This document shows positions 1 through 64,000 of a stretch of 64,000 nt of DNA, in pieces. How positions within the stretch are numbered: position 1 is the first letter of the stretch; every line of letters begins with the position of its first letter. A program made the position numbers and the translations under genes. The notes under the pieces were generated by a model. It had not been told where the DNA came from. It made no database searches and saw nothing but the letters and a program-made list of their open reading frames with translations. This DNA comes from an uncultured Chthonomonadaceae bacterium (GTDB lineage: Bacteria; Armatimonadota; Chthonomonadetes; Chthonomonadales; Chthonomonadaceae), in NCBI GenBank assembly GCA_963835065.1, contig CAWIEK010000011.1:1-64000 (forward strand), given 5' to 3'.

Positions 1-393
1 ATCTGGCAATCAAAATCGCCGCGAGTGTAGCCAGCATTTTGGCTGCCATTCTGGCGACTTTTACAGACATTTCTTCGCTATTCAGAGCAAGCAGACAAGC
101 ACCGTGATGCGGGGGTTAGATATGGTGCATTGCGAAGAGAAGTCGAGCAATGCATTGCCTTATCAAGCGGCGACCCCCAATTGTTGGCCAACTTCCTTTC
201 CTCTTTTAGGCAGCAGTCAGAGTCAATTGAAAAGGAAGTACCGACGGTTCCGCCTCGGATTTGGGACAAAGCCAAGGGGAAAAGCAGACCAATTGGCATG
301 ACTGGGCAAAACACACAAATTGCAGTTATCCAAACAGGCGTTGCTTCAAAAGAGAATGAAGCCAATTCTTTGTCGCTAAAAGCGGGTTCTTAG
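1..393 (+). CDS. SLATT-like 2TM effector protein, 3' part (5' truncated by window; 1-nt frameshift in T-run at 59-62)
   Basis: Joining frames gives LAIKIAASVASILAAILAT-LQTFLRYSEQADKHRDAGVRYGALRREVEQ, matching my recollection of the SLATT second TM helix and C-terminal helix. Confidence 0.6.
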
Positions 394-1456
394 CGGACAG
401 CATCAACAAATCATACATGTGGCAAATTGTGAATTTCCTCAAGCGTTCCTTCCAAAAATACAGTGCCAGCCTTCGGGAGACGTAGTATCGGCAGAGAGTA
501 TGTAGCATGGACAAATCGCCTAAATACAGTTCGTGGTCAATAGGTCCTGTATCTGTTACCGAAGCTGCAAAGCCCGACGTTGCTAGAAATATTGATCCTG
601 TCACTCCATCTCGAATTGATACCTCAACGAGTTTTTCCACGAGTGTGCGCCCAACTGTCGTTCAGGTTTCCAATGTTTGAGTTCTACATAATAACGGCGG
701 GGTCTTAGGTCACCTGTCCGTCCAGAACAGCGCAACGGTACTACATCCTTCCCGCCATCTTGTGCAGCGTTCGTCAACTCGGCCTGGAAACCAAGTTCTT
801 CATAAACCTGAGCCATGATGCGCTCAAGGTCACGCCATTCCACTCTATAAAGGGATTGTGCATTCTTTGCGATTTGTTCTATCAGTTGTTCGGTTGATTG
901 ACGCAAGATCTGCTCAATGGGATCAAGACTGGTTTCCGCCATGGCATCATTTAGATCAGCCGACAATCTGGCTCTACTAACCAGTTGTGTCCTCTTGATT
1001 GGCCTCGGCCAATTCGGAGTTGAGGAATAGCCAGATTCAGTAGATGTTGAGTGTTGACTTTGGGAAAAAGTCCTTCATTACGGAGGAGAAGTGTGCCATG
1101 AAACTGTACAGTATCCAGTATTTCATAAGCCCCTAAAGTTCCAACATCTGCCCCTGCCGTGCGTGAATTTCTCTGAGCATACCGGTAAATTTGAGAAGTT
1201 GGCGGTGTAACCTGCTCATCCATTCGTAAATCTGAAAAGAGGAGATAACTCTGTAGCGCAGGCATATTGGGTTGAAGTGATCCGAAAAGACTTTCAAGTA
1301 GAGTGTCAGGGGTTTTTGAATATCCAGATCGGCAAATGCGCTCAAGACACTCCCGAAAAGCCTTGTAATCGTCGCCGCAGAAAGCAAAGGTGAAGGCGAC
1401 GCTACTGAAATGGACGACGTGCCGAAATCAACGGGAGCCATATCCTTCTGAGGCAT
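326..1456 (-). pseudogene. Mrr-like restriction endonuclease domain protein, broken into 4 overlapping frames
   Basis: 601..966 has RDLERIMAQVYEELGFQAELT..DGGKDV..YVELKHW (Mrr_cat PD-(D/E)xK pattern), continued by 326..640 (GSIFLATSGF); upstream fragments 951..1265 and 1133..1456 joined by inference; low GC. Confidence 0.65.
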
Positions 1457-1993
1457 CTCAAACTTTTAGAGTCGTATAACAATTTCCATATTGACGATGA
1501 TTAACTAGCAATTTAGAATTCATGCTCCGGCAATCAATGGTGAAGCTGGAAACACTGCTCGTGGAAGTCTTCGATTAAATCGTTGCAATTCCCTCCCTTA
1601 CGATCTTTACCATTCGGCAAATCCCGATTTTCCTGCTCGGCTTAGCTCCTTGGCAATTGTCTCAATAACGGGGTATTCCGAGACAATCGTAATCTCGAAT
1701 TAACCCTCTTAGTTATTGTAGCCGCCCGTCTCACAAACGAACGTTTGCGAGACTAAGCGGCCATGCGGAGTAACTTCGTAGTTTTTTGCAACCCGTGCTA
1801 GGCCGTGAACGACCTGTCTATGTGGTCTGCGACCAACCGTTCTACACCGGAAATTCTACGAACTTACTCTGTGCGGATGCTTAGACGCCCAGGACCGGCG
1901 CATTTAAAATGCTCAACGCCTATCTTATCGTGGGGCATTTGCCACTGTGCTGCGCCTACTCCCTCTTGGTTTACAGAGCGAGAAGAACGCGCA

Positions 1994-2070
1994 AAAAAGT
2001 AGAAAAATATCTACATAAGCAGCAGGAACAAACGAACCTTTTCTGTATCTACCTCGTCTAAGTAGATACA
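1994..2070. promoter_or_regulatory. Palindromic boxes GTAGA-N6-TCTAC (1999-2014) and TGTATCTAC-N9-GTAGATACA (2044-2070)
   Basis: Direct inspection; first box recurs at 28807-28822. Confidence 0.45.
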
Positions 2071-2171
2071 CATGTCTACTTAATAGAGACTGCTAACTAG
2101 CCAGGTGGCGGGCCGTTGCAAGTTCGGAGGTCCTCTCAACAAAGAACTATCCCCTTGCAACAATCTAACCT

Positions 2172-2320
2172 GGAAGGGAGGTGCTGGAAGATGCTTCGTC
2201 ACTCTCCCCGTTCGCCTTGACGCTTACGAGGTCACGACGCCTCTCTTCTTACAATTTGACACAACGAGACATCGGGCTGGAAGCGCTGCATTGCCAAGAT
2301 TTCGACGCTGCCTCTACATA
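2172..2320 (+). repeat. Dispersed ~150-bp conserved element, copy 1 (candidate ncRNA or mobile-element end)
   Basis: Near-identical to 28884-29029 and to the reverse complement of 63920-64000. Confidence 0.85.
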
Positions 2321-2393
2321 CACATTTTCTTTTTCCGTTTAGAGGCCCCGGCCCTGCTGCCCGCCCGCCCCAAGCTCACTCCAACCTCTTGCG

Positions 2394-3051
2394 TCAGATC
2401 GCTGGTGTGCGTTTGAACGAAACTGTCAGGCCATCCATGCCGTGCTGTCGCAGGATCGGGATCACGATGGTTGTCAGTTCCGGGCATTGCGCCACCGCAG
2501 CGTTATAGCGTTTCGTGCCGCTCTCCTCCTGCGTCAGCACAGCGTCCGGCAGCGTGTTATCGCCGAGCAACAGGCCGCCCTCGCGCAAAAGCGGCAGAGA
2601 TAGCCGCAGGTACTCCACGTAGCCGCCTTTGTCGGCATCAATAAAGACCAGGTCGAACTGCGGTTCTCCCCGCTGCGGCCAGTTGCCGGAGCGTTTCCGA
2701 GGCGGGACCGACACGGATTTCTACCTTATGCGCGATACCGGCGCGCTCGAAATTCCGGCGCGCGACCTCGGCATGGTGCGGATCGATCTCCAGGGTAATC
2801 AGTTTGCCGTCTTCCGGCAGGGCGCGGGCAAAATGGATTCCGCTGTAGCCGCCGAGCGTTCCAACCTCCAGAATTCGCTTCGCCCCGACCGTGAGTGCGA
2901 GGATCTGAAGCAGTTTGCCTTCCACCGCCGAGACATTGATCTCCGGCATGTTCTCGCGTTCCATTTCCGCGATCGTTTCGCTCAATGCGAGATCCTGCGG
3001 AGCAAACAGAGAGGCGATGTAGTCGTTATATGCTCGTGTATTGAGTTCCAT
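2394..3051 (-). CDS. SAM-dependent O-methyltransferase (caffeoyl-CoA OMT-like), frameshifted near 2670-2700
   Basis: ILEVGTLGGYS and LEIDP in 2638..3051; FDLVFIDADKGGY and LLLGDN in 2394..2714. Confidence 0.85.
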
Positions 3052-3178
3052 ACGGGTGTGTTTACTTTCCCTTCGCCGTACCGAAATATTCGGCGAAGAA
3101 TGTGGATCGCTTTTTCATCAGCATCAGCGTTCTAAAATGCGCTGCCGCGATTAAAACGGCGAACTTCGTTTGGCAATA

Positions 3179-3812
3179 TCAACGGCTTTCTACCCAATGG
3201 ACCTTCTCGGACAGCGGGCGGCGTTCACCGGTAAGCCAGTCGGTTGCGGGCCAGCCGCACATAAAGAAGCCAAGCAAACGTGCAGGCGGTTCCAGTCCCA
3301 GGCCGCGCGCTACAATGGGATGGACGGAAACTGCCTTTCGAGTGCCACATTCCCGCAAGACCCAATGCGGAGGCCATCAGGTGCAGGTTTTGTACTGCGC
3401 ACGCCACCGCTATGATCTCTTCCTCTTCCGACATCACCAGCGAACCGTCTTCCCTGCGCGCCGGAGACATGCCGATGGAAATCCAGACCGGGGCCGCGAA
3501 GGCGCTTTTGCGGGCGCCTTCATGCTCCTGCGCCAGAGGGCTATCGGCCTGCTCTTCGGTATGCGCGGCGGCGAAGAGTTCCGCAAGGGTCTCGCGTCCC
3601 TCTCCCGAAAACACGGTGAAGCGCCACGGTCGGTATCGCCGTGACTTGGCGCCCAATTCGCCGCTTCGAGCATGCGCTCGATCAGCCGCCGATCCACGGG
3701 GTCAGGCTTGAGCCGGGAAAGCCCCATGCTGCGACGGTGCAGGATGGCGGCAAACAGCGCGTCCGCATCCAGAGGCGATGATGTTGTATCGGTGGTGTAT
3801 GGAAAGGGTCAT
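3179..3812 (-). CDS. Nitroreductase family protein, several frameshifts
   Basis: LEAANWAPSHG, VACAVQNLHLMASALGLAGMW and GFFMCGWP motifs across frames; AAGGAG SD before ATG at 3812. Confidence 0.75.
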
Positions 3813-3885
3813 ACTATCTCCTTTCACAAAGAGTTTGGCATTGCCTTGCTGCCTGTCTCGCAGTTCTGAATTCTGTTCGCCACTT

Positions 3886-5153
3886 TCAGCCTGTAACGAC
3901 GCGCTGCACAAACCAGAAGCCCCCTGCCGCAATCACCGCAAGCGAACCCGCCGTCACAAAGCGCTGCGCAATCCGGTCGTTTTTCCGATGCAGCAATGCC
4001 AGCAGGGGCGCGACGGTGAGGACGATGCAAGCCTGCCCGCACTCCACGCCCAGATTAAAGGAAGCCAGCGCCGCGACCAATGCCTGACGGGGCAATTCCA
4101 ACTCTTGCAGCGCGTTGGCAAAGCCGAAGCCGTGAACAAACCCGAACCCGAACGCGAACAGCAGGCGCGTGTCCGGGAGCGATTTTTCGCCCGGCGACTT
4201 CATCCGCTTTGCGTCCGCCTGCTTTTTCCGCATTACCATACTGTGTACGCCGACAAAAACGATGCTGAGGGCAATCGTCGGTTCGATGATGCGGGCGGGC
4301 GGATTGAGAATGTTCAGCGTTGCCAGGCAGAGCGTGACGCTGTGCGCGACCGTGAAAGCCGTCACGATTTTAAGCAACTGCTTCAACGTTCCGCCGAGCA
4401 GCAGCAGGCCGACAATGAACAGGATGTGATCCGGTGCCGGTGAAGATATGCCACACGCCCTGAATCAGAAACTGCCGGACAACCGAGCCGACACTCTGGC
4501 GGCTGCCGCTGAACATAGTCCTGCTGCCAATTCTGGCTGTCGAAGATCATTTCCCGCTTCAATGCCTGCTCCTCGTAAACGTCCACATACGTTTGATGGG
4601 ACGGATCGTAAGGGAAAAGCCGACATTCGATATGAAGATTGGCGGGCGGTTCCTGCCAGGCATAGCGCAGCCTTAGCTTCACATCTTTCTGGTCCAGGAT
4701 GGGCGCAATGCCTTCCACGCTCGGCGTCAGGGTCTTTCCTGAAGCCTGGAGCGTCAGGCGCGAAGTGAGAAGCGCCACAACCTCCTGCTGATGTGCCTGA
4801 AGCGCGCTGGGGGCCAGAAGCATCGTTACGGAAAGCTGGGGCAGATCATGCGCCAAATCCACTGCAGGAACTTCCACGCTCACTTCCAACCCGTCACGAT
4901 TAAGGCGCAAATCTACGTAACTCAGGGGCAGCGGGTGCGCCTGGGCGGGCACGGCCATCAGGAGCAGCGCAAACAGGAGCAGCCCCTGCAGTATGCTGTA
5001 GCCTCGGAGCGCCGGTGTTTCTGATTTCACACGTTCCTGCCTTTCAGCGACAAAATTTTTCACCACCAAGACGCCAAGAACACCAAGAGAAAACAGGCAA
5101 CTAAAAAGGAATAGAGGCGAAGACAGTTTCGTTCTCTCCTGCGATTTCACCAT
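3886..5153 (-). CDS. HupE/UreJ-family membrane protein, frameshifted near 4430-4500; true start probably downstream of 5153
   Basis: Signal peptide AVPAQAH; VTAFTVAHSVTL, FGFVHGFGFA and FNLGVE motifs. Confidence 0.8.
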
Positions 5154-5204
5154 ACCTTTTGTTCTTCTCGTTCTGCTTGGTGTTCTTAGCGTCTTGGTGG
5201 TGAA
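5059..5204. repeat. Inverted repeat element CACCACCAAG-ACGCCAAG-AACACCAAG / CTTGGTGGTG, copy 1
   Basis: Arms 5059-5090 and ~5176-5204; about 50 nt shared with the copy at 9185-9307. Confidence 0.8.
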
Positions 5205-5920
5205 AAATCACCCGGCGACGCCGTTTGTGTTGACGGGTGTGTCACGGTTAGAGCCGCTCTGGTACGCCGTCGCCACAGCCATGCGAGTGGCGCGGCCAGA
5301 AGAAGCAAGGCCGCGGCCGGCCATGCCGAATTATTTGGCCGCTCGCCAGAAGACAGGCGGCTTGCAGGAACGTCGGCCTGCGTGTAATCCAGTTCATAGC
5401 GCGACTGTTGGTAATTGCGTTTTTGCCCTGTAACCTGAATGTTCGGGTCGTGGGGAACCAGGCAATTGACAAGATAGACCGCAATCCGGCTTTGGTGATG
5501 GTTCTCGAAAATGAGTTTCCGATTGTGGCCGCCGCGAGGAACCTCCGCCGTGAAGTTAAGTTCAATGTCGCCGCGTCCTGCTTTCATCTCCAGGGTTGGC
5601 GGAAATTTCCACGAGGCCAGCCGGAGCGGTAAACGATTGCTATCTATCGCAAGCGACATATCGCGCAGCGCCCGCTCCGCGTAAGCCTGCTGCTCTGCTG
5701 CTGAGAGAACGCCGTCGCCATTGGTATCCATACTTGCGAACACGCCGGGAAACACGGCAACGCCCGGTGTCAGGCGCATTTGCGCCTGAACATGGTCTTG
5801 CTCTATGGAAATCGTTGTGGCCTGCAGATACTCATCCAGCCTATGCGCGGAAGCAGGCGTTCCGAGCGCCGCAAAAATTGCCAGGAAAATCGCGCAGGCG
5901 GCAGCCGGCCTCGTGTTCAT
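5186..5920 (-). CDS. Exported protein with C-terminal membrane anchor (AHRLDEYLQAT type)
   Basis: Signal peptide ending PASAH, C-terminal hydrophobic helix followed by RRR. Confidence 0.6.
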   Translation of the reverse strand: MNTRPAAACAIFLAIFAALGTPASAHRLDEYLQATTISIEQDHVQAQMRLTPGVAVFPGVFASMDTNGDGVLSAAEQQAYAERALRDMSLAIDSNRLPLRLASWKFPPTLEMKAGRGDIELNFTAEVPRGGHNRKLIFENHHQSRIAVYLVNCLVPHDPNIQVTGQKRNYQQSRYELDYTQADVPASRLSSGERPNNSAWPAAALLLLAAPLAWLWRRRTRAALTVTHPSTQTASPGDFSPPRR

Positions 5921-5927
5921 TTTGTCG

Positions 5928-7340
5928 TCAGCCCCCGTCCGTAGTCATTGGTCGGATCGCGGTACATGGTGTGAATATGATTGGAGGGATCGCCGCCCAA
6001 CCCTGGGGCGCGTACTCAATGACAAGATGCGGCCCCTGAATCCGGTAGTAGGCCGTAATGTTGCGTCCGGTCTGCACGGTTGTCGGGCCGCTCCAGGCGA
6101 ACCAGGTGGCGTTGAGGTCGGCTTTCATCTCTGCCATGCGGGCTGTGGCTGCGCTTTCGTGAACAATGCCCGTCCACTCCCCGATGACATCGAGCAGCAT
6201 GGCGCGTTGTTTTTCATTCATCGCGGACGCCTTCAGGCCTTCGGGCACAATCGTTTTGCCGTCCTGTCCTGGGCCGAGGACAAGATCGCCGACGCGGTAG
6301 TTCAGAATCGCTTGTTTGCGCTGCGTCTCGTCCAGGGCGTTGAGCAGGGCAATCGCTTTGTCGCTTTCCTGACCGAGCGGGCGGATTGTTTTGCCCCCTG
6401 CCGTGTAAAGCCCGGGCTGCGCGCCCGTCAGCGTTGGCGTGAGAATGTCCTGTTCGCCTACGATGGTGATATTGAGGGCGAGATGATGCCCGCCAAATTG
6501 CAGCATCCAGGGGGCAGTTTCGGAGGGCGTTCCCAGGAAGGAAAAGTAATACAGGTCTTTACCGAACATAGCCCCGCCGCCCGGACGCGGGCCACCTCCG
6601 CGTCCTCGTCCCGGTCCACCTGGCCCTCCCCCGCCTCCCGGAGGTGGGCCATTCCCATCCTGTGGGCCGCCTGGCCCTCTTCCCCCGCCACCGAACGGCG
6701 GACCATTCCCGTCCTGCGGGCCTCCCGGTCCTCTTCCCCCGCCGCCGCCAGGAGGCGGGCCACCCCTGTCGTCCTTCTTAAGAGCCTCGTCGGCGTCCAT
6801 GATCTGCTGAACCTTTTCGTATCCCCGTCGGCTGAGGACAGACGAAAGCAGCGCGAGCGCGGAGGAACGCTGGGCCGGGCTGAGGTCTCCCAACTTTACG
6901 CCCGACCGAGGCACGAACCCCGTGGGGAAATTGGACCAGCGCGCCCGTTGCGCGGCGTCGTCAAAAGCGAACAGCACACTTTTGCGCTGCTGCGGAGACA
7001 GAGTGGCAAGGAACGCATTGGCGGCCTTGACGATCTTAGCGGTGGACGCCTGCGGCGCGGGTGTCGTTTGCAATCCGGCGGCCTTCCTGTTTCGCAGGGC
7101 TGCGGTCTGCGCTTTGGGAGCGTTCAGGGACAGACACACTAAGGCCGACGCGCCCATTAAGGCCAATGCGAAAGCGCCGCGAATTCTTCTCATCAACAAG
7201 ACATTCATCTTTGCTGTTCCTATTCCGCCGCGCTGAGGCGGCTGTCTGTACAGGAGTATGATTTTGCGGGTTCGTTTCCCGGAAAAAGAGGCCGCAGGGT
7301 GTGAGATGGGGATTCGCCTTTGAACGGACAACACAGGCAT
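5928..7340 (-). CDS. DUF3500-family exported protein with Gly/Pro-rich insert; start probably ~7207; C-terminal frameshift
   Basis: RARWSNFP, WMLQFGGHHLALN, YYRIQGPHLVIEY; NHIHTMYRDPTNDYG in a shifted frame. Confidence 0.75.
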   Translation of the reverse strand: MPVLSVQRRIPISHPAASFSGKRTRKIILLYRQPPQRGGIGTAKMNVLLMRRIRGAFALALMGASALVCLSLNAPKAQTAALRNRKAAGLQTTPAPQASTAKIVKAANAFLATLSPQQRKSVLFAFDDAAQRARWSNFPTGFVPRSGVKLGDLSPAQRSSALALLSSVLSRRGYEKVQQIMDADEALKKDDRGGPPPGGGGGRGPGGPQDGNGPPFGGGGRGPGGPQDGNGPPPGGGGGPGGPGRGRGGGPRPGGGAMFGKDLYYFSFLGTPSETAPWMLQFGGHHLALNITIVGEQDILTPTLTGAQPGLYTAGGKTIRPLGQESDKAIALLNALDETQRKQAILNYRVGDLVLGPGQDGKTIVPEGLKASAMNEKQRAMLLDVIGEWTGIVHESAATARMAEMKADLNATWFAWSGPTTVQTGRNITAYYRIQGPHLVIEYAPQGWAAIPPIIFTPCTAIRPMTTDGG

Positions 7341-7507
7341 TGTACCGGATAAAGATAAAATTCAGATAAAAATGGAGGTTTCTGTTGGTCCATATTACTA
7401 CAAGGGATAACTTGATTTTCAAGAAAATTATGCGGCGCGGGTGAAGTAAACGACGGAAAAGCGTAGGTTTCTGAATACGGGCAATATACGACAGAAAAGG
7501 AGAGAAC

Positions 7508-9127
7508 GTGGACTACGATGTTCTGATTGTGCGCGGGCGCGTGATAGATGGCACGGGCAACCCGTGGGTTTACGCCGATGTTGCTTTGCGAAATGACCGT
7601 ATCGTTCGCATTGCGCCCTGTGGCCTGCTTGACCGCAATTCCGCGCGGGAAGTGGCAGATGCGGCGGGCATGGTTGTTTGCCCCGGCTTTATTGATATTC
7701 AGAGCCATTCCATCGGCCCCTTTATGTCGGACCGGTGTTCGCTGTCCAAAGTGACGCAGGGCGTCACGACAGAAATCATGGGCGAATTATGGACGCCCGC
7801 GCCGTTCGGGGGCAGGCGTCACTCCGCTTTTGCCGACATTGGCGCGACCCCGGAGGCGGAAGCGCTCGGCAAAGGCTGGACGCGCTTTGGAGACTGGCTG
7901 GCCTATCTGGAAACGCAGGGCGTTGCCGTGAATTTCGGATCCTTTGTGGGCGGGGCGACGGTGCGCGAGTATGCCAAAGGCTGGGACAGCGGCGACCCGA
8001 CAACCGAAGAATTGGACATTATGCGGCGGGTGACAACCGAAGCGATGGAGGACGGCGCTTTTGGCATTGCCACCGCGCTGATCTATCCACCGAACGCCTA
8101 CTCGCCGGACTGCGAACTGATCGAAATGGCGCGCGTGGTCGGCGAACAGGGCGGGCTGTACATCACGCACATCCGTTCCGAAGGCGATGAACTGCTGGAA
8201 AGCATTGACGATACCATTCATCTGGCCCGCGAGTCGAAAGCGCCCGTTGAAATCTACCACCTCAAAGCCACCGGCCCGCACAACTGGCCGAAAATCCCGC
8301 AGGTAATCGCCCGCATCAACGCGGCGCGAGGGGAAGGCATTGACATTGCCGCAGATATGTACCCGTATCCGGCAAGCGGCACGGGGCTGGATACGCTTGT
8401 TCCCTACTGGGTTTTTGAGGGCGATCAGTTCTTTGCCAATCTGCGCGATCCTCTCGTAAGGGCGCGTATCCGGCGGGAAATGGAAGCGGGCGAACTGGAC
8501 GCGCTCAATCAGGGGCGGGGCCGTACCCCGGAAATGATCATGCCCGTCGGATTCCACAAACCTGAAAACCAGCGTTATAAAGGGAAGCGACTGAGCGAAA
8601 TCGCGCTCATGCGCGGTCAGGACAGCCTGGAAGCGGCGTTGGATTTGCTCGTGTCCGAAGAGCAGGAGATCGGAACCATCTTCTTTTCGATGAGCGAAGA
8701 CAACGTGCGCCTGCAATTGCAGCAGCCCTGGATCAAGATCAGCAGTGACGCCGGGGGATTGGACCCCGCGAACTGCGCGACGCCCACGCATCCCCGCGCT
8801 TATGGAACCTTTACGCGGGTATTGGGCCACTATGCGCGCGACGAGGCTGCGCTGTCGCTGGAAGAAGCGATCCGCAAGATGAGTTCGGCAGTGGCGAACA
8901 GCCTGGGATTGTGGGAGCGGGGCATTTTGCGCCCGCAGGCGTATGCCGATGTGGTCATTTTCGATCCTGAAGCCGTCAGCGATAGGGCTACGTTTGCGGA
9001 CCCGCATCAGCTTTCCGTCGGTATTCGGGATGTGTGGGTCAACGGACGGCGCGTGCTGCAGGAGGGGCAGCATACGGGGCAACTGCCGGGACGCGCGCTG
9101 TACGGGGCGGGGAAAAAGGCAACATGA
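7508..9127 (+). CDS. N-acyl-D-amino-acid deacylase (amidohydrolase_3 family)
   Basis: PGFIDIQSHS, THIRSEG, YHLK, HPRAYGTF and ADVVIFDP motifs. Confidence 0.85.
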   Translation: MDYDVLIVRGRVIDGTGNPWVYADVALRNDRIVRIAPCGLLDRNSAREVADAAGMVVCPGFIDIQSHSIGPFMSDRCSLSKVTQGVTTEIMGELWTPAPFGGRRHSAFADIGATPEAEALGKGWTRFGDWLAYLETQGVAVNFGSFVGGATVREYAKGWDSGDPTTEELDIMRRVTTEAMEDGAFGIATALIYPPNAYSPDCELIEMARVVGEQGGLYITHIRSEGDELLESIDDTIHLARESKAPVEIYHLKATGPHNWPKIPQVIARINAARGEGIDIAADMYPYPASGTGLDTLVPYWVFEGDQFFANLRDPLVRARIRREMEAGELDALNQGRGRTPEMIMPVGFHKPENQRYKGKRLSEIALMRGQDSLEAALDLLVSEEQEIGTIFFSMSEDNVRLQLQQPWIKISSDAGGLDPANCATPTHPRAYGTFTRVLGHYARDEAALSLEEAIRKMSSAVANSLGLWERGILRPQAYADVVIFDPEAVSDRATFADPHQLSVGIRDVWVNGRRVLQEGQHTGQLPGRALYGAGKKAT

Positions 9128-9184
9128 CGCGGGGCAAAACTTCGCGTCCAATGTAAAATCGCTGCGCTATCTGAGATATGTTGT

Positions 9185-9307
9185 AACTCTTCACCACCAA
9201 GACGCCAAGAACACCAAGAGAGAACAGGCCACTAAGAAGGTAGAGAACCGGAGGCGTCTTTGTTCTCGTGCTGCTTGATGTTCTTAGTGCCTTGGTGGTG
9301 AAGAGTT
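9185..9307. repeat. Inverted repeat element, copy 2 of the 5059 family
   Basis: AACTCTTCACCACCAAG ... CTTGGTGGTGAAGAGTT arms. Confidence 0.8.
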
Positions 9308-9330
9308 TATTAATGATGGGGAGAAACCGG

Positions 9331-10317
9331 ATGGAATACGTAAATTTGGGCAAGACGGGCCTGAAAGTGTCGCGCCTGTGCCTGGGGTGCATGACTTATG
9401 GGGCGCCGGAAAAAGGCTCGCACCCCTGGGCGCTGAATGAAGAGCAGAGCCGTCCCTTTTATGCGCGCGCTCTGGAACTTGGCATCAACTTCTTCGATAC
9501 CGCCAACGTCTACTCCGGCGGCGTCAGCGAGGAGATACTGGGCCGCGCCATACGCGACCTCGCCCGCCGCGAGGAAGTGGTGATTGCGACCAAACTGTTC
9601 AACCCCATGCGCGAGGACCCCAATGGCCGGGGCCTGTCCCGCAAGGCTATCTTTACCGAAATAGACGCCAGCCTGAAACGGCTGAACATGGACTACGTAG
9701 ACTTGTACCAGACCCATCGGTGGGACTACAACACGCCGATTGAGGAGACGCTGGAAGCCCTGCATGATGTGGTCAAATCGGGTAAAGTACGCTACATCGG
9801 CGCGTCTTCCATGTTCGCCTGGCAGTTCTGCAAAGCGCTGTACCTGGCAGATTTGCACGGCTGGACACGCTTTGTTACCATGCAAAACCACTACAATCTC
9901 CTCAACCGCGAAGAAGAGCGCGAGATGCTGGGGCTGTGCCTGGATCAGGGCGTCGGCGTTTTGCCCTGGAGTCCGCTGGCGCGGGGGCGTCTGGCGCGGG
10001 CGTGGGAAGACGAGCCGAGTACGAAACGCGCCGAAACCGATAAGTTCGGCACGGTGTTATACGGCAGCACGGAGGCCGCAGATCGTCAGGTCGTGGAGCG
10101 GGTTGGCGAGATTGCGCGGGCGCGGGGTGTGCCGATGGCGCAGGTGGCGCTGGCGTGGATGCTGTCCAAGCCGGTCATTACCTCGCCGATTGTGGGCGCG
10201 TCCAAGCCGCATCATCTGGAAGATGCAGTCGGCGCATTGTCGCTGACGCTGACAACAGGGGAAATCACACGTCTGGAAGAGCCGTATGTGCCTCATGCCG
10301 TCGCCGGCTTCTCCTAA
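9331..10317 (+). CDS. Aldo/keto reductase
   Basis: LGKTGLKVSRLCLGCM, FFDTANVY, SLKRLNMDYVDLYQTH and PWSPLARG motifs. Confidence 0.92.
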   Translation: MEYVNLGKTGLKVSRLCLGCMTYGAPEKGSHPWALNEEQSRPFYARALELGINFFDTANVYSGGVSEEILGRAIRDLARREEVVIATKLFNPMREDPNGRGLSRKAIFTEIDASLKRLNMDYVDLYQTHRWDYNTPIEETLEALHDVVKSGKVRYIGASSMFAWQFCKALYLADLHGWTRFVTMQNHYNLLNREEEREMLGLCLDQGVGVLPWSPLARGRLARAWEDEPSTKRAETDKFGTVLYGSTEAADRQVVERVGEIARARGVPMAQVALAWMLSKPVITSPIVGASKPHHLEDAVGALSLTLTTGEITRLEEPYVPHAVAGFS

Positions 10318-10614
10318 TTGGAGTTGCAAGCCGCCATGCAGTGGGATAGATATAGAGAAAAGTTCCCTCTGCTGCGTGAACGCAACCTATTACGTAAGCA
10401 GGGCTGAATATCGGGTAGAATATGTGAGAGAGGGGCCACCTGTTTCGTTTCGCGCAGCCTGCGACGCGCTCCCCGCCCTGTGCCGGCCCGTTCCGCCGCC
10501 GCGAACCGTTGGCGAGATGCGCCTGCAATCGGCTGTGACCGCGAATTTCGCTGTTCGTCATGACAGCCTTCCCCTCTCCGAACCCTTCCTGATTTTTGCG
10601 CGGAGGCGGGCGCA

Positions 10615-11250
10615 ATGTCTTATAACAGGCAAACATTAGAAGGGCTGATAACCCGTTTTGGCCTGCAAATGGTGAATCAGGCGCGTGTTTTCGATGCCGC
10701 CCCACCTGTGCCAATCAGCAATCTGCTGCGGGAGGTACTGGCGGCAAACACCGATTTTGCGCTGGAAGTCGGCACGGAAAAGGCGCGTTCCGAGTTTATT
10801 GTCGCTCCCGTTCTTTCGGAAGTCCGCGAACAGATGAAGCCCCGCGTCAGCCTTTTTTCCGGCGTTGAGTTCAAGGTAGATGCGGCGGCGGGCCTGCATG
10901 GGACATGCGACTTTCTGTTCAGCCTTTCCCCGCTGCAATCTGTGATACAATCTCCCGTCGCCGCTATCGTGGAGGCCAAAAACGACAACCTCAAAAACGG
11001 GTTGGCGCAATGCCTTGCCGAAATGCTTGCCGCGCAGAAGTTCAATGGTCAGCGTGGCAACGCGATCCCGACCGTATATGGCGTTGTCACGACGGGCAGC
11101 CTGTGGAAATTCCTCTCCCTCCACGCTGCCACGGCAACGATTGATACAACGGAATACTATCTCGACCCTATTGAAAAAGTAGTCGGAATTTTCGTCTGGA
11201 TGCTGCATCAGGCTGAAGCCGCCCGCGATGCCGCCGCTCCTTCTCCTTAG
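10615..11250 (+). CDS. Hypothetical PD-(D/E)xK-like protein
   Basis: EKARSEFIVAPVL, GTCDF, IVEAK, GLAQCLAEM, YGVVTTGSLWKF; GGAGG SD. Confidence 0.65.
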   Translation: MSYNRQTLEGLITRFGLQMVNQARVFDAAPPVPISNLLREVLAANTDFALEVGTEKARSEFIVAPVLSEVREQMKPRVSLFSGVEFKVDAAAGLHGTCDFLFSLSPLQSVIQSPVAAIVEAKNDNLKNGLAQCLAEMLAAQKFNGQRGNAIPTVYGVVTTGSLWKFLSLHAATATIDTTEYYLDPIEKVVGIFVWMLHQAEAARDAAAPSP

Positions 11251-11430
11251 AGCCTCTCCTGATAAGCGCAGCATTTGCGTCCGCAGGAAGGTTCCGGGTA
11301 CTGAAAGTACCCGGCAGGACAAAACAAGCGTCTTGCAGACGCGATACTCTGCTATTGAATTGTGCGTCCGCAGGACGCTTGCACTTTCCTGCCGGGTACT
11401 TTCAGTACCCGGCCTATTGGGAGTGGCTCT
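11249..11430. repeat. REP/MITE-like nested inverted-repeat element
   Basis: Perfect 26-bp IR 11294-11319 / 11387-11412; inner IR 11325-11342 / 11364-11381; imperfect ends AGAGCC...GGCTCT. Confidence 0.75.
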
Positions 11431-11481
11431 TAATCGTCACGGGCGCTAATTTATTGTGAAAACACGTAACCTTCGCGTACA

Positions 11482-13719
11482 ATGCGGGTTTTATTTTTCA
11501 TGGCCGTGATATTTCGTATTATTGTAATCTTGATGCTTCTCCCGTTTGCCGCTTGCTCACAGGCCGGTGAAAAGGCGCGAACGGAGAAGCCTAAACCCGT
11601 ACTTGCCCATGCGCCCGCTGCGACTCGTGAACCTGTGAAACTGGAGAATCCTGAAGAGTTCTGGTCGAGCCGGGTGGAACCCCTGCTTGACAAACAGTGT
11701 CTCAAGTGCCATGCCGGGGTGCGGCAGCGCGGCGGGCTGGACCTGCGTTCGCTGGATACGATCTTGCGCGGAGGCGACAGCGGGCCGGCGATGGTTCCGG
11801 GCAAGCCCAACGAGAGCCGCATCCTGCAATACGCGCTGCCCAGGTCCGACATGCACATGCCGCCTTTGGAAACGAAAAAGCAATTAAGCGCGGAGGAAAT
11901 CGCCGTTCTCAAAACCTGGATTACGCTGCTGCCCGCGCCAAAATCCAAACCGGCGGTTGCGGCCTCCATCAATAGTGGTTCCTCCACAACGAATGTCTTG
12001 ACCCCGAACAGCGCCTTGACCCCGAACAACACTTTGCCTACAACCAGGGCTTCCTCCACAAACAGCGCCTTGACTACGAACAGCGCTTTGTCTACAAACA
12101 GCGCTTTGTCCACGAACAATGCCTGGGTGCCGGAGTATCTTGCCGAGTATCGGCGTTCGCGCCAAACCAAAAAGATTCCGCCTGCAAACATCTCCGTCAG
12201 CGCGGCTATTGACTGGTTCCTGCAAGCGGATTGGCGGGAAAACAAGATTGAGCCGGCCCGCGCCTGTGACGATGCCACATTTGTACGCCGTATCTATCTG
12301 GACATTGCCGGCAGAATTCCCACTCCGGACGAACGGAAACTCTTTTTAGCCGATGTTCGCGCCGGTAAGCGTACCCAACTAGTTGATAAGTTGATGGCTT
12401 CGGACGAGTATCCGCGCCATTTGCGGGAAGTGTTTGATACGGTGCTGATGGGCAGGGCCGGGGACAATACGGCCCGCGAACGCGCGGCAAGCGGCTGGAA
12501 CACGTACCTTGAAGAGTCGTTTCGCGCCAACCGTCCGTGGAACGAAATGGTGCGCGACATGCTTGTGGCCCGCCCGACGAGTGACGCGACGCGCGGCGCG
12601 ATTCGGTTTATCGCGGAACGGAAGAACAGCCATCAGGCGATTGCCGAAGCGGTTGCGCCGGTTGTGTTCGGGGTGCAGATCAAATGCGCCCAATGCCACA
12701 ATCATCCGCTGGCCTGGGAAATCGAACAGCGGCACTATTGGGGATTGGTAGCGGTCTTCAATCGCAGCAAAAACGTGGACACGGAAACCGGGCAGGGCGT
12801 GGCGGAAAGCGCGATTGGCGGGTTCATCAACTTTGCGAATTTGAAAAAAGAATCGCAGCCCGCAGCCCTTGTTTTCCTCAACGGCAAAAGCGTTCCCGAA
12901 CGCATACCCGCGCCGGATGAAAAGGAAGTGGACAACCCCGCCCTGTATGTGGTTCCGCCCACAAAAGACGGCCAGAAAGCGCATGCCCCCGCCGTGCCTA
13001 AATTTTCGCGGCGGGAAGCGTTTGCCGAATCCGTAACGCATGATAATCCCGCTCTGTCGAAGGCGTTTGTAAACCGGATGTGGGCGAATTTGATGGGGCA
13101 GGGCATTGTGCAGACGGTAGACCAGATTGACTCGCGGCATCGCGCCAGCCATCCCGAACTGCTGGAATGGCTGTCCCGTGACTTTGAAAAAAGTGGCTAT
13201 GACATCAAGCGCCTGGCGCGCAGTATCGTCCTGTCACGCGCCTATCAGTTGGATTCAAAGCCGAGCGGCAAAACACCGCCGCGCCCGGAATCCTTTGCGC
13301 GCGCTCTGGAAAAACCGCTGTCCGCCGAGCAGTTGTTACATTCCCTGTGGATAGCGACCGGCAATCCACCGTCCGCGCAGCCCGCCGGGGAAGTGGAGCG
13401 CGCGTTTACCGCCGCGTTTCCCGATGTGATGCCCGACACGTACAGCCCTTCTTTGCAGCAGGCGCTGTTCCTGTCCAATTCGCCGGTTTTGGAGGACTTG
13501 TTAAAGCCCGCGCCCCTCAGCACAACGGCGAAACTGATAGCGCTGCCGTCCAATGAAGCGCGTATCCGCGAAGCCTTCCTTTCTGTTCTTGGCCGCGCGC
13601 CTGACGCCGTAGAAACAAAGCAGTGCCTGTCCCTTCTCGCCGCCCAATCACCCGAAAAAGGCGTCAAGGGTCTGCTGTGGGCGTTGCTGACCTGCGCGGA
13701 ATTCCAGGTAAATCATTGA
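11482..13719 (+). CDS. Planctomycete cytochrome c + DUF1549/DUF1553 protein
   Basis: CLKCH heme motif with GGLDL, FVRRIYLDIAGRIPT, CAQCHNHP, VNRMWANLMGQG, SHPELLEWL. Confidence 0.88.
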   Translation: MRVLFFMAVIFRIIVILMLLPFAACSQAGEKARTEKPKPVLAHAPAATREPVKLENPEEFWSSRVEPLLDKQCLKCHAGVRQRGGLDLRSLDTILRGGDSGPAMVPGKPNESRILQYALPRSDMHMPPLETKKQLSAEEIAVLKTWITLLPAPKSKPAVAASINSGSSTTNVLTPNSALTPNNTLPTTRASSTNSALTTNSALSTNSALSTNNAWVPEYLAEYRRSRQTKKIPPANISVSAAIDWFLQADWRENKIEPARACDDATFVRRIYLDIAGRIPTPDERKLFLADVRAGKRTQLVDKLMASDEYPRHLREVFDTVLMGRAGDNTARERAASGWNTYLEESFRANRPWNEMVRDMLVARPTSDATRGAIRFIAERKNSHQAIAEAVAPVVFGVQIKCAQCHNHPLAWEIEQRHYWGLVAVFNRSKNVDTETGQGVAESAIGGFINFANLKKESQPAALVFLNGKSVPERIPAPDEKEVDNPALYVVPPTKDGQKAHAPAVPKFSRREAFAESVTHDNPALSKAFVNRMWANLMGQGIVQTVDQIDSRHRASHPELLEWLSRDFEKSGYDIKRLARSIVLSRAYQLDSKPSGKTPPRPESFARALEKPLSAEQLLHSLWIATGNPPSAQPAGEVERAFTAAFPDVMPDTYSPSLQQALFLSNSPVLEDLLKPAPLSTTAKLIALPSNEARIREAFLSVLGRAPDAVETKQCLSLLAAQSPEKGVKGLLWALLTCAEFQVNH
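11965..12126 (+). repeat. In-frame 18-nt tandem repeat (~9 degenerate units, S/T-T-N-S-A-L)
   Basis: Units such as TCTACAAACAGCGCTTTG and ACTACGAACAGCGCTTTG. Confidence 0.8.
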
Positions 13720-13723
13720 GGGG

Positions 13724-13814
13724 GTGTCGGGTGTTGGGTGTTGGGTGTTGGGAAGAGCCTTGTTCAACGAGTGCATTGTCCCGACACCCGACACCCAACA
13801 CCCGACACCCAACA
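13724..13814. repeat. Inverted heptamer-tandem hairpin (GGGTGTT/GGGTGTC)n ... (CCCGACA/CCCAACA)n
   Basis: Direct inspection; intergenic. Confidence 0.85.
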
Positions 13815-13822
13815 CAAAACTT

Positions 13823-15154
13823 ATGAACAACAAACACGATGATGGTATGGGAGCGTGTACGCCTCCTGAGCATACGATGCACCGCCGCCTCTTCCTGCAG
13901 GGGATGATGGGCGCGGGGGCGGCTTCGATGCTGAGTTGGAACGGGCTGTTTTCCCTGCCCGCCTTTGCCGCCGAAGCGAAGAAGCAGCAGAAACATTGTA
14001 TTCTGCTGTGGCTGTGCGGGGCGCCGAGCCAGTTTGAAACGTGGGACCCGAAGCCCAACAGCATTTATGGCGGCCCCTTCCGAAGCATCCCCACCAAGAT
14101 TCCCGGCGTCCATTTTGGCGAACTGATGCCGCAGTGCGCGAGTATTGCGGACAAGCTTTCCATTGTGCGCTCGATGAAAACAAATCAGGGCGAACATTTG
14201 CAGGCGATCAATCTGCTGCAGCGCGGAGCCGCGCCCCGCGAGCCGTTTGTCCGGCCTACGCTTGGTTCCGTGCTGGCGCAGCAATTGGGGCATCTGGACA
14301 ACCCGATTCCCAATTTCGTGCTGCTCGATCCCTGTCCCGAAGGCAATGAGTTCAAGGAGTTCAAAGCGGGCAACTGGGCGGGGTGGCTTGGGGCGCAGTA
14401 CGGTCCCGTTCGCGCCGGGGGCGAGTACAAACTGGCGAACGTGAACCGGGTTGCGGATATTACTACGCAGGATGCCGAACAGCGCGAGGGTTTGCGCCGC
14501 TTTTTGACCCGCAAATACGAAAATGACCGCGCCAGTTCCGCCGCCGCTTCCGAAAACGCCGTCTTTTCCCGCGTCAAAGGGCTGATGAGTTGCGCCGATT
14601 TGTTCGACCTGAATAAGGTGAAGCCCAAAGACCGCGAACGCTACGGGCCGGGCACGTTCGGGCTGCATACCCTGCTGGCGCGTAATTTAGTCGAAAACGG
14701 CGCTCCCTTTGTCATGGTTGCGAATGGCATGCCCTGGGACTGCCATGTGTTTCAGCACGAAATCTACCAGATGCTCGTGCCGGAAGTGGATCGCATTATT
14801 TACAACCTGATTACGGACCTTGAAGAGCGCGGCCTGCTCGACAAAACCCTTGTCGTGATGATGGGCGAGTTCGGGCGGACGCCCTGGCTCAATGCCGCGC
14901 GCGGACGTGACCATTACCCGGATGCGTGGAGTCTGGCAATGGCCGGAGCGGGGATCAAGCGCGGCGTTGTCGTGGGCGCGACGGACAGCGACGGCGTGGA
15001 CGTGATTGAAAAGCCGTTCAACGAAAAAAATCTGTTCGCAACCATCTTCACCGCGCTTGGCATTGACCCTTACGCCGAATACGACGAGAAGGACATTGCG
15101 ACATTTTACCGCGTGGAAGACCATGCGGAACCGATTCGGGAGATATTGTTGTGA
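13823..15154 (+). CDS. DUF1501-family protein with Tat-like signal
   Basis: HRRLFL, ILLWLCGAPSQFETWDPKP, MGEFGRTP, GRDHYP. Confidence 0.9.
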   Translation: MNNKHDDGMGACTPPEHTMHRRLFLQGMMGAGAASMLSWNGLFSLPAFAAEAKKQQKHCILLWLCGAPSQFETWDPKPNSIYGGPFRSIPTKIPGVHFGELMPQCASIADKLSIVRSMKTNQGEHLQAINLLQRGAAPREPFVRPTLGSVLAQQLGHLDNPIPNFVLLDPCPEGNEFKEFKAGNWAGWLGAQYGPVRAGGEYKLANVNRVADITTQDAEQREGLRRFLTRKYENDRASSAAASENAVFSRVKGLMSCADLFDLNKVKPKDRERYGPGTFGLHTLLARNLVENGAPFVMVANGMPWDCHVFQHEIYQMLVPEVDRIIYNLITDLEERGLLDKTLVVMMGEFGRTPWLNAARGRDHYPDAWSLAMAGAGIKRGVVVGATDSDGVDVIEKPFNEKNLFATIFTALGIDPYAEYDEKDIATFYRVEDHAEPIREILL

Positions 15155-16293
15155 ACGCTCCACAAATACAAGCCAAAACCGGGGATCAGGGGTCAGGGGC
15201 CAGTGGTCAGGGAGATACCGGCGTGAAGTTGGTCGCCGCGAAGGAATGGAAGTTGCCGACTGCCGTTTACGCCCTTGATGTTCATCCCGACGGCAAGCGT
15301 TTCTATGCGGCATGTTTCGACGGCGGCATTTATGAAGTGGCGCTGGATACGGGCGAGCGGAAACTGTTGGGGAAACACGACAGTTATGCAAGCGGCGTCC
15401 GGTATCTGCCCAAAGCCAACCGGCTGATTTCCGCCGGGTACGATGGCGCGCTGCGTTGGTTCGATGCCAGTCAGGCCAAATCGGTGCGAACGGTAGAAGC
15501 GCATAAATTCTGGTCATGGAAAATGCGCGTTTCGCCGGATGAGCAATGGGTCGGCACGGTGACGGGGCAGTATATGGCGGGCGGTTACAAGTACGAACCT
15601 GCTGCGGAACGCGAACCGAGCGTGAAGGTCTTTGAAGCGGAAACGGGAAAACTGCGCCATTCCTTTGCGCACGTTCCCCCGGTGCTTTCCGTCGCCTTCA
15701 GCCCGGACAGCCGCCACATTGCAGCGGCGAACATGATGGGCGAAATACGGGTATGGAGTCTGGAAACCGGCAAGCAGGAGACCGGCTGGACAACCCCGGA
15801 TTTCACCAGTTGGGGCATCATCAAGAGCCACCATTACATCGGCGGCATTTTCGATTTGACCTTCAGCCCGGACGGTCGTGAATTGCTCGTATGCGGTATG
15901 GGGCCGATGACGGATCCGATGGCCGGAAACGGCAGGCAAACCTGGCAGCGCTTCGCCTGGATGGAAACCCCGCCGCGCAAGGCGGCAGAAATACGCGAGT
16001 TCGATGCCGGACGCGGGCTAATGGAAGTAGTACGCTTTCATCCCGATAACAAGACGTTTCTCATGTCCGGTAAACTGGCGCAGGGGAAATGGAACACCGC
16101 CCTCTTCGACTCCGTTTCCGGCAGCCTGCTCCACTCGCTTGACACCAAAATGCGCGTCACGGACGCCGCCTGGCTGAACGGCGGCGCGCAATTGGCGCTG
16201 TCCGGCGCAACCTCGCAGGAGCGCAAAAAGAACGGCATCTGCCCTGACTTCGGGCACATCAAACTTTTCAACGTACAGCGCCAGAACGGATAA
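15151..16293 (+). CDS. WD40-repeat protein
   Basis: LISAGYDGALRW, VLSVAFSPD and LTFSPDG repeats; GTGA overlap with the DUF1501 gene. Confidence 0.85.
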   Translation: MNAPQIQAKTGDQGSGASGQGDTGVKLVAAKEWKLPTAVYALDVHPDGKRFYAACFDGGIYEVALDTGERKLLGKHDSYASGVRYLPKANRLISAGYDGALRWFDASQAKSVRTVEAHKFWSWKMRVSPDEQWVGTVTGQYMAGGYKYEPAAEREPSVKVFEAETGKLRHSFAHVPPVLSVAFSPDSRHIAAANMMGEIRVWSLETGKQETGWTTPDFTSWGIIKSHHYIGGIFDLTFSPDGRELLVCGMGPMTDPMAGNGRQTWQRFAWMETPPRKAAEIREFDAGRGLMEVVRFHPDNKTFLMSGKLAQGKWNTALFDSVSGSLLHSLDTKMRVTDAAWLNGGAQLALSGATSQERKKNGICPDFGHIKLFNVQRQNG

Positions 16294-16327
16294 CGCGCCC
16301 TCGTTTTTCTCAGTGGAAAAGAGGGCT

Positions 16328-17212
16328 ATGGCACACGATCAGCTGTTCAAAGAACTTCTGCGAGCGTTCCTGCCTGAGTTCATGGCGTTGTTCTTTCCCG
16401 ATGTTGCCCTTCGTCTGAATTGGGAGCAGGTGACGTTCCCGAATGTGGAAGTGTTCACGGATGTGCCCGAAGGCAGTGTCCGCCGCGCCGATACCATCGC
16501 CATCGTCCCAACGTTTGATGGTGAACCGGAACTGGTGTTAATCCATGTGGAAACGCAATCGGTGCGACTCAGTGAAGTGTACTTTCGCATGTTCGAGTAT
16601 TATATGTTACTGAGGTTGCGCTACAAACTGCGCGTATTTCCGATTGTCCTCTACATTGTGCCGGGAACGGGTGGCATCACGCAGGAGACATACACAGAGA
16701 GTTTGTTCGGCAGAGACATTCTGACCTTTGACTACGCTGCCATTGGCTTGCCGGAACTAAAGGCGGATGATTACATCGCAAACGATAACCCGCTTGCGCC
16801 CGCACTGACCGCGCTGATGCAGCCACTTGCGCTTGGACGCGCCGCGCAGAAACTCGTCAGTTTGCAGCGTACTCTCAGCAGTGGGGTGGATGAAGCGCGG
16901 CAAGTGCTGCTCACCAACCTTATTGAGACGTATCTGAAATTAAACGTAGAGGAAACCGTAGACTTTCAAAATCTTGTCTCACAATCCAACGAACCGGAGG
17001 TAGAAGAGATGCTGAGTATTTACGAAGAACGTGGTATCGTCAAAGGCACGCGGCAGGCGTTATTGAATCTAATGCGGGTCAAGTTTGGAGAGTTGCCGGA
17101 ACAGGTCGAAGCTAAAGTGCGCAGCATTACCGATGAGGAGATGCTGGATACTTTGCTGGAGCGGATACTCACGGCTGCAACGCTGGGGGACATGAAACTG
17201 GAAGAAGCGTAG
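16328..17212 (+). CDS. Rpn/Transposase_31-like PD-(D/E)xK protein with DUF4351-like C-terminus
   Basis: HDQLFKELL, RRAD, LIHVETQ, RMFEYY, KFGELP. Confidence 0.75.
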   Translation: MAHDQLFKELLRAFLPEFMALFFPDVALRLNWEQVTFPNVEVFTDVPEGSVRRADTIAIVPTFDGEPELVLIHVETQSVRLSEVYFRMFEYYMLLRLRYKLRVFPIVLYIVPGTGGITQETYTESLFGRDILTFDYAAIGLPELKADDYIANDNPLAPALTALMQPLALGRAAQKLVSLQRTLSSGVDEARQVLLTNLIETYLKLNVEETVDFQNLVSQSNEPEVEEMLSIYEERGIVKGTRQALLNLMRVKFGELPEQVEAKVRSITDEEMLDTLLERILTAATLGDMKLEEA

Positions 17213-17249
17213 AGGACGGGCAGAAACGAAAAAGACAGTCCCGGCCTGA

Positions 17250-17310
17250 TTTCGGCCATCGGCTTGCCGTCTCCTGTCGGATAGTAGATCGCTCGTTTAG
17301 GAAGAGACAT
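17250..17310 (-). pseudogene. 5' stub of a Uma2-family endonuclease gene
   Basis: MSLPKRAIYYPTGDGKPMAE resembles the Uma2 N-terminal YPxSDGKPMAE motif; AGGAGG SD; no continuation. Confidence 0.55.
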
Positions 17311-17502
17311 GAGGATTTTCCTCCTGCTTGCTTTTTTGCTTACACTCCCACATTACAGGGCGTAACCGGAAATGCGTCAAGAGTCTTTTCATGCCCGAAT
17401 AAATGCGGCAGGAAAATTCCCCGGCGAAAACGAGTACAGCGAATATACGCTCACGCAACGAAAAAGGCTTGGGCTATCGCGCGAAGGAGAAAAGAAGCCG
17501 CA

Positions 17503-17769
17503 ATGGAACAAACACGTCAGAATGCGCAGCAGGTTGCCGCGCGTGGGCGGGAGATATACGAGCAGCGATTACGCGGCTTGCTGGAAGTGGAAAACAAGGG
17601 CAAGTTTCTCGTGATAGACATTGATACCGGCGAGTATGAAATTGACGAGGACGATCTGGCAGCTTCTATGCGGGCTTATCAAAAACGTCCGAATGGGACA
17701 CGCTACGGCATGCGAATCGGATATCCAAGCGCCGGGACTCTCGGTTCCTCACAAACGGCGCAGTTATGA
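17503..17769 (+). CDS. Small DUF5678-like protein
   Basis: GREIYEQ, GKFLVIDIDTGEYE, MRIG; coupled to the downstream protease. Confidence 0.65.
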   Translation: MEQTRQNAQQVAARGREIYEQRLRGLLEVENKGKFLVIDIDTGEYEIDEDDLAASMRAYQKRPNGTRYGMRIGYPSAGTLGSSQTAQL

Positions 17770-18137
17770 TACGCGGGCAGGTGAACGCCCGCAAAGAAGC
17801 CGTTATTCCGCTTCAAATTCGCGGCGCAGGAGGACAAACCGTAGACCGGCAGGGAACCATTGATACCGGCTTTTCCGGTTTTCTCACGCTGCCTTTGGCG
17901 CTGATTGTCTCCTTGCAGCTAACTCTTGTCGAAACCCGCACTTACACGCTTGGCAACAACAGCAACATTGATTTTGATTTGTACGCGGCGACAGTGATAT
18001 GGGACGGCAAAGACCGGAATGTTCTTGTGCTGGCTACGGATAGCGGCACCCTTGTCGGCATGTCTATGCTGCAAGGGTATCGCTTGTTTGTAGATGTGGT
18101 GGATAGCGGCGACGTTATCATTGAAGAACGTCCGTAA
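17766..18137 (+). CDS. Clan AA (retropepsin-like) aspartic protease
   Basis: IDTGFSG and LVGMSML motifs; ATGA overlap. Confidence 0.85.
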   Translation: MIRGQVNARKEAVIPLQIRGAGGQTVDRQGTIDTGFSGFLTLPLALIVSLQLTLVETRTYTLGNNSNIDFDLYAATVIWDGKDRNVLVLATDSGTLVGMSMLQGYRLFVDVVDSGDVIIEERP

Positions 18138-18274
18138 ACATAATTATAATTGACTTCTATGCAGGCGCAGGAGAAGGATTTTCTTCTTCTGCGTCTAATT
18201 TCTTGTCTGGCATATTTCAAAACCTCAAATTATGCAGTTAGCCAGGTTCCCAATTATCAAGAAGGGCGGCGGCT

Positions 18275-20806
18275 ATGTGGGGCATGAGTCGGGAAGATGG
18301 CTTGTTTCATCATTACGACAGTTCGGCTTCGGGCGGCACATTCGCTTGCGGCAGGCAGAAACGAGTGGTTCTTGAATACTCTGTCGCCGTGCCGGACAAC
18401 GCCTGCCCGGAGTGCGTCACGCTGTTCCGAACGCCCGCGCAGGCGAGTTATGTTCCGCAGGCACAGGCCGCTATTTTGGAAGCGCCGCCGCAGAGATATA
18501 CGGGAAGCGAGGTTCCCGCCGCGCTGCTGGAAAGAAAGCATGAAGAGCATTACCTGCGGTACGTGCTGCAAGTGGCGGCGGAGCAGGCCATCGCGTTCAG
18601 CCGCAAAGCCCATGTGAAAGAGCGCGGTTCCATTCACAGCGGAGAGGCAAGCGCATGGCTGCGGACGGAAGCCCGGCGCAAGCAGGAAGCCGTTCAGTCC
18701 ATGCAGGGTTCTCCCTACTTTGCGCGGATAGATTTTGCGGCGGAGAACGACAACGCGGCTGATAATGAAAACGCAATAGATAGTGAAAACGCGGTAGATA
18801 TGATCTACATTGGGCGCTCCATGCTCGAAACGGATGCTGATAGCCTGCTCATCTATGACTGGCGCGATCCTATTTGTACCCTGTACTACCGCCATAATGT
18901 GGGAGCGGCGGGCTACCAGGCTCCGGGCGGCGAGTTTTCGGGCGATATTTTGCTGAAACGCCATTTGGAAACGCAAAATGGAAGGTTGGTTTCCTATCAG
19001 GATGCGGCCGGCAGCCCATCCGAAACTTCAGCGATAGAGGACGGCATTCTGCTTGGGATGCTGCGGCGTAACAGTTCGGGCGAAATGCGGCAGATTGTGC
19101 AGAGCATACAGGCGGAACAGGATGAAGTGATTCGCGTTCGAGGCGATGTTGTGGTGGTGCAGGGGCCGGCGGGCAGCGGCAAAACGGTTGTTGCCCTGCA
19201 CCGGGCCGCCTATCTGCTGTACGAGAAGCGGCAGGAACAGCAGCGATTGGCGCAACGATTTGGCCGCGTGTCCGCGCAGCGTATGCTGGTATTTTCTCCC
19301 AACAGCATTTTTTCGAGCTACATTTCGCGCGTTCTGCCCGATCTGAACGAGGAACAAATCACCCAAACCATTCTGGAAAACACGATTCAAGCCGAAGTGC
19401 GCAAGTGTCTGCCGAAAGCGGGACGTGGGGAACGCTGGCAAGTGGAGCGGCGTGAAGATTATTTTGAATACATTCTGCTGCAAACGGAGGACGCGCTTTA
19501 CCATGCGCGGATAGAGGGTTCCGCGTTTAAATCCTCCGTCGCCATGTTGTCGGCTATGGAAACGTTTTTGCAAGAATTTGACAGGCAGGTGGAAGAAGTG
19601 TTTGAGGATATGGAACTTAGCATTTACGGGCAGGTCATTGCCGATCCGCAGCAGCGCATCTTTTACAGCAAGTCCGACATGCAAACCCGGTATCGCATGG
19701 CGCGTTCCGCAAGTTCCGTCGTGGACAGCATTGCGGACGTGCTGCAAAGCCTTGAAACGCGCATTGTGGAGTTTGAAAAAACAAGCTGGATTTCGCGCAG
19801 TGATGAACAGGGCCGCAACCCGCTTGCCATTACGGTGAAGCGTTTGCAGCAGGAAAAGCAGCGCATGGAGAACCTGCTCCTGCCGTATCAAAGGTACGCG
19901 CCGTTGGATTTGTATACGACACTGCTGCAAAACACGCCTATTAGTATTGCTGAATCTGTAAGAGCGAGTACGCTTTCAAGCGAGTATACGCTTGCCTTTG
20001 CGCGGAAGCATAAAGTCGCTTATGAGGACATTGTGCCCCTCCTGCTGCTGAGTGGGCACTATCGCGGCTTTCCACAATGGAGCGATATTGACCACGCCGT
20101 CATAGATGAAGCGCAGGATTATTCTTTGCTGCACTACGAGTACATCAAAAACTGCCTGCCGGACGATTGTACGCTGACGATTGTTGGGGACATAAACCAG
20201 GCCATCAGCCCCCTGCTGAATCTGCACGATTACGAAGGGCTGGAAACGGTGTTTTCCAAACGAATCACGCGGCTGAACCTGAAACGCAGTTATCGCTCCA
20301 GCGTGGAAATCACAGATTTCGCCCGCCACATTCTAAAAGGCGCCCCGCCAATTGATAATGTCCGGCGCGCGGGTAGCAAGCCAAAATTGCTCTTCGCGCC
20401 GAATGGCAAGCAGGCCGCTGCTATTACAGCCTTGTTAAAGGAATTAGCGGGCAAAGAGGTGAATTCTATCGCCGTACTGTGTAAAACGCGGCGGGACAGC
20501 GCGCAATTGTTTCGGCAGTTACGCTTGCTCCTGCCCGCCGACACCCCCCTGACGCTGTTGACGGACAGCGCGACACTGGCGCAGGGAGTGTTGGTTGTGC
20601 CGGTGCAGCTTGCCAAAGGGCTGGAATTCGACGCGGTTATTCTGCACGACGCCGGCCAATCCTGTTATGCGCGGGAAGAAGAGCGCAAACTGCTGTATAC
20701 GGCGTGTACTCGCGCCCTGCACGATCTGTACCTCTGCTGTTCCGGCGCGTTGTCGTCCCTGCTGCCACCGGCAGACAGCCCTCTCTATGAACGGCACAGC
20801 GCATAA
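18275..20806 (+). CDS. HelD-like SF1 ATPase (RNA polymerase recycling factor family)
   Basis: SPYFARIDF, IYIGR, IYDWRDP, IQAEQDEVIR, GPAGSGKTVVALHRAAYLLY, IDEAQD, VGDINQ, KGLEFDAV, YTACTRA. Confidence 0.85.
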   Translation: MWGMSREDGLFHHYDSSASGGTFACGRQKRVVLEYSVAVPDNACPECVTLFRTPAQASYVPQAQAAILEAPPQRYTGSEVPAALLERKHEEHYLRYVLQVAAEQAIAFSRKAHVKERGSIHSGEASAWLRTEARRKQEAVQSMQGSPYFARIDFAAENDNAADNENAIDSENAVDMIYIGRSMLETDADSLLIYDWRDPICTLYYRHNVGAAGYQAPGGEFSGDILLKRHLETQNGRLVSYQDAAGSPSETSAIEDGILLGMLRRNSSGEMRQIVQSIQAEQDEVIRVRGDVVVVQGPAGSGKTVVALHRAAYLLYEKRQEQQRLAQRFGRVSAQRMLVFSPNSIFSSYISRVLPDLNEEQITQTILENTIQAEVRKCLPKAGRGERWQVERREDYFEYILLQTEDALYHARIEGSAFKSSVAMLSAMETFLQEFDRQVEEVFEDMELSIYGQVIADPQQRIFYSKSDMQTRYRMARSASSVVDSIADVLQSLETRIVEFEKTSWISRSDEQGRNPLAITVKRLQQEKQRMENLLLPYQRYAPLDLYTTLLQNTPISIAESVRASTLSSEYTLAFARKHKVAYEDIVPLLLLSGHYRGFPQWSDIDHAVIDEAQDYSLLHYEYIKNCLPDDCTLTIVGDINQAISPLLNLHDYEGLETVFSKRITRLNLKRSYRSSVEITDFARHILKGAPPIDNVRRAGSKPKLLFAPNGKQAAAITALLKELAGKEVNSIAVLCKTRRDSAQLFRQLRLLLPADTPLTLLTDSATLAQGVLVVPVQLAKGLEFDAVILHDAGQSCYAREEERKLLYTACTRALHDLYLCCSGALSSLLPPADSPLYERHSA

Positions 20807-20831
20807 GACACGGCGCATACGAAAGGAAGAA

Positions 20832-21023
20832 ATGATGAACAAAGCACAAAGTGGGGGAGTTTTGATCGCAATCGGGTTCGCGCTTAATTTTGTCGGCAGG
20901 ATGCTGCGCGACAATGGCGGAAGGGACGTGGCCGGCGTCGTTGCGCTGGTAATGTTTGTCGCCGTTGTGCTGATTCTCTTCGGCCTGTTTCGGGTGGTCA
21001 GCGGCCTGATTAGCAAGTCGTAA
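20832..21023 (+). CDS. Small 2-TM membrane protein
   Basis: AAGGA SD; two hydrophobic helices. Confidence 0.6.
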   Translation: MMNKAQSGGVLIAIGFALNFVGRMLRDNGGRDVAGVVALVMFVAVVLILFGLFRVVSGLISKS

Positions 21024-21101
21024 ACGTCAGGCGGCGGGCGGTTTCAAAACGTGGTTTTCACCGCCCGCGCAGGCTGTCGGCAAGCGTTCGCATATTGCCG
21101 G

Positions 21102-22505
21102 TTATATCCAAATGTCCGAAGTCACGTCGCCGCCGGGGTAGCGCATTTCGTGGGCGCGGGCGGGGCCGTTGGGTTCTTTGGAAAAATCCACGTAGAAGTC
21201 GGGGTTGATCGAGATGCCGCCATTCTCCGTGTCGCAGTCAATTTGCAGCATGTACGAGCCGGACTGCTTCATGTCGGGATAAAACTGGTTGTCCCACGAA
21301 CTGAACAGGCTGTTGGTGACGTACAGGCGCTTGCCGTCCAAACTCAATTGAATCATTTGCGGCCCGCCGTGCAGCGTGTGTCCCTGCACCTTTGAACTGC
21401 GGCCCAACAAGCCGCCGCACCACACCTGCCCCGTCAATTTCGGATGTGCCGGGTCGGAAATATCGTACTGGCGCAGGTCGCCATGCAGCCAGTTGGAAAA
21501 GTACATATATTTGTCGTCCAGCGATAGCAGAATGTCGGTAATCAGGGACGGCACGGGGAACGGCCAGCTTTCCAAAGCAAACGGCTCCACGTCAATCACT
21601 TTGTTGACGGCCCAATCGGTAGGCGCGTCACCGTTTTTGGTGAAGTGGAACACGTTGCTGGAAAGCGCCGCAGCCACATACCCGTGCGTACTGTCGGGGT
21701 TGTGGTGGAAGCGCAGTTCGAGAGGAATCATGCCCTGTTCGCCCAGGTCAACCGTTTTGATGATGTCGTGTTTCTGCCAGTCCCAAAAGTGGAGGGAATG
21801 GCCGTACCTGCCATTTTTCACGTCTTCCAGATCGAAACCGGGCTGGTAGGTTTTAGGCGCTCCCCACTCGCTGCTGACCATGACGTTGTGGCGGGGCTGA
21901 TACCAGAAATCGTAATTGAAGTTCATGCCCGTCATGTCGCGTTCCCACCTGCCCGCAACATCGAAATTGCCATCCAGCAAAAGAAAGCCACCCGGCCCAT
22001 TCCCCTCGCCATCGCCCAACATCGAAATCATCACATGCCCGTCCGCCAGGCAATGCACGGTATGGGGCGCGGTCAGGTTGGTTTTGGCCTTGATTTCTTC
22101 GGGTTCGATCACTTTATGCAGGACCGGATAGCGCGGTTCTTTTGTATCGAAAATGTGGATGCGACTCGACTTCTGGCCGGGCACGACTAAAAACCGCCGC
22201 GCCTTGCTGCCGTCGTTGTGGCAACTGCTGCAAGCGTTCCAGCCAAAATGGTGCAGTTCATCCCCGACATTGGGAACGGGCGCGCGGGAAATCACTTTGC
22301 TGTAAGTGGGCGAGGCGGGGTCAACGTCAACAGTGGCGAGATAATCCGGCTCTTCAATGCCGCTTCCCGTGTACAGCGCAATGGTGTACAGCAGTTTCTC
22401 CGGTTCGGCCTTCATCGCGTCTTCGGGCGAAGCGTAACCCGGCCCGGAACAGCAATGCTCCTGCATCGTGTCGGCAGTGGCGGCAGTCAATGGTATGTCC
22501 GTCAT
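21102..22505 (-). CDS. Selenium-binding protein 56 family / methanethiol oxidase-like
   Basis: GPGYASP, DELHHFGWNACSSC, PHTVHCL, YDFWYQPRHNVMVSSEW, EMRYPGGDVTSDIWI. Confidence 0.92.
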   Translation of the reverse strand: MTDIPLTAATADTMQEHCCSGPGYASPEDAMKAEPEKLLYTIALYTGSGIEEPDYLATVDVDPASPTYSKVISRAPVPNVGDELHHFGWNACSSCHNDGSKARRFLVVPGQKSSRIHIFDTKEPRYPVLHKVIEPEEIKAKTNLTAPHTVHCLADGHVMISMLGDGEGNGPGGFLLLDGNFDVAGRWERDMTGMNFNYDFWYQPRHNVMVSSEWGAPKTYQPGFDLEDVKNGRYGHSLHFWDWQKHDIIKTVDLGEQGMIPLELRFHHNPDSTHGYVAAALSSNVFHFTKNGDAPTDWAVNKVIDVEPFALESWPFPVPSLITDILLSLDDKYMYFSNWLHGDLRQYDISDPAHPKLTGQVWCGGLLGRSSKVQGHTLHGGPQMIQLSLDGKRLYVTNSLFSSWDNQFYPDMKQSGSYMLQIDCDTENGGISINPDFYVDFSKEPNGPARAHEMRYPGGDVTSDIWI

Positions 22506-22544
22506 GGGTGATAACTCCTATGTTCTGTCTCGTTGGTGGCAGGA

Positions 22545-23612
22545 TTATTTTTCTACATCGAAGACGAGGCCGATTTCTTTGCGCCACATGTCTAAAGCGC
22601 GCATGTTGCCCAGGCTGTCCTGCCAGGTGAGGGCGGGCGTGTCGGGTTCGGTTTTGCCTTCCTGAACGCATTGCGCCAGCAGATCGGCCTCGATGGTGTA
22701 CGGGCCTCGTCCATCGGCATCGGCAATAAACTCCTGCGGCGCGTTTTCTCCCGGCTTGTGAAGCAGGATTTTGTTGTTGTTTTCCGCCGGTATCCAGGGA
22801 TTGGGAAGGACGAGTTTGCCTTCTGTGCCGAAGATAACGGCGGCGCGATCCCCGTACATCTGTGTGCCGCAGGCGAGATAGGCCACAATGTCGCCGGGGA
22901 ACTTCAAGGCGGCGGTCGCCTGCTCGTCCACGCGGCTGATCGGCCCGATGAAACCCACGCCTTTCAGTTCGTCCGGTTCGGAAAACGGTTTCCCAATGGC
23001 CGCGCCCGCCACCAGTCGAACAAAGGCCAGCGTGTAGCAGCCTACGTCCATGATGCCGCCGCCCGCAGCCGGATTCGACAAGCGGATGTTCTCGTATTTG
23101 GGGCCAAGATTGTACTGAAAACTGGCCTGTATGATTTTCACGGTTCCAATCGCGCCCGACTGAATGAGTTCACAGGTTTTCGCCATGATGGGATGGCAGC
23201 GATACTGGAACGCTTCCATCAGGAATACGCCCGTGCCGCGAATTGCATTTAGGGCTTCTTCCGCTTCGGCCAGACTCACAGTAAACGGCTTTTCGCACAG
23301 GATATGCTTGCCGGCCTGAGCGCATTTAATCGCCCATTCCTTATGCAGATGGTTAGGCAGGGAAATGTACACGGCCTGCACGTCCGGGTCGGATAATACT
23401 TTGTCGTAGCTGTCATAGCGGCGTTCGATATTATGTTCCGCGCCGAATTTGTCCGCCGATTCCTGCGAGCGGCTGCCGACGGCAAGCAGATGCCCGGTTT
23501 TGGAAGCGTTGATGGCGAGGGCAAGGGTTTTGGCGATGTTGCCCGTGCCGAGTATGCCCCACTTCAGGGGAGGCAGGGAAGAATGCGCGCTGCCCGGATC
23601 GATCATGGTCAC
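22545..23612 (-). CDS. Gfo/Idh/MocA oxidoreductase
   Basis: WGILGTGNIA, GKHILCEKP, GGGIMDVGCY. Confidence 0.9.
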   Translation of the reverse strand: MTMIDPGSAHSSLPPLKWGILGTGNIAKTLALAINASKTGHLLAVGSRSQESADKFGAEHNIERRYDSYDKVLSDPDVQAVYISLPNHLHKEWAIKCAQAGKHILCEKPFTVSLAEAEEALNAIRGTGVFLMEAFQYRCHPIMAKTCELIQSGAIGTVKIIQASFQYNLGPKYENIRLSNPAAGGGIMDVGCYTLAFVRLVAGAAIGKPFSEPDELKGVGFIGPISRVDEQATAALKFPGDIVAYLACGTQMYGDRAAVIFGTEGKLVLPNPWIPAENNNKILLHKPGENAPQEFIADADGRGPYTIEADLLAQCVQEGKTEPDTPALTWQDSLGNMRALDMWRKEIGLVFDVEK

Positions 23613-24241
23613 TGTTTCTGCTCCTTGGATAGATTGGGGTTCGCGTTGATTGACAGCGCAGGCTTGGCGGGGCTGTTGGTTGTGAGCAGGTTGAGGTAGG
23701 CTTGCAATGTGCGAATAATGAGGTTGGTTTTTGCCGTGCCAAAATTAGAAGCAGCGGCTTCGGCGCGTAGGCTCGTCCAGACATTCAACAGCGTCTGCGC
23801 CTGGTCTCGCGGGAGGTTTCGCGGCACGGCAACCACGACTTGCAGGGTTTTACCGTCAGGAGCCAGCGTCAGTACGTCCCAATCCTTGACAATACGTACA
23901 GCCGCGATGCCGAATTCGTAGTAGGTGAGCGGGCGTCGGCCCCGAAAATAGCCTTCCGGGTAGTTCAGCAACACTCCTTGCTGCTGCAAATCTGCAAGGG
24001 CGGCATACAAAGGGCTGTCGGCAGGAACGTCCTTGAAGGTTCGGTCTTCCGCTTTGCCTTTGACGGGCTTTGCAGGCGCGGCTGATCCCGGTTTTTGCGC
24101 GCCGTCCGTTTGCGAAGTTTTGGCGGTACGCGCGCTGACATCCGAGTTCTGCGTTTGCGCTCGAACGCAAGTGGGAAGCGCGGACCAGGCAAGGCACAGG
24201 ATAAACGCGCAGGCAAATGGCAGCGACGCGCGGTGTAACAT
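23609..24241 (-). CDS. Exported SLH-domain protein
   Basis: Signal peptide; FKDVP...YPEGYFRGRRPLTYYEF; GGAGG SD. Confidence 0.75.
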   Translation of the reverse strand: MLHRASLPFACAFILCLAWSALPTCVRAQTQNSDVSARTAKTSQTDGAQKPGSAAPAKPVKGKAEDRTFKDVPADSPLYAALADLQQQGVLLNYPEGYFRGRRPLTYYEFGIAAVRIVKDWDVLTLAPDGKTLQVVVAVPRNLPRDQAQTLLNVWTSLRAEAAASNFGTAKTNLIIRTLQAYLNLLTTNSPAKPALSINANPNLSKEQKQ

Positions 24242-24472
24242 GGCAACCTCCAAAACGAATGTAATAAACATGTTTGCTAATGAACGGCAGGGGCATCAGG
24301 GCGTCCGAGCCAGGCTGGAACTCAAATAAGCATCCAGGTTCCGGGCGAATGACTCCTGTTCCTCCGGCGTGACGCCAATCAAACCCCAATGACAAGTCTC
24401 CTGCGACAAGTGACTGCAAAGTGTATTCCTTCTGGCAGGGGCAATGTCCTGCCTGTTGTTGAGGAAAAATAA

Positions 24473-25366
24473 TCACGAGGCAAGCAGAACGCGAAGCAAG
24501 TCCCAGCACACGGCGGCCATCGTGAGCAGCACGAGCCAGACGAAAGCGCGGCGCAGTTTCTGCCCGTCTGTTTTCGCCGTCAGCAATGCCCCGACCTGCG
24601 CGCCCAATGTGGAGCCGACCAGAAGCATCATCGCCATGCCCAAATGCACATGGCCGTTCCACGCATGAACGGCGGTTCCCACGAGGGAGGTGGCGACAAG
24701 CACCAAAATGCCCGTTCCCGCCGCCGTGCGCGTTCGCATCCCAATGCCATAGATAAGAATCGGCATCAGGATAACGCCGCCGCCCATGCCGAGCAGACCG
24801 GACAAAAAGCCGGTTGCCAGTCCCAAATACGCGATGACAATAGCGGAAACGCGCTGTTCGGAGCGGGGAAGCAAGGCGTATGGTGGAAGGGGCAGGCGGG
24901 CCAGCAGGCCGGGCGGCGTTTTCTCATCAAGGGGCCGCATAGGACGGCGGGCGTCGCGCCCCATCCAAAATGCCACGCCCGCCAGCACCACAATGTAGCT
25001 GACGGACAGGCCGAAATGCGAAGCCGAGATACGATGTTCCCCAATGCGCAGCGCGCCAATGGTTCCCAACATGGCAACTGTCTGTGCGCCCAGACCCACG
25101 CCCAACACGCTTCCCGGCAGCATCAGGGCGTCAATGGCAATTTCGCCCTGCTTGAGTTTGCGATGCCGCGACAAAGCCGCCACGCCCACGCCGATCATCT
25201 GGCACATGCCCGTACCTACCGCCACATCCAGCGGGACGCGAAACAGCACGGCTAGCATCGGCGTCATCAAAAACCCGCCGCCAACGCCAAACATGCCCGC
25301 GATAATCCCGACCCCAAAGCCGAGCATTGCCAATCCCGCCCACCAGAGCGGCGCGTGTGCTGCCAT
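24473..25366 (-). CDS. TauE/SafE (TSUP) membrane exporter
   Basis: GMFGVGGGFLMTP and GLLGMGGGVILMP repeats. Confidence 0.88.
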   Translation of the reverse strand: MAAHAPLWWAGLAMLGFGVGIIAGMFGVGGGFLMTPMLAVLFRVPLDVAVGTGMCQMIGVGVAALSRHRKLKQGEIAIDALMLPGSVLGVGLGAQTVAMLGTIGALRIGEHRISASHFGLSVSYIVVLAGVAFWMGRDARRPMRPLDEKTPPGLLARLPLPPYALLPRSEQRVSAIVIAYLGLATGFLSGLLGMGGGVILMPILIYGIGMRTRTAAGTGILVLVATSLVGTAVHAWNGHVHLGMAMMLLVGSTLGAQVGALLTAKTDGQKLRRAFVWLVLLTMAAVCWDLLRVLLAS

Positions 25367-25448
25367 CCTGCCCCCAAAAGAACGATGCGATTTGTATGGC
25401 TGATTGTCATGTGGCTTGTGGCGCAAATTAGCAAGTGTGCTGACTCGG

Positions 25449-25810
25449 GGTTCTACCCTCATCCGGCCTTCGGCCACCTTCTCCCTGCAAGGGCTTATTG
25501 CACGACAGTTTTCAATGAAGGGCCGACGATGAGATAAGAGTGACAGCAACAGACTGCATAGAATGTTCGTTCGTCTGCCATTCCCTTATCTCAAAGCACG
25601 TCATTTTGGGACGCTAAACAAAAACTGTCGTGCAATAAGCCCTGCAAGGGAGAAGGCTAACGTGTTCAATGGGCGGTTGAACAAAAGATAGGGCAGGCAT
25701 TTAGACAAGTTCTACGTATGAAACAAACCTGCAACCAACGCACTCAACTTTTACACTGGCCTTCTCCCTGCAAGGGAGAAGGTGGCCGAAGGCCGGATGA
25801 GGGTAGAACC
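25449..25810. repeat. Pair of inverted REP-like elements (CCCTCATCCGGCCTTCGGCCACCTTCTCCC-N5-GGGAGAAGG)
   Basis: Left copy 25449-25656 interrupted by a MITE; right copy 25760-25810 intact and inverted. Confidence 0.85.
25491..25642. mobile_element. 152-bp MITE with perfect terminal inverted repeats and target-site duplication
   Basis: GGGCTTATTGCACGACAGTTTT (25491-25512) / AAAACTGTCGTGCAATAAGCCC (25621-25642); TGCAA duplicated at 25486 and 25643. Confidence 0.85.
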
Positions 25811-25860
25811 TGACGGGAAACCCACCCGCCCACAACACGCCGCGCCCACTTCTGCGTGAA

Positions 25861-27426
25861 TTAAGCCGAAGACCCAGTGAGCATTGGACGTGAAGCAAGA
25901 CTCTGTAATGCCGCCTCAACTTCCTGCACCCCCTTCACATCGCCAACAGCGGTAAAGCCCCGTCGTGCCTTCTGATACGCCTTCTCTGCATTATCAATAT
26001 CGTTATCCATGACAAACAACGCAGCAAGGTGATCATTCAACATAGCCCATTGTTGAGGATGCTGAACTTCAGTTAGAACACGCAGTGCAGCTTTGCAGCA
26101 AAATATGGATTGCTGCAAGTAAGATGCTCCAGCATTGGGGTACAGGCTGATAAATGCTCCTCCTAAATAAATTTGCGTAATTACCCATTCAGCAGGATAG
26201 TCTGCTTCGGTATAGACGCACAAAGCGGCCTCGTAGCAAGCAACCGCACATTGTAAGTTTGCTTGTTTATCGCCAGTACATAGCTTGGAGTAAGCCTGTC
26301 CTAAACAGAATTGTGTTTCTGCCCACTCAGTGGGATAGTCTGCTTTGGTATAGACGCGCAAGGCCGCCACGTAGCAGGCAATTGCACATGATGAATTGGT
26401 ATCTCCTTCACCATCTGTCAGTTTCGCGTAGGATTCGCCACATTCAAGTTGTGCCTTAGCCCACTCTGTCGGGTAGGCGAATTCAGTATAAACGCGCAAA
26501 GCGGCTTTATAACAGGCGAGCGCTCGATGCTGATTAGAGTTTTGATCGCCGGGTAGAAGATAGGCGTATATTGCGCCTAGTTCCATTTGCGCAACTGCCC
26601 AGGCAAAGCGAAGTTTTTTACTGCGTCGCTTTGCCAACAGGCGTAGCACTTCCTCTGCACACGTTTTTGCCTCGGATGCAACGCCTGCTCTGTTAGGCTC
26701 AGGAAGTGTTACTAGTGCGTTGACTAAGTTTATCAGAGCGACAGCGCGTTCGGAAGTGGGGTTTGGGCTGACAGCGACCTGCTTGCGGTAGAAGTCTACG
26801 GCAGCCTGAGAGCCGTAAGAAGGCTTGTCGGTGAAAGCGTCCTCAACGGCGAAACTAAACTTCAAACCAATATTGACCGCCTCTGGAAACAAGACGCGGA
26901 CAGCATTTGTAAACTGGAACTTGGCGGTGTACTGGTCGAAGAAGTCGGGGGCGTGTTCGAGCAGGGCGGTGTATACGTAAGTGGGACACCAGGCGAACAG
27001 AGGGGCGACGATTTGCTGCCGCAGAACTTCGCGCCATTGGTTCAGCGCGGACAATGCGGGCGGGCGCTGCGGCTTCGCGCCCGCTTCCCGCACGATGCCG
27101 GGCGTGGCTTCCAATCCCGTCAGCAGCAGCACATCACCTGGAAGGATGGGCGGTTCCTGTTCCAGCGCGGCGAGGACGTTCCAGCAGGCGGGCGTCAGCG
27201 TCACGACGCGCAGGCGCAGCCCATTGGCGGCAAGGTCATCCCGCAAGCGTTCCACAAAGGCCGCGCGCAGGGCAGGCGTGAAATCGCTTTCGATGGGGAA
27301 CAGGTGAAAGCGGCCACGCGCCATGCGCGCCGCGCGTATCATGCGCCGCAACTCCTTTTCGCCCGCTTCGCTCAGGGCGCGCGCTAACTCTCCAGGTTGC
27401 GGTTCAGCCGCAGCTACGGCGGGCAT
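25861..27426 (-). CDS. TPR protein with N-terminal degenerate NTPase-like domain
   Basis: ALNQWRE...WCP...APDFFD N-terminal block; repeats A.ACY.AALRVYT..YP.EWA. Confidence 0.75.
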   Translation of the reverse strand: MPAVAAAEPQPGELARALSEAGEKELRRMIRAARMARGRFHLFPIESDFTPALRAAFVERLRDDLAANGLRLRVVTLTPACWNVLAALEQEPPILPGDVLLLTGLEATPGIVREAGAKPQRPPALSALNQWREVLRQQIVAPLFAWCPTYVYTALLEHAPDFFDQYTAKFQFTNAVRVLFPEAVNIGLKFSFAVEDAFTDKPSYGSQAAVDFYRKQVAVSPNPTSERAVALINLVNALVTLPEPNRAGVASEAKTCAEEVLRLLAKRRSKKLRFAWAVAQMELGAIYAYLLPGDQNSNQHRALACYKAALRVYTEFAYPTEWAKAQLECGESYAKLTDGEGDTNSSCAIACYVAALRVYTKADYPTEWAETQFCLGQAYSKLCTGDKQANLQCAVACYEAALCVYTEADYPAEWVITQIYLGGAFISLYPNAGASYLQQSIFCCKAALRVLTEVQHPQQWAMLNDHLAALFVMDNDIDNAEKAYQKARRGFTAVGDVKGVQEVEAALQSLASRPMLTGSSA

Positions 27427-27940
27427 GTTGAAACTCCTCGGTATCTACCAGGACAGGGTGAACGTCGAACCAGGGCTGATTGTTCTGCACGTATTCCAGC
27501 AGGCAGCCGCGAAACAGCAGGCGATTCAACTCCGCGCTAAAATCTTTCTCATAGGTGGAAATTGCCAGCAGAAACACATCGGAATAGTCCAGATCAATCA
27601 TGCCGAAGTGAACGTCAACCTGCTCCCAAACCGCAAGAAACCCATTATTGTCGGCCCATTTTTGCAGCGACAGCAGTTCCGTAGATTTGCCCGAACCCCG
27701 ATGCCCGCACAGCAGACCGTGATGGTAGCCGTTGCGTGGAGCGCGCAGCCGAAACGCTCGCTCAAACTTGGCAATGCCGATGCCATGCCGGGACGTGTTT
27801 AAATCCATATAACGCGGGTCGCCCGGTTTCAAGGCTTCGCCGGGATCACACGCCTGCAGAATAGCCTCTAAAGACTCGATAGGATAAACAATTTCCAGTG
27901 AGTTTGCGGGCTGATAAGCAGGCACAAGCGCATCGGACAT
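27404..27940 (-). pseudogene. P-loop ATPase, apparently internally deleted
   Basis: Walker A GHRGSGKSTEL followed ~45 aa later by C-terminal LLEY...WFDVHP; no Walker B; only 178 aa. Confidence 0.6.
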
Positions 27941-28068
27941 AATGCCTCTCCCTGTGTTGGTTCTATTTACCTTGAGTTGTTCTGCAATGCCAATCTCGAC
28001 TCCTGCCCCAAGTTTGCTGCCGACCGCCTTGCCCGCTCAACTAATGAGGGCTGTTGCGACACTGTGCC

Positions 28069-28791
28069 TTACCTTTCGCCTGTTGCCACATTTCGGCGAA
28101 AAATGCGCCTGAAGCCTGCAAGGCATATGACGATCCCGACAATCCCGATGCCCATCTGTTTTCGCGCCCAGGCAGGGTTTGGCTCCCATCCCGACGTCAC
28201 GACGACGAGCTGCGCCACCGGAACTTCCGCGACGCCCGCGAATTTGCTGTCCGCATCGTCGCCTAATCCCCGAATACCCTGACGCGCCAGCCCGGTCATA
28301 TCCTCGAAGCGCAGGAACGAATCTCGGTGGGCGTTCATCCACGCTGCAAACTCTTGCGGGCTATGCTGCTTTTCCATGTCGTCACGGTCCATCATCAGCC
28401 GCAGGGTCGCGCTATCGTCTAATTCGGCAAAAAGGCGCGTGGCGCGCTGCTGAAAATTGCTCCGGTCTAATATCGGCGCGTACACACGTATGGGAGTGCC
28501 GGTATGCGTTTCCATGATCACCTGTGAAAGATCTATGCGGCAACCTGTGATGCGCGTCCAGCCCTCGAAAGGGGCCTCTCTCGCCGCCTGCGCATAAGAT
28601 ACCGTTCGCAGAACGCCATAGCGGGCCTCGTCGCGCCAGCGTGTCAGGCCGAACCCCAGTAATATGATGCTGAAAACAAACGGGTTCAGTAACAGCAAGT
28701 ACCACCCGGCAGCGTTTTTCATTGCAAATTTCCCTTGAATAAAGCCCAAAATAAAGCCGGACAACGCAAAAAAGCGAACTCTTTGGCCCAC
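28069..28791 (-). CDS. Hypothetical membrane protein
   Basis: 240-aa ORF with N- and C-terminal hydrophobic helices; start uncertain. Confidence 0.55.
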   Translation of the reverse strand: MGQRVRFFALSGFILGFIQGKFAMKNAAGWYLLLLNPFVFSIILLGFGLTRWRDEARYGVLRTVSYAQAAREAPFEGWTRITGCRIDLSQVIMETHTGTPIRVYAPILDRSNFQQRATRLFAELDDSATLRLMMDRDDMEKQHSPQEFAAWMNAHRDSFLRFEDMTGLARQGIRGLGDDADSKFAGVAEVPVAQLVVVTSGWEPNPAWARKQMGIGIVGIVICLAGFRRIFRRNVATGER

Positions 28792-28883
28792 ACAGTCGTC
28801 TAAAAAGTAGAAAAACGTCTACTATACAGACGCAAGCATGGCGGAACGTTCGTAGTTCCTGACCACTGATCACTACTTACTTA

Positions 28884-29029
28884 GGAAGGGAGGTGCCAGT
28901 CCTATGTTTCACCCCTCCCGTTCGCCCTGACGCTTACGAGGTCACGACGCCTCTCTCCTACAACTTGACACAACGAGACATCGGGCTGGAAGCGCTGTAT
29001 TGCCAAGATTTCGACGCTGCCTCTACATA
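28884..29029 (+). repeat. Dispersed ~150-bp conserved element, copy 2
   Basis: See copy 1; 78/81 nt identical to copy 3 over 28949-29029. Confidence 0.85.
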
Positions 29030-29118
29030 ATCCTTTTCTCAACGCTGCTGTAATCCCGATAAAAGTGTAAAAATAACGTTGGGCATTATAGCGTATGCAG
29101 CCCCCATTTCCATAGGGG

Positions 29119-29168
29119 AAGCGCGAACAGGAGCCATCCCTCAGGCGGGATGGCTCCTGTTCGCGCTT
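29119..29168. terminator. Perfect 22-bp hairpin downstream of hppA
   Basis: AAGCGCGAACAGGAGCCATCCC-tcaggc-GGGATGGCTCCTGTTCGCGCTT; weak U-tract. Confidence 0.6.
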
Positions 29169-29222
29169 ACGTAAGGATGCGGGAAACAAGGAGGTTTGTC
29201 CTGCTTCCTGCTGCCTGTTTTT

Positions 29223-31706
29223 CTATCCCGCTGTCATGGCTTCTTTCGGGGCGGAGGGCGGGTCGGCCTTGTCTATGGCATCCACAATCGAGCCGCGCTT
29301 GCTGAACAGAATCGCTCCGGTCAGGAAGGCGGCGGCAACCGCGACGATGGTGATGCGAACGGTCAGGCTGATGTCCTGAATCACGATGCCCGCAATCAAG
29401 ATACCGGTCAGGTTCATAACCTTAATCAGCGGGTTCAGGGCGGGGCCGGCGGTGTCTTTGAACGGGTCGCCAACGGTGTCGCAGATAATCGCCGATTTGT
29501 GGTTTTCGGTTCCCTTGCCGCCGAACAGCCCGTCTTCGATCAGCTTCTTGGCGTTGTCCCACGCGCCGCCGGAGTTGGAAAGCAGGACGGCCAGCAGCTG
29601 CCCGCTGACAATCGCGCCCGCCAGATAGCCGCCCAACGCCGCCGCGCCCGTTTGCGGGTTGCGGAAGCCAAGCCCGAAGCCGACAAGTATCGGCAGGCCA
29701 ATCGCCAGAATGCCCGGTCCAAGCAGTTCCTTTTGCGCGGCAGCGGTGGAAATCGCCACACAGCGCGCGTAATCCGGCTTGCTCGTTCCCAACATAATGC
29801 CCGGATCGTTGCGGAATTGGCGGCGCACTTCCTCAATCAACTGGAAAGCCGCGCGCCCGACCGCGTTGATGGCGAAACTGGAAAACAGGTACGGAGCCGC
29901 GCCGCCGATCAGCAGCCCGATAAACACTTCCGGCACTTCCAGCCGAATACCCACTTCCAGCAATTGCGCGTCCGTCATAAACGAGCGGAACAGGGCGACG
30001 GCGGCGATAACCGCAGTGGCAATTGCAAAGCCTTTGGTGAGCGCTTTGGTGGTGTTGCCGACCGCGTCCAGCCGGGTCACGATTCGGTGTCCCGACATGC
30101 CGCTTTTGGTAGTCGTGTGTCCCGCGGCTGCGTCCTCTTCCAGTACGCCCGACATTTCAAAGATGCCGTTCGCGTTGTCCGTGATCGGGCCAAACGTGTC
30201 CATTGCCAGAATGTAGCCCGTTGTCGTCAGCAGTCCCAAACCCGCAAGCGCGATGCCGTACGCGGCGAGCAGCGCGTTGCCGGGGAACACGGACAGGGCG
30301 AAGATCAGGGTCAGGGCGATGGCGAGTACGCTCCATACGGAACTTTCCAGCCCATACGAAAAGCCGGAAATGATCATCGTTGCCGGGCCGGTCTTGGAGT
30401 TGTACGCGATTTCGCGCACCGGCTTCTTGTCAACGGATGTGAAATACTCCGTCATGTAGCCGATAACCAGCGCGAGGATAATCCCCACGAACGTACACAG
30501 GAAGAAGCGCCACCATTCCACAACCACATGCCCGTTCGTGGTCGGCACTTCCACGCCGTTTTTGAAATACAGGTAGGAGCCGACGCCGAAGAACAGCGTG
30601 GCAAGGGCGGCGGAAACATAAAAGCCCGTGTTGATGGGCTTCATGGGGTCGAGGTCTTCGCGGTCTGCGCCTTTGACGGCAAGAACGCCGACAATGCTTG
30701 CGAACACGCCCGCCGCGCGCACAATCAGGGGGTACATGACCAGTTGCAGGGCGCTGTGCGCCAGCGCCTCGCTGTTTTCCCAGTAGGCGGCGGGAATAAT
30801 GGCCGCGCCCAAGATGATGGCCGCGACAAGCGTGACTTCGTAGCTCTCGAACACGTCGGCTGCCATGCCCGCGCAGTCGCCCACATTATCGCCCACGTTG
30901 TCGGCAATCGTTGCGGGGTTGCGGGGGTCGTCTTCCGGGATACCGGCTTCCACTTTACCCACAAGGTCCGCGCCCACGTCGGCGGCTTTGGTGAAGATGC
31001 CGCCGCCCACGCGCATAAACAGCGCGGCGAGAGAACCGCCGAAGCCGAAGCCGACCAGAATCAGCATCGCCTTTTGCTTGAAAATGAGGAAGACCAGACA
31101 CGCGCCGACAAGTCCCAAACCGACCGTCATCATGCCCGACACAGCCCCGGCTCTGAAAGCGGTTTCCAGCGCGCCCTTGAACGTGGTGCGCGCCTGATTT
31201 GCCGTGCGTTGATTGGCAAGCGTTGCCATGCCCATGCCGACATACCCGGCAATGTAGGACGCGGCCACGCCTAAAATGAAGAAAAACGCCACGCCGCCTG
31301 CTTCTGTCGGGCCGTAGCCTAAATCCGATTGTCCCTTGTACAGCATGAACAGCAGGATGGCAATCACGACAACAAGAGGCAACATCGTCTTCACTTGCTG
31401 GAGCAGATAAGCCAGCGCGCCGTCCCGAATGGCTTTGCCGACCTCTTCCATGCGCGCCGTACCCGCGCTCTGGCTTTTAATCTGCCCGTACCAGAGTCCG
31501 CCGACAAGCAGGGAAATGATGCCGGAAATCAGCGCAAACCAGATCAAATTGTTTTCCGAAGACGTAAACGGGGGAAGCTTAACGGCCTCCGAAGCATGCG
31601 CCGCGTTTGCGGTTGTCAGCAGCCCCAATCCCAATAGGGGCAGAAGGCGGGCAGCCTTCTGCCATTCGCACCCGGGCCGCCAAAGCCCAAAACGGCGTTC
31701 TCTCAT
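29223..31706 (-). CDS. hppA: Membrane-bound pyrophosphatase, probably K+-independent H+ pump
   Basis: GGGIFTKAADVGADLVGKVEAGIPEDDPRNP, DNVGDNVGD, GNTTKA (Lys at the K+-dependence site), DTVGDPFKD. Confidence 0.95.
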   Translation of the reverse strand: MRERRFGLWRPGCEWQKAARLLPLLGLGLLTTANAAHASEAVKLPPFTSSENNLIWFALISGIISLLVGGLWYGQIKSQSAGTARMEEVGKAIRDGALAYLLQQVKTMLPLVVVIAILLFMLYKGQSDLGYGPTEAGGVAFFFILGVAASYIAGYVGMGMATLANQRTANQARTTFKGALETAFRAGAVSGMMTVGLGLVGACLVFLIFKQKAMLILVGFGFGGSLAALFMRVGGGIFTKAADVGADLVGKVEAGIPEDDPRNPATIADNVGDNVGDCAGMAADVFESYEVTLVAAIILGAAIIPAAYWENSEALAHSALQLVMYPLIVRAAGVFASIVGVLAVKGADREDLDPMKPINTGFYVSAALATLFFGVGSYLYFKNGVEVPTTNGHVVVEWWRFFLCTFVGIILALVIGYMTEYFTSVDKKPVREIAYNSKTGPATMIISGFSYGLESSVWSVLAIALTLIFALSVFPGNALLAAYGIALAGLGLLTTTGYILAMDTFGPITDNANGIFEMSGVLEEDAAAGHTTTKSGMSGHRIVTRLDAVGNTTKALTKGFAIATAVIAAVALFRSFMTDAQLLEVGIRLEVPEVFIGLLIGGAAPYLFSSFAINAVGRAAFQLIEEVRRQFRNDPGIMLGTSKPDYARCVAISTAAAQKELLGPGILAIGLPILVGFGLGFRNPQTGAAALGGYLAGAIVSGQLLAVLLSNSGGAWDNAKKLIEDGLFGGKGTENHKSAIICDTVGDPFKDTAGPALNPLIKVMNLTGILIAGIVIQDISLTVRITIVAVAAAFLTGAILFSKRGSIVDAIDKADPPSAPKEAMTAG

Positions 31707-31727
31707 AACGGTGTCAATCCTCCTGAA

Positions 31728-31852
31728 AAGTAGTCAGTAGTCAGTAGTGAGTAGTCAGTAGAAATGCCCGTTTGCTCAGGGCATTGGAGAAGTTCATGGC
31801 AAGCAGGAACGGGTTCCCTGCTGACTACTGACTACTCGCTACTGACTACTTT
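31728..31852. repeat. Inverted heptamer-tandem hairpin (AGTAGTC)n ... (GACTACT)n in the hppA leader
   Basis: Direct inspection. Confidence 0.85.
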
Positions 31853-31869
31853 CTGCAAATGCTTGCAGA

Positions 31870-31899
31870 ATTATATGCGATTTACGCCGAAATAGTCAA
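31870..31899 (-). promoter_or_regulatory. Sigma70-type promoter for hppA
   Basis: TTGACT-N18-TATAAT on minus strand. Confidence 0.55.
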
Positions 31900-31957
31900 G
31901 TAGGAGTTTAGGTTTATTTGTGTGCCTGATTGGGATTATTCACGCAGGCCAATAGGG

Positions 31958-33223
31958 TCATTCGTGCCGCAGGGCGTCAATGGGATTCAGGCGGGACGCG
32001 CGCACAGCCGGAGCCACGCCGAACAACACGCCCACAGCGGTACAAACGGCTAAAGCCAACCCGATAAGCTGCCACGTAATAATAGGCGTCAGCGGCGAGT
32101 AGTGGGCGACGAGCCGGCAAATAACTTCGGAAATCAGCAGGCCGATGACGCCGCCGAGCAGGGAAAGCACAATCGCCTCAATTAAAAACTGTATGAATAT
32201 GTCACTGCGCCGCGCCCCGACAGTTTTTCTTACGCCGATTTCGCGCGTCCGTTCCGTCACAGTGACAAGCATGATGTTCATAATGCCGACGCCCGCCACA
32301 AACAGCGAAATGCCCGCAATCAGACCCAGCAGCGACTGCGCCATGTTCAGGATATGAATCACGAGCGCCAGTCCCTTTTCTTGCGTGATTACGCCGAAAT
32401 CTTCGTGGCCGTCATGCGCTCGCATCATGGCGGCATTGATTTGCGCGTCCATTTTTTCCGCCGGGTGCTGGTAATCGGTTTCCAGCACAATGCGGTTCAC
32501 CTGGCTGTTCGGCAGCAGTTTCTTGAGTTTATCGGAAGGCAGGTAAACCAGCGTGTTTAGCGCAAGAAGCGAACTGCCGAGCGAACCGCCCGCATCCGGC
32601 TTGCCCAACACGCCAACCACTTTCCAGTCGTGCCCCTGAACGTGAATCATTTTCCCCAGCGCGGGACCGCTGCCGAACAAATCCTGGCGCGGGCGATAGC
32701 CCAAAATGCACACCTGTCCGTCGCCATCCTCGTAATAGCGGCCTTCCGACAGGCGCGTGGGGTTCATCTGAACGCCCACTTTGTTGGTGGCAACCACCAT
32801 CGCGCCGGCGGTCTTTTTGGCGGCGCCTTCAATACTGCCCGCCACGATGTACACGGGGGAGATTTTCGCCACGCCCGCCACGCCGCGCAGAGCCGTGACA
32901 TCCTCTTCGGACAGGGTGGAAAGTCCGGCCAAGGCTCCGGGATTGGGCTGCCCGTTTTCATCCAGCTTGCCGGGCACAACAATCACGAGGTTGGTTCCCA
33001 ACCCCTCCACCTGCTTGCGGATTTCCACTTTCACGCCCTGCAAAATGGCGATCAGCGTGACAATGGCAATCATGCCGATCACGATGCCGGTCAGGGTCAG
33101 GGCGGAGCGCAGGCCGTTTTGCACAAGCGCGTGAAGCGCGGCGCGAATGTTGTCACTCAGCGAGGCGACCGCCCGACGCGCAGTGACGCGGGCGGCAGGA
33201 ACATAGTTGTCAGCTTCCAGCAT
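31958..33223 (-). CDS. MacB/FtsX-type ABC permease
   Basis: RSALTLTGIVIG, GVGIMNIMLVTVTERTREIGVRK, PAVRASRLNPIDALRHE. Confidence 0.92.
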   Translation of the reverse strand: MLEADNYVPAARVTARRAVASLSDNIRAALHALVQNGLRSALTLTGIVIGMIAIVTLIAILQGVKVEIRKQVEGLGTNLVIVVPGKLDENGQPNPGALAGLSTLSEEDVTALRGVAGVAKISPVYIVAGSIEGAAKKTAGAMVVATNKVGVQMNPTRLSEGRYYEDGDGQVCILGYRPRQDLFGSGPALGKMIHVQGHDWKVVGVLGKPDAGGSLGSSLLALNTLVYLPSDKLKKLLPNSQVNRIVLETDYQHPAEKMDAQINAAMMRAHDGHEDFGVITQEKGLALVIHILNMAQSLLGLIAGISLFVAGVGIMNIMLVTVTERTREIGVRKTVGARRSDIFIQFLIEAIVLSLLGGVIGLLISEVICRLVAHYSPLTPIITWQLIGLALAVCTAVGVLFGVAPAVRASRLNPIDALRHE

Positions 33224-33504
33224 AATGGACGTAAATAGACTTTCGTTGTTGCAGGTTAATCGCGTTCATAGCGCGTTGCCAAACAGAGGTATAGCGAACG
33301 CGGGCGCAGTTCGACACGCGGAACTTCGCAGCGTACCTGCTTTCTATTACGCACAATCAGAGGAAATTGGCGTACTGACAGTGAAATACTTTGCTGAAAA
33401 GGAATTTGCAAGGGACAACCAACAGGTACGGTATCAACCTTATGCCATTTTACCATTACCCTCCCCATCATATAAATCTGTTGCCTTTTAAGCGGCGCAG
33501 CGCC

Positions 33505-33747
33505 ATGTTCAAAATCCGAACGCGCATCGGTAAAGCAACAAGGTGCTTGTGGGACATTGGCCGCCTTCTTGTGTGTCTTTTAGGCTCACCTTTGTACTTG
33601 GCGGGAATTATATTTACAATACCAATTGCTACTTTGGCACAAAAGTTTACAAGGTGTCCTGCATGCCAAGTCCGAGGGGAAGGCAGAATTCGCTTTCATG
33701 TCCGTTTTGGGTGGCTTGTTCGCATTGTAGAGTTTCGTTGCAATTAG
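33505..33747 (+). CDS. Small hypothetical TM + CxxC protein, possibly with premature stop
   Basis: TM helix, CPAC, then C-N-stop-C; low GC. Confidence 0.3.
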   Translation: MFKIRTRIGKATRCLWDIGRLLVCLLGSPLYLAGIIFTIPIATLAQKFTRCPACQVRGEGRIRFHVRFGWLVRIVEFRCN

Positions 33748-33872
33748 TGTGTCACAAACTATTGGAGCGCAAGGGGCAAAATTGGCAGGAAATTTCGGAG
33801 GAGCAACAATTACGAAGACGGCTGCAAGAACAGTAAAATCTTGATGTTGTGCGCGTCGAAAGGAGAAATTAC

Positions 33873-34199
33873 ATGCTGAATACGACACAACGCGAACATT
33901 TGAATCGCTTGCGCGAAGCAGAAATGCAGCGAACGCTCACAGCCACCGAACAAGCGGAACTTGCGGCATTGTTTCAAATCATTATAGATGCTGAAGCGGC
34001 TTACTTACAGCCGGCGATAGACGCAATGAAGCAGAAGCGAAAGCAAATGGAGGCGGAACTTGCGGAAGCGCAGAGTTTTCTACAACACAGTGAAGCCGCG
34101 TTAAGCCGTTCACGAATGGAATTAATGCTGCTGACTGAAGCCGTTTTAGCAAAGGATTGGCTTCGTCCTGAAGAGGATGAGGCATGGCGGGATTTATGA
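33873..34199 (+). CDS. Small antitoxin-like protein with DUF2281-like tail
   Basis: AAGGAG SD; coiled coil followed by EAVLAKDWLRPEEDEAWRDL. Confidence 0.6.
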   Translation: MLNTTQREHLNRLREAEMQRTLTATEQAELAALFQIIIDAEAAYLQPAIDAMKQKRKQMEAELAEAQSFLQHSEAALSRSRMELMLLTEAVLAKDWLRPEEDEAWRDL

Positions 34200-34210
34200 G
34201 TGAAATGTAT

Positions 34211-36949
34211 TTAGTAGATGTCGCCGACGCCGACGCCTAGTGCCTGCCCGGCGGGGCCGCGATTGAACTGACGGGTAGCGGGGAGGGCTTTGACGCGGAG
34301 GGCGAAGTAGATTTGGCGGTCGTTGTAAAAGCTGTTGGGGTTTTCGGAATAGGAGATGCTGGCTTCCAGACAGTCCCACTCGTGAATCAGTTCCGCTGCC
34401 CGCGACTCGAACAACCCCGTGCCGCCGTTAAAGCGCAATAGTCCCGAAAACCGCCAGCTATGCGCAAACGGAACGTCAAATTGCGTGTTGATCTGGCTGA
34501 ATTTGCGCCGGATGCCGGGCTGCTGCGGGTCTATGCGCGATACCAGATCAAAGGCGAAATCGTTTGCGCCGCGCAGACGCATTTGATTGGTGATGGCAAT
34601 GAATTTGCCCGTATTCGGGTCGTAACTGTCGAGCGAATCGAAGCGGACGCTGGTGCGGGGCTGCCACATCAGGCGCGTGGACAGTGTTTGAAACGGCCTG
34701 CCGCTGGTACGTCCCGATAAATCGTAGCCCGTCCGTAGCGTAGCCTGAAAATGCTTGTCGTCCAGATACCCGCCTTCGGCTGTCAGGTAATGCGAATGGG
34801 TGTACTGGTCGAACGTGAACGGCGTCCCGCCTTCGGGCTGATCGTAAAAATAGTTAAGGTCGAAGCCGCTGCGCCCCAAAACGTGCTGCCGGAGCCGCGT
34901 ATTGTTGCGGGTTTCGTACTGCGCCGCGCCGTCGCCATAAATGCGCTGCTCGAAACCTCCCCCCGTGACCAGTTCCGTCCGCCCGCGCATAACCGTAATC
35001 TGCGGAATGTTGAAGCCAAGCAGCAGGCGCTCGGTAAAGGTTTTGCTGGCCGGCTCGTTGAATTGGCCCAGATCGGCGGTGAACGTCGTCGGCAGTTGCC
35101 GCAATAGCCCGCCCTTGAAGTTGATGGTATCGGCGGTAAACTGAAATTCAGGCAGTTTTTCCAGCGTACCGATAGAAGTCCCCGCCGATTGAACGCCAAT
35201 CGGGGTACTCTTGTTTGTCATAAACGTGTACTGATACTCGCGGGACGTGTGCTGAAACTGGAATTGCGTGTCCGCCCGCGCCGTGCGGTTGATGGTTTCG
35301 CTGGCCGGTGTCGTGTCCGTCGCAAGGATGGACTGCGTGTTCAGCAGGCGGGAAACGTCTATCTGGTAGGACAGCGAGTTGCGGTTTGTCCCCTGTGAGG
35401 CAAACTGAAACGAGTTGCGCAGGCTGCCGGAAATCTGGTTTGTGGAATAGGTTGGCGAGTCGTTGGTTTGTATGTTGATGGAGCCGAGCAGATTGACGCC
35501 ATGTACGCTGTCGTCGTGCGCAAGATCGAAGCGCGTGTTTTGCGTGGTCTGCCCGCTGGAAACGAGATAACTCTGTTTGGTTAATTCCGTGCTGAAGCCG
35601 AAGCGGTTGTCGCTGCCAAACCCCTGCTGATGCCGAAAACTCGTGGTAAAGTTGCGGTTGAAGCCGCTGCTCGTATACCCCTGAATGGTGAACAAGCCGC
35701 CGCTTGCCGGGCCAAGCCCCGTGCCCAATTGCGGCAGGCGCGGCCCGATGTTGCCGTACCCATACGCCGAAGTGAAGGCTCCGCCCGGATCGCTGCTCAG
35801 GCTGCCCGAACCGCTGAACCCGCCGCCGTAGCCATACCCGGACGTGTCGAACGCGCGAGCCTGCTTGCCCGCGAGATACTCCTGCTCGAAACGCAGCCGC
35901 TCGCCCAGTTTCTGTGTGGCGCTGACCTGCACATAACTGGCTGCGTCCTGCCCGATGGGGAATTCGTAGGGGAAGCGTCCATAATAACCTTCCTGCACAT
36001 TCTGGCCGAATTCGGGAAAGTAATTGGGGCGGCGGGCGCGTTTTGGCGGCTTCCGGTCGAGCGGGATAACGATGTAGGGGATGGTGATCAATTTCACGCC
36101 GAACAAAATCACGCTTGTCTGGTGCAGCACGATGCGTTGACCGGGATATAAAACAGCATCCCGCGACCTTAGCAGGTAATGGGGATTCGGCTCAATACAG
36201 GTTGTTTCCGTAGTATTGTCGGCAAACGTGTTGCCCTGCCGATTGCCGAACAGGTCACGCCCTGTCACAAACACATTGTCGTACACGCGATTTTGCAGCA
36301 CGTCCGGCGACAGCGTGGTACGCAGATTGTCCAGCCGATAGCGCCGCGTCTGTGGATAAAAATGAATGGTATCCGCGTAAGCGGTGGTTGTCGGCGTGAC
36401 AATGCGCGGATTGCCGCTGAACACCAATTCGTTGCTGAGGTTGCCTTCCACGCGGTCCGCAGATATGGTTATGCCTCTGTATTTGATGGTGACGCCGTTT
36501 TCCGCGACAATGTTTCCCAATGGATCCTGGCTATACTGTCCCGCCGACACTGTGAGTTCCGGTATCTCCGGCGCAGTATTGTTAGGCGTGGCTTGATCGG
36601 CAGGGGAGGGAGCTTGCGATTGCCGATTGGGGATTGGGGATTGTGGATTGGGGATTGTAGATTGCGGATTGCCGCTCGGTGCTTGTGGGCTGTCCGCACT
36701 TGGCTTTGGAGCATTGCCTGGAGATGGCGGCTGTACTTCCATATTCTCCCCTGTTCCCTGTTCCCTGTTCCCTGTTCCCTTCTTCTCTTCCCCAACAGGC
36801 GTGACCAAAGCGGCCTTCTCCTGGGCGGTGGCGAGGCCGGGAAGCAGCAGGGCATACATAGCCAGCAGCGCAGCGCGGGGGGGAACGGCGCGGGGGCGAC
36901 GGATGGGTGGGAACAGCGTCATGTTCCTTCCAATAGGGTTGAACAGCAT
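34211..36949 (-). CDS. LptD-like outer-membrane protein
   Basis: Signal peptide, OstA-like N-domain (ISADRV, TTC...PHY, IPY), beta-strand-rich C-terminus with HEWDC. Confidence 0.7.
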   Translation of the reverse strand: MLFNPIGRNMTLFPPIRRPRAVPPRAALLAMYALLLPGLATAQEKAALVTPVGEEKKGTGNREQGTGENMEVQPPSPGNAPKPSADSPQAPSGNPQSTIPNPQSPIPNRQSQAPSPADQATPNNTAPEIPELTVSAGQYSQDPLGNIVAENGVTIKYRGITISADRVEGNLSNELVFSGNPRIVTPTTTAYADTIHFYPQTRRYRLDNLRTTLSPDVLQNRVYDNVFVTGRDLFGNRQGNTFADNTTETTCIEPNPHYLLRSRDAVLYPGQRIVLHQTSVILFGVKLITIPYIVIPLDRKPPKRARRPNYFPEFGQNVQEGYYGRFPYEFPIGQDAASYVQVSATQKLGERLRFEQEYLAGKQARAFDTSGYGYGGGFSGSGSLSSDPGGAFTSAYGYGNIGPRLPQLGTGLGPASGGLFTIQGYTSSGFNRNFTTSFRHQQGFGSDNRFGFSTELTKQSYLVSSGQTTQNTRFDLAHDDSVHGVNLLGSINIQTNDSPTYSTNQISGSLRNSFQFASQGTNRNSLSYQIDVSRLLNTQSILATDTTPASETINRTARADTQFQFQHTSREYQYTFMTNKSTPIGVQSAGTSIGTLEKLPEFQFTADTINFKGGLLRQLPTTFTADLGQFNEPASKTFTERLLLGFNIPQITVMRGRTELVTGGGFEQRIYGDGAAQYETRNNTRLRQHVLGRSGFDLNYFYDQPEGGTPFTFDQYTHSHYLTAEGGYLDDKHFQATLRTGYDLSGRTSGRPFQTLSTRLMWQPRTSVRFDSLDSYDPNTGKFIAITNQMRLRGANDFAFDLVSRIDPQQPGIRRKFSQINTQFDVPFAHSWRFSGLLRFNGGTGLFESRAAELIHEWDCLEASISYSENPNSFYNDRQIYFALRVKALPATRQFNRGPAGQALGVGVGDIY
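36625..36780. repeat. In-frame heptamer tandems (GATTGGG)n and (CCCTGTT)n inside the LptD-like gene
   Basis: Encode NPQSTIPNPQSPIPN and GTGNREQGTG. Confidence 0.8.
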
Positions 36950-37079
36950 GGAAAGCAGGATAACTGGCTGTTATTATAGCACGTAGCGTCGAAAAGGAAC
37001 AAGGCAGAGGCCGTAATCAGAGTATAAATCGCTCCTACTTCTTGCGCGGATGCCGACGATCTTTACGTGACACCGAATT

Positions 37080-37757
37080 TTATGACGCTTCGGGGTCGGG
37101 GCGTGAAGATGCGGTGTTTGAACTCTCTTTCAACGCCTCCTGGTTGCGCCAGTAGATGCTGTTGGCGCGGATCATCAGTTTGTTGTCCACGAGATAGCGG
37201 CGCAGGGTGGCGAAATCCGGGTGGAAGCCTTTTAAGATTGCGCTGACTTCCTTTTCCGTGTAGTGGCGGCCCGGCTCGAATTCCTGAGCCAGCCGCCGCA
37301 AAACAATGAGTTGCTTTTTGCGCTGCGTGGGAATCTCTTTCAGGCGGTGATGAGTCACTTCAAATGTGCCTTCCGGCAGTTTCACCTGCTCGACACTCGC
37401 GCGCTGGAAGAACGTGTTGAGAATGTGTTTCTCGTACTCGTCTTCGGTTTCCTGCGCTTCTTCAGCGCCGGCTCTGCTTTTCAGGTCTTTCAGCAGCGCG
37501 TGGACGCCTTCCTGTGCCAATCGGTAATAGTGCGACGTGCCTTCCTGCCGCATATCCACCATGTTATTGTTGCGCAGCATCGTGAGATGCCATGATACCG
37601 TCGGCTCTTTTAATCCCAATTCTTCCGCCAACTCCTTGACCGTATACTCCCGTTCCGACAGCAACGCCAGCAGGCGAAAGCGGCTTTTATCCGCCAGCAC
37701 CTTCAAAAACTGCAAAATACGATCCAGTTCTTTCACATCAATCTGTACCATGTCCAT
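37080..37757 (-). CDS. ArsR-family HTH + DUF2087 regulator
   Basis: LADKSRFRLL..TVKELAEEL..TVSWHL; LKEIP..KKQ..YTEKEV..HPDFATLRRYLVD. Confidence 0.88.
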   Translation of the reverse strand: MDMVQIDVKELDRILQFLKVLADKSRFRLLALLSEREYTVKELAEELGLKEPTVSWHLTMLRNNNMVDMRQEGTSHYYRLAQEGVHALLKDLKSRAGAEEAQETEDEYEKHILNTFFQRASVEQVKLPEGTFEVTHHRLKEIPTQRKKQLIVLRRLAQEFEPGRHYTEKEVSAILKGFHPDFATLRRYLVDNKLMIRANSIYWRNQEALKESSNTASSRPDPEAS

Positions 37758-37785
37758 CCTCCACTAGGATTAGATATTCACTTGT

Positions 37786-37839
37786 TTAGATGATCGTCTA
37801 ATTAGATAGGATTCTAACACAGTTGCTTGTGCTTGTCAA
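37786..37839 (-). promoter_or_regulatory. Promoter TTGACA-N17-TAGAAT with two tandem TTAGA-N6-TCTAA operators
   Basis: -35 at 37834-37839, -10 at 37811-37816; palindromes 37786-37801 and 37802-37817. Confidence 0.75.
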
Positions 37840-37902
37840 GAAGAGCAAGAGATTTTCTCCTTGCCTCCTCTTTTTCTTTTTAGATTGCGCCCCACACACA
37901 AA

Positions 37903-37947
37903 AATCCCCTGCTTCCAGTAGGCAAGATTGCGAGGAAGCAGGGGATT
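37903..37947 (-). terminator. Intrinsic terminator hairpin
   Basis: AATCCCCTGCTTCC / GGAAGCAGGGGATT just after the stop of the 37962 gene. Confidence 0.6.
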
Positions 37948-37961
37948 AGCAAACACAAACC

Positions 37962-38828
37962 TTATTGGGATTGCATGATGCGATAATTGTATGTCAGCAT
38001 CAGATCATCTTTTGCCGTTGGTCGCCAATTGGTACGGACGAAATGCAGCGTTTTGCCCTGTGCCTGCGGCGCGCAGGGACCTTTCCACGTAACAGCATTA
38101 GGGCTAATCGAGTTGACGTGCAATTCGTTAGGATAGGTTTTCGAGATTGTGTTCAGCGGTATCAATTGGAGTGGCTGCGGTATTGCTTTGGAGCGGAAGG
38201 TGATGTTTACTTCCGAACGGCCTATGTTGCCGTGCCACGAGGAGCCGGTATGAAGCGTGTAGGCGACTTGTTTCATGTAGCCGTTCTTGCCCCCATCCAG
38301 AGAGAATATGCCGCCGCCTAATCTTTGCGTATAAACGTCGTGAATTCGCCGGACGCTATGCGCGGGAAATCCTACCTGCTTGGTGTGCCAGTAGTGTCCC
38401 TCCTCGTTGGCGCGAACCAACTTCGTTGCCACCAGATTACCGTCTACATAGGAGCGAAACGAGGTAAAGGTCGTGTGCGGCGGCGTATTCAGAACTTCTT
38501 TGGGGTCTGCTTCCTCATCGGGATCGTTCGCGCCCTCTCCTTCATCGGGAAAGCCCATGCGGACGGCGCAGGCCGGCCCCGAATTCGTGAACACAAACCG
38601 GCAGTCCACCGTGTATTTGTCTTTATCCACCACGATGTTGATGACTTCGCTGGTCATGGTTACGGAGGGATGCCCGGACAACAGGCGCGGCGACCCGCCC
38701 ATCGAAATGCCGCCGTCGTTGGCAAGCGCTTGCGTGGCAACGCTGCCCAAAGCGCAGACACCGACAATGCTGACAAACAGAGTACGAAATGAAAGCAATT
38801 CACGCGCGATCAAACGTATGGAGAACAT
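37962..38828 (-). CDS. Exported DUF4424-like protein
   Basis: Signal peptide ALAND, MTSEVI, MGFP, YTLHTGSSWHGNIG. Confidence 0.65.
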   Translation of the reverse strand: MFSIRLIARELLSFRTLFVSIVGVCALGSVATQALANDGGISMGGSPRLLSGHPSVTMTSEVINIVVDKDKYTVDCRFVFTNSGPACAVRMGFPDEGEGANDPDEEADPKEVLNTPPHTTFTSFRSYVDGNLVATKLVRANEEGHYWHTKQVGFPAHSVRRIHDVYTQRLGGGIFSLDGGKNGYMKQVAYTLHTGSSWHGNIGRSEVNITFRSKAIPQPLQLIPLNTISKTYPNELHVNSISPNAVTWKGPCAPQAQGKTLHFVRTNWRPTAKDDLMLTYNYRIMQSQ

Positions 38829-39272
38829 GGAATTTTGCCTCCCGCAATGGTACTGGTAACGCACGTTGAATGGACAGGAATAACGGCTGTGTTGATCCCT
38901 GCCTCAATATACGGCTAAAGCCGCGCTGCCGCTACAACATTTTAATGCGCTGACTGTGAAATTTTTAATACGCGGATTGTGAATTTGACCACACATTCAA
39001 TACTCAAATTTAAGATTGCTGTAAATGTTGGATATTCTGTTGTCGGCTTTCCGTATCAAGGGCTAATCGTGGTATAATTGGGCAAGCAGGACTGCCGCGA
39101 CGCTGCCGAAACAGGTTCTCCGCCCGCGCCCTCTTTTGTTTCCACTCAAGAGCCGTTTCCGTTCCTTTTTCGCCTGCCGCCGCCCTATACCAAATAAGCA
39201 AGCCCTGCAGCGTAAGCCTCCGGCCGGGAATGTGCCCCGGAGTTTGTGGAAAGTGGGTGGAATTATTAACTC

Positions 39273-40530
39273 ATGGTACGAAAGAATTTTAAGCAATTAT
39301 TCAGTATCGCGCTGGCCGCTTTATTCGGCATCTTCGGCCTGCTGATCGGCTTTGCGCTGTTAGGACAAATCCAGCAGCCGGAACCGCCGGGTGTGCTGAA
39401 CCTTTTCAAGGAAGCGACCAAAGACCGCCCCTACTATCTGAGCGCCATCGTCACGGCGGTAGGCATGATCGGCCTGCTGGCGGGCGGCGTGATTGCGCCT
39501 AAACTGGCGCAGCGGCTGATTGACGCGGGCAACGCCGTCGAGAACATGTCCGCTAAAGACAAAATCGCAGTCGGCATCGGAACCATTCTCGGACTTATTC
39601 TCGCCCTGTGCTTCCTGCTGCCGTCCCTGCTGATTTCCACCACGCCGCTTGCCCGCGTGATCAGCGTTCTGATTTCCGTCGTGCTGGCGGTTGCGTTCGT
39701 CTATCTGGGCATACGCGGCATTATGAGCATGAAGGACGAACTGCGCTTTGTCGGGACCGAGCGCCACGCCGGAACCCGAAGAAGTCAGCCCCACCGTGAA
39801 CTGCAAGATTCTGGATACCAACGTCATTATTGACGGGCGTATCGCGGATGTGTGCCGCACGGGATTTTTGGAAGGACCGCTGTACGTGCCCGGTTTCGTG
39901 CTGGAAGAATTGCAGCACATCGCGGATTCGGGCGACGGATTGAAGCGGGCGCGGGGACGGCGCGGCCTGGACATTCTGAACACAATGCAGAAGGAACTGC
40001 CGCTTATCGTCCGCACCTGGGACAAGGCGCTGGACAAAGCGTACCAGAACGAAGAAGTGGACACCAAACTGGTTCGGCTGGCGAAGGCGCTGGAAGGCAT
40101 GATCGTCACCAACGACTTCAACCTGAACAAAGTGGCGATGCTGCAAGGCGTACAGGTGCTTAATGTCAACGAACTGGCGAACGCGCTGAAACCGGTTGTC
40201 CTGCCCGGTGAAGTAATGGTAGTCGGCATTGTCAAGGAAGGCAAGGAGCCGAATCAGGGCGTGGCGTACCTGGACGACGGCACGATGATCGTGGTCGAGG
40301 ACGGCAGGCGCTATATCGGCGGGACGCAGGGCGTGATTGTCACCAGCGTTCTGCAAACGTCAGCGGGTAAAATGATCTTCGCCCGCGTCCGCACCGACGA
40401 CGATGGAGACGCCTTTGACTACAACGGAGAACGTGAAGCCCGTGGCGACAACCACAACGGCAGCGGCAACTACCAGACCAACAGTGGCAGTGGTTTTACC
40501 CGCCGCGGGCCAGGCAAGAAGGTTCGGTAG
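39273..40530 (+). CDS. YacL-like membrane PIN/TRAM protein, frameshifted near 39750
   Basis: Four TM helices then [36 protein letters not shown]; precedes ispD as in Firmicutes; TGnTATAAT at 39070-39078. Confidence 0.85.
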
Positions 40531-41821
40531 CCCGGAAAACAAAATATGGGCGCTGCTGTCCGGGCGTCCGGTCATTGAGTGGACATTAGCCGCGTTTCAA
40601 AACCATCCGGGCGTGGACAGCATCACCATCGCCGCCGGGGAAAACGAAGTCGCGCGTCTGCGGGAAACGGCAACGCGCTTTTCCAAAGTAGCGGGCGTGG
40701 TTGTCGGCGGCGCGACGCGGGCCGAGTCCGTTCGCAACGGCCTGAACGCCATTCCCGCCGCTTCGGAACTGGTACTCGTCCATGACGCCGCCCGCCCGCT
40801 TGTAAGCGCGGAAGTGATTTCCCGTGTGATTGAAGCGACGGCGCGGATCGGCGCGTGTGTTCCCGGCCTGCCGCTGTCCGACACCGTGAAGCGAACGGAT
40901 GCCAACGGCCTTGTTCGCGCCACCATCCCCCGTTCCGTCACCAAAAACGCGGAAACGCTTTCCGGCCTGACCGCCGTACAAACGCCGCAAGGGGCGCGGG
41001 TTTCCCTGCTCCGGCAAGCCTACGCCCGCTATGATTTCGCGCAGGGTGAGCCAACCGACGAAGCCTCCTTAATCGAAGCCCTCGGCGAACCCGTTCAGGT
41101 GGTTTTGGGCGGCCCGCGCAATTTGAAGATCACCCGGCAGGAAGATGTTGCGCTTGCCGAGGCGTTGGGTGTTCAGGTGTTCGGGGTTTCAGGTGTTCAG
41201 GAAAATGCAAGCGCCAACTCTGCGCCTGCTGACAATGCAAACCTTTTCGCAGCGCCAACTGACAAGCCTGTGGCATCCGAACACCCAACGCCTGAACACC
41301 CGAACACCCGAACACCCGAACACCTGAACACCGAATACCGAACGGGCTTGGGCTACGACGTTCACGCTTTTGCCGAACCGGACGCGGGACGGAAATTGTT
41401 TTTGGGTGGCGTGGAGATACCGCATGACCGGGGATTGGAAGGGCACAGCGACGCGGACGTGCTGCTTCATGCGGTTTGTGACGCGCTATTGGGCGCGGCC
41501 TCGCTTGGCGACATCGGCATTTTGTTTCCCAACACGGACGAAGCGTACAGGGGAATTGCCAGCCTGAAATTACTGGAAGTGGTTGCGCAGCGTCTGGCGG
41601 AAGCAGGCTGGAAAATCGTCAACATAGACGCTACTGTGGTTGCCGAAGCGCCCAAACTGATGCCGCACCGAATTGCCATACAGCAGGCGATTGCAGATTG
41701 TCTCCACATCCACGCCGAACGTATCAGCGTCAAGGCGACCACTGCGGAAAAGTTAGGTTTCATCGGACGGCGCGAAGGCATGGAAGCAACAGCGATAGCA
41801 ACCATTGTTCGCAGCGTCTAA
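40403..41821 (+). CDS. ispDF: Bifunctional IspD/IspF fusion (start uncertain)
   Basis: [56 protein letters not shown]. Confidence 0.92.
41167..41340. repeat. Inverted octamer-tandem hairpin (GGTGTTCA/G)n ... (CCGAACAC)n forming the IspD-IspF linker
   Basis: Arms 41167-41201 and 41277-41340, in frame. Confidence 0.85.
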
Positions 41822-41843
41822 TCTCATTGGAGGAGTTGAACTC

Positions 41844-42095
41844 ATGCCGGACGATCCCAATGCAGCCCCGAACCCTAATGTCCTTTCGCGGGAACTCTAC
41901 AACCAAATTGTAGGGGGAGCCACCATACCCGTCTTATTATTTCTCATCTGGATGAGTTGGTTTCTCATCAACCGCTACATGAGTGTGGAGCGCAGACAGG
42001 AACGCCGCAACCGCGAGATACGCAGGGCGATTGCGGAACGGGAAGAGCGGTTCGGAAAACCCGCAGGGGAGAAGGAAACCCCGGAAGATAGTTAG
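41844..42095 (+). CDS. Small single-TM protein
   Basis: GGAGGAG SD; one TM helix followed by a charged tail. Confidence 0.65.
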   Translation: MPDDPNAAPNPNVLSRELYNQIVGGATIPVLLFLIWMSWFLINRYMSVERRQERRNREIRRAIAEREERFGKPAGEKETPEDS

Positions 42096-42362
42096 AAGTT
42101 GCCTGAATGTGTGAGTTATTTCACTGCGCTTGTATGCAAAAATTCCTTGTCAAATTACCGGATGTGTGGTAACTTGAATTATCAGTTTGCTGCACTCACA
42201 TTATTGGCTTTGCTTTCGCAGCGTCAATGTTACTTTCTTGAACTATTTTCTTGATGTGCGTCTCTCCCGATGGAGGCGTTATAGCGTAAAGGAAGGGAAC
42301 CGATAAGCCTTGATGCTCCGATTTCCTTCTTCCGCTTCCCTCACATTCGTGGAGAACGTACC

Positions 42363-42749
42363 GTGAACTACACTCGTGAACATGCCTGCGCCATTTCGCA
42401 GCCGCGCCCCGCGCCCGTTCAATCGCTGCTGACCCTGCTTTCCTTCGTGCCCCGCGTCCTTGCCCTGCTGGTGCTGATTATTTACGCGCCCGTAATTGTC
42501 GCTGCCGGCCTTCTGGTATTGCTGACTTCCCCCGGCCCCGCCTTCGTCAAGAAAGCCTACCGCCGCAGCAACGCCGCGCAGGATGTGGTTTACTTGTATG
42601 AACTGCGCACGGAATGTTGGCGAACCTGGCAGCCCACAACAATAGGACGCTGGCTGCTCCAGATGGACATTCCCCGTCTGCCTCGCCTGGTCAACGTGCT
42701 GCAAGGCGAAATCAACGCCGGCGAGCGCGTCCACCGCCTGAACGCTTGA
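42363..42749 (+). CDS. Short, degenerate bacterial sugar transferase-like protein
   Basis: TM helix + SPGPAF, IGRWL..DIPRLPRLVNVLQGE (canonical DELPQ altered). Confidence 0.55.
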   Translation: MNYTREHACAISQPRPAPVQSLLTLLSFVPRVLALLVLIIYAPVIVAAGLLVLLTSPGPAFVKKAYRRSNAAQDVVYLYELRTECWRTWQPTTIGRWLLQMDIPRLPRLVNVLQGEINAGERVHRLNA

Positions 42750-42753
42750 GGAC

Positions 42754-42928
42754 TCACCACAGAGACACAGAGACACAGAGGTTTCACAGTGGGATTGGAG
42801 ACAAGGAGAGAAAGAACGATTGATTCTCTTCTTTTCTCCTTCAAGGAGAGAAAGAACGATTGATTCTCTTCTTTTCTCCTTCTCGTATTTCTCTGTGAAG
42901 CCTCTGTGTCTCTGTGTCTCTGTGGTGA
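42754..42928. repeat. Inverted octamer hairpin (ACACAGAG)n / (CTCTGTGT)n enclosing a perfect 40-bp tandem duplication
   Basis: Duplication at 42802-42841 and 42842-42881; lies between convergent genes. Confidence 0.85.
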
Positions 42929-42938
42929 AGTATTGCTC

Positions 42939-43859
42939 CTACCAGCCCCGCGTTGCCATCAGTTCGGTTTCGGGCAGGGTGCGGATGTCCAGACTTGGCA
43001 TGGCTTCGCCGATTCCCATCGAGACTTCCGCCAGGTAGCTGGCATCCTGATAGTGCGCGACGGCATCCACAATGGCGCGGGCGCGGGCGGCGGGATCGGA
43101 CGATTTGAAGATGCCGGAGCCGACGAAGACCGCTTCCGCGCCCAGGTGCATCATCAGGGCGGCGTCGGCGGGCGTAGCGATGCCGCCTGCGGAAAAGTTG
43201 GGAACGGGCAGGCGTCCGGTTTTATGCACTTCCTCTATGAGATGGTAGGGGGCGCGGAACTCTTTGGCGGCGACCATCAGTTCGTCTTCCTGCAAAATCT
43301 GAACGCGCCGAATATCGCGCATCAGGGTTCGCATGTGGCGGACGGCCTCGACGACGTTGCCCGTACCCGCTTCACCCTTGGTGCGAATCATGGCCGCGCC
43401 CTCCCCGATACGGCGCAGGGCTTCGCCTAAATCCCGGCAGCCGCACACGAACGGCACTTTGTAAGGATGCTTGTTGACGTGGTTTTCCTCGTCGGCGGGC
43501 GTCAGCACTTCGCTTTCGTCAATGAAGTCCACACCAATCGCTTCCAGAATCTGCGCTTCCACAAAATGCCCGATACGGCACTTCGCCATGACCGGAATCT
43601 CATGCCCCTTAATCGCTTCCATGATCTCGCGGATCATTTTGGGGTCGGACATGCGGGCCACGCCGCCGTGCTTGCGAATATCGGATGGGACGCGCTCCAG
43701 CGCCATAACCGCCGTCGCGCCCGCTTCCGCCGCGATAACCGCCTGCTCCGGGTTCGCCACGTCCATGATGACGCCGCCCTTGAGCATCTCGGCCAATCCT
43801 ACTTTTGTGCGCCATGTTGACTTCTGCGCATTACTGTCGCTCATACTTCTACTCTCCAT
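42939..43859 (-). CDS. pdxS: Pyridoxal 5'-phosphate synthase subunit
   Basis: [47 protein letters not shown]. Confidence 0.96.
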
Positions 43860-43889
43860 TGCTATACCCCCGCTTCGGGGTTGTTGCTG

Positions 43890-44411
43890 CTACTTACCTA
43901 TGGGTACGCCATTGATTGTCATTGTTTGGCTGAGTGTTTTGGAGCGCTTCCTGAGCCAGCCGGTCCCGGTTTTGACCCACAAATCCTCGTCCGTTTCGTC
44001 AGCTAACAATTTTTGCGCAGTTTTCGCATCTCCCACAGTTGCGCCGGACACGTGCGTTTTAACCGTAACGATGGCTTGGTCACTCTTCTTCAGCGTGAGC
44101 GTCTGAACTTTCTGCGTGACCGTAAGGGTTTTCATGACCGCCATCATGGACTTTGCCGAGGCTTTGGACTGCTCCAAATTCTTTTTATCGCCCTTTTCGT
44201 TGATGGACACGTAATCCGACGTATAAGCGCGATATGTCGCGTTTACGTCATGTTTGCCAATTGCAGCGCTTTCGGCGTCATAAGCGGCTTGAATACTCTT
44301 ACGCGCATCGGAAGCCGCATCCGCAAACGCAACGCCAGCCGTCGCGCAAACCAGCGAACAGGTAAAAGCAAACGCGGTTCGCTTCCATGTCTGCGTGTAT
44401 TGAAAGGACAT
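43890..44411 (-). CDS. Exported NTF2/DUF4440-like protein
   Basis: Signal peptide; IQAAY, DLWVKTGTGW. Confidence 0.6.
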   Translation of the reverse strand: MSFQYTQTWKRTAFAFTCSLVCATAGVAFADAASDARKSIQAAYDAESAAIGKHDVNATYRAYTSDYVSINEKGDKKNLEQSKASAKSMMAVMKTLTVTQKVQTLTLKKSDQAIVTVKTHVSGATVGDAKTAQKLLADETDEDLWVKTGTGWLRKRSKTLSQTMTINGVPIGK

Positions 44412-44457
44412 TGTTTGTCTCCAACTGTCGTGCCTGCCATTACAACACAGGCTTCTT

Positions 44458-45054
44458 TTACATTTCTCGCCGCCATTGCAGGGCGGAAATAAGGGTTGCC
44501 TGATCCGCGTAATCCAGGTCGCCGCCGGCGGGCAGGCCGTGCGCGATTTGCGACACTTTCACGCCCAACGGTTTCAAGCGGCTTGCCAGATACAGGGCGG
44601 TTGTCTGCCCCTCGGTTGTCGGGTTCAGGGCGAGAATCACTTCCTGAACGCCGTTCGCAACACGCGGAAACAACTCGCGGATTTTCAGCAGTTCGGGCGT
44701 GATGTTGTCCATCGGCGAAATCACGCCTTGCAGGACATGGTACAGCCCCTTGAATTCGTTGGTTTTTTCCATCGCGATCAGGTCGCGGGTTTCGGCCACG
44801 ACGCACATCAGCGTTCGGTCGCGCTTCGCGTCACGACACACTTCACACAAGTCCTGATCGGTGAAATTGGCGCACTCTTTGCACAATTTGATGTGCTGCT
44901 TGACCGACAGAATCGCTTCGGCCAGTTGCGCCGCTTCTTCCTGCGGCTGCCGCAGAATATAAAACGCCATGCGCTGCGCCGATTTCGGCCCAATGCCCGG
45001 CAGTCGCTCCAATTCCGCCACCAGTCGGGCGAGCGGTTTCGCATAGTGTAGCAT
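44458..45054 (-). CDS. recR: Recombination mediator RecR
   Basis: LPGIGPKSAQR, C4 zinc finger, YHVLQG, TTEGQTTA. Confidence 0.96.
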   Translation of the reverse strand: MLHYAKPLARLVAELERLPGIGPKSAQRMAFYILRQPQEEAAQLAEAILSVKQHIKLCKECANFTDQDLCEVCRDAKRDRTLMCVVAETRDLIAMEKTNEFKGLYHVLQGVISPMDNITPELLKIRELFPRVANGVQEVILALNPTTEGQTTALYLASRLKPLGVKVSQIAHGLPAGGDLDYADQATLISALQWRREM

Positions 45055-45065
45055 GGTAGCATCCG

Positions 45066-45183
45066 GGCATTAGGCATCAGGCATCAGGCATTAGATATTA
45101 GTTCCATTCAAAGGACTAGAATGCTGAAAACATCAGGGGAAATGGAAGTGATATTCTAATGCCTGATGCCTGATGCCTAATGC
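45066..45183. repeat. Inverted heptamer hairpin (GGCATT/CA)n ... (TAATGCC/TGATGCC)n between ybaB and recR
   Basis: Direct inspection. Confidence 0.85.
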
Positions 45184-45554
45184 TATCCAAGTAGTCCCGG
45201 CGGCAGGTTGAGGTCGCCCAGCCCGCCGGTGATTTCTTTCATGCGGGCTTCCTGACCGGCCTGCGCCTGGGCCGTCGCTTCTTTGGCGGCGGTGATAATC
45301 AGGTCTTCGAGAATTTCCACGTCATCGGGGTCTACGACGGCGCGGTTGATTTTTACTTCCACGAGATGACCGTGCCCGTTCACGGTGACAGTCACCATGC
45401 CGCCGCCTGCCTGCGCAGGAACGCGCATGGTTTCCAGATCGTTTTGCAGTTTCTCGGCGTCTTCCTGCATCTTCTGCGCCTGCTTCATCAGTTTCTGCAT
45501 ATCGCCAAAGCCGGGCATTCCGCCCCCGCCGCCACCCCCGCCAAATCGTGCCAT
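45183..45554 (-). CDS. ybaB: YbaB/EbfC nucleoid-associated protein
   Basis: KQAQKMQ, AGGGMVTV, DPDDVEILEDLI; between dnaX and recR. Confidence 0.93.
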   Translation of the reverse strand: MARFGGGGGGGGMPGFGDMQKLMKQAQKMQEDAEKLQNDLETMRVPAQAGGGMVTVTVNGHGHLVEVKINRAVVDPDDVEILEDLIITAAKEATAQAQAGQEARMKEITGGLGDLNLPPGLLG

Positions 45555-45626
45555 GTTCTTTATCTCCTTGTGTCAACGCAAAACCGGAAAAGTAGAGAAA
45601 AGGTTAAGAGTACGCCTTCTATTGTA

Positions 45627-47987
45627 TCAGACAATTCGGTTATTTTCCGTACTTACAACCTGTCCGCCAAAAATGTCCAATACTTCCCGCAGCATACCCA
45701 CGCTTGGGTCTGTTTCCGGCGCAGGTTCGGGCGTGGCAACTCGCGCGGTAACATTGGCTGCGCCATTGCTTGTAGCGGTGGAGCCATTGCCGGCAGGAGC
45801 AGGGCTGGAAACAGCAGCAGCGTTACTGGCGTTGTCCGCAACAGAATTGTTCGCGCCGTTGGAACCGTTCGCATAATCAAGACTATGCGCGGCAGAAGAA
45901 CCGTTGGAACTGCCATTGGAAGATGCCGGGGGCGCGTAGGCCGTTGGCGGCGGGGCGGCGGACGGCACTTCGTAATCCATCACGCGGGTCGGGCCGGAGG
46001 GCGCGGACGGCGTTGGCGGCGAGTCCAGCAGCGTTCCCATTTCTATCGGCGCGGCCTTGCCTGTGGCCGTAATCTGCGTGTCGCTGCCGGGAGAACTCAG
46101 CGTGTTTTGCGGGGTTCCCAGGTTGGCCGGCGCTTCCAGCACACACTGAATACGGTAGCCCGTTGTTTGCAGGGCTTCGTTTAATTTCCGGTCCAGCAGT
46201 TCCCGGCCTTTGGGCTTGTTGATGCGATCCCGCGCAAAAACATCCTTGAAGGTCAGCAGAACATGGTTGCCGTCCAGTCCCGTTACCGTCGCCTGCTTCA
46301 GCCAGGGGATACCGGCAGGCCCTTCTTTTTCCACCAGTTTAAGGACGCGCGGCCAGGCGCGCTGAATCACTTCCAGCGTGACGCCTTCCGCAAACTGATG
46401 CCGGTTCCTATCGGAAGAGGGGGCAGCGGGCGCGGCATGACCATTGCTTGCCGGGTTGGAAGCGTTGAATGTCGCCTTCATTTCCACGCCGGGAACGGAT
46501 TCTTCCACAAGGGGAGCCGCCGTTATCGTAAGTGGGGGCGGCGCAAGAACTTCGTCTGGTTCGGCTTCCAGAGCGTCTGCTTCTTCTTCATCGGCTTCAT
46601 TATCTTCATTATCAAGTTCTGTGTCGGCAGCGGGGGAAGCGGCGGGAGAAGCATAGACGGATGCGGACGCAAGGGCTTGCGCGGTTTCCTGCGTGGGCGG
46701 GCGCGGCACATTGGTCGGGCTTGCGGCGACATTGGCGCGGCTCGGCAGTTCCGCGTCGTCTGTATGGAAGGGCTGTGACGATTTGCCATTTGCCACAGCA
46801 GTCTGCGCTTGCGGGCGCGGAGTGGGAGAAACGGCTTTTTCCTGCGGGCGGGCGGCGGGACGCGGTTGCGGTTCCGCAACAAGCGTACCCTGTCCGATGA
46901 GCATCAGGCGCACCAGTGTCCGTTCCAGAATCCAGCGGTGCTGATTACTTGTACGACATTCGCGCTCTGCCGCCGACAATTCGCCCATCATTTCCAGCAG
47001 GGACGCGGGCGCAAACAGGTTTGCCTGCGACTTGAGCAGATTTAATTTGTCCGCGCCCAATTCCTGCGCCGCCGCTTGTTTCGCGCCCGTTGCCAGTAGC
47101 ATCAAATCGCGCAAATGCCCGGTCAGCGCGGTCAGCAATTGGCGCACATCGGTTCCGCTGTCTACGAGGTCACTGGCGATGCCAAGCGTCTCATCCCACG
47201 CCCCTGCTGACAGCGTTTCCGTCACGCGGGCCAGCATTTCGGTTCCCACCGTGCCCAATGCGCGATGGACGATTTCCGCCGTGATATGCCCGTCGGAATA
47301 CGCAAGCACCTGTTCCAGAATGGAAAGGGCGTCGCGCCACGAGCCTTCCGCGCTGCGGGCAACCGCCTGCACCGCTTCCGCTTCAGCGGTAAACCCTTCC
47401 GCCAGAATCACGCGCTCGATGGACGCGCTCAAATCGTGGAGACTGCCCCGCTTGAACTGATACCCCTGACAGCGCGAGCGTATGGTAATCGGAACTTTGT
47501 GGTATTCAGTTGTGGCGAGGATAAAGACAACGTGGGGCGGCGGCTCTTCCAGCGTTTTCAGCAGGGCGTCGAACGCTTTGGCCGACAGGTCATGCACTTC
47601 GTCAATGATGTAAACTTTGTAACGCGCCTCGCTGTTGGCGTACTGCACGTTTTCAATGATCTTTTCGCGCACATTGTCTACGCCGGTTTCGCTGGCCGCG
47701 TCAATCTCAACCACGTCCATGCACGTTCCCTCGCGGATGGATACGCACAGTCGGCAGACTCCGCACGGTTCGGGACTCGGCCCGTCCTGCGCCACGCAGT
47801 TGAGGGCGCGGGACAGCAGGCGGGCGGTAGACGTTTTGCCGCAGCCCCGCGCCCCGTGAAACAGGTAGGCGTGGGCAATGCGTCCGGTCCGAATCGCGTT
47901 TTGCAGCGTGGTCGTCACGGCTTCCTGTCCCATCAACTCGTCGAAGTTCTGGGAGCGGTATTTGCGGTAAAGGGCGATGTAGGACAT
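45627..47987 (-). CDS. dnaX: DNA polymerase III subunit gamma/tau
   Basis: LYRKYRSQNF, GARGCGKT, EIDAAS, IIDEVH, LLKTLEEPP, SRCQ; long low-complexity linkers. Confidence 0.96.
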   Translation of the reverse strand: MSYIALYRKYRSQNFDELMGQEAVTTTLQNAIRTGRIAHAYLFHGARGCGKTSTARLLSRALNCVAQDGPSPEPCGVCRLCVSIREGTCMDVVEIDAASETGVDNVREKIIENVQYANSEARYKVYIIDEVHDLSAKAFDALLKTLEEPPPHVVFILATTEYHKVPITIRSRCQGYQFKRGSLHDLSASIERVILAEGFTAEAEAVQAVARSAEGSWRDALSILEQVLAYSDGHITAEIVHRALGTVGTEMLARVTETLSAGAWDETLGIASDLVDSGTDVRQLLTALTGHLRDLMLLATGAKQAAAQELGADKLNLLKSQANLFAPASLLEMMGELSAAERECRTSNQHRWILERTLVRLMLIGQGTLVAEPQPRPAARPQEKAVSPTPRPQAQTAVANGKSSQPFHTDDAELPSRANVAASPTNVPRPPTQETAQALASASVYASPAASPAADTELDNEDNEADEEEADALEAEPDEVLAPPPLTITAAPLVEESVPGVEMKATFNASNPASNGHAAPAAPSSDRNRHQFAEGVTLEVIQRAWPRVLKLVEKEGPAGIPWLKQATVTGLDGNHVLLTFKDVFARDRINKPKGRELLDRKLNEALQTTGYRIQCVLEAPANLGTPQNTLSSPGSDTQITATGKAAPIEMGTLLDSPPTPSAPSGPTRVMDYEVPSAAPPPTAYAPPASSNGSSNGSSAAHSLDYANGSNGANNSVADNASNAAAVSSPAPAGNGSTATSNGAANVTARVATPEPAPETDPSVGMLREVLDIFGGQVVSTENNRIV

Positions 47988-47993
47988 AAAAAA

Positions 47994-48111
47994 GTAGACG
48001 GTAGACGGTAGACGGTAGACGGTAGAATAAAACGCGCTGGCGTGTGCGCTGGCCGTTCGCTATGTTGCGCGGCGTCCTTCTACTGTCTACCGTCTACCGT
48101 CTACCGTCTAC
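47994..48111. repeat. Inverted heptamer hairpin (GTAGACG)n ... (CGTCTAC)n between ffs and dnaX
   Basis: Direct inspection; ends 6 nt before the dnaX ATG. Confidence 0.85.
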
Positions 48112-48119
48112 CTGATTTC

Positions 48120-48250
48120 GCGTTCGAGGCTCAGAGCCGGGGTGAGGAACGTACTCGGGAGGAACAGGCTTAAAGCTGCTATGTTCCCATCCTGACTTGG
48201 TTCGCCCACCCGCCGATACGCCCGCCCCGGCTCTCAACCCCGAACGCTTC
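48120..48250 (-). ncRNA. ffs: Signal recognition particle RNA (small type)
   Basis: Minus strand GAACCAAGTCAGG-ATG-GGAA-CAT-AGCAGC helix-8 motif in a long hairpin; upstream of dnaX. Confidence 0.88.
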
Positions 48251-48258
48251 TACACACC

Positions 48259-48287
48259 ATTATACCAAATAGGCAGCAGGAAAGCAA
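48259..48287 (-). promoter_or_regulatory. ffs promoter
   Basis: TTGCTT-N17-TATAAT with extended TG. Confidence 0.75.
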
Positions 48288-48342
48288 CGGCAATTTTCAC
48301 GGCGGGCACTTTCGCGCCATTGTTCCCGGCGTCTGCGCATGT

Positions 48343-48735
48343 TTACGCTTCGGGCAGTACCGCAACGGGATAGGCGCGAACGGCGGCATTTACGGTTACG
48401 AGTGTCAGGCCGTAGGTTAGCGCTTGACAGATCAGCGCCCGGTCAAACGGATCACGATGGAGAGCGGGGAGATTGCCCAGGACGACAAGGTCGCTTTCTT
48501 CCAGCGGCAAAGCGGCAATCAAATGGCGGCGGCGCTGTTCCGGCAGATAAGTTTCTGGTGGAGCAGGCAGAGGCAGCTTACCGAGATGGTATTTGATACA
48601 GGCTTCCCAAATGGAAACCACGCTCAGATATACCGTGTTAGCAGGGTCGCGCAGCACGGCTTGCCAGGCAGACGACAATTGCGTATCGCCACTGATGTAC
48701 CAGAGAAAAATATGCGTATCCAGCAGCAGTGTCAT
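48343..48735 (-). CDS. VapC-like PIN toxin
   Basis: LLLDTHIFLW, SVVSIWE, HRDPFDRAL. Confidence 0.9.
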   Translation of the reverse strand: MTLLLDTHIFLWYISGDTQLSSAWQAVLRDPANTVYLSVVSIWEACIKYHLGKLPLPAPPETYLPEQRRRHLIAALPLEESDLVVLGNLPALHRDPFDRALICQALTYGLTLVTVNAAVRAYPVAVLPEA

Positions 48736-48971
48736 TGTCCTTCAAACTCCGCCAGAACCTCCTCCGGGAGCGGAGCGTCGAAGCCGGCAGGCACGGCAAA
48801 CTCGTCGGCGCACAGTCCGAAGGGGCGTAGCTGTTGCGCAGGAGGCATGACCGGTTTAAGTTCGGCAATGGGCAGGTTTGCCTGCGTAATAAGCAATGTT
48901 TCGCCTGCGCGGACGCGCTGGAGATAGCCGGGCAAATCACGCTGCATATCATCGAGAGTAATGGTCGTCAT
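48732..48971 (-). CDS. Phd/YefM-like antitoxin, probably leaderless
   Basis: LQRVRAGETLLIT..PIAEL, FDAPLP; ATGA overlap with toxin; ATG 6 nt after the -10. Confidence 0.85.
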   Translation of the reverse strand: MTTITLDDMQRDLPGYLQRVRAGETLLITQANLPIAELKPVMPPAQQLRPFGLCADEFAVPAGFDAPLPEEVLAEFEGQ

Positions 48972-48977
48972 ACAGAC

Positions 48978-49018
48978 AATATACCAAAATTGCCGTAGGA
49001 AAGCAACGGCAATTTTGG
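48978..49018 (-). promoter_or_regulatory. TA promoter with 12-bp palindromic operator
   Basis: TTGCTT-N17-TATATT; CCAAAATTGCCG / CGGCAATTTTGG. Confidence 0.75.
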
Positions 49019-49311
49019 GATTGCGCCGGGTTGAAACCCTATGCTGGAAAATATGACTGTCCTGTGGACACGACTCTTGAACAACAGGTATGTCCGCAGG
49101 ATATTCGTTTTGTTCAGCGCAGGCCAAGATTCAATCGCTTTTCCAGCGCTTTTCAATGCTCGGCTGCTAAGGCGCTTAATTAACGCTATGCCATTTTGGG
49201 TCAGGGTTAGCAGGGTATTGGACAAGGCATGGAGAACATAAAGGTTGTTCTTCCTTTTCGTTTGGTTCGTGTCTTTCGCGGTTTATCTGTCTTGTTTAGA
49301 TGGGATGGGGT

Positions 49312-49800
49312 ATGTTTACGTCGAATACGGTTGTGGTTCGGGGCGAGGCGGCAAAGATGCTGCCGCGTATTTACGAGTTGGCGGCGGACATTCAGGACTG
49401 GCCGACTTTGCTGCCGCATTATCGGTACATGCGGATTGTGGAGCAGTCGGAGCGGCATAAAATCGCGGATTTTGGAGCGACGCGCGTGTTCCGGCTAGGG
49501 CCGTTTGCGCTTGGCTTTCCCTGTAAGTGGCGGGGGCGGCAAGAATTATTCCCGGAGGATAAGCGTATCACGTATAAGCATGTGCGGGGGATTACGCGGG
49601 GCATGTGGGTGGAATGGCGGCTGGAAGATTGCGGCGATCACGTCAAAGTCACGATAGACCACGAATTGACGTATCCCATACCCGTTCTTGGCAACTGGTT
49701 CGCGCATTATATTGTGGGCAACTTGTTCGTTCATCCGGTGGCGGGAACGACGCTGAATTGTATCAAAACAAAGGTTGAGGAAGAAAGTGAGCGCGCATGA
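49312..49800 (+). CDS. SRPBCC (polyketide cyclase-like) protein
   Basis: IYELAADIQDWPTLLPHY, HVRGITRGMWVEW; ATGA overlap with the KS gene. Confidence 0.8.
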   Translation: MFTSNTVVVRGEAAKMLPRIYELAADIQDWPTLLPHYRYMRIVEQSERHKIADFGATRVFRLGPFALGFPCKWRGRQELFPEDKRITYKHVRGITRGMWVEWRLEDCGDHVKVTIDHELTYPIPVLGNWFAHYIVGNLFVHPVAGTTLNCIKTKVEEESERA

Positions 49801-51065
49801 CAGCAGCACAAGAAGCGGAACAAACGGCGGGCCGCCGCGTGGTGGTAACGGGAATCGGAGCCATCAGCAGCATAGGGATTGGCGCGGAAGGGCTGTGGAG
49901 CGGCGTGAAGTGCGCCCGGTCGGGGATAGGCTCGATTACCCACTTTGACGCGAGCCGCCTTCCCTGCCGGATTGCCGCCGAAGCGCGCGATTTCGACCCG
50001 ACGCCGTATTTTGACGCCAAAGCGCAGAGGCGCCTGGGGCGCCCGACTCAGTTTGCCATTGCCTGCAGCAAGCAGGCGTTGGCGGACGCGCAATTGGATA
50101 TGGCGCAGGAAGACGGGGAACGAGTTGGCGTGTGCGTGGGCAGCGCGTTGGGCGGCGCGGCGTTTGCGGAAGAGCAGCATACGGTGTACCTGCAGGAAGG
50201 TATTCGGGGCGTCAATCCGCATGTCGCTTTGCAGGTATTTGTCGGCGCGAGCAGCTGCTGCGTGGCGATTGCCACAGGCGCGACGGGGTACAGCACGTCC
50301 AATGCCGACAGCTGCGCGTCCGGGCCGATTGCGCTCGGCAACGCCTGGAACGCCATTCGGCGGGGCGAAGCGGACGTGATGCTGGCGGGCGGGACGGATG
50401 CGCCGCTTGCGCCGCTGTGCTTCGGCGCGTTTGCGCTGATACGCGCGATGTCCACGCGCAATGACGATCCGGGCAGCGCGTGTCGTCCGTTCGATAAGGG
50501 GCGCGACGGGTTTGTCATGGGTGAGGGCGCGGCGATTCTGGTGTTGGAGGAGCGCGAACACGCCCTGAAGCGCGGCGCGCGCATTTACGCGGAACTGGCG
50601 GGTTTCGCCTGCACCAACGATGCGTTTCACATGACCGCGCCCCGTCCCGACGGCACAAGCGCGTCCCGGTGTCTCAGCCTCGCCATGCAGGCAGGGGGCA
50701 TTGCCCCCGCAGACGTGGATTACGTCAACGCGCACGGCTCGTCCACCCCGCTCAACGATTCAACGGAAACACTGGCCTTGAAGCAGGCATTGGGAGAAGA
50801 CATTGCCCGCAAAGTGCCCATCAGCGCGACCAAATCCATGCACGGCCACGCGCTCGGCGCGTCCGGCGCGATTGAAGCCGCCATCTGCTGCCTTGCGATG
50901 GAACACAGCTGGATACCGCCGACCATCAACTACGAGAATCCCGACCCGGAATGTGATCTGGACTACGTGCCCAATGTCGGGCGCGAGAAAGTACTCAATA
51001 CCGTCCTGTCCAACTCGTTCGGCTTCGGCGGCATCAACGCCGCGCTCGTGTTCACGCGCCGTTAG
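49797..51065 (+). CDS. FabF-like beta-ketoacyl synthase
   Basis: RRVVVTGIG, SCASG, PFD..RDGFVMGEGA, NAHGSST, GHALGASG, NSFGFGG. Confidence 0.92.
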   Translation: MTAAQEAEQTAGRRVVVTGIGAISSIGIGAEGLWSGVKCARSGIGSITHFDASRLPCRIAAEARDFDPTPYFDAKAQRRLGRPTQFAIACSKQALADAQLDMAQEDGERVGVCVGSALGGAAFAEEQHTVYLQEGIRGVNPHVALQVFVGASSCCVAIATGATGYSTSNADSCASGPIALGNAWNAIRRGEADVMLAGGTDAPLAPLCFGAFALIRAMSTRNDDPGSACRPFDKGRDGFVMGEGAAILVLEEREHALKRGARIYAELAGFACTNDAFHMTAPRPDGTSASRCLSLAMQAGGIAPADVDYVNAHGSSTPLNDSTETLALKQALGEDIARKVPISATKSMHGHALGASGAIEAAICCLAMEHSWIPPTINYENPDPECDLDYVPNVGREKVLNTVLSNSFGFGGINAALVFTRR

Positions 51066-51074
51066 TCTTGAACT

Positions 51075-51953
51075 ATGAGGACTCCTATCATGCCCCGCCG
51101 TATTCTTGTGCGCTCCACATTTGTTGTTTGCTGCCTGCTTGTCGCGGCGTTTGGCGGATGGACAGCGCTTACGGTACGGCAGCAGCAACGCCAATACCGA
51201 CTGAACCGCGCTCTGGTTCGCGCTATTTTGGATTATGATACCGACACGGCGCTGTCAGCCTTGCGCGACGGAGCCGACCCGAACACCCGCGAACAGCCCG
51301 ATCCCATCCTTCCCCTGTGGCAGCAGTGGCGCAATCTGCTGTTGCGGCGCAAGCCACCCCTGAACAAAAGCGACCCGGCTCTTGTCCTGATTATGGATAG
51401 CACCGTAGAGCGCCCCAGGCAATCCCTCGACGATAACGGCATTCCCCGCGAAAACGCTCGTTTGGTGACTGCGCTTTTGGACAAAGGGGCGCAAGTCAAT
51501 GCGACAAGCGACATTCATGATACAGCGCTAATACAAGCAGTCGGTTGGGACTATCGAGATACGGTTCACATCCTGCTGGCGCATAACGCGGACGTCAACA
51601 TTGCGGATGTCGGCGGCATGACGCCTCTCATGGAGGCCGTCGGCAGGGGGAATGAAGACTACACCCGCTTATTGTTAGAAAGGGGAGCCAACCCGAACGC
51701 GCAAAACTGTATCGGGTACACGGCGTTGATGGAATCGCAATGCCTTGATTTGCCGCCGCAGGTGTTACAAAGCATGCCTGGGGAGCAACTACAACAATAC
51801 CATCTTCTGCCAACGGCATTGCAGCTTCTGTTGCAGCATCACCCCGACCTTACTCTGAAAAACAGCAGCGGCCAAACCGCGCTTGTCCTCGCCCGCAAAC
51901 ATCACGAGACACAAAAAGCGCGTTTGCTGATGCTGGCAGGCGCGAAAGAGTAG
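51075..51953 (+). CDS. Membrane-anchored ankyrin-repeat protein
   Basis: GADPN, TALIQAV, GMTPLMEA, GQTAL repeats. Confidence 0.85.
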   Translation: MRTPIMPRRILVRSTFVVCCLLVAAFGGWTALTVRQQQRQYRLNRALVRAILDYDTDTALSALRDGADPNTREQPDPILPLWQQWRNLLLRRKPPLNKSDPALVLIMDSTVERPRQSLDDNGIPRENARLVTALLDKGAQVNATSDIHDTALIQAVGWDYRDTVHILLAHNADVNIADVGGMTPLMEAVGRGNEDYTRLLLERGANPNAQNCIGYTALMESQCLDLPPQVLQSMPGEQLQQYHLLPTALQLLLQHHPDLTLKNSSGQTALVLARKHHETQKARLLMLAGAKE

Positions 51954-51999
51954 AAAATAAGTTCTGGTTACATACGTGGCGTTTACAGGAGAATACGCT

Positions 52000-54216
52000 T
52001 TGAAACGACGTGAGTTTCTCGTTCGCTTGTCCGGGGCTGTGGGCGCGCTGGAAGCGGCGCGACACGCGGATGCCAACTCCGTACAACAGACACGCTTGCA
52101 GACGGAAAATACCGATCCTTATGCGCGGTACGCGCGGACTTCCCGTGACTTCCGGCGCGTGAAGCAGGACAAAGCCTGGCTGAACAAAGCCTATCCCGGC
52201 TGGATTTACATGCCCTGGACGTACCAGTGGACGATTGGCTACACGGAAGCGTCGGGCAAGTGGAGTCAGGCGCATGGCTACAACGGCGCGTTCCTGGACG
52301 GCAACGGTGGCGCCCCGGATTCGCCCAAAGGCAAGCTGGACTGGATCAACCGCTTTGGGCTGCGCTTTTACATGGATCATACCGCCCGTAAAGGCTACCT
52401 GCACCTGTGGGACGGCGACAAAAAGCAGGCGCATCTGGCGGAACTGCACAGTAATGGCGTTCGGCCCGTTCCCCTTAATGACGCGCTGCGGGAGAAACTG
52501 CGCGGATTTGTGCGCGAAAACATTACGCAGGTAAAGTCCTCGCCCTTCCGCAGCGCCTATGCGCTCGACGATGAAGCCTCGTGGGGGCATTTCGTGCATC
52601 CCACTATGTGGCGCGTGACGGATGATACGAACGCTTATCCCGCCTGGCTCAAAGAAGTGTATGGCGCGGCCAGTGCCCCGGTTCGGGCAGGGTGGGTGAC
52701 GTATGAAGATATACGCCCACATCTTGAAACATGGAGCGTAGGCGATTTTGACGCCTCGCCCCTGATGGATCAGTGGAGTTTCAACGATTCGCACTGGTGC
52801 AATTTTCTGGGAGATCTGGTGGAATACGCCAATACGGTTGACCCGGATACGCCCTGCGGCATCGTGGGCGGGCAGGCTCCCAATGCGTTCGGCGGCTACG
52901 ATTACGCCAAACTGACGCGCAAAATCCAGTACATCGAAGCGTACAATCTTGGTTCCTCGCAGGCCATTATCCGCTCGTTCAACCCCCACAACGCCGTTCC
53001 CGCCGTGACCAGCCATTTCCATCAATCGGCGGAAGACGACATCTGGCAGGTCTGGTACTATCTGGCGCATGGCAACCGGGGACACATCGGCTGGGTCGAA
53101 AATTGGTTTGACGGGCAAACCGCCCGGCCCTGGCAGGAAACAGTGGCCCCGCACTATCTGGAAGCCGGAAAGAAAATCGGTCCGCTGATGCAGGGCGCGG
53201 AATGGCGGCATGACGGCGTAGCCCTGTACTACAGCCATCCTTCCCTTCAGCTCGGCTGGATACTGGACGCGCAGGCGCATGGCAAAACCTGGGGCAACCG
53301 CGACGGCGACCAGCGCTTGGGCGCGTCGCATCTGGTCCGGCAGGCATGGGAAAACATGCTCCGCGATTCCGGCCTGCAATACAACTTTCTGAGTTATGTG
53401 GATGTGCTGCAAACGGGCATACCGTCGGATGTCAAGGTTCTCATCCTGCCCGCCTGCCTGTGCCTGTCGAATGTGGAAGCGCAGGCTATTGAAGCATTTT
53501 GCCGGGGCGGCGGGACAGTGATTGCCGATTATCTGCCCGGCGTGTGGGATCAGCACGGCAAAGGGCGGGCGAACGGCGGGGCGCTTGACGGCATGTTTGG
53601 CGTTCGGCACGAGTCGACTCTGACAGTCAAAGACGTGTGGGGCGGAAATTTGTGGTGCGAAGTGAATCAGGACGCCAATTATAGCTGGAAGACGTACCGG
53701 GAAATGCTGACCAACGCCAACACGTGCCTGAAAGACGCGGGCGGGTTTCACAAGGCTGTTCGGCACATGGCGACTTCCAATGTTAAGCGCGTGGGCAAGG
53801 GAACCGCTGTCCTGATGAACCTGTCGCCCCAATGGTACAATGCGTACCGGGCGGAAGGGCAGGAAGCGGCCCAACAGCGCGAGATTTTTATGCGGCATGT
53901 TCATGCGGCGGGGCTGGCGCGTTGGGTTGAGATTGAAAACGCGGGTGACGCGGAGTTCGGGTACGAGATCACGTACTTTCGCCGTCCCAACGGCAGAACC
54001 CTCCTATTCCTGTGCGCCAATCTGGAAACGGTCGGAACGGAACTCGGCGGCGGCAATGCGGTTGGCCTGAAAGCGGACGCGCGCAGCATTGCCTTGCATT
54101 TCAAGCAGCCGCAGCGCAATGTCCGCGACGAGCGCGCAAACCGCGACTTGGGCAATGGAACCCGCTTCCCGCTCACCTGGACTCGCAATGAGGCGATTGT
54201 GCTGTCCTTTGCTTGA
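52000..54216 (+). CDS. Tat-exported protein with GH42-like trimerisation domain
   Basis: AGGAG SD, KRREFL; VALYYS, LRDSGLQYNF, VLILP, GGGTVIADYLPG. Confidence 0.6.
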   Translation: MKRREFLVRLSGAVGALEAARHADANSVQQTRLQTENTDPYARYARTSRDFRRVKQDKAWLNKAYPGWIYMPWTYQWTIGYTEASGKWSQAHGYNGAFLDGNGGAPDSPKGKLDWINRFGLRFYMDHTARKGYLHLWDGDKKQAHLAELHSNGVRPVPLNDALREKLRGFVRENITQVKSSPFRSAYALDDEASWGHFVHPTMWRVTDDTNAYPAWLKEVYGAASAPVRAGWVTYEDIRPHLETWSVGDFDASPLMDQWSFNDSHWCNFLGDLVEYANTVDPDTPCGIVGGQAPNAFGGYDYAKLTRKIQYIEAYNLGSSQAIIRSFNPHNAVPAVTSHFHQSAEDDIWQVWYYLAHGNRGHIGWVENWFDGQTARPWQETVAPHYLEAGKKIGPLMQGAEWRHDGVALYYSHPSLQLGWILDAQAHGKTWGNRDGDQRLGASHLVRQAWENMLRDSGLQYNFLSYVDVLQTGIPSDVKVLILPACLCLSNVEAQAIEAFCRGGGTVIADYLPGVWDQHGKGRANGGALDGMFGVRHESTLTVKDVWGGNLWCEVNQDANYSWKTYREMLTNANTCLKDAGGFHKAVRHMATSNVKRVGKGTAVLMNLSPQWYNAYRAEGQEAAQQREIFMRHVHAAGLARWVEIENAGDAEFGYEITYFRRPNGRTLLFLCANLETVGTELGGGNAVGLKADARSIALHFKQPQRNVRDERANRDLGNGTRFPLTWTRNEAIVLSFA

Positions 54217-54275
54217 AAGGGCCGCAAAGCGCAGATTTTCCGCATCTCAATCTGAGAAAAATGCCAAGAAAAATG

Positions 54276-54404
54276 CTTATGGACAAACCACTTAAACATT
54301 GCACATTCCCGCGTCCGTAGGACAATTGGCCGAAGGCCTAACAACCGGCATTTTATATGCCGGGACGCGGCGGATGTAGCATGTATAACTGGTTTGTCCA
54401 TAAG
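54276..54404. other. 129-nt branched stem-loop (MITE/REP-like or structured leader)
   Basis: Perfect 15-bp outer IR, CCGCGTCC/GGACGCGG inner stem, two small hairpins. Confidence 0.6.
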
Positions 54405-54521
54405 TAAAGAAAAGGGCGGCGGAAGCAGGCCGGAAAAGAAGGAATTTACCGGCGGAAACGCGAACACCTGGCTATCCGCCGGGAAGCGGCCATCTACCCT
54501 GCCCGCGTTCAGGAGCCGCCC

Positions 54522-55973
54522 ATGACTTCTCTGCCGACTGGAACAATTACGCTGCTGTTTACCGACATCGAAGGCAGCACCAAACTATGGGAGCAATACC
54601 CCGCCATTATGCGCGACGCGCTGATACGGCATGACGCGCTTGCCGACTCGGTTCTGGCGGAACACAGCGGCCACCTTGTCAAGCCGCGCGGCGAGGGCGA
54701 CAGCCTGTTTGCCGTTTTTGCCCGCGCCAGCGATGCAGTTGCCGCCGCCTTCGATCTGCAGCGCACCCTGATTTTTGAACCCTGGCCGCTGCATACGTCC
54801 CTGCGCGTTCGCATGGCCCTGCACACCGGCGAAACGCTGCTGCGCGACGGCGACTATTACGGCCCGACCGTGAACCGCTGCGCCCGCCTCCGCGCCACTG
54901 CGCACGGCGGGCAGGTGATTGTTTCGCAAGTGACTCGCGACCTCGCGCAAAACGCGCTGCCGGACGGCGTGACGCTCACCGATCTGGGCTTACACAAGCT
55001 CAAGGACTTGACGCAGGCCGAACACGTGTGGCAGCTTGTCCACCCCGAACTTCCCGCCGACTTTCCGCCCCTGAAATCCCTGCGCGAAAGCAATCTGCCC
55101 CTGCAAACGACCTCGTTTGTAGGCCGCGAAAAAGAGATTGCCGAATCCGGGGAGTGCCTTGCCAACACGCGCCTGCTGACCCTGCTGGGAGCCGGGGGAA
55201 CGGGCAAAACGCGCCTGAGCCTGCATCTCGCGGCGGAAGTCGGCGATACGTATCCCGATGGCCTCTGGCTTGTGGAACTCGCGCCGCTTTCCGACCCCGC
55301 CCTGGTTCCGCAGGCCGTCGCGTTCGCGCTTGGCGTCCGCGAGGAGCCGGGACGCGCGCTGACCGAAACCCTGCTGGAACACTTGCGCGGCAAAAATCTG
55401 CTCCTGATCCTCGACAACTGTGAGCATTTGCTGGATGCCTGCGCGCGATTTGCGGATCGGGCGTTGCGCGTCTGCCCCGATATTCGCCTGCTGGCAAGCA
55501 GCCGGGAAGCGCTTAACATTCCCGGCGAAGCCACATATCGCGTTCCCTCCCTCGGCCTGCCCTCACCCGAACATCAGACCCCACAGACGCTGCTCCACTC
55601 CGCCGCCGCCTGCTTGTTTGTGGAGCGCGCGACAGCCGCCCGCAACGACTTCGCCGTCACCGACGCCAATGCCGACGCCATTGCCGCCATTTGCCGCCAA
55701 CTCGACGGTATCCCGCTGGCTCTGGAACTCGCCGCGTCCCGCGTGAAAGCGCTGTCACCCATACAGATCGCCGCCCGCCTGGATGACCGTTTCCGGCTGC
55801 TGACGGGCGGCAGCCGGGGCGCGCTGCCCCGTCAGCAGACCCTGCGCGCCCTGATTGACTGGTCGTATGACCTGCTTTCCGAAAAGGAAAAGACCCTGCT
55901 GCGCCGCCTGTCGGTATTCGCCGGCGGCTGGACGCTGGAAGCGGCGGAAGCCGTCTGCGCCGACCCGGAATAG
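54522..55973 (+). CDS. Class III nucleotide cyclase + STAND (NB-ARC-like) ATPase, ending mid winged helix
   Basis: LFTDIEGST, GEGDS, DYYGPTVNRCARL; SFVGRE, GAGGTGKT, LILDNCEH, LDGIPLALELAA, LSVFAGGWTLEAAEAVC then stop. Confidence 0.92.
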   Translation: MTSLPTGTITLLFTDIEGSTKLWEQYPAIMRDALIRHDALADSVLAEHSGHLVKPRGEGDSLFAVFARASDAVAAAFDLQRTLIFEPWPLHTSLRVRMALHTGETLLRDGDYYGPTVNRCARLRATAHGGQVIVSQVTRDLAQNALPDGVTLTDLGLHKLKDLTQAEHVWQLVHPELPADFPPLKSLRESNLPLQTTSFVGREKEIAESGECLANTRLLTLLGAGGTGKTRLSLHLAAEVGDTYPDGLWLVELAPLSDPALVPQAVAFALGVREEPGRALTETLLEHLRGKNLLLILDNCEHLLDACARFADRALRVCPDIRLLASSREALNIPGEATYRVPSLGLPSPEHQTPQTLLHSAAACLFVERATAARNDFAVTDANADAIAAICRQLDGIPLALELAASRVKALSPIQIAARLDDRFRLLTGGSRGALPRQQTLRALIDWSYDLLSEKEKTLLRRLSVFAGGWTLEAAEAVCADPE

Positions 55974-56046
55974 CGCAACCAGGCAGTTGATGGTTGATAG
56001 TTTGTAGTTGATAGAAATACCGAACACCGAATTCCTTAATTCAAAA

Positions 56047-57318
56047 ATGAGCAATCACGCAGGAACCACACATCTATCAGGAACCACAAACGCCAACGCT
56101 CTGCAAGTCGAGGAACCGGCTGATGTGGAGGCATGGGAAGTTCTCGATCTGCTGCAATCGCTGGTGGATAAGTCGCTTGTCGTGTACGAAGAAAACGCGG
56201 ACGGGCAGGGCCGCTACCGCCTGCTGGAAACCGTACGGCAGTACGCGAATGATAAGCTGACCACATCGCAGGAAGCGGCAGTCGTTCAGGAGCGGCATTG
56301 TACCTACTATCTTGGTTATCTGACGACGATTGAGCCAATGCTTGCCGGCGCGCGGCAGGCGGAAGGTTTGTCCGCGTTGGCGCAGGAACATGATAACGCG
56401 CGCGCCGGCATACGATATAGCCTGCATCGGCAGGATACTGAAACCGGCTTCGCATTTGCGCGCGGCCTGCAGCGCTTTTGGGGAATGCGGGGCCATCTGG
56501 AGGAAGGACGCGCATGCGCTGAGGCGCTGCTCACGTTGGATGAGCGGAATGCGCCTTCGCCGGCGCGGGGCGTTGTTTTGCATGGAACGGCTATTTTGGC
56601 CTATAAACAAGCGGATTACCTGGCCGCCCGCGCCATGCTCGAACAAAGCATTGCCATTTTTTTGCAGTTCGGCGATGAAGCGCGGCGCATGGCTTCCCTG
56701 CACGCGCTGGGAAACGTCGCCTATTTTCAGGGTGACTTCGCGGCAGCCCAAACCACGTATGAGCAGAGCCGCGCGCTTGCGCAAGAGCGCAATGATTTGC
56801 GCGGCGAGACTCTGGCCTGGCATGCGCTTGGAAACCTGGCCTATCAGCGCCGCGATTTTACGGAGGCCGGGCGATGTTATGAACAGTCGCTTGTTCGCGC
56901 GCGTTCTCTGGGCGATGCGCAGGCTCTTGCGCAGGCGCTGCTTTGCTGCGGCATTATCGCGGCGGAACAGGAAGAATACGTCAGGGCAAAACCCTTTTTC
57001 GATAAAGCGCTCACAACTCTCCTGCAATTGCAAGATCAGCATGGGATCGCCAATGTGCTTCATAATCAGGCGCATCTTTTCGTGCTGCAGAACCGTATAC
57101 GGCCCGCGTCGCGGCTTTATGGCGCGCATGACAGCCTGCGCGACAGGCTGAAATCGCCTGTACATCTTTCCGACAAAGCCGATTACGATCAAGACATCGC
57201 GTTATGCCGCGCCACTCTGGGTGAAACGACATTCCAGCAGGAGTACAATCAGGGGCGTATGCTCGATTCCGAAGCGGCTGTTCAGTTTGCTCTTGACGCT
57301 TCGGAGGCCGCGCTATGA
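56047..57318 (+). CDS. Winged-helix C-half + TPR module 1 (start uncertain)
   Basis: WEVLDLLQSLVDKSLV..RYRLLETVRQYA, EHDN, TPR repeats. Confidence 0.85.
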   Translation: MSNHAGTTHLSGTTNANALQVEEPADVEAWEVLDLLQSLVDKSLVVYEENADGQGRYRLLETVRQYANDKLTTSQEAAVVQERHCTYYLGYLTTIEPMLAGARQAEGLSALAQEHDNARAGIRYSLHRQDTETGFAFARGLQRFWGMRGHLEEGRACAEALLTLDERNAPSPARGVVLHGTAILAYKQADYLAARAMLEQSIAIFLQFGDEARRMASLHALGNVAYFQGDFAAAQTTYEQSRALAQERNDLRGETLAWHALGNLAYQRRDFTEAGRCYEQSLVRARSLGDAQALAQALLCCGIIAAEQEEYVRAKPFFDKALTTLLQLQDQHGIANVLHNQAHLFVLQNRIRPASRLYGAHDSLRDRLKSPVHLSDKADYDQDIALCRATLGETTFQQEYNQGRMLDSEAAVQFALDASEAAL

Positions 57319-58631
57319 GCCATGAAGCCGTTGAAAATTGGGAAATTCTCGATCTGCTGCAATCGCTCGTAGACAAGTCGTTGGTGGTTCACGAGGAGGG
57401 CGCGGACGGGCAGGGGCGCTACCGCCTGCTGGAAACCGTGCGGCAGTACGCGAGTGAAAAGCAGGCCGCGAGGGACGAGAACATCGCCTGCCGCGCCCGG
57501 CACGGCGCTTTCTTTCTTGCGCTGGCCGAGGAGACGCGAACCAGACTGCGCGGGCGGGAGCAGGCGCAGTGGCTCACGCTGCTGGAAACCGAACACGACA
57601 ACCTGCGCGCCGCGCTCGCCTTTTACCGCGCGACGCCGGACGCCTGGGAAATGCAGGCGCGGCTGGCCGCGTCGCTGACGCGCTTCTGGACGGTGCGCGG
57701 CTACCTGCGCGAAGGCCGCAAACATCTGGAGGACGCGCTAAATCACCCGGACGCGCAGCCCAACGCCAGGGCGCAGGCTGACGCGCTGGCAGGCGCGGCG
57801 AGCCTGGCCTATGAACAGGGCGAGTATAAGCCCGCGCAGGCGCTGTGCGAGCAAAGCCTTGCCATTCATCAGGAGCAGGGCAATCAGGAAGGCGTTGCCG
57901 CCGCGCTGAACAGGATGGGATTGATCGCCTGGCAGCAGGGAGAACTGGCCCGCGCCCGCGTCCATTTGGATGAGTGCCTGGCGATTCGCCGCAAACTTAC
58001 GGATCGGCAATCCCTGGCGGCTTCGCTGTTGTGCCTGGGATTGATCGCGCAGCAGGAGGGGAACGGCTTGCAGGCCCGCGCCCTGTATGAGGAAAGCCTG
58101 CTGATTTTCCGGGAACAGCAGGATATGCTGCATACGGCGGCAGCCTTGAACAATCTCGGCACGATTGCCAGAGAACAGGCGGATTACGAGGGAGCGCGGC
58201 TGCTGTTCGCGGAAAGCCTGTCGTGCTATCAGGCGCTCAAGCACAAAGGCGGCATCGCGCTGATCCTGCTGAATCTGGGCCGTCTGGCGCAGATTCAGCA
58301 GGATTACGAGTCGTGCCGCAGTCTGGTACAGCAAAGTTTCGCGCTGTTTCAGGAAATCGGGGATCGGCACGGCATTGATTCCGCGCTGGAAGTTCGCGGG
58401 GAAGCCGCGCTTGCCTCAGAGGAATGGGAGCGGGGCGCGCGTCTTAGCCTGGCTCGCGCCGCTTTGTGGGAAAACATGGGCAACGTTATGTCCGCGCAGC
58501 AACGCGAAGAGCAGGAACGCGCCCTGCAGCATTGCCGCTTCCATCTGCCCGGCGAAAGGTATGACGCGATTGTAGAGGAAATGCGCGACCTGACACCCGA
58601 ACAGTTCCTTGCGTCCGCAATGCGCGAATGA
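57315..58631 (+). CDS. Winged-helix C-half + TPR module 2
   Basis: GGAGG SD, ATGA overlap, WEILDLLQSLVDKSLV..., TPR repeats. Confidence 0.88.
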   Translation: MSHEAVENWEILDLLQSLVDKSLVVHEEGADGQGRYRLLETVRQYASEKQAARDENIACRARHGAFFLALAEETRTRLRGREQAQWLTLLETEHDNLRAALAFYRATPDAWEMQARLAASLTRFWTVRGYLREGRKHLEDALNHPDAQPNARAQADALAGAASLAYEQGEYKPAQALCEQSLAIHQEQGNQEGVAAALNRMGLIAWQQGELARARVHLDECLAIRRKLTDRQSLAASLLCLGLIAQQEGNGLQARALYEESLLIFREQQDMLHTAAALNNLGTIAREQADYEGARLLFAESLSCYQALKHKGGIALILLNLGRLAQIQQDYESCRSLVQQSFALFQEIGDRHGIDSALEVRGEAALASEEWERGARLSLARAALWENMGNVMSAQQREEQERALQHCRFHLPGERYDAIVEEMRDLTPEQFLASAMRE

Positions 58632-58644
58632 AAACAGACGCGAT

Positions 58645-58720
58645 GCAAACGTAAACGAAGCCACGACCAATGAAATCTCTATAAACGAAACCTCTACAAA
58701 CGAAACCTCTACAAATGAAG
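58645..58720 (+). repeat. 15-nt tandem repeat (AACGAAACCTCTACA-like)
   Basis: About 5 degenerate units. Confidence 0.7.
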
Positions 58721-58730
58721 GAGACGCCGC

Positions 58731-59952
58731 ATGAGCGAGGCAACGGCAATCGCGTTGTGGGAAGTTCTCGACCTGCTGCAATCGCTTATAGACAAGTCGC
58801 TTGTCGTCTATGAAGAAAGCGCGGACGGGCAGGGCCGCTATCGCCTGCTGGAAACCGTGCGGCAGTACGCGAATGAAAAGGAGACGGCGGAAGATAGCCG
58901 TGCCCTTTCCGGCAGGCACGGCGCGTATTTCCTCGCGCTGGCCGAAGAAGCCCGGACGCATTACGACAATGACGCGCAGAGAATCTGGATGCAGCGCCTG
59001 GAAACGGAGCATGACAATGTGCGCGCCGCCCTCCATGCAAACGCGGCGGCAAGCGGAGCATCGGCAGGCGGAGGAGATCGCGGGTGAAAAACTGCGCTTT
59101 GTCGCCGCGCTTGCCAAGTTCTGGTGGACTCGCGGCTACATGACGGAGGGCCGCGCCTGGGCCGCTTCCGCCCTTGCCCGCTCTGCAAATGCCCCCGCAA
59201 GCCTCCGCGCCGACGCGCTGCATGGCGGGGGCATCATGGCCGCGATGCAGGGGGATTATGGGATCGCGCAGGAGTGGCTTACCGAAAGCCTGGCGCTGCA
59301 GCGCGCGGAAAACCAACCGCGAGAAGCCGGGCTTGTTCTGCGCTCTTTGGGCGCGCTGTACACGGATATGAACGAGCAGGCGAAGGCGCGCGCCTGTCTG
59401 GAAGAGGCGCTGGCGCTCTTTCGGGCGTCAGGAGACCGGCGCGGCATTGCGTCGGTTTCAGGGACACTGGGCATTGTGTCCGCCCGGCAGGACGATCTTG
59501 AGGGAGCGCGCGCCATGATGGAAGAAAGCCTGGCCGTCCTGCGCTCGCTTGGGGATGCGCAAAGCGTCGCCAACACCCTGCACAATCTTGGCGTGGTTCT
59601 GGAATCCTCCGGGCATGTCGAGCGGGCGCGCGCCTGCTACACCGAAGCGCTGCAACAAACGCTGGCATTGGGCAACAAACTCTATCTGTACTGTTCGCTG
59701 GAAGCGCTGGCCGGGGTTGCCGTCACGCTCAATCACCCGGCCCGCGCCGTTTGCTTGTATGCCGCCGCGTTTGCCCTGCGCGAAAGCGTCCACGAGCCGC
59801 ACAATGAGGCCGATTATGCCCGCGCGATGAAGAGGCTGCAAACATTGCGGCAGCAATTGGGCGATGCGGCCTACCAATCCGCCTACGCGCAGGGCAGCGC
59901 CATGACCCTGGATGAGTCGCTGGAATACGCCTTGAGCGATGAGGACAGGTAA
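58731..59952 (+). CDS. Winged-helix C-half + TPR module 3, frameshift near 59030-59050
   Basis: AAGGAG SD; 58731..59087 holds the shared block, the 58801..59952 frame holds FWWTRG and the TPRs. Confidence 0.8.
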
Positions 59953-60010
59953 GGCATTAGGCATTAGTCATTAGGCATTAGATATTAGATATTAGATATT
60001 AGATATTAGG
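59953..60010. repeat. Heptamer tandem (GGCATTA/GATATTA)n, single arm
   Basis: About 8 units; same units as 45066-45101. Confidence 0.85.
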
Positions 60011-60042
60011 GTGAACCGCTTGCTGTGAGAGATGAGGGGAAG

Positions 60043-61027
60043 ATGATTGATTTGGAAGAACTGCCGATGCGCGTTGCTGTCGGGCAGATGAACGAACTGA
60101 CGGACGAGCAACTGGCGTTTGCGCAGCAGTGCGGCGTTCAGGACGTGCAATTGAACACGCCCAAACTGCCCGGTGAGGAACGCTGGGAACTGGAAGACCT
60201 GCGCGGCTTGCGGCAAAAGGCGGCGGCGCGCGATTTGCGCCTGATTGCCATAGAAAACGTGCCCATCGCCTTTTACGACAAAATCATGCTGGGATTGGAA
60301 GGGCGCGAGCGGCAGTTGGAGAACATGCGCGCGACAGTGCGTAATATGGGGAAGGCCGGTATTCCTATTTTGGGCTACCACTGGATGCCCAATGGCGTGT
60401 GGCGCACGGATTTTGCCACGCCGGTACGCGGCGGCGCGATCTCCAACTCGTTCAAATATGCGCTGGCAAAAGACGTGGCGTGGACGCACAGTGTGGAATA
60501 CTCCGAAGCCCAAATGTGGGCCAATTACGACTGGTATCTGGAGCGAATTCTGCCGGTCTGTGAGGAAGCGGGCGTTCGCTTTGCCCTGCATCCCGACGAT
60601 CCGCCCGTGCCCACGCTTGGCGGCGTGGCGCGTTTATTCCACAGTTTCGATAACTTCCGGCGCGCGCTGGAAACCCATGCCAAGTCCCATGCACGGCCTG
60701 GATTTTTGTCACGGCTGCTGGTCGGAAATGCGCGGCGGTGCGGGGATTCTGGAGGCTATCGAGTGGTTTGGCAGCCGGAACCAGATTTTTTATGTCCACC
60801 TGCGCGACGTGCAGGGTTGTGCCGAAGACTTCACAGAGTGCTTTCTGGATGAGGGCAACAGCGACATTGTGGCGGTAGTTCAGAAACTGAAGGACGTGGG
60901 CTTTCGCGGCTTTATTCTGGACGACCATGTTCCGCATCTGGTGAACAACTCGCCCTGGGGCCATCGCGGACGCGCTTTTGCCACCGGCTATCTGCTCGGC
61001 GTCCTCCATTCGGTCAACAAAAGATAG
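60043..61027 (+). CDS. Mannonate dehydratase-like (UxuA family), frameshift near 60670
   Basis: NMGKAGIPILGYHW, ALHPDDPP, GLDFCHG, YVHLRDV, DHVP. Confidence 0.8.
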
Positions 61028-61064
61028 CAGCAACAAAAGTTAGCAGCAAAACAAAGGCGGTTTC

Positions 61065-62777
61065 ATGAGCATTGAAGGAGTATTGCCGCGCCGGGACGGG
61101 CGAGAAAACACGCAGTCCGCGCTTCCGCAGGCGGTTGGGCAAAAAGCCGCCGACGTTTTGGAGGCGGCAGTCGGCAGCGCGCAGGAGGGGGAAGACAAGC
61201 CGCGCAGTATTGAGCAGGAACTGCGCGCCAGCAAGGAAGCGCTCGACCTTGCCATTAACGGCGCGCAACTGGGAACCTTCTACTGCGACATGCCCCCCAA
61301 CCATATTGTCTGGAACGACACCTGCAAGGATCATTTCTTCCTGCCCCACGATGCCACAGTGGACTTCGACCTGTTTTATGCGCGTTTGCACCCCGATGAC
61401 CGCGAACCGACCCGGCAGGCGGTCATGCGCTGCATTGAGGACGGCGTTCAGTATAATATGGAATACAGAACCGTCGCCCCGGATGGCCGGATGCGCTGGA
61501 TCAACGCCATCGGCAAAACCTATTACGACGAAGAAGGCAAGCCCCTGCGCTTCGACGGCATCACCATTGACATTACGGAGCAAAAGACGCGGGAGCAAAC
61601 GCTCAATTTTCTAATCGAACTCAATGACGCTACGCGGCAGATGCAGGAACCCGAAGAAATCATGGCGACGGCAGCGCGCCTGTTGGGGGAGTTTATGCGG
61701 GTATCCCGGTGCGCGTATGCCACTGTGGAAGCGGACGAAGACCATTTCACGATCTACAAGGATTACACGAACGGCTGCGCCAGTTGCGCGGGCAGTTACC
61801 GGCTGGAATTGTTCGGACCGCGCGCCGTCGCGCAACTGCGCGCCGGTCAAACGTATATCGTCCGTGACCGGGACCGGGAGGCCACAGTTGAGGATGACCT
61901 TGCCGCGTTTCGCGCCATTGACATACAGGCCATTATCTGCACTTCGCTGATCAAAAGCGGGCGTTTTGCGGCCATGATGGCGGTGCATCAGACGGAGCCG
62001 CGCCAATGGACAGCCGGGGAAATCAAGCTGATGGAAATGGTGGCCGAGCGTTCCTGGGCGATCATCGAGCGGGCGTATGCCGATAAGCGCTTGAAGGAGC
62101 GTTCCGAGGAGATTGCCGCGCTCAACATCCAGCTGCGCCGCTCCATACAGGAGACCCACCACCGCGTCAAGAACAACCTGCAAATCATTGCGGCTCTGGC
62201 CGAACTGCAAATGGACGACGACGCGATGGTTCCCGCCGCCGCCTTGAAGCGCATGAGCCAGCATACCCGCTCCCTCGCGGCGATTCACGACCTGCTGACG
62301 CAGCAGATCAAAGACGATGCGCATACGGACAGCATTTCGGCAAAAGCGATCATGAACAAATTGGTTCCCCTGCTGCAAATCACGGCGGGCGAACGCTCCC
62401 TTTACTGCCTGTCGGACGACTTTATGTTGCCGGTGCGGGAAGGCGCATCGCTCACGCTGCTGGCAAGCGAACTCGTGGGCAACGCCATCAAGCATGGGGC
62501 CGGGGCCATCAGGGTGACGCTGCATCAGGAGGCAGAAACCGCGCGCCTGACGGTGACGGATGAGGGCAAAGGCTTTCCCGATGGGTTTAATGCCGCAAAA
62601 GCCGCGAACACCGGTTTGAGTTTGATAGACAGCACAGGGCGCTACGACCTGCGCGGAACCATCGTCTACCAAAACCGACCCACAGGCGGGGCGCAGGTTG
62701 TCGTCACGTTTCCCATTACGCGGACAGAGGAAAAAGACACGAATGAATTGTTGTTCGATGGAAAAGGAGCGATATGA
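61065..62777 (+). CDS. PAS-GAF sensor histidine kinase (HisKA_2 type)
   Basis: LHPDD PAS, PRQWT GAF, ETHHRVKNNLQ, ELVGNAIKHG, DEGKG. Confidence 0.9.
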   Translation: MSIEGVLPRRDGRENTQSALPQAVGQKAADVLEAAVGSAQEGEDKPRSIEQELRASKEALDLAINGAQLGTFYCDMPPNHIVWNDTCKDHFFLPHDATVDFDLFYARLHPDDREPTRQAVMRCIEDGVQYNMEYRTVAPDGRMRWINAIGKTYYDEEGKPLRFDGITIDITEQKTREQTLNFLIELNDATRQMQEPEEIMATAARLLGEFMRVSRCAYATVEADEDHFTIYKDYTNGCASCAGSYRLELFGPRAVAQLRAGQTYIVRDRDREATVEDDLAAFRAIDIQAIICTSLIKSGRFAAMMAVHQTEPRQWTAGEIKLMEMVAERSWAIIERAYADKRLKERSEEIAALNIQLRRSIQETHHRVKNNLQIIAALAELQMDDDAMVPAAALKRMSQHTRSLAAIHDLLTQQIKDDAHTDSISAKAIMNKLVPLLQITAGERSLYCLSDDFMLPVREGASLTLLASELVGNAIKHGAGAIRVTLHQEAETARLTVTDEGKGFPDGFNAAKAANTGLSLIDSTGRYDLRGTIVYQNRPTGGAQVVVTFPITRTEEKDTNELLFDGKGAI

Positions 62778-63571
62778 AACTCGGAGCGAATTCTGTGTTG
62801 TTTGGCGGGCATGATCTGGAAACGGCTTTTAAGTATCTGGCCCTGTCGGGCTACGACGGCATCGAACTGTCGGCCATTGACGGCATGAGCGAGCATCTGG
62901 TGTTGGACAACTGGCGCGAACTGGCCCCAACGATTAAAAAACTGTCGAGCGATTACGGGCTGGAACTGCTGGCAATGGAGCAGCCGAACCAGAACCCGGA
63001 AAAGATGGAGCAGGCGTTTCAGGCCGCCGCGGAAATCGGTATTCCCATCGTCAACTGCGGGCCGGGCGGCAAATCCGACGATGAAAGCAGCCTGCAGGAA
63101 AGCATTGACTCGCTCGGTCGCCTTGCGGATCGGGCGCAGGCGCATGGCGTGATTTTGTGCGTGAAAGCGCACGTTGGGGCAAGCATATACAACACGCCCA
63201 CAACCCTGCGGGCGATGGAAGCGATTACATCCCCCGCCTTCGGCATTGACATGGACCCCTCGCACATCTGGCGCGCGGGCGAAAACCCTGTAGACGCGAT
63301 TACCGCCGTGCTGTCCCGCGTCAAGCATGTCCATATCCGCGACTGCAAGGGGCGGCAGCAAAACCCCGGCAAGCCCGAAGACCAGGCCAACGGGCGGGGC
63401 GACATTGATCTCGTCGGCTACATCGGCGCATTGCACAAGGGCGGCTACACCGGCCCGGTCAATCTGGAAATCATCGGCGCGAAAACGTATAGCGTGGAGC
63501 AGTGCTGCATCATCGCGGCGGAATCGCGCGGCCATATACAGGCGTGTCTGCAAGCCTGTGGCGCGCGGTAA
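62774..63571 (+). CDS. Sugar phosphate isomerase/epimerase (TIM barrel)
   Basis: GYDGIEL, DMDPSH, HVHIRD, GYTGPVNLE. Confidence 0.85.
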   Translation: MKLGANSVLFGGHDLETAFKYLALSGYDGIELSAIDGMSEHLVLDNWRELAPTIKKLSSDYGLELLAMEQPNQNPEKMEQAFQAAAEIGIPIVNCGPGGKSDDESSLQESIDSLGRLADRAQAHGVILCVKAHVGASIYNTPTTLRAMEAITSPAFGIDMDPSHIWRAGENPVDAITAVLSRVKHVHIRDCKGRQQNPGKPEDQANGRGDIDLVGYIGALHKGGYTGPVNLEIIGAKTYSVEQCCIIAAESRGHIQACLQACGAR

Positions 63572-63652
63572 AGCCTTGTAAATTTTCGCTATTTATCCGA
63601 GAGGAAGGGTATGCTATAATTCAGCAAAGCGATACAGAAGGGAACTGCGACA

Positions 63653-63886
63653 ATGAAAGAAATCCAACTTTCGCCCGAAGCGCAATGCCAGGAAGCCGCC
63701 CTTGAAGCCGCAATGGAACGGCTGCGTGTGGAGCGGCTGAAGAGCGATGCTCAAAACCGTGCCCTTCAATCTCTAATCGAACGTGAAGAGCAACTTGCAA
63801 CGCAGCTTCAAGAGGTTCTCAGGGTTCGTAAATCAATAAGTTCCCAACCAGCGGAAAGGCCGCTCTCTGCTAACGGGAAGTGGTGA
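63653..63886 (+). CDS. Small coiled-coil hypothetical protein
   Basis: TGnTATAAT at 63612-63620, AAGGGA SD; weak resemblance to the 33873 protein. Confidence 0.5.
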   Translation: MKEIQLSPEAQCQEAALEAAMERLRVERLKSDAQNRALQSLIEREEQLATQLQEVLRVRKSISSQPAERPLSANGKW

Positions 63887-63919
63887 AGGTTTTGGGAAAC
63901 GGGTGGGCAGAAAAAAGGA

Positions 63920-64000
63920 TATGTAGAGTCATCGTCGAAATCTTGGCAATACAGCGCTTCCAGCCCGATGTCTCGTTGTGTCAAGTTGTAGGAGTGAGGC
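63920..64000 (-). repeat. Dispersed ~150-bp conserved element, copy 3 (cut by window end)
   Basis: Reverse complement matches 28949-29029 at 78/81 nt. Confidence 0.85.

Follow-up and report, generated by a model that had tools for sequence, protein, structure and literature searches.

Signalling switches of the STAND/NLR class are treated as single chains in which sensor, arm and winged-helix domain (WHD) keep the NTPase shut. The locus described here, whose switch shares its class with the immune receptors of plants and animals, raises the question of whether such a receptor can also be built from separately encoded parts: A cyclase-NTPase gene, hereafter the core, stops within the WHD, and each of the three genes behind it begins with the remainder of this domain and continues into a TPR array of its own. 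The locus lies in a stretch of 64,000 nucleotides from an uncultured Chthonomonadaceae bacterium (contig CAWIEK010000011.1), which we call the window. The same genome holds 28 fused paralogs (e.g., C51 and C30) with the same domain order of cyclase, NBD, helical domain (HD), WHD, arm and TPR array; over the 483 aa of the core their identity to it is 56–58%, and they have the block motif that heads the sensor genes. Whereas each fused paralog is one chain of ~880–960 aa, the core chain in the window breaks off in the WHD loop, and separate genes encode three alternative C-terminal halves. The single-chain cyclase-STAND-TPR proteins we take to be of the mycobacterial Rv0386 type.

Our answer, to which we assign a probability of roughly 60%, is that a cut within the WHD has divided a receptor into a single core gene plus three sensor genes, each sensor being predicted to dock on the core in trans. 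The docking is what we infer from the evidence below, and the sensors likely plug into the core one at a time. The parts of the locus are:

54522..55973, + strand: core half, 483 aa, defined by its ORF, Pfam matches, motif columns and the break point on the fused-paralog model
55974..56124, + strand: spacer between core and sensor 1 with stops in three frames, a heptamer repeat and a possible short unconstrained leader from ATG 56047
56125..57318, + strand: sensor half 1, with the last WHD helix and wing (block 56134-56247), arm and TPR array
57315..58631, + strand: sensor half 2, 438 aa, whose ATG has GGAGG 7 nt upstream; block 57339-57452 and the arm are followed by about nine TPR-like hairpins
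58632..58730, + strand: spacer between sensors 2 and 3, containing a 15-nt tandem repeat and the sensor 3 SD
58731..59952, + strand: sensor half 3, with ATG and AAGGAG 7 nt upstream, block 58758-58871 and TPR array, frameshifted in this assembly

The core comprises a class III cyclase and a STAND NTPase, followed by WHD helices 1–3 only. Its Guanylate_cyc match (aa 5–153) scores 47.1 bits against a Pfam cut-off of 21.9 and thereby exceeds the gathering score that defines a class III nucleotidyl cyclase. P-loop matches occupy residues 196–314: AAA_22 reaches 32 bits (cut-off 27), nSTAND1 and AAA_16 score below their Pfam cut-offs in the core, and in a fused paralog NB-ARC scores 25.6 against a cut-off of 23.5. 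The P-loop NBD of a STAND is present with both Walker A (GAGGTGKT, ~aa 223–230) and Walker B (LLLILDNCEH, ~aa 292–302), and the helical domain carries the GxP motif as DGIPLA. An HD followed by a complete WHD within one chain, as a STAND should possess, is absent from the core alone and is found only when core and sensor chains are counted together, since the sensor genes encode the last WHD helix, the wing and the helix after it. The PDB sequence matches of a fused paralog include trypanosome and mycobacterial cyclases, a search of the PDB gave no sequence-level match for the NOD, and neither NCBIfam nor PADLOC yielded anything above cut-off. The PADLOC search for anti-phage STANDs (Avs, bNACHT) and Pycsar cyclases gave 0 matches for the core, a generic TPR model only for sensor 2, and for a fused paralog a weak PycC match (E 1.8e-6) over the cyclase domain.

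The core terminates in LEAAEAVCADPE directly before its stop codon (ORF 54522-55973; last residues AEAVCADPE). A preliminary description of this DNA had regarded such an AEAVC sequence and the LL.SLVDKSLV...RYRLLET motif as neighbouring parts of one winged-helix region in Rv0386/AfsR-type chains, and in the fused paralogs the two are indeed contiguous, within a single winged-helix domain of the model. The break maps to loop 296–301 of this fused-paralog model (pLDDT 88.7), with WHD helix 288–295 before it and helix 302–314 and hairpin 319–330 after it. The model, which is that of a single-chain fused paralog of the same genome, has the NBD-HD-WHD fold of solved STANDs: Foldseek retrieved Apaf-1 (1z6t, E 9e-11, TMq 0.60), MalT (8bob, 0.59) and PH0952 (6mfv, 0.50), the latter two sharing its NBD-HD-WHD-arm-TPR fold. 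MalT and PH0952 each consist of one chain with a DNA-binding effector and a single sensor, whereas the receptor considered here is split and has a cyclase as effector. The sensors carry the last WHD helix, the β-hairpin wing, the RYRLLET stretch, the arm and their own TPR array. Sensor 2 as a whole is modelled with a pLDDT of 88.5. Folded alone, its half-WHD reaches 60–72, compared with 82–94 for the same elements in the fused model. Our tests support the view that the split is real and lies inside the winged helix.

The preliminary description had proposed a search for the same break point in relatives, and it recurs there. Among the 120 best matches of 265–846 aa to core residues 300–483, 48 end between −1 and +9 residues from the end of the window's core; one of them is the window's own protein (P0121), which leaves 47 others. 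These split-end cores are mostly 484–498 aa long and carry the cyclase. Class III cyclases rely on two metal-binding aspartates, a substrate lysine, and an asparagine and an arginine that act on the transition state. Across 34 split cores with 53–95% mutual identity (median 65%), the Walker A/B, GxP and cyclase columns are invariant (G223, G226, G228, K229 and D298; D15, K54 and R122), D60 and N118 being nearly so; D15, K54, R122, D60 and N118 presumably fill the cyclase catalytic roles, to which they are assigned by motif position. The split state shows clustering across a tree of 112 N-regions (11 changes as opposed to 31.7 when shuffled), and several all-split clades contain internal branches of 0.05–0.3. 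The tree requires at least seven changes of state, so the cut has been gained or lost repeatedly. Judged from these sequences, the cut is real and old.

The other half recurs as well. Detached sensor halves make up 36 of the 120 best matches to sensor 2. The starts of 24 lie anywhere from 10 residues inside to 18 residues before the W of the block (15 of the 24 with M), and 12 carry a zinc ribbon and a Pro/Ala linker in place of the NOD, fusions from which it is evident that a sensor half can also exist in a different setting. On the available counts the split form is nevertheless rare in the family. In a GTDB sample, one of 90 other tails is split, 83 are fused and six unclear; the underlying scan of genome contigs, with the 34 split cores as queries, keyed on generic motifs, and most of the genes it retrieved were fused. 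A metagenome sample searched with split core P0181, whose own contig is absent from this set and whose best match there is 71% identical, gave 79 loci with 85 tails, 82 of them fused, three unclear and none split, and a scan of the metagenomes with sensor 2 as query found nothing. Among 1.84 billion representatives, the best 150 matches are all proteins of at least 561 aa; as clustering at 50% may have absorbed split cores there, this search yields no split fraction. PF25872, a putative WHD model precomputed on many of the matches, is absent from the split cores. At the DNA level, a search of 30 relatives gave no ortholog of the locus (best match 66%), and two candidates for the same break, L009 and L011, were rejected as a plain frameshift and a deletion. 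The preliminary description did not recognize the arrangement as described, and in the literature searched we likewise found no description of a natural split cyclase-STAND core with separate sensor genes.

If core and sensors form one receptor, they should keep company. In the source genome, one of 29 core tails and three of 26 blocks are split, and all four are in this locus. Genome G182 has a cut core and two unlinked free sensors, G303 a cut core and one zinc-ribbon sensor, and in G085 a sensor gene starts ~20 nt past the stop of the cut core. Free sensor halves occur in four of four cut-core genomes and in none of five fully checked controls, a small sample of related genomes, although the controls contain 75 tails and 43 blocks, every one of them within a frame of at least 778 aa. 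These counts support the notion that core and sensors belong together. They also bear on the alternative that the halves never reassemble, so that the core would be a truncated, sensor-less cyclase-NTPase, constitutive or otherwise regulated, and the sensors would act separately. We consider this unlikely. It would accommodate the 12 relatives with a zinc ribbon and without a NOD, the 28 fused paralogs as possible targets, and cut cores without an adjacent sensor: in L102 none was found in 8.6 kb downstream, in L103 no free sensor half is recognizable near the core, and in L066 only 1 kb of sequence is left after it. It is opposed not only by the co-occurrence just described but also by the layout of the window, where the core adjoins the sensors and sensors 1 and 2 overlap, by the fact that one half ends and the other begins within a common WHD loop even where sequences are just 53% identical, and by the poor placement of the half-WHD when folded alone. 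Proteins made of a WHD helix and TPRs could in principle serve as independent TPR scaffolds or as competitive regulators of fused paralogs, e.g., by inserting into or capping their NODs. Even if the halves do not assemble, the free “sensor halves” would still mark a recurrent class of genes, linked to truncated cyclase-NTPases, that calls for an explanation.

Several features speak for the three sensors as genes in their own right. All three match TPR_12 and related Pfam families, and each opens with the 38-aa block, which corresponds to the last WHD helix and the wing and for which the coordinates given in the preliminary description are exact. The copies share 34–36 of 38 residues and 87–91% of their bases, and nowhere is the family as a whole more conserved than in the block; the TPR arrays are as divergent as had been claimed, with 39% identity between sensors 1 and 2 and 30–31% between either of them and sensor 3. 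The starts precede the block by 3–9 codons. For sensors 2 and 3, the ATG lies 8 and 9 codons before the W, each with its own SD, again in agreement with the earlier account. Candidate starts of sensor 1 are GTG 56125 (GAGGA 10 nt upstream) and ATG 56047 (without SD); TTG 56008 was ruled out because of a net −1 indel at 56030–56036 in X2, a 97% identical contig from another sample. Stop of sensor 1 and start of sensor 2 overlap in the sequence ATGA. Purifying selection acts on sensor 2: its changed codons comprise 14 synonymous and eight non-synonymous ones relative to X2, and 14 and nine relative to a further contig, X1, which at ~210 synonymous and ~667 non-synonymous sites gives a dN/dS of ~0.2 in two strains, and X2 shows an in-frame 3-nt deletion at 58140. 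Three sensor genes with block and TPR array thus do follow the core, as stated previously, but the third is frameshifted in this assembly: Frame 0 runs from 58731 to 59087 (118 aa), the TPR part is in frame +1 (58801–59952) and takes over from about 59065; the shift lies near 59052–64. Contigs X1 and X3, both from one study, have deletions at 59052 and 59060 and an insertion after 59064, a net −1, and therefore the two sensor 3 frames are in register there. Independent and translatable sensor genes are supported by these features.

Within the block, positions with identical residues retain the same codon in 76 of 102 cases (75%), compared with 138 of 295 (47%) outside, a difference suggestive of gene conversion in addition to selection. 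The same bias fits the alternative that the modules are a recombination cassette array, in which the 114-nt block would provide the homology for an exchange of sensor ends, with the split as a by-product; so does the tandem arrangement of modules whose 5′ blocks are far more alike than the 30–39% identical proteins. The obvious analogy would be orphan CdiA-CT or Rhs tips. We nevertheless judge this explanation improbable: The core gene is without the block, so it offers no homology site, an SD and a start are present in each module, purifying selection acts on the whole sensor 2 gene, cut cores elsewhere have unlinked sensors, and the block would be the family's most conserved stretch anyway. 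Orphan C-terminal cassettes of polymorphic toxins, as outlined in PMC3482391, likewise consist of tandem alternative modules headed by a conserved block. They differ from the present locus, where the block is missing from the expressed gene, the modules come with their own translation signals and evolve under purifying selection, and no toxin is involved; the full-length gene with block and the cassettes without starts that characterize an orphan-cassette array are not found.

The claim that the core stop is followed by stops in all three frames holds: They lie at 55971, 55995 and 55998 in frame 0 (that of the core), at 56005 in frame 1 (that of sensor 1) and at 55988, 56009 and 56012 in frame 2. 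We rejected read-through or frameshifting as a means of fusing core and sensor 1 because every frame is closed by stops. The X2 contig (record 10; 2532 nt, 83 differences, covering 54678–57210) keeps the core stop and the spacer. It differs in the spacer by +1 and −2 at 56030 and 56036 and has no indel within sensor 1 over the covered range. Substitutions in the core are 18 synonymous and three non-synonymous among 21 listed differences, and in the body of sensor 1 four and four, counts that rest on 34 listed of the 83 differences; for the reading from ATG 56047, all three listed changes in codons 12–21 are non-synonymous. Decay of a duplicate or an artefact of assembly, i.e., a broken fused gene with pseudogenised tandem copies, is a highly improbable explanation of the locus, even though sensor 3, the neighbouring uxuA and six paralogs elsewhere are frameshifted in a genome of 71 contigs and 91.9% completeness and simple breaks occur near the same region in L009 and L011, since the independent contig retains junction and stop, 47 other cores share the same end, sensor 2 and the core show the substitution patterns given above, the net −1 in X1 and X3 returns sensor 3 to register, and ~150 nt with stops in all frames between the halves are not a single indel.

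How the split receptor would work can be proposed by analogy to MalT and PH0952, whose autoinhibition through contacts of WHD, arm and sensor with the NBD is the basis of our scheme: According to PMC6468293, the WHD wing, H12 and the arm keep the NOD closed in both proteins. A sensor half would complete the WHD and thereby supply the lid that closes the NOD as well as the autoinhibitory arm, and the lid would close the NOD on ADP, as in solved STANDs. Binding of a ligand to the TPR array of the sensor would open the NOD, allow ADP-to-ATP exchange and lead to head-to-tail multimerisation, which would bring the cyclase domains together for the production of cAMP or cGMP. With three sensors on one core, the output would correspond to an OR-gate over three inputs. 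That halves of an NLR can function when expressed in trans is documented for plant Rx (Moffett 2002, as cited in bioRxiv 10.1101/2023.11.30.569466). There, likewise, an NTPase half and a sensor half associate and respond to ligand; the Rx split is laboratory-made, lies after the whole NB-ARC instead of inside the WHD, and involves one sensor with LRRs instead of TPRs. Plant NRC sensor-helper networks resemble our proposal in that many diversified sensors feed one signalling unit. Their sensors and helpers are each complete NLRs with their own NOD, whereas the sensors here are without an NTPase and would complete the core's domain.

The broader reading, that an NLR-like plug-in receptor evolved and was long kept, in which interchangeable sensors complete the WHD of a core in trans and share one second-messenger output, we regard as an even bet. 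It covers sensors that are adjacent or scattered in the genome, some of them with zinc ribbons. If it is true, the autoinhibited state can be built across chains, and inputs can be diversified by a simple route without duplication of the enzyme. Moreover, it would provide a natural template for modular, re-targetable NLR-like sensors, and which of the WHD and arm contacts suffice for autoinhibition and ligand-coupled opening could be tested in vitro with small soluble parts.

The spacers have some features of their own. Scans for promoters and terminators inside the locus gave nothing useful. The spacer between core and sensor 1 contains a heptamer tandem repeat (AGTTGAT ×4.3, 55985–56014), which was rejected as a locus-specific regulatory element because such repeats occur genome-wide. 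In the spacer between sensors 2 and 3, the 15-nt repeat AAACGAAACCTCTAC is present 4.5 times (58653–58719), and contigs X1 and X4 have a 14-nt duplication after 58627. Among the database relatives, core P0150 and sensor P0081 are each encoded on a 96,981-nt contig.

The genes lie on contig C11 (window: positions 1-64000) of genome G000, which comprises 8.0 Mb in 71 contigs, is 91.9% complete and, going by the NCBI protein names of relatives in the same family, probably belongs to the Chthonomonadaceae (phylum Armatimonadota), in the following arrangement:

54522-55973: core, an open reading frame of 483 aa with the C-terminal end ...LEAAEAVCADPE before its stop
56008/56047/56125-57318, core's strand: sensor 1, with alternative starts
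57315-58631, core's strand: sensor 2, with an ATG overlapping the sensor 1 stop
58731-59952, core's strand: sensor 3, in two frames in the assembly

The core encodes a class III cyclase domain (residues 5-153; Pfam Guanylate_cyc, 47.1 bits at a cut-off of 21.9) as well as a P-loop NTPase, and is followed at 55971-56012 by the stops in all three frames that the preliminary description had noted. All three sensors begin with the 38-aa block WE(V/I)LDLLQSL(V/I)DKSLVV.EE.ADGQGRYRLLETVRQYA, exactly where that description had placed it; beyond the block, their TPR arrays share a pairwise identity of only 30-39%. Sensors 2 and 3 were also said to carry their own ribosome-binding sites and ATGs, and indeed GGAGG or AAGGAG lies 7 nt upstream of each. 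The claim of three sensor genes holds insofar as each has block and TPR array; sensor 3, however, is open in two frames instead of one (frame 0 up to 59087, frame +1 afterwards). Where sensor 1 begins is uncertain from the sequence: TTG 56008 is ruled out by a net -1 indel at 56030-56036 in a related strain, every listed change in codons 12-21 of the reading from ATG 56047 (three in all) is non-synonymous, and the candidate GTG 56125 is preceded by GAGGA at a distance of 10 nt. Sensors 2 and 3 are separated by a spacer (58627-58719) with a 15-nt tandem repeat, AAACGAAACCTCTAC, in 4.5 copies, and contigs of the runs X1 and X4 carry a 14-nt duplication that repeats the region of the sensor 2 stop codon.

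The preliminary description had read this arrangement as a split receptor whose three interchangeable sensors could assemble with it in trans. We located the cut within the fold. In all 28 other family members of G000 the chain continues beyond the point equivalent to the core's stop. A model of one such fused paralog, C51 (residues 190-640, with 21 relatives; pLDDT 88.7, pTM 0.83), is matched in Foldseek by Apaf-1 (1z6t, TMq 0.60), MalT (8bob, 0.59), PH0952 (6mfv, 0.50) and plant NLRs, which identifies C51, on the strength of the model, as a STAND protein of the order NBD-HD-WHD-arm-TPR, where the winged-helix domain (WHD) belongs to the NOD switch module. The core's stop maps to loop 296-301 of this model, which connects WHD helix 288-295 to helix 302-314; a hairpin (319-323/326-330) and helix 333-346 come next. 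The core thus retains three WHD helices; the remainder, from the last WHD helix and the wing through the RYRLLET stretch and the arm to the TPR sensor, is encoded by each sensor gene. Folded alone, sensor 2 is confidently modelled as a TPR solenoid (pLDDT 88.5); its half-WHD (residues 1-60) reaches a pLDDT of only 60-72, versus 82-94 for the same elements in the fused model, which weakly backs a docking of the sensor half on the core.

When residues 300-483 of the core were searched against proteins 265-846 aa long, a range that excludes full-length fused forms and hence yields no frequency, 7953 matches scored below 1e-15. In 48 of the best 120, the window's own protein included, the C-terminus falls within -1 to +9 residues of where the core ends: the break point, which the preliminary description had proposed to look for in related genomes, is conserved in relatives. 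Most of these 48 cut cores measure 484-498 aa with the cyclase; they come from four sources and from contigs of up to 210 kb. Thirty-four of them, 53-95% identical (median 65%), run from a start codon through ...AE.VC(A/S)D plus 1-9 residues, and their NTPase and cyclase motif columns are invariant. The reciprocal search with sensor 2 (proteins of 240-767 aa, best 120 matches scored) gave 24 sensor halves that begin anywhere from 18 residues ahead of the block's W to 10 residues into the block; 15 of these have an initial M and leaders that are short and unrelated. In 12 more of the 120, a CxxC...CxxC zinc ribbon with a Pro/Ala linker is joined directly to the block. This zinc-ribbon class (P0011, P0013, P0022, P0030, P0031, P0035, P0057, P0069, P0082, P0084, P0088, P0118; locus L112, G303:C28) is recurrent: ribbon and Pro/Ala-rich linker lead into the last WHD helix, the wing and the TPR sensor half, without an NTPase.

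Judged by these sequences, the same cut recurs as a minority form. Among loci unfiltered for length, one of 90 tails from GTDB genomes is split besides the window's (83 fused, 6 unclear) and none of 85 from metagenomes (82 fused, 3 unclear); within G000 the count is one of 29 core tails. Inspection of the best 150 of 257 matches in 401 Armatimonadota genomes, scored for the top three matches per genome, added cut cores in G182, G303 and G085. On a tree of 112 N-regions, whose database cores were chosen for likeness to the window so that clustering is favoured, the split state requires 11 changes versus 31.7 after shuffling (0 of 500 shuffles as low). The starred branches force at least seven changes, which rules out a single clade of split cores; internal branch lengths of 0.05-0.3 in several all-split clades indicate that the split state persists through divergence.

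The family as a whole is hugely expanded, with 29 core tails in G000, 75 matches to sensor 2 in genome G011 and 152,020 cluster representatives matching the core at E<=0.001 in a 1.84-billion library. N-terminal effectors other than the cyclase are common, in open frames of 1100-1400 aa. In the Chloroflexota loci L029, L031, L032, L047, L048 and L053, two fused cyclase-STAND-TPR genes stand in tandem on the same strand, their tails ~2.7-5.4 kb apart; whole-gene tandem duplication is thus common in the family, unlike the duplication of sensor halves seen here.

In G000, the sole cut core and the sole three free sensor halves are the four adjacent genes of this locus. In G085 a sensor gene starts ~20 nt past the stop of the cut core, after which the contig ends; in G182 (99% complete, 10 contigs) a single cut core is accompanied by two free sensor halves that are not linked to it, and in G303 a cut core occurs together with one sensor half of the zinc-ribbon class. 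The five high-quality control genomes (G054, G223, G142, G341, G157) contain neither cut core nor free sensor half; every one of their core tails (75) and blocks (43) lies within an open frame of at least 778 aa. Genomes G001 and G005, whose cores were examined among the top three matches, have no free sensor half. Free sensor halves thus occur in four of four genomes with a cut core versus none of five controls, which, in a small sample of related genomes, is suggestive of cores and free sensors belonging together and falls short of statistical proof. The cut cores of loci L102, L103 and L066 have no adjoining sensor, which counts against strict pairing; that the halves act independently, or that the sensors regulate fused paralogs, we consider unlikely.

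Within the block, identical residues of the sensors share the same codon in 76 of 102 cases, versus 138 of 295 in the rest of the genes. This excess makes some gene conversion between the sensors likely, which would fit a shared interface. The strongest point in favour of a recombination cassette array is this same excess; against such an array speak the core without a block, the modules' own starts and the purifying selection on sensor 2, so that we regard this explanation as quite improbable. The selection is apparent from the codon changes among the listed differences: in sensor 2, 14 synonymous versus 8 non-synonymous changes in X2 and 14 versus 9 in X1, at ~210 synonymous and ~667 non-synonymous sites, correspond to a dN/dS of ~0.2 for these two strains.

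Decay or artefact is highly improbable and, by the sequence evidence, does not account for the locus: a 2532-nt contig of a 97% identical strain from an independent biocrust metagenome (X2), which covers 54678-57210 with 83 differences, keeps the core stop and confines its indels to the spacer. Among the differences listed (34 of the 83 were used for the tallies), 18 of 21 in the core are synonymous; sensor 2 has an in-frame 3-nt deletion in X2. For sensor 1, whose body shows four synonymous and four non-synonymous listed differences from X2, the evidence against decay is less clear. In sensor 3, contigs from X1 and X3, two runs of one study, have a net -1 at 59052-59064 that brings both frames into register. 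The uxuA gene just downstream is likewise frameshifted in this assembly, as are six paralogs elsewhere in G000, so an assembly indel in sensor 3 is as likely as a real mutation. The uxuA gene (D-mannonate dehydratase; 60025-61027) consists of two overlapping frames, by frameshift or assembly indel, with UxuA profile positions 17-131 in 60025-60852 and 233-352 in 60392-61027, which bears on the reading of sensor 3. The six paralogous STAND-TPR genes (contigs C53, C3, C60, C26, C6 and C32; tblastn) occupy two frames each, through frameshifts or assembly errors, at break positions differing from this locus.

The anatomy, its conservation, selection on core and sensor 2 and the co-occurrence are documented, and the split locus is real, conserved and testable; for the key mechanistic step, we infer docking of a sensor half, by which the WHD of the core would be completed. 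The docked half would supply lid and arm and hold the NOD closed; a ligand on the sensor's TPR would open it, and ATP binding and multimerisation would then bring the cyclase domains together to make cyclic nucleotide. One core with three sensors would act as an OR-gate. In PH0952 and MalT, as described in PMC6468293, NBD contacts by wing, H12 and arm keep the NOD closed on ADP. Precedent comes from the plant NLR Rx, whose halves are reported to function in trans (Moffett 2002, cited in bioRxiv 10.1101/2023.11.30.569466).

No PADLOC defence model matched the locus and no NCBIfam model scored above its cut-off. Full-text literature searches returned no description of a STAND protein severed within the WHD and accompanied by several sensor genes, consistent with the preliminary description, whose author had not recognised the system as a described one. 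Term searches in the text of two broad surveys covering STANDs and conflict systems of prokaryotes (PMC13581612, PMC7159879) gave no such split form, 'split proteins' being mentioned in PMC13581612 only as handled in one family analysis; the supplements of both may list split forms.

A separate feature of G000 is its 666 exact tandem heptamer arrays of at least four copies, compared with none of period 5, 6 or 9 and eight of period 8. CTGTTCC, CTATCAA/GTTGATA and CAGGGAA are among the recurrent units, and the arrays look similar to the short tandemly repeated heptamers of cyanobacteria. Examples inside the window lie at 55985-56014 and 59955-60009, and heptamer repeats also occur 3' of the cut core L066 in another Armatimonadota genome.
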